From positions 1-19,876 of the forward strand of contig JBHLLO010000057.1 in the NCBI GenBank assembly GCA_048885535.1: 19,876 nucleotides of DNA, in the 5' to 3' direction. Source of the stretch: Candidatus Hermodarchaeota archaeon. Its GTDB lineage: Archaea; Asgardarchaeota; Lokiarchaeia; Sigyniarchaeales; SOKP01. The position numbers were made by a program, and so were the translations under genes. The notes under the pieces are model-generated. The model was not told the DNA's origin, did not search any database, and worked only from the letters and a program-made list of their open reading frames with translations. Positions 1 through 19,876 of the stretch are shown piece after piece. How positions within the stretch are numbered: position 1 is the first letter of the stretch; the number at the start of each line of letters is the position of its first letter.

Positions 1-968
1 TTAGCAACCAAATCCCTAATTGATTGATCCTGAGGCATAAAACTTCTAGGCCAAGTGGGTGTATATTTTACAAATGGTCGCAAAAAAGGAATTTTCGCCT
101 CATTTGCATATCCTAATCCATGACCTGTTCCAGAATCAGGAATACCTGCTACAAGATCAATTGGTATACCATCATTTTTTGCTAAATAAGAACCACATCT
201 ATGACGTACAACTTCTACATTAATTCCTTCGTAATTTGACGCGGGGTAACCATAGTATACCCATAAAAAAGCACAGATTTGCATTCGGCCGCCAGGTGCA
301 ATTATTTGTTTAATCCCTTCTTCACTTAGAAAAACGACTTCGCCTGGTCCAAGATATTTAGATATTTGGTAGCCTAGGTTAGGGAAGGCACATGTTTCCA
401 TTGTAGCTGCTATGGAACCAGATTTTTCTCCAATAACGAGAGGTGTTCTACCTAATTTATCTCGTGCCGCATAGATCCCGTTATTTGTCAATATCAAGAA
501 TGAACATGAACCATCAATCATATTTTGAAGTTTTTGAATTCCTTCTTCAAATGTGTTCTCTTGGCTAATAAGTGTCGCCACCATCTCTGTGGGATTTATA
601 TCTCCCCCGTGCATTTCCGAAAAGTGAGTTCCATTTTTAAGCGCTTCATTTGCCAAACTTTCTAAATTGTTTATTCTTCCAACTGTCGTAATAGCAAAAA
701 CTCCTAAACGAGAATTTATAATCAAAGGTTGATCATCATAATCACTGATTACTCCAATTCCTTTATTTCCGTGCATTTTCTTAAGATCTCTCTCGAATTT
801 GGATCTAAACTGAGTTGTTGTAATGTCCTTAATGAATCTTTGAAATCCACCGGCATTTTTTACTGCTAATCCGCCTCTTCTAGTCCCTAAATGAGAATGA
901 TAATCAGTTCCATAAAAAAGATCTTTTAAACAATCAGTTTCTGAAAATACTCCGAATAAGCCTCCCAT
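1..968 (-). CDS. purF: Amidophosphoribosyltransferase (partial; runs off the left edge), variant lacking the N-terminal Cys
   Basis: Not in the ORF track. Manual translation from ATG 968 gives MGGLFGVFSETDCLKDLFYGTDYHSHLGTRRGG...DDQPL...ARDKLGRTPLVIG...CAFLWVYYGYPAS...VAGIPDSG...PFVKYTPTWPRSF, i.e. an Ntn glutamine-amidotransferase domain followed by the PRTase domain of PurF. Confidence 0.9.
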   Translation of the reverse strand, partial: MGGLFGVFSETDCLKDLFYGTDYHSHLGTRRGGLAVKNAGGFQRFIKDITTTQFRSKFERDLKKMHGNKGIGVISDYDDQPLIINSRLGVFAITTVGRINNLESLANEALKNGTHFSEMHGGDINPTEMVATLISQENTFEEGIQKLQNMIDGSCSFLILTNNGIYAARDKLGRTPLVIGEKSGSIAATMETCAFPNLGYQISKYLGPGEVVFLSEEGIKQIIAPGGRMQICAFLWVYYGYPASNYEGINVEVVRHRCGSYLAKNDGIPIDLVAGIPDSGTGHGLGYANEAKIPFLRPFVKYTPTWPRSFMPQDQSIRDLVA

Positions 969-1124
969 TAATCATCCACTATATTATTTATCAGAACAAA
1001 ATTTTTAAATAAAATTATTAATCTACTATGATTTTAAATTAAAAAGAAAAAATAGATTTGAGAGGGAGTCAATTTAGTTAAAAAATTAGACAAAAATCTA
1101 AAAGTTTCAGATAGACTTTAATAT

Positions 1125-3530
1125 TTAACTTTTCTGTTTTAAATGGTTAAATAACCCCCCAACTAATTGACCTGTACTAATACCAGCATCTCCAGGGGGT
1201 ATAATATCATGCTCTAAGAAAATATAACCATTTTCATTTATATGTGTCTTAATAGAATTTGAAAAAGAATAATTATATGCCACTCCTCCGCTTAACCCAA
1301 TTTTATCTATATTATTTTTTGAAGCAACTTTCATAGCTATCTCTGCAAAAGTTTGTCCAAATCTTGTTTGAAAAGCAGCAGCAATATCAGCTTGACTATT
1401 TTTATGACTCTCCTTTAAGTTAATAATCTGCAGAATCAAATCGGAGGAATCAATAATAAAGACTCCATTTTTTTCAAAATATTTAATATCTAGATCAATA
1501 TTTTTCGAATTTCCGTTTATTGCTAAACCCTCTAACCTCATAGCAGGTTCTCCTCTATAGGTTTTTATCGTTGAAGCTCCTAAAATATAGGATACACAGT
1601 CAAATATTCTACCTGCTGAACTTGAAAGTGGTATATTTTGATCAGGATAATTTTTATTAGCACTTTTAAATTGAGATATAATTACTTCTAATTCTTTTTG
1701 TTGATATTCTAAATCGTTTTTAAGATTCAAAGTCTTAAAGGTTTTAATAGCATCTTCAACCTCTAGACTATTTAATATAATTGAGGCAAGCATTCTTCCA
1801 GGATACTTAGTACATCTGTCTCCTCCAATCATAGGCTGATATTGAAGATGACCTGCCCTTTTATAATCATTATAAGAACATATCAATATTTCACCCCCCC
1901 AAACATTACCATCATCCCCATAACCCACCCCATCAACACTTATTCCAACAATGCTTTCATTTTCCTTAACATTATTTTCAGCCATTAAGCTTAAAATATG
2001 AGCAAAATGATGTTGAATGCGATATAGTTGAACATTGAAGTATGATGCTAGCTCATTACCCAATTTTGTGGAAATAAATGCAGGGTGAGCATCACAGCTA
2101 ATAAAACTTATTTCAGAATCCTTAATTTTTAAGAGATTCTTCATATGGAAAATAGCATCTTTTAAGAATTCATAAGTTTCTAGGTGAGTAGTATTACCAA
2201 TATGTTGAGTGGGAAAAATTCGGTTTCCCCTTAATAAAGCACCAGTAGTGGTTAATTCAGGACCAGTTGAGATTGCTCCTTGAATATCTACTTTTATTGG
2301 AATTGGAATATATTCTGGTACATAACCTCTTGATCTTCTAATTAATTTAATTTTATCGTCATGTAATCTTAAAACACTATCATCTACTCGTTGAAAAATA
2401 GGGCGATTATGAAGTAAAAAGAAATCTGCTAGTTCATGAAGTTGATCGAATATCATTTCATTTTCAATTCCCATCGGTATATTCGATTTATTACCACTCG
2501 TATAAACTAATGGCTTTTCTCCTATATAATCAAATAACAAGTAATGAATACCCGTATAGGGTAACATTACACCAATATTACTTAAACCTGGAGCTACATA
2601 TTTACTTATTATAGAGTTTCTTATAGACTTTTTCCTTTCTAATAATAAAATTGGTCTTCTAAACGATTTTAACAACTGTTCCTCTTTTTCAGTTATTCGG
2701 AATTCATTTTTAATTAACTCTATATTTGGTACCATTATAGCAAATGGTTTGAATTTGCGATTACCCTTTCTGCTTCGCAGTTTTAAGACGGTATTATCAT
2801 CTTCAGCTAAACAGACCAAGTGAACTCCCCCTATACCTTGAACAGCTCCGATTTCACCTCGATTTATTCTTTTAGCAGTCTCCAATAATATTTCTTCAAT
2901 AGATTCATCATGGATTATATTTTTGTTTTTATCATAAAGTTTGTAATTAGGACCACAAACAGAACAGGCAAATGTTTGAGCATGAAATCGACGATTAGTA
3001 AAGGTATTATATTCTTTTGTACATGACTGAGGTTCAGCTTCTTCACAAAATGGAAAATTAATCATTGTAGTTCGCTCTCTATCATAAGGCAACGCTGTGA
3101 CTGTTGAAAATCTTGGTCCACATACTGCACATGCTATAAAAGGATAATTAAAGTATTTCTTTATATCAATATTTCTCATATCTCTTATACAATCTGTACA
3201 TGTTGCTATATCTGGTGGAAGTGCCAGGCTGATTCCACGACCATCTTCACTTTTTATTATCTCAAGTTTGTTATATTCAATTTTAGATTGAATTTGATTG
3301 GTAGTTAATTCCTCAATATAGGCTATTTTTGGTTTAGAGAGCTGAATCTTTTTTATAAATATCTCTATTTTTTCAGGGTTGCCTTGTACAACAAGTCGAA
3401 CTCCTGCATTTCCTCTATTTAAGATAAAACCATTTAAACCATAATATTTCGCCAAGTTAAACAAAAAGGGACGAAATCCAACGCCCATAATAATTCCCGT
3501 TATATTGATCTCTACAGTTTTCTGAGTCAT
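1125..3530 (-). CDS. hypF: Hydrogenase maturation carbamoyltransferase HypF
   Basis: Acylphosphatase domain (GIIMGVGFRPF), Zn fingers (CTDC, CAVCGPRF, CSVCGP), RFHAQT, YrdC-like domain, QHHFAH, DGVGYG, GGVAYN, PPGDAGISTGQ. Confidence 0.97.
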   Translation of the reverse strand: MTQKTVEINITGIIMGVGFRPFLFNLAKYYGLNGFILNRGNAGVRLVVQGNPEKIEIFIKKIQLSKPKIAYIEELTTNQIQSKIEYNKLEIIKSEDGRGISLALPPDIATCTDCIRDMRNIDIKKYFNYPFIACAVCGPRFSTVTALPYDRERTTMINFPFCEEAEPQSCTKEYNTFTNRRFHAQTFACSVCGPNYKLYDKNKNIIHDESIEEILLETAKRINRGEIGAVQGIGGVHLVCLAEDDNTVLKLRSRKGNRKFKPFAIMVPNIELIKNEFRITEKEEQLLKSFRRPILLLERKKSIRNSIISKYVAPGLSNIGVMLPYTGIHYLLFDYIGEKPLVYTSGNKSNIPMGIENEMIFDQLHELADFFLLHNRPIFQRVDDSVLRLHDDKIKLIRRSRGYVPEYIPIPIKVDIQGAISTGPELTTTGALLRGNRIFPTQHIGNTTHLETYEFLKDAIFHMKNLLKIKDSEISFISCDAHPAFISTKLGNELASYFNVQLYRIQHHFAHILSLMAENNVKENESIVGISVDGVGYGDDGNVWGGEILICSYNDYKRAGHLQYQPMIGGDRCTKYPGRMLASIILNSLEVEDAIKTFKTLNLKNDLEYQQKELEVIISQFKSANKNYPDQNIPLSSSAGRIFDCVSYILGASTIKTYRGEPAMRLEGLAINGNSKNIDLDIKYFEKNGVFIIDSSDLILQIINLKESHKNSQADIAAAFQTRFGQTFAEIAMKVASKNNIDKIGLSGGVAYNYSFSNSIKTHINENGYIFLEHDIIPPGDAGISTGQLVGGLFNHLKQKS

Positions 3531-3589
3531 CCAAGTAAATTAAACTCCAAAATTATATAAATAGTATTATTTCAGTTAAAAAGTGGAGT

Positions 3590-4684
3590 TTATTCTTGAT
3601 GGTATTTGTAAAATATGGTACACGTACCTTCATTAGAAACCATACAAGGTCCTATAGGATTAAGAGGAGTACATTCCTTTCTAAATAATTTACATTCGTT
3701 AGGAAGAAGTTTTCCAACCATGATTAAATGGCAAGAGCATCCAGGAGGAATATCTTGAGACTTTTCTATTTTTATATTGAACTTACGATCTGCATTATAT
3801 TTTTCAAATTTATCTCTAATTACTAATCCCCCATCAAGAACTCTTCCAATTCCACGCCAGGGAGACGAAACAGATTCAAATATTTCTTCAATAACTTTTT
3901 GAGCAACAAGATTTCCTTCCGGTTTAACAACCCGAGAATATTCATTCAATGTCTCATAGTTCTTTTCTTTGATTTGTTTTAAAAGCATTAGAATAGCTAA
4001 TAGAACATCAACTGGTTCGAATCCAGCAATAACATTAGGTACTTTGTATGCATCAGAGAAGATTTTAAAGGGTTTTAAACCAATAATCGTAGAAACATGC
4101 CCGGGAGATATAAAACCATCAATATTCAATCTAGATTGGCTTATCAGAAGTTCTAAGGCAGCAGGAATTAACTTATGAGCACAAATCACTGAGAAATTAG
4201 ATGGAGGATTAGCCTTTATTTCATATCCAGTTAAAGGAACTGTCGTTTCAAAACCTATTGCAAAAAAAATGACTTCTTTATTTGGATTATTTTTAGCTAT
4301 TTTAACTGCCTCACGTGGTCCATAGACAACACGTATATCAGCCCCTTTAGATTTCAATTCTGCTAAAGAAATGTTTGTTGCTGGGACTCTAAGCATATCT
4401 CCAAATGTGGCAATGATGACATCATTTCTTTTGCCTAATTCAACTGCTTTATCAATATCTGCTGCAGGGCAAACGCAAACAGGGCATCCAGGTCCTGATA
4501 CTACTTCAATTTCTTTTGGTAATAATGTCCTTAAACCATACTTAGAGATTGTATGCTCATGTGTCCCGCATACGTGCATTAGTTTAATAGGTCTATTTAA
4601 ATTATTACAAATTTTTGTGATAGAATTAATAATTCTCTCAGCAAATAATTTATCTTTTAGATATTTTGTTCCAGGAATTTCCAT
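3590..4684 (-). CDS. hypD: Hydrogenase formation protein HypD
   Basis: Motifs HVCGTH, GPGCPVC, GFETT, PGHVS and C-terminal Fe-S cysteines with GPCMVSNEGTC. Confidence 0.98.
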   Translation of the reverse strand: MEIPGTKYLKDKLFAERIINSITKICNNLNRPIKLMHVCGTHEHTISKYGLRTLLPKEIEVVSGPGCPVCVCPAADIDKAVELGKRNDVIIATFGDMLRVPATNISLAELKSKGADIRVVYGPREAVKIAKNNPNKEVIFFAIGFETTVPLTGYEIKANPPSNFSVICAHKLIPAALELLISQSRLNIDGFISPGHVSTIIGLKPFKIFSDAYKVPNVIAGFEPVDVLLAILMLLKQIKEKNYETLNEYSRVVKPEGNLVAQKVIEEIFESVSSPWRGIGRVLDGGLVIRDKFEKYNADRKFNIKIEKSQDIPPGCSCHLIMVGKLLPNECKLFRKECTPLNPIGPCMVSNEGTCTIFYKYHQE

Positions 4685-4719
4685 AATCTCTAATTTTAAT
4701 AATTTTATAAATAATTTAT

Positions 4720-5772
4720 TTAACAGATCCTTGGAATTGGTTCACCGAGAGCCATTTCTATGAATCTCGTGCCGCCTACTAAAGTTTTGAGTAAAACTTT
4801 TTTATTATTTTGAACTTTTACCTCCCCAATAATATTTGCGTCTTTTCCAATTTTTGTAGATTTTATTTTCTGAAGGATATTTTCTGCTTGATTTGGATCA
4901 ACAGACATTAAAGCTCTACCTTCAGAAGCAATAGTAAAAGGATCCAATCCAAGCATTTCACACACAGCAACTACTTGTTTTTTAATAGGAATCTCTTTTT
5001 CTTCTAATATAATGCCAACGTCGGATTTCATCGCCCAATCATTTAAAGCTGTAGCTATACCACCTCTAGTTGGGTCCTTCATTGCATGAATATAATTTTG
5101 ATTTATATCTGGTTTTAAAATGTTATAAATCTCTAGTAATGTTTCAACATCTGATTCCAAATCTGAAGATATATTTAAACCTTCCCGACTGGAGATTAAA
5201 GCTGTCCCGTGATCTCCTATTGAACCAGTAACGATTATTTTATCACCAGGTTGCAGATTATTATCTAAAATTCTAATATATTTGTCTTTAATTCCTATAC
5301 CCGTAATAGCCATAATTAATTCATTTAACGTACCACGAGGCATAACTTTAGTATCTCCTGCAATTATCGCAATATTTGCTTCTCTGGCTTTAAAGTTAAA
5401 AGAATTGATAATTTTTTCCAATAGATCAAATTTTAATCCTTCCTCTATTATAACTATAGAGGTAATTGCGATAGGTTCTGCACCCATCATTAATAAATCA
5501 TTAACAGTTCCACAAACGCTTAAGATTCCCAGATTTCCTCCAGGAAAAAACAAAGGCTCAACTGTATAACCATCTGCCGTAACTACGATTTCTTTATCGT
5601 AATCTTCCAGTGGAATCGTAGCTCCATCATCTAATTCTTCAACTCCTATCCCTTTATTAACATTTTTATAGGTAATGTTTTTAGTAATAAAGTTAATTAA
5701 TTCTTCTTGTAATAAACCACCAGATCCATGAGCAAGACGTATTATACTGGAGCTTACTTTCTTCATACTCAT
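4720..5772 (-). CDS. hypE: Hydrogenase maturation carbamoyl dehydratase HypE
   Basis: LAHGSGG, LFFPGG, GTVNDL, GDTKV, KDPTRGG and C-terminal PRIC. Start moved from TTG 5880 to ATG 5772 (or 5766) because the upstream extension is non-homologous AT-rich sequence. Confidence 0.96.
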   Translation of the reverse strand: MSMKKVSSSIIRLAHGSGGLLQEELINFITKNITYKNVNKGIGVEELDDGATIPLEDYDKEIVVTADGYTVEPLFFPGGNLGILSVCGTVNDLLMMGAEPIAITSIVIIEEGLKFDLLEKIINSFNFKAREANIAIIAGDTKVMPRGTLNELIMAITGIGIKDKYIRILDNNLQPGDKIIVTGSIGDHGTALISSREGLNISSDLESDVETLLEIYNILKPDINQNYIHAMKDPTRGGIATALNDWAMKSDVGIILEEKEIPIKKQVVAVCEMLGLDPFTIASEGRALMSVDPNQAENILQKIKSTKIGKDANIIGEVKVQNNKKVLLKTLVGGTRFIEMALGEPIPRIC

Positions 5773-5989
5773 GATTGAAAATAAGAAGCAAAAATTATAA
5801 GAATTTAGATTATCCAATATAATCTCAAATAAATGATAAAAATGTCGAAGAAAAACAATCTCTTTTATTTTACTTATCAAAAATTCCAGAAAATTTTTAT
5901 AAAATTTAATGATTACATAAACACAATTAGTTTAAATTAGCTAATTTAAAAAAAAATAAATTTATCAAACAATAAATAGGTAGAAAAAC
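5773..5989. promoter_or_regulatory. Divergent promoter region between hypEDF and the hydrogenase operon
   Basis: Very AT-rich intergenic region between head-to-head genes. Palindromic TTTTATAAAA at 5895-5904 could act as a TATA box in either direction; exact elements are not assignable by eye. Confidence 0.45.
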
Positions 5990-7340
5990 ATGGCAGTGAA
6001 AGTTGCTTTTATGCAATGCTCCGATATGGTAAAAATGTTCAATTTTTCCACGGAAGTGCTGGGGCTGCCACCAGAGCCTACTTAACGCACATTTAGGCTT
6101 ATTACCGGTACTCCCAGCATTGGATATTGTATATTGGCCAGCTGTAGTTGATTTCAAATATGACTCTTTGAAAGCAAGACCAGATGGAGATATTCTTGTA
6201 GGATTTGTTGAAGGAAGTTTAAGAACAAAAGAAGATGTAGAAAGCGCAAAATTAATGCGTGCCAAATGCAAGTTAATTATTGCCTTTGGTAGCTGTTCTT
6301 GTTATGGGAACGTTCATGGTTTAGCAAATGTATGGGACGTTCAAGAAGCTATAGATCGAAAGTTTAAACAAGCGGAATCAATAACTAATAGAGATACAGC
6401 AGGAGAACCTAAAAAACATACTCCTGGATTCGAAAGTAAAATTGTACCTTTAGACGAAGTTATAAAAGTGGATGCATATATAGGGGGCTGCCCACCAAAG
6501 CCGGAAGCTATCATCTCTGCGGTTCAATTTCTGCTTGGACAAAAGCCTCAACCAAAATCTGAAAGAACATTCTGCAATGATTGCATTTTACGAGAGAGTG
6601 GATGTTTATTAGAGAAAGGCACATTATGTTTTGGACCTATCACAAGTACTGGATGTTCATTAAAATGTACGAATGATGGTAAACCATGTGTTGGATGTTT
6701 TGGACCAAGTACTTCTGTAGACGGTAGAGCAAGTAGACTAAATGATATGCTTAGAAATATTGATAGCTTTAAATCAGGAGATAAAAAGAGTTTGTATGAA
6801 TTTTTAGCTCTTTTCTTGAATATACCATTGATGGCAGGCTTTGATTTAGCGGGAGATATATTAAAACAAGTTAAGAGGACTGGTTCACCTCAAACTCCTT
6901 TAGCTGAAATGCCTTCACAAACAACCGATATCGCTACAACTATTATGACATATCTTAGAGATCACCGAGAATTTTTAACTATCTCGAATGTCTGTGATAC
7001 TTGTGATCGTGTAATCGGAAGTGCGTCTAGAATGACAAGAGTCAAGAGAGATTATGAGGGCTTACCAAATATGACTGATTGTTTTATTGAACAAGGATAC
7101 CTCTGTGCGGGACCAATTACGAAAGCTGGCTGTGGTGGTTTATGTATACGGGTCAATGCTCCCTGCTCTGGCTGTTTTGGTCAGACAGAATGGAATGTTG
7201 ATCAAGCAGAGAGATTTGCTGAAGTAGCTACAAAAGGCTTCAATGTGGCTTTATCTAAGGAAGAACTTTTATTCCAAATTAAGGATAAGATTGGTTTTTC
7301 TGAGAAGTTCACATTAGCTGCTAATAAAAAATATAGGTAG
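5990..7340 (+). CDS. vhuG: F420-non-reducing [NiFe] hydrogenase small subunit (MvhG/VhuG), join(5990..6025,6057..7340), 439 aa after splicing
   Basis: The ORF track starts at 6120 and lacks the first CxxC. ATG 5990 gives MAVKVAFMQCSD, and the main frame from 6057 gives CWGCHQSLLNAHLGLLPVLPALDIVYWPAVVDFK. Also FVEGS, AFGSCSCYG, GGCPP and C-terminal Cys-rich domains. Confidence 0.93.
6026..6056 (+). other. 31-nt BHB (archaeal endonuclease-type) intron in vhuG mRNA
   Basis: Outer helix GC(6018-19)/GC(6058-59); central 4-bp helix UCCG(6020-23)/CGGA(6051-54); 3-nt bulges AUA(6024-26) and AGU(6055-57); inner helix UGG/CCA plus AAAAAU/AUUUUU. Cutting after the second bulge nucleotide on each strand joins GAT|TGC in frame. 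Confidence 0.9.
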
Positions 7341-7350
7341 GTGAAAAAAA

Positions 7351-8655
7351 ATGGTAAAAGAAATTGAAGTTGAGCCTGTCACTCGTTTAGAAGGACATGG
7401 CGGATTGAGGTTAGTAATAGGCGATGATGGCAAAGTTCAAGACGTGCAATTTAATATTACTTCTACAAGATTCTTTGAGAAATTTCTTGAAGGACGATAC
7501 TGCGAGCACATCCCTCGAATTACTCCAAGAATTTGCGGTATTTGCCCAATTCCCCATCATTTAACTCCTACTAAAGCTGTAGAAGATGCATGGGGTATAC
7601 AAATTCCAACACCTGCATATAAGTTACGTCAATTATTACAAAATGCAAAGCAGTATTCTTCTCATGCACTCCACTTCTATGCATTAGCAGCACCAGATTT
7701 CTTACTTGGACCTTTTGCAGATCCAGCATTAAGAAATGTTGTTCATGTAATCAGTAAGATGCCTGATGTCGGTGCGATGGCTCTAAAGATGATGGACTTC
7801 GGTCAGAAGCTATGCGCAGCTATTGGGGGTAAATCAGTACATCCTATTTCTGCCATAGTAGGTGGAATGAAGAAACCAATGGATGAAAGCGTACGTGATT
7901 TATTCTTAAAACAAATTGAAGATCAGGTAGAATGGACAAAAAAGACAGTCGATATAGGGTTAAAAGTAGTAGAAGATTATTGGGATGTCGTAGCCAACGT
8001 AGGAGTTGTGCCTACTTATTATGCTGGTATGACTAAAAATGGTGTTCATGATATTTATGATGGAGATCTCCGTATAGTCTCCCCTGAGGGACAGAAGTTT
8101 GACTATCCTCCTCAAAAATATCTAGAGGCTTTAGGTGAACATATTCCAGAACATTCTTATGCTACTCATATGTATTATAAGCCAGCAGGATACCCTGCAG
8201 GTATATATCGAGCTAATACATTAGCAATGATTAATTGTGCTGATAGAATGGCTACACCTTTAGCCGATGAAGCATTACAGGCAATGAGAGCAAAAGTTGG
8301 ACAAGTATCTCATCATACATTTGCATATCACTGGGCTCGATTAATTGAATTAGTAGAATCGATTGAAATAATTGCTACATTATTACAAGACGATGATATA
8401 GTTAATCCTAATTGTAAAACATTTGATGTCCAACCAAGAGAAGGAGATGGAGTTGGTCTTACTGAAGCTCCTAGAGGAATACTCTTGTATCATATATGGT
8501 CTGATGGTGAAGGCATATGCAAAAAGGCAAATCTCTTAGTAGCTACGAATCATAATATTGCGGGTATTGAGAAAACATTAATGCATGTAGCCAAACAAGT
8601 GTTCGAACAAAATGCTTTATCCGGATTAAAATTACCAGACCCTTGGATTAAATAA
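7351..8655 (+). CDS. vhuA: [NiFe] hydrogenase large subunit (MvhA/VhuA), split form lacking the C-terminal L2 motif
   Basis: EPVTRLEGHG, L1 motif RICGICPIPH, GGKSVHP, EAPRGILLYH, ANLLVATNHN. No DPCxxCxxH at the C-terminus; that part is encoded by the next gene. SD AGGTGA upstream. Confidence 0.95.
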   Translation: MVKEIEVEPVTRLEGHGGLRLVIGDDGKVQDVQFNITSTRFFEKFLEGRYCEHIPRITPRICGICPIPHHLTPTKAVEDAWGIQIPTPAYKLRQLLQNAKQYSSHALHFYALAAPDFLLGPFADPALRNVVHVISKMPDVGAMALKMMDFGQKLCAAIGGKSVHPISAIVGGMKKPMDESVRDLFLKQIEDQVEWTKKTVDIGLKVVEDYWDVVANVGVVPTYYAGMTKNGVHDIYDGDLRIVSPEGQKFDYPPQKYLEALGEHIPEHSYATHMYYKPAGYPAGIYRANTLAMINCADRMATPLADEALQAMRAKVGQVSHHTFAYHWARLIELVESIEIIATLLQDDDIVNPNCKTFDVQPREGDGVGLTEAPRGILLYHIWSDGEGICKKANLLVATNHNIAGIEKTLMHVAKQVFEQNALSGLKLPDPWIK

Positions 8656-8675
8656 AAAGGAGGAGTATAAATAAG

Positions 8676-8859
8676 ATGAGTGAAGATGTACCAGAAGGAG
8701 TAGTAAATCTTCTTGAAATGATAGTCAGATGCTTTGACTCTTTGGTTAATTCAACCAAGTGGAGTATACTGCTGACTATCCTGCGCCGCTCATATAACGG
8801 TCGTGAAAGAGAATGGCGAGGAGGTTTATTCTCGAAAGTTGAATGTTGGCCTTGGATGA
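8676..8859 (+). CDS. vhuU: Selenocysteine-containing hydrogenase peptide VhuU, join(8676..8736,8768..8859), 50 aa: MSEDVPEGVVNLLEMIVRCFDCULSCAAHITVVKENGEEVYSRKLNVGLG
   Basis: SD AGGAGG. Exon 1 gives NLLEMIVRCFD (cf. NxxEMxxRAYDP). The +1 frame gives TGC TGA CTA TCC TGC GCC GCT CAT (C-U-L-S-C-A-A-H), the L2 Ni-binding motif, then a cleavable tail and TGA 8857-59. Confidence 0.88.
8737..8767 (+). other. 31-nt relaxed BHB intron in vhuU mRNA
   Basis: Central helix GCUU(8731-34)/GAGU(8762-65) with two G-U pairs; bulges UGA(8735-37) and AUA(8766-68); inner hairpin UUGGUU/AACCAA; exon-exon helix AUAGUCAG(8721-28)/CUGACUAU(8772-79). Pairs flanking the bulges are imperfect. The boundary can slide up to 3 nt (ACT repeat) with an identical spliced product. 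Confidence 0.8.
8773..8775 (+). other. In-frame UGA read as selenocysteine in vhuU
   Basis: Falls at the first Cys position of the L2 motif (UxxCxxH), as in methanococcal VhuU, and has a SECIS about 80 nt downstream. Confidence 0.88.
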
Positions 8860-8917
8860 ATATCCAATATAAATAATAGATTGGATATGACTACCCACGC
8901 AAGGGTTAAAGCCAGCA
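8844..8917 (+). promoter_or_regulatory. Eukaryote-type SECIS element
   Basis: AUGA(8856-59)...GA(8889-90) core; 9-bp helix AUAUCCAAU(8860-68)/AUUGGAUAU(8880-88); A-rich apical loop (AAUAA 8872-76). Possible lower helices UGG/CCA, CCU/AGG and UGUUGGC(8844-50)/GCCAGCA(8911-17). Confidence 0.85.
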
Positions 8918-8971
8918 AATAAATGAAATGAATAAAAAAGTTTTAAAAGTTAACGGAAAACGTGAAAAAAA

Positions 8972-9490
8972 ATGTCGATTGATTTCGAATTTAGAAAACA
9001 AATTATGGATTTTCATATAGGGTCTGATCTAATTAAATATTGCTACCAATGTAGTCGATGCGCTGATAATTGTCCAGTCACAAACGTAACTACAGATTTT
9101 TATACGACTACAGGATATAATCCACGTAGTAACATCCTAAATGCTCTATTGGGATATAAGGATGCTATCTTTTCAGCAGATCCCTTAACAATTTGGGGAT
9201 GTACAGTTTGCGACACATGTGACGAGGTTTGTCCTCAAAAAATCGAGCTTACTGAAATATTTACTTTCTTGAAAAATAAATCAACAGAACAAGGTAATGC
9301 TCCCGATTTTATCTATTCTCAAGCAAAAACAATATTCGATAATGCTAAAGCAATTCCTCCACAACCTGCAATTGAAAGGCGAAGGGATCAATTAGGGTTA
9401 CCGACAATAATGACACCAGATATCAGTGAACTTCAAACATTATTAAGAAATATTGGAGCTAATAAAAAGATCATAGAAAAAGAGGGATAA
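8972..9490 (+). CDS. hdrC: Heterodisulfide reductase subunit C
   Basis: Two [4Fe-4S] motifs, CYQCSRCADNCP and CTVCDTCDEVCP; directly upstream of hdrB. Confidence 0.93.
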   Translation: MSIDFEFRKQIMDFHIGSDLIKYCYQCSRCADNCPVTNVTTDFYTTTGYNPRSNILNALLGYKDAIFSADPLTIWGCTVCDTCDEVCPQKIELTEIFTFLKNKSTEQGNAPDFIYSQAKTIFDNAKAIPPQPAIERRRDQLGLPTIMTPDISELQTLLRNIGANKKIIEKEG

Positions 9491-9494
9491 AGCA

Positions 9495-10352
9495 ATGACA
9501 GAATATAAAATGTTTGAAGGTTGTACAATAGGGAATCGTATTCCTTTTATAGAAGCTGCTTCAAGGAAAGTATTTGAGAAAGTAGGGATTGAAACATCAG
9601 AAGCTCCGTTTAGCTGTTGTCCTGATCCCACAGGAATGAAGAGTTTTGATAATGATGCATGGTTAGTAATTGGAGCTCGGAACCTTAGTCTAGCTGAAGC
9701 TGAAGGAAAAAATATCATATCGCTTTGTAATGGATGTGCTAATACTCTCAGAGGAGTGCAGCACCAATTAAAACACGATTCCTTAAAGAAAGAAAAAGTA
9801 AATCAACAACTAGCAAAAATCGGTAAACAATTCAACGGAAGTATAGAAGTAAAGCATTTTGTGGATGTCTTGCTGGAGAATCTTGATAGAATAAAAGGAG
9901 CAATTACTAAACCATTAAGCGGGTTAAAGGTTGCTGTTCACCCAGGTTGTCATTATATGAGACCAGCAGAATGGATGGAAAATGATGATCCACTAAGACC
10001 TCAAAATTTAAAGAAACTGGTTGCAGCTTCTGGAGCTACTGTTGTGGACTATGAAAGTTTAGCTTTATGTTGTGGATCAGCAGTTACTAATGCTTATGAA
10101 GAACATGGGTTAGCAAATCTAAAAATCAAATTAGATGATATCAAAAAAGCTGGAGTGGATGTAATTTGTGTAAACTGTCCCTCATGTTTTCAGCAATTTG
10201 ATACCCGTCAAAAAGATTTAGGCAAAAAATATGAGACGGAATATGACATTCCTGTTTTATATGTGACAGAATTATTAGCACTGGCTATGGGGATTAGTCC
10301 GGAAGATATAGGGCTAAAATTTCATAGAACGCGATTGAAGACCCAAATATAA
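9495..10352 (+). CDS. hdrB: Heterodisulfide reductase subunit B
   Basis: Two CCG domains: GC..CCPDP..CNGC and PGCH..CCGS..CPSC, with ARNL and IPVLYVTELLALAMG. Confidence 0.95.
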   Translation: MTEYKMFEGCTIGNRIPFIEAASRKVFEKVGIETSEAPFSCCPDPTGMKSFDNDAWLVIGARNLSLAEAEGKNIISLCNGCANTLRGVQHQLKHDSLKKEKVNQQLAKIGKQFNGSIEVKHFVDVLLENLDRIKGAITKPLSGLKVAVHPGCHYMRPAEWMENDDPLRPQNLKKLVAASGATVVDYESLALCCGSAVTNAYEEHGLANLKIKLDDIKKAGVDVICVNCPSCFQQFDTRQKDLGKKYETEYDIPVLYVTELLALAMGISPEDIGLKFHRTRLKTQI

Positions 10353-10363
10353 TTAAATAAACA

Positions 10364-10390
10364 TTTTTACACTATTTTTTTTTATTTTTC
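10364..10390 (+). terminator. Oligo-T archaeal-type terminator of the vhuGAU-hdrCB operon
   Basis: T5, T9 and T5 tracts starting 12 nt after the hdrB stop. Confidence 0.55.
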
Positions 10391-10532
10391 TTCTTAGTCG
10401 TTAATTTTAGTTAACTGATAATATTGCTGTAAAATTTAAATAGCAAGAAATAAAAATTATTAGTATTACTAATACGTTAATAAGGGTCGATCAGATTTTT
10501 TAAAATTAACTAAATAGAGGTAGGTAAGTAGA

Positions 10533-11321
10533 ATGGGTCCTATTAATTTCGCACGGCAACCGCCATGGTTTTTTCCTTACATTGAAAATTACTCTCATGT
10601 GGTATTAGACATTAAATTTCATAAATGTGAAGATATTGGTGAAAGATTAGATTTCTTAATAGAAATGGATCTTAGAGGATTTGAAGGATTATTATTTTAT
10701 ATATACAAACCAGATCATAAGATTATAAAGTTTGACATTATTAACCATAGAGAAGATTCCATTCATAAAATGGAAAACTTATACTATGAGATTAAAAAAG
10801 ATGCTTCAATTCAAGGATTAGATTTCATTTTTATACCTTTTGGCCATTTTACAGAAGATAATAAATTTACTCCAAAAGTTAAGGCGAGATACGCGGAACC
10901 AACCTACCAGATATTTACTTGGTCTCCAAGTTTATTGTTCAAAAAAGTAAAATCTATTATTAAAATTGATAATAAGTACAATGAGTTAATTCCGATTGAT
11001 GATGTTCATGGGTATTATTATAATTTAGATGTCTCATTTAAAGGAAACAAAACAGAATATCTCTTTAATTTAATAAACGTATTATGTAATTTTGACAATT
11101 CTCCTCAATATGACTCAATAGTTAATGAGATTAAGTCAGTAATATCTAAATCGAATGAATACTTATTTGAACTCAGGGTGGGAGATGTTCCTATTGAGAT
11201 GGAGAATTTATTAAGAGAATTAGAGCGCTTGAAGTTCAATATCGACAGCCTTTCCAAAGAAGAAATATTCAATTGGCTCGATGATTTAATTGATTTTTAT
11301 TCAAGGCGGACCCAAAAATAA
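10533..11321 (+). CDS. Hypothetical protein (262 aa)
   Basis: Long ORF in AT-rich DNA with SD-like GAGGTAGGT; no motif recognised. Confidence 0.75.
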   Translation: MGPINFARQPPWFFPYIENYSHVVLDIKFHKCEDIGERLDFLIEMDLRGFEGLLFYIYKPDHKIIKFDIINHREDSIHKMENLYYEIKKDASIQGLDFIFIPFGHFTEDNKFTPKVKARYAEPTYQIFTWSPSLLFKKVKSIIKIDNKYNELIPIDDVHGYYYNLDVSFKGNKTEYLFNLINVLCNFDNSPQYDSIVNEIKSVISKSNEYLFELRVGDVPIEMENLLRELERLKFNIDSLSKEEIFNWLDDLIDFYSRRTQK

Positions 11322-11394
11322 TTCATAACCATAACTTTTTTTTAAAAGAGACTATTCCAACCATTAAGGATAGAATTAATATTCTGAAGTTATT

Positions 11395-11643
11395 ATGTGC
11401 TTAGCCATTCCCGGAAAAATTATAAAGTTCAATGATGATGGAACCACAGCTCAAGTTGATTTTGATGGAATTATACAAAGTGTGGTTATAGCCCTAATTT
11501 CAGAACCAAAAATTGGAAATTATGTTATTGTACATGCAGGATATGCTATTGAGCAAATGAATGAAAAAGAAGCATTAGAAGCGATTGAGCAGTGGAAAGA
11601 AATTGCTGAAGACCAGGATTTAAATCTCTCTGACATGTTATAG
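11395..11643 (+). CDS. hypC: Hydrogenase assembly chaperone HypC
   Basis: MCLAIPG N-terminus and YVIVHAGYAI. Confidence 0.97.
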   Translation: MCLAIPGKIIKFNDDGTTAQVDFDGIIQSVVIALISEPKIGNYVIVHAGYAIEQMNEKEALEAIEQWKEIAEDQDLNLSDML

Positions 11644-11662
11644 TTATTTCTACTTCTATAGT

Positions 11663-11851
11663 CTATTTTGATTTTCTTTTTTTCTTATCCAAGGAATTAA
11701 CTACGAGGTACTGAGCATTAGCGAATATAGAAATCCCGATTAATATTATTATGATAAAGTTAAGTATCATGTTATTATTTCCTAGAGTTTCTAATGCTAA
11801 TGCGATACATAGAGAAATCATCCCTACTACTATTAAATTATCTTTTTTCAT
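11663..11851 (-). CDS. Small two-helix membrane protein (62 aa)
   Basis: Two hydrophobic segments and a basic tail. AGGAGG lies 10 nt upstream of ATG 11851, so the start is moved from 11875. Confidence 0.65.
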   Translation of the reverse strand: MKKDNLIVVGMISLCIALALETLGNNNMILNFIIIILIGISIFANAQYLVVNSLDKKKRKSK

Positions 11852-11947
11852 AACTTCATTTCCTCCTAATTTCAATTAATATTGTGGATTTCTCCAATGA
11901 AACTAGTTTAATTAAGATATATAAAGCTAAGCTATATAGATTGTAGA

Positions 11948-12751
11948 TTAGAAATCAAATAGTTCTTCTTTTAATTTTTTCAACTTCCTATAAAGATTTT
12001 TTATTGAATTAATTGCATTGGAGTTTGAATTGAAATCGAGAGGTGAAATTCCATTTAAATCGGCTTTCCCAATTTCTGAATCAAATGGAATTGTATGATA
12101 AAGAGGAATCTCCCAACTATCTACTATTTTACGGATAGTATTAATTTGAGAATCATCCATAATTTTATTTGCTATTAAATAGATGTTTATTACACCTAAT
12201 TTTTTCGATAAGGTAATGATCTTAGAACATAAATCTAATGATTTTTGGGATGGTTCTGTTATAACTAACATTATATCAATCCCTTTTGCGGTGCCTCTAC
12301 CTAAATGCTCCAGACCAGCTTCAAAATCAACTATTATGACTTCATCTCGCCTGACAAATAGATTATAGAGTAAAGTTCGTATTAATGCATTTTCAGGACA
12401 TAAACAACCAGTAGCAGGTTCTTCGATACCTCCCAAAACCAATAATTGTAGACCATCTGGACCAGATACTTTAAATCTGTCGGGTATATCTGAAACTTCT
12501 GGATTAATGTTATATACTCCGGGACCAGCTCCTGGAACATTTGTTCTTTCTTCAATCATTTGTTTCATTTCAGAAATTGGTACGATTTTTTGTTGAGTCT
12601 CTGAATCTATTCCTAAAGTCATTGCTAAATTCATTGCTGAGTCATTATCAATTGCTAAAACTTTAAATCTGTCTTTAGCAAACAATCTTGCGAGCGTTCC
12701 AGCAATTAGTGTTTTTCCGACTCCTCCCTTTCCAGAAACAGCGATCTTCAT
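11948..12751 (-). CDS. cooC: CooC/AcsF-family nickel-insertion ATPase
   Basis: Deviant Walker A GKGGVGKT, Ni-binding GCLCPEN, and DFEAGLEHLGRGT. Confidence 0.93.
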   Translation of the reverse strand: MKIAVSGKGGVGKTLIAGTLARLFAKDRFKVLAIDNDSAMNLAMTLGIDSETQQKIVPISEMKQMIEERTNVPGAGPGVYNINPEVSDIPDRFKVSGPDGLQLLVLGGIEEPATGCLCPENALIRTLLYNLFVRRDEVIIVDFEAGLEHLGRGTAKGIDIMLVITEPSQKSLDLCSKIITLSKKLGVINIYLIANKIMDDSQINTIRKIVDSWEIPLYHTIPFDSEIGKADLNGISPLDFNSNSNAINSIKNLYRKLKKLKEELFDF

Positions 12752-12861
12752 TTGAGTTAATAATTGAATAAGGAGTATTAAATATTTAGTTTACAAATTC
12801 TCAGATATAAATAAATTAAAATTAAAATTAATAAGATTTTTCCTAATTCTTTTATAAGATA

Positions 12862-13122
12862 TTAATCATACTTTCCCATGGCCTGCATTCTCTTAGAAAT
12901 TTTCATCATTTTGTTGAAAATCCTATCGTTTTCCAAGGGATCCTTACAAGTAATTAGTTTGTCATTTAAAAGCTTAATTTTGTATGTCAGTTCTATGAAT
13001 TTTTGGGGAGGTTCTAATCGATAATAAAATTTTTTATAACCATCTTGAGTTAATTCAATATAAACCCATTTTCCATCTTCTTGAGACCAATTCCATCTAT
13101 TTGGAGTTAGTTGTCTAACCAT
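12862..13122 (-). CDS. Hypothetical protein (86 aa)
   Basis: ATG-started ORF with protein-like composition filling the gap; no motif recognised. Confidence 0.65.
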   Translation of the reverse strand: MVRQLTPNRWNWSQEDGKWVYIELTQDGYKKFYYRLEPPQKFIELTYKIKLLNDKLITCKDPLENDRIFNKMMKISKRMQAMGKYD

Positions 13123-13269
13123 GCTTCATTTAATTACAATGTTGTTATTTATTGGCTTTTAGAATTGGAGGTATTAAACACCTGTTATTGCTTTTATTAG
13201 ATGAAAAGTGGTATTTAATATTTTTTTGAAAAAATGTTAATGGGTTATTATTGCGAAAAATAACATTTG

Positions 13270-14730
13270 TTAAAAATTAAACTCATTAAATACTTTTTCA
13301 GCAGTTTCTCGAACGTCAACGTCTTTATCTTTTTTCAGCTCGTTCAGTAATTCCTTTACTTCTAAATTGTCGAATTTGATTAATGCTTTAATAAGATACA
13401 GTTTTACTATCCAATCGTCATCTTTGATCAACCTTTTGAAGGCTTCAAAAACTTTGGGACCTCTAATCATGCTCAAGAGTTTTATTGCTGTTGTTCTTTT
13501 TCCTCTTTGAGGTTCATTTAAGTGAACAATCAATAAATTGGTAATTTGTTCTTGAGAGTTAATATCTAATAAGTTAAACATATTCAAAAAAAGGGAGGGC
13601 TTTAATTCACCTAAATCTGAATTTTCTGGACCTAATTTCATTCTATAATTGGATGTAACTTTTTGTTCTTGCTCTTTGAGTTTTATAAGCATTTCATTTA
13701 ATTGTTTATTTGCATTTTCTATTTTTTCTAATTTAATGGTGAGCAGTTCCAATTCCTCTTCTTTCTGGATCATATTCTTCCTGTATTCAGATTCTTTGCC
13801 AATTTCAAGATTCTTTTTTTGATTCAAAACACTCTCTAGCTCATCATTACGTTGTTTTAAATTGTCAGATAATATTGTGTTTGCATTTAATGCATTTAAT
13901 AAGTTTTCATTTTCTTTTTCTAAGTCGGAAATCTGTTCTTTTAGTTCTATTACGTCTATCTTTATATTAGAGGATAAATCATTTTGATTTGTGTTTATCT
14001 CAGTTTCCAATTTTTGTTGAAGTAGATTTATTTTTTCTTGGTATTCTTTATTTTCGTTAAGCAAATTTTCATTGGATCTAGATAGATTATTCAAATCTTC
14101 ATCTAATTCACCTTTTAGACTTTCAACTTCTTCTAATTTTGATTTTATTTCTTGAATTTCGGCTTTCAATGATTCTATTTTTACTCTATTTAACCCATTT
14201 TCTTCTGTAAGTTGAATTATTATTTTTTTTGCATCAATTAGTTTCTGAGTAGTGTCATCTAAATCAAAATGTTGCATATAATCAATTTTCTCTTGGAATT
14301 TGTCCAATTTTTCTTCAAGATCCTTGATGAGAGCATCCTTTTGTTCATTTTCTTCGGTTAATTGAACAATGACCTTATTTGAATAAATTATTTCTTCGCT
14401 TTCTTCACCAAATTTTTTGGCATTCTCTAATTCTTTAGTAATATCTTGTAGCATTTGCTCTAAAATTTCAATGTCTTTGTCTTTTTTTATCAGATCCTGT
14501 CTTTGATTAGAAATCATCTCTTTAAGAGTTACGATATCTGCTGGTAAATCATTTTCCTCAATATCACTAATTTTAGCACGTTGATTTTGGATTATTTGCT
14601 TTTGCTCATTTATGATAAAAGTTAATCTCAGAACTTCTTCTTTTAAATATCGGATCATTCTCTCCAAATCAGAATGTGCACGATTCGCAGAGTCAATTGA
14701 TTCAATTAGATCTTTTAATTCTTTGCTCAT
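13270..14730 (-). CDS. Long coiled-coil protein with C-terminal HEAT/PBS-lyase-like repeats
   Basis: About 360 aa of E/K/L/N/Q heptad-rich sequence, then HEAT-like units (KRTTAIKLLSMI, DDDWIVKLYLIKAL, DKDVDVRETAEKV). Confidence 0.85.
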   Translation of the reverse strand: MSKELKDLIESIDSANRAHSDLERMIRYLKEEVLRLTFIINEQKQIIQNQRAKISDIEENDLPADIVTLKEMISNQRQDLIKKDKDIEILEQMLQDITKELENAKKFGEESEEIIYSNKVIVQLTEENEQKDALIKDLEEKLDKFQEKIDYMQHFDLDDTTQKLIDAKKIIIQLTEENGLNRVKIESLKAEIQEIKSKLEEVESLKGELDEDLNNLSRSNENLLNENKEYQEKINLLQQKLETEINTNQNDLSSNIKIDVIELKEQISDLEKENENLLNALNANTILSDNLKQRNDELESVLNQKKNLEIGKESEYRKNMIQKEEELELLTIKLEKIENANKQLNEMLIKLKEQEQKVTSNYRMKLGPENSDLGELKPSLFLNMFNLLDINSQEQITNLLIVHLNEPQRGKRTTAIKLLSMIRGPKVFEAFKRLIKDDDWIVKLYLIKALIKFDNLEVKELLNELKKDKDVDVRETAEKVFNEFNF

Positions 14731-14998
14731 ACTTTGATAGTGTATTTTACTAATGTTAAAAAAATTTGAACTAAAAAATATTCACATTTGATAACTTTTT
14801 CAATCCAATAATGGACTAAGATTAAATCAATTATTCGTGAAATTAGTCTTATTTCTTTATATAAAAAAAAATCTTAAATTCAATAAGATAGCTCATGACA
14901 TCGTAAATAGTAATATTTAAAAATATGTTTAAAATTTATTTCATTAGAAAAATAAATAAGATATTAAAATTTCACTCTGAAAAGCTGGAGGTATTAAA

Positions 14999-15202
14999 AT
15001 GGCAAATGAGGAATTAAATGATAAAGATGATGAAGAAGATTGGGATGACGAAGACGATGATTGGGATGAAGATGAAGAATTAGACGATTATAATGATGGA
15101 GAATGGGATGATGATCTCGATTATGATGATGATGACTATAATGAAGATGATGAAGATGATGAAGATGATGACGATTGGGATGACGAAGACGATGATTATT
15201 AA
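14999..15202 (+). CDS. Highly acidic low-complexity microprotein (67 aa)
   Basis: SD GGAGGT upstream of the ATG; 48 of 67 residues are D/E, punctuated by 4 Trp and 4 Tyr; synonymous GAT/GAC variation. Confidence 0.7.
   Translation: MANEELNDKDDEEDWDDEDDDWDEDEELDDYNDGEWDDDLDYDDDDYNEDDEDDEDDDDWDDEDDDY
15038..15197 (+). repeat. 25-nt direct repeat GATTGGGATGACGAAGACGATGATT (15038-15062 and 15173-15197) in a GAT/GAA triplet-rich tract
   Basis: Exact match read from the sequence; each copy encodes DWDDEDDD. Confidence 0.85.
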
Positions 15203-15252
15203 GTTAACACTTAAATAGGAAAAAATTAATTATATTTTTTTAAGCACTTTTT

Positions 15253-15729
15253 TTAGAGTATCTTAATTTCTTTAATAATATCTCCTTGAGCAATCTTATC
15301 CACAATTTTTTGGTCTTCTGAACCTATAACTTGACCAAAAATGGTGTGTCTATTGTTCAAATGGGGTGTAGGCACATGCGTAATGAAGAATTGAGACCCA
15401 TTTGTGTTTGGTCCAGCATTTGCCATTGCTAATAACCCTGGTTTGTTAAATTTTCTATTCGATTGAAATTCATCAGGAAAAGGGTATGTAACTTGTTGTC
15501 CTTTATAAGGAAAAGAATTTATACCTTTAGATCTGGGTCCACCCGTACCATTTCCAAGTGGATCTCCACCTTGTATCATAAAATTTTTTATAACTCTGTG
15601 AAATTTTATGTTATTATAAAATCCATTTCCAGCTAAAAAAAGAAAGCTAGTTACTGTTAAAGGGGCTTCATCATCAAACAAATTAAGGTTAATATTGCCT
15701 TTATTTGTAATAATAATTATTTTAGTCAT
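15253..15729 (-). CDS. ppiA: Cyclophilin-type peptidyl-prolyl cis-trans isomerase
   Basis: FHRVIKNFMIQGGDP, LAMANAGPNTNGSQFFIT and HTIFGQV. Confidence 0.96.
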   Translation of the reverse strand: MTKIIIITNKGNINLNLFDDEAPLTVTSFLFLAGNGFYNNIKFHRVIKNFMIQGGDPLGNGTGGPRSKGINSFPYKGQQVTYPFPDEFQSNRKFNKPGLLAMANAGPNTNGSQFFITHVPTPHLNNRHTIFGQVIGSEDQKIVDKIAQGDIIKEIKIL

Positions 15730-15874
15730 AGTTATTCTAAAATATATTCAAATTAAAATTATGCTCAAAAATTTCTCGTTTAAAATATTTTACCATCAAT
15801 TTATAAAAAATTTAAAGTTAATATAAATAAAATATTCTCATAGGTATAATAAAGTCATTCAAAAAATACTAAAT

Positions 15875-18046
15875 ATGATAGCTGATCACGATATCTCTTA
15901 TTTTTTCAATCCAAAAAGTATATCCGTAGTTGGAGCAAGTCCTACTCCAGGTAAAGTGGGATATAATGTATTGAAGAATATAATAGACTCCGGTTATTCA
16001 GGTAAAATTTATCCTATTAATCCCACAGCAACAGAAATTCTTAATAATAAAACATACAAAAGCGTACTAGATGTTGTAGATGAAATAGATATTGCTATTT
16101 TAGTCATTCCTGCTAAAAAGGTCCTAGCTGTAGCTGAAGAGTGTGGAAAGAAAAAAATTAAGGGTTTAGTTGTAATTTCAGCTGGTTTTAAAGAGATTGG
16201 AGCTGAAGGTATTCAAAGAGAGCGTGATCTTATTAATATTGCAAAAAAATACAATATGAGGGTTATTGGTCCTAATTGTTTAGGGTTTGTGGGAAGCCGA
16301 TATAATGGATCTTTTGCAGCTAATACTCCTAAAAAAGGACATATTGCTATGATCTCTCAGTCTGGAGCAATGCTAACAGGAATGATGGATTATTCTATGG
16401 ACCAAGCTTTTGGATTTTCATGCAATATTAGTTTGGGTAATAAAGCCGATCTTGATGAAGTTGATTTTATTGAGTACTTATCAGAAGATCCTGAGACAAA
16501 AGTTATTTTATGTTATTTAGAGAGCATAGAAAGTGGAGAAAAGTTCCTAAAAATTGTTCCCAAAGCCTCTAAAAAAAAGCCAATAATTATTTTGAAAGCA
16601 GGAATCAGTGAGGCTGGAGCTAGAGCGGCATCTAGTCATACAGGGGCTCTAGCAGGTTCTAATATCGCATATACACTTGCTTTTGATAAGTGTGGAGTTT
16701 TACGAGCAAATACTATAGAAGATTTATTTGATTATGGCGAAATTTTTCTTTTTCAGCCGATTCCTAAAAAGAATTCTTTTGCTATAATTACTAATGCAGG
16801 AGGACCTGGAATCGTGGCAACTGATGCATTTGAACGCGAAAATTTAAGGTTTGCGGAATTTTCAGAACCAATACTCCATCAATTAAGAAATGAACTTCCT
16901 CTAGAAGCCGCTATATTTAATCCCATTGACATTATTGGAGATGCTTCACCCAAACGCTATGAATTCACTATTAAAACTATATTTGGGTTAAATTCTGAAA
17001 ATACTCCTATAAAAATTAATAAAGAGGATGTAACAACTTATGGAGCACTGATTATAATGTCTCCTCAAGCACAAACGCATCCAAATGACGTCGCTAAAAT
17101 AATTCATAATATTTCTAAGAACTATTTATCAGAAAAACCTATAGTATGCTCCTTTATTGGAGGCATTTCAATCAATGAAGCTACTAGATATTTAAAGCAA
17201 AATTATGTCCCCTGTTATCCTTTCCCTGAAGAAGCAGCCCAATCTCTGAAAGTAATGGTTGATTATAGTGAATACCTAAAAAAAGTCCCCTTAGATGAAA
17301 TAAAAGTCCCTCAATTTAAAGTGAAAAAGAGAAGGGTTAGGGAAATATTTAAAAGTGCTAGAAACGACGGTAGAACTGTTCTTTTAAGTCATGAAACAAG
17401 TGAGGTTTTTGAATGTTATGGAATTAAATCACCAAAATCAAGATTAGCAAAAACACCTCGGGAAGCCATGAAAATTCAAGAAGAACTAGGAAATGTTGTA
17501 ATGAAAATTGTAAGCCCTCAAATAATCCACAAGGTTGATGTGGGGGGCGTTGTATTAAATATTAATTCTCCCGAACAAGCATTTGAAGCATATATTCAGA
17601 TTGTAGATAATTCAAAAAAATTTGGTCCTCAAAACGCAATAATCTATGGCGTAGAAGTACAAGAATTTATTAAATATAGTAAAGAAAAGAAGGTTAATGA
17701 ATTAATCATAGGAATGTCAAGAGATCCCCAATTTGGTCCTCTATTGATGGTTGGATCCGGCGGGATTTATGCGAATTTTCTAAAAGACGTCTCATTTGCG
17801 CTCTCGTATATGTTTACTAAGGAGGATGCTAAAAATATGTTACAAAAAACTAAGATTTTTAGTTTATTACAAGGGGTAAGAGGTGAAAGTCCTTCTGATA
17901 TAGAAGCAATTATTGAAGTATTGCTTCGACTCTCCCAATTAGTAAATGAATTTCCAGATATCATGGAATTGGATATTAATCCTCTTTTAAGTTTTATAGA
18001 AGGGTATTCTGCCGTTGATATAAAAATTACAATTTCCCGTGAATGA
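15875..18046 (+). CDS. acdAB: Acetate-CoA ligase (ADP-forming), fused alpha-beta subunits
   Basis: CoA-binding domain (VVGAS, SAGFKE, GPNCLG), phospho-His SSHTGALAGS, TNAGGPG, NPIDIIGDA, and ATP-grasp with HKVDVGGV, DPQFGP and ELDINPL. No GNAT domain. Confidence 0.92.
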   Translation: MIADHDISYFFNPKSISVVGASPTPGKVGYNVLKNIIDSGYSGKIYPINPTATEILNNKTYKSVLDVVDEIDIAILVIPAKKVLAVAEECGKKKIKGLVVISAGFKEIGAEGIQRERDLINIAKKYNMRVIGPNCLGFVGSRYNGSFAANTPKKGHIAMISQSGAMLTGMMDYSMDQAFGFSCNISLGNKADLDEVDFIEYLSEDPETKVILCYLESIESGEKFLKIVPKASKKKPIIILKAGISEAGARAASSHTGALAGSNIAYTLAFDKCGVLRANTIEDLFDYGEIFLFQPIPKKNSFAIITNAGGPGIVATDAFERENLRFAEFSEPILHQLRNELPLEAAIFNPIDIIGDASPKRYEFTIKTIFGLNSENTPIKINKEDVTTYGALIIMSPQAQTHPNDVAKIIHNISKNYLSEKPIVCSFIGGISINEATRYLKQNYVPCYPFPEEAAQSLKVMVDYSEYLKKVPLDEIKVPQFKVKKRRVREIFKSARNDGRTVLLSHETSEVFECYGIKSPKSRLAKTPREAMKIQEELGNVVMKIVSPQIIHKVDVGGVVLNINSPEQAFEAYIQIVDNSKKFGPQNAIIYGVEVQEFIKYSKEKKVNELIIGMSRDPQFGPLLMVGSGGIYANFLKDVSFALSYMFTKEDAKNMLQKTKIFSLLQGVRGESPSDIEAIIEVLLRLSQLVNEFPDIMELDINPLLSFIEGYSAVDIKITISRE

Positions 18047-18114
18047 ATTTATAAGAAAATATAAAAAATTTAATAAATTTAATAAAAAATGATAAAGGAA
18101 GGAAGAAATTAGTT

Positions 18115-19179
18115 ATGGCAAAGACGATTTATTTGTGTTCTTTATCTGAGCATGTTGGAAAGACAACACTTTCGATAGGAATTATGTTAAAGCTACAGGA
18201 AGAAGGAAAGAAAGTAGCTTACTTTAAACCAATTGGTATTCCTAAAGGCGCTTTTAGTGATAAGAGTGATAGGGATACGGGTTTTATCCTTCATACTGTG
18301 TTTAAAACCTCCTTACCATACGATATTATTAGTCCTGTATCAGTACCGGATTGCTATTATGTAGACTTAATTGATGCCTCTAAAAAAGAAGATTACTTAA
18401 ATAATATTAAAAAGGCTTATGATGAATTAATTAAGGATTATGACTATATCATAATTGAAGGCGCTCCGAGCATAAAAAGGTATATTCGTGTAGGATTAGA
18501 CGATATAACTATTGCTCAAAAATTGGGATTAGAGGAATTAGTTTTTATACAAGCAGAATCCTCAGATAAGTGTATTGATAGTCTATTTTTTACGAAAAAT
18601 TACTTCGAATTTAGAAATATGAAATTTAAAGGAATAATTTTTAATAAAATCGATTACGATTATACAGCAAGAATCAAAGAATTGCAAGAAAACCATATTG
18701 ATCGCTATAATATTCCTGTAATTGGTCTCATAGAAAAAAGTTTAGAATTATTGAGCCCTCGGGTATCTGAAATTCAATTTGCAATAGGTGCTGAATTAAT
18801 TAATGAACCTGCAAAAGAGAATTTGGAACAAATTGTAGAAACTTATATCATTGCGGCAATGAATGTCCAAGCTGCGTTAAAGTATCTAAGATCAGTTAAA
18901 AAAGCAGCAGTTATTACGGGGGGAGACAGAATTGATGTTTCGCTTGCAGCATTAAAGGAGGATGTAGTAGCGTTAGTCTTGACAGGATTTATTCAACCAG
19001 ATGTAGCTGTCATTAGAGCAGCAAACGAAAAGAAAGTTCCAATTCTTTTGTCTCCAAGCGATACTTACACCACAATCCGAAATATGGAACGCATAAAACC
19101 TGGGATTCAATCGGAAGAAATCCAAATAGTAAAAGAACTTGTAAAAACAAAACTTAATTGGGACATCTTACTGAAATAA
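18115..19179 (+). CDS. BioD-like/DRTGG protein (N-terminal domains of phosphotransacetylase, no catalytic Pta domain)
   Basis: HVGKTT P-loop, YFKPIG, IIIEGA, ITGGDRID and LVLTG. Confidence 0.9.
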   Translation: MAKTIYLCSLSEHVGKTTLSIGIMLKLQEEGKKVAYFKPIGIPKGAFSDKSDRDTGFILHTVFKTSLPYDIISPVSVPDCYYVDLIDASKKEDYLNNIKKAYDELIKDYDYIIIEGAPSIKRYIRVGLDDITIAQKLGLEELVFIQAESSDKCIDSLFFTKNYFEFRNMKFKGIIFNKIDYDYTARIKELQENHIDRYNIPVIGLIEKSLELLSPRVSEIQFAIGAELINEPAKENLEQIVETYIIAAMNVQAALKYLRSVKKAAVITGGDRIDVSLAALKEDVVALVLTGFIQPDVAVIRAANEKKVPILLSPSDTYTTIRNMERIKPGIQSEEIQIVKELVKTKLNWDILLK

Positions 19180-19282
19180 AGCTGGAAATTGTTTTTTCAA
19201 AATTTTCTCCTTTAAAAAAATCCTCTAAAATTTTTCAAATAAAAAAATAAAAAAAAACATTATTGATTTAAATAAATAGTAT

Positions 19283-19648
19283 TTAATCTTTTAAAGCTAG
19301 TCCTAGAATTCCGCCAACTAGTAGTATGAATGGATCAACAAAGAAAAATGTGTAAACCAATGTGACAGGAATGTAACCAAGATAAAGTCCTATGGGGATA
19401 AACATCCCTATAACTGCTACAATCCCTGCAAGTAGCATAAGAACGGCTCCTGGAACTCTTTTTCCAGCAAAACCTAAGATTGCACCAATTAAACCAAGAA
19501 TTCCAAGTATCAATGTTGTCATAATTCTAATTACAAATAACATACCTAAACCAATAGTTATTAGGCCAAAAAGAGCAGCAACTATGAGTAATGAACTTCC
19601 GATAATTCCAACAATAGGACCTGCAAGTTCTTTTCCTTTAGCTCCCAT
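19283..19648 (-). CDS. Small integral membrane protein (about 4 TM, Gly-rich)
   Basis: ATG-started ORF made almost entirely of hydrophobic helices with GxxG motifs. Confidence 0.8.
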   Translation of the reverse strand: MGAKGKELAGPIVGIIGSSLLIVAALFGLITIGLGMLFVIRIMTTLILGILGLIGAILGFAGKRVPGAVLMLLAGIVAVIGMFIPIGLYLGYIPVTLVYTFFFVDPFILLVGGILGLALKD

Positions 19649-19794
19649 ATATTTTCACTTTTTATGTTTTTTTGGATTCGATTCAACTAATAAAAACAAT
19701 TTTTATTAGATACTAATATCTTTCTACAATTCTATTTAAATATATCTATTGGGAGGGAAATGATTCCCTCATAAATTTTTTTCTAAAATTAAAA

Positions 19795-19876
19795 TCAAAT
19801 TAGAGGTCCAATTTCATCCAAAAGTTGAAAATCTATAGGTTTCGTGATATTTCGACAAATAAGTAAATTATAATTT
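19795..19876 (-). CDS. Possible 3' end of a gene entering from the right edge
   Basis: Minus-strand frame open from the edge: NYNLLICRNITKPIDFQLLDEIGPLI, then TGA. Too short to identify. Confidence 0.35.
   Translation of the reverse strand, partial: NYNLLICRNITKPIDFQLLDEIGPLI

Follow-up and report, generated by a model that had tools for sequence, protein, structure and literature searches.

A 31-nt insert with the shape and position of a bulge-helix-bulge intron interrupts the start of a hydrogenase gene in an Asgard archaeon

Results

Genes and features at the locus

The window analysed comprises 19,876 nucleotides of contig JBHLLO010000057.1 (assembly GCA_048885535.1), and contains a hydrogenase gene cluster in which the gene for the small subunit of a [NiFeSe]-hydrogenase (vhuG/mvhG type) is followed by genes for a large subunit, a selenocysteine-containing vhuU-like peptide and hdrC- and hdrB-like proteins (Table 1). 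The name vhuG, as used in the original prediction, fits this gene on account of both its Oxidored_q6 domain and this context. The frame that opens at the start codon of the small-subunit gene, 5990-6085, encodes only 31 amino acids before terminating at TAA 6083-85, whereas the frame from 6057 reads CWGCHQSLLNAH and continues through to the end of the gene. The latter matches Oxidored_q6 (PF01058, E 2.4e-23) from profile position 1, at CWGC. The best match among solved structures is MvhG (5odc_E), which has 11 residues before its CxGC motif, as opposed to 12 in exon 1 here, a spacing that is attained only upon removal of 31 nt. The small subunit additionally has about 130 residues with no counterpart in MvhG. 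A second insert, also of 31 nt, lies in the vhuU-like gene. No Rfam family was detected at gathering score in the window.

Table 1. Features of the hydrogenase locus and the principal evidence for each.
Feature	Position	Strand	Description
vhuG/mvhG-type small-subunit gene, exon 1	5990..6025	+	ATG plus 11 codons, MAVKVAFMQCSD; the same 12 codons directly precede TGY TGG GGN TGY in 16 of 20 orthologues
Possible exon-exon helix	5991..6070	+	UGGCAGU 5991-97 / GCUGCCA 6064-70, enclosing the start codon and the BHB
Bulge-helix-bulge (BHB) motif	6018..6059	+	h GC 6018-19 / GC 6058-59; H UCCG 6020-23 / CGGA 6051-54; bulges AU|A 6024-26 and AG|U 6055-57; h' UGG 6027-29 / CCA 6048-50; inner stem 6031-36 / 6042-47
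31-nt inferred intron	6026..6056	+	Insert absent from most orthologues; no other copy in the genome at E <= 0.01
Small-subunit gene, exon 2	6057..7340	+	Starts at the CWGC of the proximal-cluster motif; stop at 7338-7340; aligns from residue 12 of MvhG 5odc_E
Hydrogenase large subunit (VhuA-like)	7351..8655	+	434 aa; ORF ends at DPWIK; PF00374 matched over N-terminal residues 40-118; the D-C-U-L-S-C-A-A-H block lies in the separate vhuU-like gene downstream
vhuU-like gene, exon 1	8676..8736	+	MSEDVPEGVVNLLEMIVRCF plus the first bases of the Asp codon, in register -2
Second 31-nt insert	8737..8767	+	Equivalent registers up to 8740-8770; relaxed BHB in register 8737-8767: H GCUU 8731-34 / GAGU 8762-65, bulges UG|A and AU|A, h' 1 bp, no adjacent h; exon-exon helix 8720-28 / 8772-80 nearby
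vhuU-like gene, exon 2	8768..8859	+	Selenocysteine codon TGA 8773-75; stop TGA 8857-59
hdrC- and hdrB-like genes	8972-10352		

The insert coincides with a canonical BHB motif

The original prediction, that a canonical BHB motif lies immediately upstream of the proximal-cluster CxxC, was confirmed. A motif scan found a canonical hBHBh' in exactly this register (H 4/4, h 2 bp, h' 3 bp), and comparison with homologues leaves only one possible position for the insert, which is the same. The motif by itself is weak evidence, however. The same definition is satisfied at about 6e-4 per (position, length) pair in this genome (213,800 hits on the + strand and 213,032 on the - strand, for lengths of 14-120), and five such motifs occur by chance in 5980-6100 alone, being common in this AT-rich DNA. 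Nor was the folding energy of the region significantly better than that of shuffled sequences (z -0.33 for 6005-6072 and z -1.50 for 5985-6075). Additionally, the outer helix h is short, and the MFE fold prefers a slightly different pairing on the 3' side. It is the exact coincidence with the insert boundaries defined by homology, together with the covariation described below, that carries weight. The longer exon-exon helix noted in the original prediction is present, and appears in the MFE fold, but since both of its arms lie in codons that vary little across relatives it receives no independent support and cannot be credited with a function.

Distribution and covariation among relatives

The presence of the insert among orthologues was examined next. 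Of 20 same-genus orthologues, 16 lack the insert and read MAVKVAFMQxSD|CWGCHQ straight through, colinear and gap-free across the predicted exon-exon junction, whereas 4 carry a 31-nt insert at the same place. In a wider set of named MAG contigs, inspection of the sequences indicated that 72 of 80 are colinear at this point, 2 are uninformative and 6 carry an insert at or just upstream of the site; the N-terminus of one sequence (L091; L-numbers denote sequences from relatives) was not found within 120 nt, and another (L090) starts at a contig end. Homologues with about 10 extra in-frame residues, which according to the original prediction would have refuted the intron, were not seen. The insert of the present genome was compared with those of L021, L022, L093 and L094, all of 31 nt. 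Across these five sequences 74 of 75 pair cells (98.7%) are paired, and 7 of 15 pairs are changed on both sides, including pairs in H (C-G to U-A) and h (G-C to A-U). None of 500 shuffles (0 of 500) reached this, while slid registers gave only 33-53% pairing. In all of these sequences the rest of the gene is full-length and without stops.

Other lineages carry unrelated BHB inserts at or near the same site, and these sit on separate branches of the tree. Motif scanning identified a 37-nt insert in L087 and a 29-nt insert in the His codon of L094. A 32-nt insert in L061, with helix ACUC/GAGU, was read by hand from the sequence, whereas the 30-nt inserts in the His codon of L040 and L042 were judged by hand to be near-canonical, with one A.A mismatch, the scan having found no motif in register.

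In the case of vhuU, 79 of 80 loci are colinear (RCFD-C-U-LSCAAH) and only the present genome has the insert. The region folds with z -3.42, although the motif itself is merely relaxed. Pfam searches returned nothing for the two short vhuU pieces. Apart from one 17-nt match to the context of this second insert, no copy of either insert was found elsewhere in the genome at E <= 0.01.

The inserts are real DNA. Logan contigs of 4 sequencing runs contain 81-97% of the sampled words, with no indel or joint at either insert, and cover the vhuU insert without gaps. For the first insert this conclusion rests on word share, depth and the absence of indels or joints. A variant intron appears as a loose end at 6035.

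Inserts in other genes of the same genome

Inserts at colinear junctions were identified in six other genes of this genome, namely vhuU, vhuD, purA, dnaG, a CoA-transferase gene and a low-molecular-weight (LMW) phosphatase gene. In dnaG, exon 1 corresponds to NF003108 positions 1-26 and exon 2 to positions 27-280; in the CoA-transferase gene the exons correspond to NF008511 positions 10-42 and 43-340, and in vhuD to PF02662 positions 1-19 and 21-123. The purA insert forms an exact 10-residue gap against 4m0g_A, inside GD|EGKGK, and holds two stops, while the phosphatase gene has two in-frame TAA codons in the stretch between CSGN and TARS. All seven inserts, including that in the small-subunit gene, have a register with an intact 4-bp central helix (H 4/4), although those of vhuU, purA and dnaG lack an adjacent outer helix and that of the phosphatase gene has only 1 bp of h'. 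The purA insert is present in 6 of 29 informative relatives and the dnaG insert in 11 of 29, each with H 4/4 kept; L162 has GGGC/GCCU.

Further cases were also sought genome-wide from the motif. Canonical BHB motifs combined with ORF fusion (40/40 codons) yielded 6,359 hits against 5,944 expected, with no peak at any length, whereas stricter filters yielded 108 hits against 75 expected, most of which are adjacent genes. A relaxed motif could not distinguish real pairing from a fake pairing rule (273 against 277 of 322 candidates). The motif therefore cannot be used for a census, and the genome-wide support rests on homology, the additional cases having been recognised by eye from start-less ORFs and then checked by profile or structure alignment. 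Of 10 start-less ORFs inspected, 3 were read as interrupted genes (purA, the phosphatase gene, and vhuD, in which an in-frame TGA was read as Sec and the 31-nt insert lies upstream), 2 fit non-canonical starts and 5 stayed unclear. Of 20 more, none gave a new convincing insert: one is a Sec codon in an hdrA-like gene, one looks like a frameshift in a lysine-rich A-run and one fits an ATC start. A candidate upstream of a second small-subunit-like gene (C11:33179-33221) stayed unresolved, and these data do not show that internal introns are absent.

The genome encodes two EndA paralogues (PF01974) and one RtcB (PF01139). Additionally, 18 of the 27 tRNA genes inspected in the ARAGORN output carry introns.

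Discussion

The explanation favoured here, with high confidence, is that bases 6026-6056 are an archaeal BHB intron inside the coding sequence of the [NiFeSe]-hydrogenase small-subunit gene of a Promethearchaeota (Lokiarchaeia-like) archaeon, although none of the 17 sequencing runs identified is on record as RNA, and splicing itself is accordingly inferred. In this scheme the pre-mRNA folds such that UCCG of the 5' exon pairs with CGGA of the intron, forming a 4-bp central helix flanked by two 3-nt bulges on opposite strands, a short exon-exon helix and an intron hairpin. The tRNA-splicing endonuclease EndA, here probably a two-subunit form, would then cut after what is presumed to be the second base of each bulge (6025|6026 and 6056|6057), and RtcB would join the exons. 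Asgard EndA has been described as (alpha-beta)2, with the L1 loop linked to broad specificity (PMC5829648). Only the spliced mRNA would encode MAVKVAFMQCSD-CWGCHQSLL, with the CxGC iron-sulfur ligands at the normal spacing and the expected peptide VAFMQCSDCWGCHQSLL. The original interpretation is supported. The intron is most simply viewed as a tolerated selfish or neutral insertion, although a regulatory role, in which splicing gates hydrogenase synthesis, is possible.

It could be argued that the insert is not removed, the gene being a pseudogene or recently disrupted in this and a few related genomes, and the BHB-like fold a coincidence. The absence of RNA evidence, the frequency with which such short motifs occur by chance, and the interruption of vhuU in the same operon, in this genome only, are compatible with this view; indeed, if the vhuU insert were not removed the enzyme would be dead in this genome whatever happens at 6026-6056. 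However, it seems unlikely, given that the small-subunit insert persists in five species-level genomes with compensatory changes that keep every helix, that the remaining 427 codons stay open and 82-86% identical at the protein level, and that the exact register has a chance of only about 6e-4. Moreover, the same kind of insert is kept across 6 and 11 genomes in purA and dnaG, respectively, each of which was found once in the genome by the query used and both of which are probably indispensable. An artefact of assembly or binning is the least likely of the alternatives. Although 31 is a common k-mer size and the genome is a 112-contig MAG, diverged versions of the insert stand in MAG records with different isolate names and assembler-style contig names (L021, L022, L093 and L094), and the Logan contigs showed no gap or joint at either insert.

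Accommodation by the ribosome, either through programmed frameshifting or through bypassing of the type associated with phage T4 gene 60, is likewise improbable. A hairpin lies in the insert, and the required frame change is a simple -1/+2, but frameshifting would leave about 10 extra residues directly before the CxGC ligands, which no orthologue examined has. With regard to a hop, the take-off codon GAU is followed by AUG, as opposed to the stop that bypassing would appear to call for, and the bases before UGC are GAAG, such that there is no GAU or GAC landing codon. Several of the sister inserts (purA, phosphatase, dnaG) hold in-frame stops, and all seven keep a BHB central helix in register, which a ribosomal mechanism does not need. 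Removal from the RNA by something other than EndA and RtcB, such as an unknown nuclease and ligase or self-cleavage, is also considered doubtful. Nothing links the enzyme to the site experimentally, and several of the inserts have incomplete flanking helices. Nevertheless, the cut sites fall at the BHB positions in seven of seven inserts, HBh'-type motifs are described substrates of broad-specificity EndA (PMC5829648), and 31 nt is probably far too short for a self-splicing group I or II intron core.

A broader reading, which is considered likely though less secure than that for the small-subunit gene alone, is that short BHB introns in protein-coding genes are a regular feature of this lineage as opposed to a one-gene oddity. 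At least seven genes of one genome would then carry 21-37-nt introns within their first 12-39 codons, including purA, dnaG and three subunits of one selenium-dependent hydrogenase, with introns gained repeatedly at the same few codons and kept through speciation. mRNA splicing by the tRNA-splicing machinery would thus be part of normal gene expression in the closest archaeal relatives of eukaryotes, with a bias towards the 5' end that is perhaps reminiscent of intron-poor eukaryotes. These cases move the mechanism into the archaeal group closest to eukaryotes, and into central metabolism and replication genes. In practical terms, gene callers will report such genes as frameshifted, truncated or as pseudogenes, and metabolic reconstructions of Asgard MAGs (hydrogenases, purine synthesis) may therefore be wrong at these loci.

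As of 2020, BHB introns were known in only two archaeal mRNAs (PMC7714728), and full-text searches, which did not extend to supplementary files, found no report of such introns in Asgard archaea. The first of the two, in the cbf5 pre-mRNA of Crenarchaeota (Watanabe et al. 2002; Yokobori et al. 2009, PMC2738675), is likewise a short BHB-type intron inside a coding sequence, patchily distributed among relatives, often with a relaxed motif, and found in lineages with a hetero-oligomeric splicing endonuclease. Splicing of cbf5 was shown by experiment, whereas here it is inferred, and the present case concerns a different phylum and different genes, with several genes interrupted in one genome and the same few codons of one gene hit repeatedly. 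The second, in Haloferax volcanii HVO_1309 (Schwarz et al. 2020, PMC7714728), is an mRNA substrate of the tRNA-splicing endonuclease, confirmed in vitro, but lies in the 5' untranslated leader, whereas the insert described here interrupts the reading frame, such that splicing is needed to make the protein at all. The BHB introns of archaeal tRNA and rRNA, including those in the intron-rich tRNA genes of Asgard archaea (bioRxiv 10.64898/2026.10.13.758758), share the motif of two 3-nt bulges on opposite strands of a 4-bp helix, the presumed enzymes, the pattern of many apparently independent gains and the host group. Here, however, the host RNA is an mRNA, a word that does not occur in that preprint, which uses 'protein-coding' once, and for neighbouring genes only. 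Finally, the unconventional splicing of HAC1/XBP1 mRNA in eukaryotes is comparable in that a short, frame-changing intron appears to be removed without a spliceosome by an endonuclease acting on stem-loops, with sealing by an RtcB-type ligase (a role for RtcB in XBP-1 is mentioned in PMC8718801) and a consequent switch in the protein product. In that system the endonuclease appears to be IRE1 and the event a regulated stress response, whereas in the hydrogenase gene no regulation is shown and the motif is the tRNA-type BHB.

A 31-nt insert at the start of the small-subunit gene

The stretch examined constitutes one whole contig (C57) of a 3.09-Mb, 112-contig archaeal genome of 30% G+C, referred to here as the own genome (G000). 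On its + strand a 31-codon ORF is followed by a longer frame that is open from position 6057, a NiFeSe-hydrogenase large-subunit gene, a short vhuU-like gene, and hdrC- and hdrB-like genes. Genes resembling hypD and hypE, named from their translations only, lie upstream on the - strand. The frame open from 6057 starts CWGCHQSLLNAH and matches Pfam Oxidored_q6 from profile position 1, and its best solved relative is MvhG of the Mvh-Hdr complex (5odc_E), aligned from residue 12 of that chain. About 130 residues of the small subunit have no counterpart in solved MvhG and hold a second Cys-rich motif (...GC..C....PC.GCFGP), which looks like an internal duplication or an inserted Fe-S domain. A single DNA contig of sequencing run X1, which joins 7100 to 7347 and thereby skips 246 nt with only 21 letters on the shorter side, may come from a relative or from the repeated Cys-rich motif.

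Comparison with orthologous loci revealed that bases 6026-6056 are an insert. Of 20 loci from the same genus, 16 run from the ATG through AGC GAT directly into TGY TGG GGN TGY CAY with nothing in between, while four (the own locus, L002, L003 and L005) carry exactly 31 extra bases between GAT and TGY. A further 80 loci from named Promethearchaeota/Promethearchaeia MAG contigs, a set that overlaps the first in genomes, were then examined by inspection of the sequences. Of these, 72 run straight through the junction, two are uninformative (L090, which lies at a contig end, and L091, in which the N-terminus was not found), and five carry an insert at the junction, namely L021, L022, L093 and L094 with 31 nt, and L061 with 32 nt and a cut one base upstream. 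The remaining locus, L087, has an insert just upstream. Removal of 6026-6056 therefore reproduces the sequence that most relatives encode directly, and places 12 residues before the CxGC motif, compared to 11 in solved MvhG.

Locations of features in contig C57 and of further features in the own genome (G000)
Feature	Location	Strand	Length	Bulge-helix-bulge (BHB) motif in register
Short ORF	C57:5990-6085	+	31 codons	
Exon-exon helix over the start codon	C57:5991-97 / 6064-70			
BHB motif of the small-subunit gene	C57:6018-6059			GC-UCCG-[AUA]-UGG...CCA-CGGA-[AGU]-GC
Insert in the small-subunit gene (vhuG)	C57:6026-6056		31 nt	canonical
Long open frame (small subunit)	C57:6057-7340	+		
Region without counterpart in MvhG (residues 182-309)	C57:6600-6980		about 130 residues	
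Hydrogenase large subunit	C57:7351-8655	+		
Insert in the vhuU-like gene	C57:8737-8767 (equivalently up to 8740-8770)		31 nt	GCUU/GAGU, h' 1 bp, no adjacent h
In-frame TGA of the vhuU-like gene	C57:8773-8775			
Possible SECIS element	C57:about 8880-8925			
Insert in vhuD/mvhD	C28:26163..26133	-	31 nt	GUAC/GUAC, h 4, h' 8
hdrA-like gene with in-frame TGA	C28:near 28163			
Insert in CoA-transferase gene	C35:17838-17868	+	31 nt	canonical
Insert in dnaG	C61:3556-3592	+	37 nt	H 4/4, h' 3, no adjacent h
Insert in purA	C4:31027..30998	-	30 nt	H 4/4, h' 4, no adjacent h
Insert in LMW phosphatase gene	C9:40585-40605	+	21 nt	H 4/4, h 3, h' 1
Genes with conserved N-termini beginning at CTG, ATC or ATT	C4:6641, C15:6886, C8:71696			
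Second small-subunit-like gene, start region	C11:33179-33221			

Correspondence of the insert with a bulge-helix-bulge motif

The sequence of the motif is as described in the original prediction. On the premise that the endonuclease cuts after the second base of each 3-nt bulge, the cuts fall between 6025 and 6026 and between 6056 and 6057, exactly at the ends defined by homology. A motif scan (central helix H of 4 bp with G-U allowed, exon-exon helix h of at least 2 bp and intron helix h' of at least 2 bp) finds this register, to which homology leaves no alternative, and the same definition is met genome-wide at about 6e-4 per position-and-length pair. The motif alone, however, is weak evidence, since five such motifs occur in 5980-6100 and the folding energy of the region is ordinary (z -0.33 and -1.50). 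The exon-exon helix over the start codon exists, but lies in codons that vary little among relatives and so carries no independent support.

The weight of the evidence comes instead from comparison. The 31-nt inserts of the own locus, L021, L022, L093 and L094 align without gaps, and when mapped onto the structure of h, H, h' and the inner stem, 74 of 75 cells pair, with 7 of 15 pairs showing changes on both sides, including one pair of H (C-G to U-A) and one of h (G-C to A-U). None of 500 shuffles (0 of 500) reached the observed values, and structures slid by 1-3 columns pair at only 33-53%. The intron of L094 shares little sequence with the others, yet keeps the whole fold.

Other lineages carry different inserts in the same few codons, at three nearby positions (between D and C, between F and I, and inside the His codon of LLNAH), indicating an insertion hot spot. 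The 32-nt insert of L061, cut one base upstream of the own site, has a central helix ACUC/GAGU with bulges AGA and AAA, each divided after its second base, as read from the sequence. The 37-nt insert of L087, whose removal joins KVAF to ISDCWGC, has a canonical motif according to the scan, with a central helix GCCU/GGGC assigned by hand. L094 (the same locus as L005) has a second insert, of 29 nt, inside the His codon, where the scan again finds a canonical motif. Conversely, the 30-nt inserts of L040 (the same locus as L017) and L042, which contain a TAA and interrupt the same His codon, have one A.A mismatch in a central helix assigned by hand, and the scan found no motif in register. On a quick maximum-likelihood tree of 81 small-subunit sequences (SH-aLRT support in brackets), the own-type intron is in 4 rows of a 5-row clade (98), with L023 lacking it, L094 is in the sister group inside an 8-row clade (95), and L040 and L042 are sisters (98), whereas the nearest neighbour of L061 (L058) and the sister of L087 (L086) lack any insert. 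By inspection, as opposed to a formal count of changes, this makes at least five separate forms.

The insert in the vhuU-like gene

The vhuU-like gene encodes ...EMIVRCFD and then, in another frame, C-U(TGA)-LSCAAH ITVV.... In 79 of the 80 loci where both halves were found the halves are 6 nt apart (D-C-U), and only the own genome has 37 nt, that is, a 31-nt insert. Four registers are equivalent, one of which has an intact central helix with bulges UGA and AUA, each divided after its second base, although the flanking helices are weak. The region folds well (z -3.42), with a 9-bp exon-exon helix. DNA contigs of four sequencing runs cover 8678-8900, or most of that stretch, without gaps, and loose ends at 8737 show an insert-less relative in the same samples. 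These data are interpreted as indicating a recent intron with a relaxed motif, albeit with less confidence than for the first insert. The in-frame TGA of this gene, together with two in vhuD and one in an hdrA-like gene, occur at positions where Cys would be expected in relatives, and are read as selenocysteine codons. A block downstream of the vhuU stop, also seen in L090, could feasibly be a SECIS element, although Rfam found nothing at gathering score.

Inserts in other genes of the same genome

Five more short inserts were identified at colinear junctions of protein-coding genes in the own genome. In vhuD/mvhD, the first exon corresponds to PF02662 positions 1-19 and the second to positions 21-123, with a split codon between. 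The equivalent positions are 10-42 and 43-340 of NF008511 for the family III CoA-transferase, and 1-26 and 27-280 of NF003108 for dnaG. The purA insert, which is in frame and holds a TAA and a TGA, forms an exact 10-residue gap between GD and EGKGK against 4m0g_A. The insert in the low-molecular-weight (LMW) phosphatase gene holds two TAA codons and lies between CSGN and TARS, which is read as the catalytic loop, and the read-through protein matches PF01451. All seven inserts, counting the two in C57, have a register with H 4/4, although the CoA-transferase case was found through the motif and is not an independent test. Four of the seven, which are otherwise unrelated (vhuG, vhuU, vhuD and CoA-transferase), share the length of 31 nt, and three of the seven interrupted genes are subunits of one hydrogenase. 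The inserts lie at about codons 12, 14, 17, 21, 27, 37 and 39 of their genes; however, the manner in which they were found favours 5' sites.

The purA insert is present in 6 of 29 informative relatives and the dnaG insert in 11 of 29, one of them from another family. The central helix is kept in every case, with GGUC, GGCC or GGGC against GGCU or GCCU. Each gene was found once in the genome with the query used, and a stop-containing insert kept in such genes across species is hard to reconcile with anything but removal from the RNA. The conserved N-termini of three genes begin at CTG, ATC or ATT a few bases after a GGTGA/GGAGG box, with no ATG, GTG or TTG available, which suggests non-canonical start codons. 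A second small-subunit-like gene (...VASLTSCSGC...), which has no visible start codon and directly follows an 854-codon open frame, could reflect an intron, an odd start codon or adjacent genes.

Splicing machinery and comparison with known introns

The genome has two EndA-domain genes and one RtcB gene. Published work describes Asgard EndA as (alpha-beta)2 with the L1 loop tied to broad substrate range, and links hetero-oligomeric EndA to pre-mRNA introns with relaxed motifs (PMC5829648; PMC2738675). Since no RNA data were available for this stretch, the spliced mRNA, the excised intron and the action of the enzyme are all inferred.

No report of BHB introns in coding sequences of Asgard archaea was found in the full texts searched, which excluded most subscription journals and supplementary files, and a 2026 preprint on Asgard tRNA introns (bioRxiv 10.64898/2026.10.13.758758) does not contain the word mRNA. 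Previous work stated that, besides its own case in a 5'-UTR, only the crenarchaeal cbf5 mRNA intron had been reported (PMC7714728). The inserts examined here probably belong to this established type of intron, and are of high interest because of the host group, the number of genes and the recurrent gains.

Follow-up and report, generated by a model that had tools for sequence, protein, structure and literature searches.

Results

The vhu operon and its interrupted small gene

The stretch of DNA analysed here (the window, 19,876 bp) is contig C57 of a metagenome-assembled genome (MAG), labelled G000, which is 3.09 Mb in size, 91.6% complete and divided into 112 contigs. Within the window, vhuG, vhuA, the small gene vhuU and ORFs similar to hdrC and hdrB form an operon (Table 1), with hyp maturation genes lying upstream of it on the opposite strand. 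The homologs of VhuA at 81–93% identity originated from MAGs labelled Promethearchaeota or Promethearchaeia, with a few labelled otherwise, and we therefore regard the host as a Loki-type Asgard archaeon. Loci of its relatives are referred to below by L-numbers.

Downstream of vhuA, the ATG at 8676 opens an ORF that is listed with 66 codons and the stop TAA 8874–76. Its first 21 codons resemble the segment that precedes the C-terminal Ni-binding motif in the large subunits of [NiFe] hydrogenases, and past the Asp codon no sensible reading follows in the original frame. In the +1 frame, positions 8770–8856 encode CULSCAAH and a 21-residue tail if TGA 8773–75 is read as selenocysteine (Sec). The VhuU of L085, an uninterrupted ortholog, aligns to residues 422–456 of MvhA (5odc_F, E = 2e-5), for which the solved Hdr–Mvh complex 5odc served as the source, and its Sec is aligned with the first Cys in the MvhA stretch DPCLSCATH, i.e., within the C-terminal CxxCxxH Ni-binding motif. 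A Pfam search gave no match for the 50-residue VhuU peptide alone. Judged by homology, vhuU is thus probably a selenoprotein gene of ~50 codons that supplies the C-terminal Ni-binding motif of a Vhu/Mvh-type [NiFeSe] hydrogenase; C-terminal proteolytic maturation of its product is inferred on homology only. The gene is followed by a SECIS-like hairpin, whose shape matches the lokiSECIS described previously (PMC4989117), and which is conserved, with a covarying stem, in the alignment with congeners (same genus). Rfam returned no match in positions 5900–9000 at E-values up to 1, this hairpin included.

Table 1 Features of the vhu operon and of the putative introns (C57 unless another contig is given; H, central helix of the bulge-helix-bulge motif, BHB)
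Feature	Position	Strand	Evidence or remark
vhuG	start 5990, body to 7340	+	operon member
vhuG site A, putative BHB intron, 31 nt	6026–6056	+	H 6020–23/6051–54; bulges 6024–26 and 6055–57
vhuA	7351–8655	+	operon member
vhuU (small gene)	start 8676	+	operon member downstream of vhuA
vhuU exon 1	8676–8736	+	start codon to G of the Asp codon; contiguous alignment with 26 congeners; region matches MvhA 422–456
Exon-exon helix, 5' arm	8721–8728	+	pairs with 8772–8779 (holds Sec UGA); 8/8 pairs in G000 and L064
BHB central helix H, 5' strand (GCUU, exon 1)	8731–8734	+	4/4 paired with 8762–8765, two G-U; paired in G000 and L064; ensemble pair probability 0.18–0.23
5' bulge UGA	8735–8737	+	3 nt unpaired, flanked by H and the inner helix; predicted cut 8736/8737
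vhuU putative mini-intron, 31 nt	8737–8767	+	BHB-predicted borders equal the MAFFT gap columns; homologous insert in L064 2727–2757
Inner intron hairpin h'	8738–8761	+	6-bp stem 8742–47/8753–58, 5-nt loop, 3 closing positions
BHB central helix H, 3' strand (GAGU, intron)	8762–8765	+	pairs with 8731–34; also partner of the competing ACUC 8737–40
3' bulge AUA	8766–8768	+	predicted cut 8767/8768
vhuU exon 2	8768–8859	+	Sec TGA 8773–75, stop TGA 8857–59; translation; conserved in all relatives
Exon-exon helix, 3' arm	8772–8779	+	same pairing evidence as 8721–8728
SECIS-like hairpin	8860–8888	+	9-bp stem 8860–68/8880–88, 11-nt loop; TAA 8874–76 of the unspliced ORF in the loop
hdrC- and hdrB-like ORFs	8972–10352	+	operon members after vhuU
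vhuD-like gene, putative intron, 31 nt	C28:26133–26163	-	canonical: GUAC/GUAC helix, AAU bulges, 4/4 pairs in both flanking helices

The reading frame of vhuU is broken by a heritable 31-nt insert

To align vhuU we used 29 relative loci returned from the same genus, leaving out L022, L028 and L031, which were cut or too divergent. The 31 extra bases are found in G000 alone among the 27 aligned sequences, and all 26 alignable congeners lack them and read an uninterrupted CFD-CU-LSCAAH. MAFFT placed the gap at 8737–8767 in two independent alignments; with ACT present at either end, the border could lie at any of 4 positions, and four neighbouring 31-nt windows give the identical product. With the insert removed, the conceptual VhuU of G000 is identical at 50/50 residues to that of L085, its nearest intron-less relative. 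The exons are under purifying selection, as is shown by the codon differences from the three closest intron-less relatives (16–18 synonymous vs 2 non-synonymous).

The insert is rare. A looser pattern specific to the insertion had G000 as its only true match in 154 genomes of the order (a match in G090 proved to be a false positive when the matched string was read). With a tighter degenerate pattern, in which the CF(D) codons had to be separated from the C-U-L-S-C codons by 20–50 additional bases, there were no matches in the GTDB collection of one genome per species, from which the window's own genome was possibly left out, and a single match in metagenome contigs, namely L064. This independent contig represents another organism, sharing 76% identity with G000 and 86% with L008 across ~3 kb, and it contains a 31-nt insert at the same vhuU site that is identical to the G000 insert at only 20/31 positions, while 41/44 positions of the flanking exons are identical.

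We considered whether the insert could be an artefact of assembly or binning. In favour of this explanation, 31 is a common k-mer length and G000 is metagenome-assembled, in 112 contigs. Against it, the insert does not duplicate adjacent sequence and the full 31 nt do not occur elsewhere in the G000 genome; a homologous insert is present in the independent L064 assembly, and the sibling insert in vhuG described below is present in four other independently assembled genomes. In addition, a search of sequencing runs retrieved four DNA runs of one study that contain 80–96% of the sampled words of a 2951-nt stretch of the locus, with a 99%-identical contig that spans 8737–8767 remaining unconfirmed. 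An artefact is all but excluded by this evidence; the insert is real and heritable, and its size and site in vhuU are exact. As to a possible source copy, the best other match in the genome covers 17/31 nt (C44:16763–79, antisense in an acyl-CoA dehydrogenase-like ORF) and was judged to be chance.

The borders of the insert form a relaxed BHB motif

The literature on tRNA places the BHB cut directly 3' of the second base in each bulge. We applied this rule to a geometry of one 4-bp helix H, formed between the last bases of exon 1 and bases near the 3' end of the intron, with a 3-nt bulge on each strand. The canonical cuts would remove 8737–8767, which is one of the four windows that homology allows. 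The motif in vhuU is relaxed, in that two of the four pairs in H are G-U, there is a mismatch in the inner helix h' (3/4 of the positions adjoining the bulges are paired, and then a 6-bp stem follows), and in the outer helix h only 1/4 of the adjoining positions is paired, with an 8-bp exon-exon helix offset by 2 vs 3 unpaired bases. The L064 motif is nearer to canonical, and its H pairs 4/4 with one G-U, as one G-U of G000 is A-U there. Across the two copies, 88.9% of the cells of the inner hairpin are paired, with two pairs changed on both sides, and 95.2% of the cells of the whole structure are paired, compared with 26–45% at slid registers. A covariation shuffle test was weak, since only two intron copies are available (131/500 shuffles reached the observed score). 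The exon-exon helix is not peculiar to the interrupted genes: at least 7/8 pairs form in 62 of 77 distinct vhuU sequences, intron-less relatives included, and 81% of its cells are paired vs 13–56% when the partner is slid.

Motif statistics are by themselves modest. Across the genome, ~2.5% of the positions tested (52,779/2,108,515) show a central helix with 4/4 pairs for a given pair of borders, and given the four equivalent borders the chance of one at the vhuU site alone is ~0.1. The weight of evidence therefore rests on the L064 copy and on the sibling introns rather than on the motif alone.

These results bear on a preliminary description of the locus made from sequence alone, which had proposed a BHB intron of 31 nt, cut 5 nt upstream of the Sec codon, with CFD-CU-LSCAAH restored by its removal. 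All of the features it had listed are present (the ORF, the +1 TGA, the GCUU/GAGU helix, the UGA and AUA bulges, the ACUC/GAGU pairing and the 8-bp helix), and its core claim is supported by the congeners and by L064. The comparison with intron-less VhuU genes that it had suggested as a check shows the exact restored junction in 26 of 26. Also correct were its account of an unspliced frame that runs on to TAA 8874–76 in the SECIS-like stem-loop, where the TAA lies in the loop, and that of the 8-bp exon-exon helix holding the Sec UGA, to which its conservation in intron-less relatives is now added. It had named conservation of the 66-aa unspliced ORF as a protein among relatives as an observation that would refute the intron; the out-of-frame parts of the unspliced ORFs of G000 and L064 are unrelated as protein, while the in-frame exon 2 is conserved, so that the proposal is not refuted on this count. 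Its alternative 25-nt register (8743–8767, giving FDSYCU) was rejected, because two additional residues at this point are seen in none of the homologs; the six bases that would be retained also differ between the G000 and L064 copies and would give different residues.

Putative sibling mini-introns in vhuG and other genes

vhuG is likewise broken, with a +1 shift after its ATG at 5990, and the responsible insert (site A) is common to G000 and its three closest relatives, with a strongly diverged 31-nt copy in L008 that fits the structure column for column. Its BHB is near-canonical (UCCG/CGGA helix, bulges AUA and AGU) and approximates the minimum free energy (MFE) fold, with H pair probabilities of 0.58–0.74 and no competing pairing. 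Over the five sequences 98.7% of the cells are paired, against 33–53% at slid registers, and 7 of 15 pairs have changed on both sides (including one H pair and one exon-exon pair), a covariation score that 0/500 shuffles reached. Because this frame-breaking insert has persisted through speciation in an otherwise intact gene, we infer that it must leave the message, for which there is no RNA evidence. A second vhuG site (site B), ~35 nt downstream of site A, holds inserts of 29–30 nt in L008, L009 and L015. At the borders defined by MAFFT, H pairs 4/4 in seven of nine insert instances and 3/4 in the other two. L144 has 31 extra nt at the vhuG site that form no clean BHB at any frame-restoring length. 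A joint MAFFT alignment put the vhuG-type and vhuU-type introns 8 columns out of register.

Two further cases were seen in G000. In a vhuD-like gene on C28, the PF02662 match begins only at profile position 16 because of a 31-nt insert (Table 1), which is absent from 29/29 orthologous loci. The last structural scan brought up a stop-containing insert of ~30 nt in an hdrD-like Fe-S gene on C41 at about 16058–16087, which the scan placed 2 nt off the register defined by homology. At this site 16 of 26 readable relatives have an uninterrupted SC-MGCGDC and 10 of 26 carry an insert; the inserts are 29–34 nt long in eight sequences (G000 included) and 56–61 nt in three. H pairs 4/4 in seven of the eight short versions and 3/4 in G000, although these counts were corrected by hand and are less secure.

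The siblings weigh on two other explanations for vhuU. According to the first, vhuU is a pseudogene that was recently inactivated by the insertion, and its resemblance to a BHB is a coincidence. This would be consistent with the presence of the insert in G000 only among species-representative genomes, with the ~0.1 chance of the motif alone and with the lack of RNA evidence. However, another organism has a homologous insert of the same length, with compensatory changes, at this very site; no damage is seen in either exon, the Sec codon, the stop or the SECIS-like hairpin; the conceptual product has the same sequence as the protein of a relative, and a search of G000 for a second copy of vhuA or vhuU found none; and three further BHB inserts of 30–31 nt, frame-breaking or stop-bearing, are found in related G000 genes, one of them across five species and another in 10/26 relatives. 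We thus regard a pseudogene as very unlikely.

The second explanation is that ribosomes bypass the 31 nt without any RNA processing, by programmed hopping as in phage T4 gene 60. A stable hairpin in the gap and the fixation of the gap at 31 nt in several genes would agree with bypass. Hopping in T4 gene 60 uses identical take-off and landing codons; here these are unmatched in G000 (GAC, then UAC) and the 3' border in L064 differs. Moreover, what is conserved is a helix of 4 bp and its two bulges of 3 nt, a feature that hopping does not call for, and bypass is therefore virtually ruled out. Even taken jointly, pseudogene, bypass and artefact retain very little likelihood.

A competing fold and the question of regulation

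The unconstrained MFE fold of the vhuU region uses the ACUC/GAGU pairing in place of H (−22.3 kcal/mol, z = −4.34, 0/200 shuffles as low), and constraining the BHB costs 5.8 kcal/mol in G000 and 1.7 kcal/mol in L064. The competition suggested in the preliminary description thus held at the level of the MFE fold; the switch function it attached to this competition is an inference that was not tested. In such a regulatory gate, the RNA would toggle between the spliceable BHB and the more stable ACUC/GAGU fold and tie VhuU synthesis to a signal or to the availability of the splicing endonuclease EndA, as an addition to the intron reading rather than an alternative to it. Points in its favour are that the competing fold is the MFE in G000, that L064 has an equivalent competing pairing (ACUU with AAGU), that there is a joint change at intron positions 4 and 26 (C-G to U-A), as fits the competing helix, and that the four G000 introns all lie in Hdr/Vhu-type genes by Cys/Sec ligand codons. 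Against it, the BHB model accommodates the changes at positions 4 and 26 just as well (U-G to U-A, C-G to U-G), the vhuG sibling has no competitor and a BHB near its MFE, the competition can be explained by mere resemblance of the exon strand to the 5' end of the intron, and there are no expression data. We consider the gate unlikely.

Turnover of inserts between relatives

In a tree of 80 distinct loci (FastTree, midpoint-rooted; supports were not inspected), the nine insertion-bearing loci all fall in two neighbouring clades of 13, and no insertion is present in the remaining 67. One of these clades is bracketed by G000 and L064, a distribution that fits inheritance followed by precise losses. 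The two vhuG introns of L008 are both missing from L064, and L008 in turn has no vhuU intron, in a pair that is 86% identical.

Genome-wide scans

Genome-wide scans that combined the BHB with the joining of ORFs gave no excess at the true register over slid registers, which means that the BHB motif alone is not diagnostic and that the scans provide no count of introns. We also took a motif-free census of indels in the window and in C1:1–60000 against five relatives, in which the sole insertion inside a gene of a length that is not a multiple of three was 8737–8767. This census missed the known vhuG intron both times and thus recovered one of two positives, being insensitive near gene starts. 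The further census candidates C1:13417–47, C1:52124–43 and C57:13252–68 were discarded as intergenic or 5'-leader sequence.

Splicing enzymes and sequencing runs

G000 encodes two genes of the EndA family (PF01974), located in the regions C6:30393–30617 and C1:55964–56212, as well as RtcB at C2:49044–50351. Among solved structures, one EndA has its best match in the catalytic subunit of the Aeropyrum pernix heterotetramer (3p1z_B) and the other in the EndA of Methanopyrus kandleri and Methanocaldococcus jannaschii. Asgard archaea have been reported to possess an (alpha-beta)2 EndA with an L1 loop, a type that cleaves relaxed motifs (PMC5829648).

The search of sequencing runs also returned one RNA run, with 6% of the sampled words. 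It was the only RNA run with any of the stretch, and its 75 contigs were all <95% alike and represent relatives only, which leaves no usable RNA of G000. When the runs X1, X2, X4 and X14 (the last being the RNA run) were aligned to the stretch, skips of 31 nt were seen exactly at 6025>6057 (X1, X4, X14), as was a net skip of 31 nt at the vhuU site (X4). As they are also present in DNA runs, we assign these skips to intron-less relatives; they neither support nor refute splicing.

Discussion

A probable minimal intron in a selenoprotein message

Our data indicate that 8737–8767 is most likely a real, minimal pre-mRNA intron of the BHB type in vhuU. The insertion with its size and site, the motif, the diverged homologous copy, the sibling introns and the enzyme genes are shown above, while splicing is inferred in the absence of usable RNA reads, as are cleavage and ligation in vivo and the identity of the enzyme. 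In the mechanism that we propose, exon bases 8731–34 of the primary transcript would pair with intron bases 8762–65 and thereby set out two 3-nt bulges, in each of which an EndA of the heterotetramer type would cut once, after 8736 and after 8767, and RtcB would join the vhuU exons. Only after splicing would UGA 8773–75 be in frame and be recoded to selenocysteine, aided by the SECIS-like hairpin downstream, whereas the unspliced mRNA would yield a 66-residue nonsense product. A gene of only ~50 codons would thus need splicing, UGA-to-selenocysteine recoding and C-terminal trimming (by homology) to produce one Ni-Se ligand peptide. The preliminary description had made the same point; with respect to its three steps, splicing remains an inference without usable RNA and proteolysis rests on homology only.

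There are practical consequences. Automated gene prediction will report vhuU, vhuG and related genes of such genomes as broken or missing, and this could introduce errors into reconstructions of hydrogen metabolism and into selenoprotein censuses of Asgard MAGs.

Comparison with known systems

Introns in archaeal protein-coding genes are very rare, and the textbook case is cbf5 in Crenarchaeota. The cbf5 pre-mRNA introns (Watanabe 2002; Yoshinari 2006; Yokobori 2009, PMC2738675) likewise place a BHB at the exon-intron borders inside a protein gene, and share with our case a link to a hetero-oligomeric splicing endonuclease and patchy gain and loss among relatives. The present case differs in its host lineage (Asgard/Promethearchaeota), in its hydrogenase and Hdr-type redox genes and in having several sites in one operon, with turnover between species of one genus. 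Splicing of cbf5 has been shown experimentally (PMC2738675), whereas that of vhuU is inferred.

Asgard archaea are believed to be the lineage that gave rise to eukaryotes. In the full-text literature that we searched, which yielded the papers on cbf5, on Asgard tRNA introns and on the selenoproteome, there was no report of introns in mRNA or protein-coding genes of Asgard archaea. The published papers PMC4989117 and PMC11227280 mention no interruption of vhuU under the terms 'intron', 'frameshift' or 'pseudogene', supplements not being covered. The probable vhuU intron belongs to a known but rare kind, of which no Asgard case was found in the literature searched.

VhuU as described in Methanococcales and Lokiarchaeota (PMC4989117) similarly has ~50 codons, a single Sec and a downstream lokiSECIS-like hairpin (9-bp stem, 11-nt loop), and its gene is likewise arranged alongside vhuG, vhuA and hdr genes. 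The unconventional splicing of HAC1/XBP1 mRNA in eukaryotes offers a more distant parallel: there too an endonuclease cuts in the bulges of an mRNA stem-loop, ligation is of the RtcB type (PMC8718801) and a change of frame decides the protein. The nuclease in that system is Ire1 and the process is regulated by stress. It differs from ours in both respects, and there is no evidence that the introns are homologous.

A possible family of introns at metal-ligand codons

Each of the four introns that we saw in G000 is located in an Hdr/Vhu-type gene and adjoins Cys or Sec ligand codons. The link may be genuine, though for now it is a lead and not a result, because two of the four were found while we were examining such genes. 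A bolder reading, which we hold to be no more than possible, is that one clade of a Promethearchaeota genus carries a family of minimal BHB introns of ~29–31 nt, gained and lost between sister species, that prefer the metal-ligand Cys/Sec codons of the Hdr/Vhu electron-bifurcating machinery. The positions in question are between D and CWGC in vhuG, between D and CU in vhuU, just after the first Sec motif in the vhuD-like gene and inside CxxCxxC in the hdrD-like gene. If true, this reading could mean site-specific insertion via pairing of the intron 3' end with the exon, i.e., mobile introns within protein-coding genes of the archaea most closely related to eukaryotes, or else a splicing step that acts as a shared post-transcriptional gate on the Hdr/Vhu system. 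The differences in presence and absence among sister species also provide a natural system for the study of gain and precise loss of enzyme-spliced introns in coding sequence.

The non-canonical tRNA introns of Asgard archaea (bioRxiv 10.64898/2026.10.13.758758, PMC11291895) involve the same presumed enzymes and motif, repeated lineage-specific gains and persistence limited to sites at which the exon is able to provide one half of the motif. They differ from the vhuU intron in that the host RNA of the latter is an mRNA, and it is a reading frame that is broken and not a cloverleaf. Neither of these two studies reports protein-coding introns in the sections that bear on introns. ARAGORN called an intron, unreliably, in 23 of the 34 listed tRNA genes of G000, and the tRNA-Sec of Loki has been described with an intron of 31 nt (PMC4989117).

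Intron sites in vhuG

The intron that follows the Asp codon of vhuG and precedes the CWGC Fe-S motif is common to the source genome G000 and three close relatives, with a diverged copy in a further locus, L008. Covariation was found at 7 of its 15 pairs, and none of 500 randomised alignments reached an equal or higher score. A second vhuG site, past the NAH codons and ~35 nt downstream of the first, is occupied in three species, where the 4-bp central helix of the bulge-helix-bulge (BHB) is paired at 4/4 positions in L008 and at 3/4 in both L009 and L015 (coordinates of all features are collected in the table). Splicing of these and the other introns described here is inferred, and no usable RNA reads were available.

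In one relative, L144, the N-terminus of vhuG carries 31 additional bases close to the first intron site, for which no clean BHB could be found at any length that restores the frame. These bases may represent a decayed intron, or a shorter intron together with additional codons, or the gene may be a pseudogene. In other species (L128, L131; L098, L100, L102, L110), additional segments of 25 nt and 17 nt coincide with the vhuG start or lie immediately upstream of it, and these could be alignment effects in the 5'-leader.

Positions of introns, inserts and RNA structures
Feature	Location	Strand	Remarks
vhuG BHB intron, 31 nt	window 6026-6056	+	basis: alignment, covariation
Second vhuG intron site	L008:4042-4114	-	29-30-nt inserts (all three loci)
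	L009:188-261		
	L015:188-261		
31-nt insert, vhuD/mvhD-like selenoprotein gene	G000 contig C28:26133-26163	-	locus L235
~30-nt insert, hdrD/glpC-like Fe-S gene	G000 contig C41 ~16058-16087	-	locus L266/L267
Exon-exon helix enclosing the Sec UGA of vhuU	window 8721-8728 with 8772-8779		pairing kept in relatives
Hairpin, 9-bp stem and 11-nt loop	window 8860-8888		immediately 3' of vhuU stop

Inserts elsewhere in the source genome

The insert in the vhuD/mvhD-like gene is situated directly past the first Sec motif, between the copies of a 9-nt direct repeat, and presents a fully canonical BHB with both flanking helices; it is missing from all 29 of the orthologous loci. Within the CxxCxxC motif of the hdrD/glpC-like gene lies an in-frame insert with stop codons, which G000 shares with 10 of the 26 relatives readable at this site and which varies in both sequence and length (29–34 or 56–61 nt). 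Counts of paired positions in its BHB helix were adjusted manually for an off-by-one and are less secure.

ARAGORN retrieved 34 tRNA genes genome-wide, tRNA-Sec among them, and predicted introns in 23, many placed at odd positions. These calls are unreliable, but they agree with published accounts of some Asgard archaea whose tRNA sets are rich in introns.

RNA structures of vhuU and a match to its intron elsewhere in the genome

An exact antisense copy of the initial 17 nt of the vhuU intron is found at C44:16763-16779 of G000 (blastn-short E = 0.003), within an acyl-CoA dehydrogenase-like ORF, a match that we judged to be due to chance.

The helix enclosing the Sec UGA is kept in intron-less vhuU genes, with at least 7 of its 8 pairs formed in 62 of 77 distinct sequences. 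Across these 77 sequences its columns were 81% paired, versus 13–56% when the pairing partner was shifted in register, and the perfect 8/8 helix occurs in eight sequences, among them both intron-bearing genes. The helix might be a structure acting on Sec decoding, or the property of the exons that allows the intron to be retained. The hairpin beyond the stop codon matches no Rfam family; it is conserved with a covarying stem, and its shape is the same as that of the published lokiSECIS.
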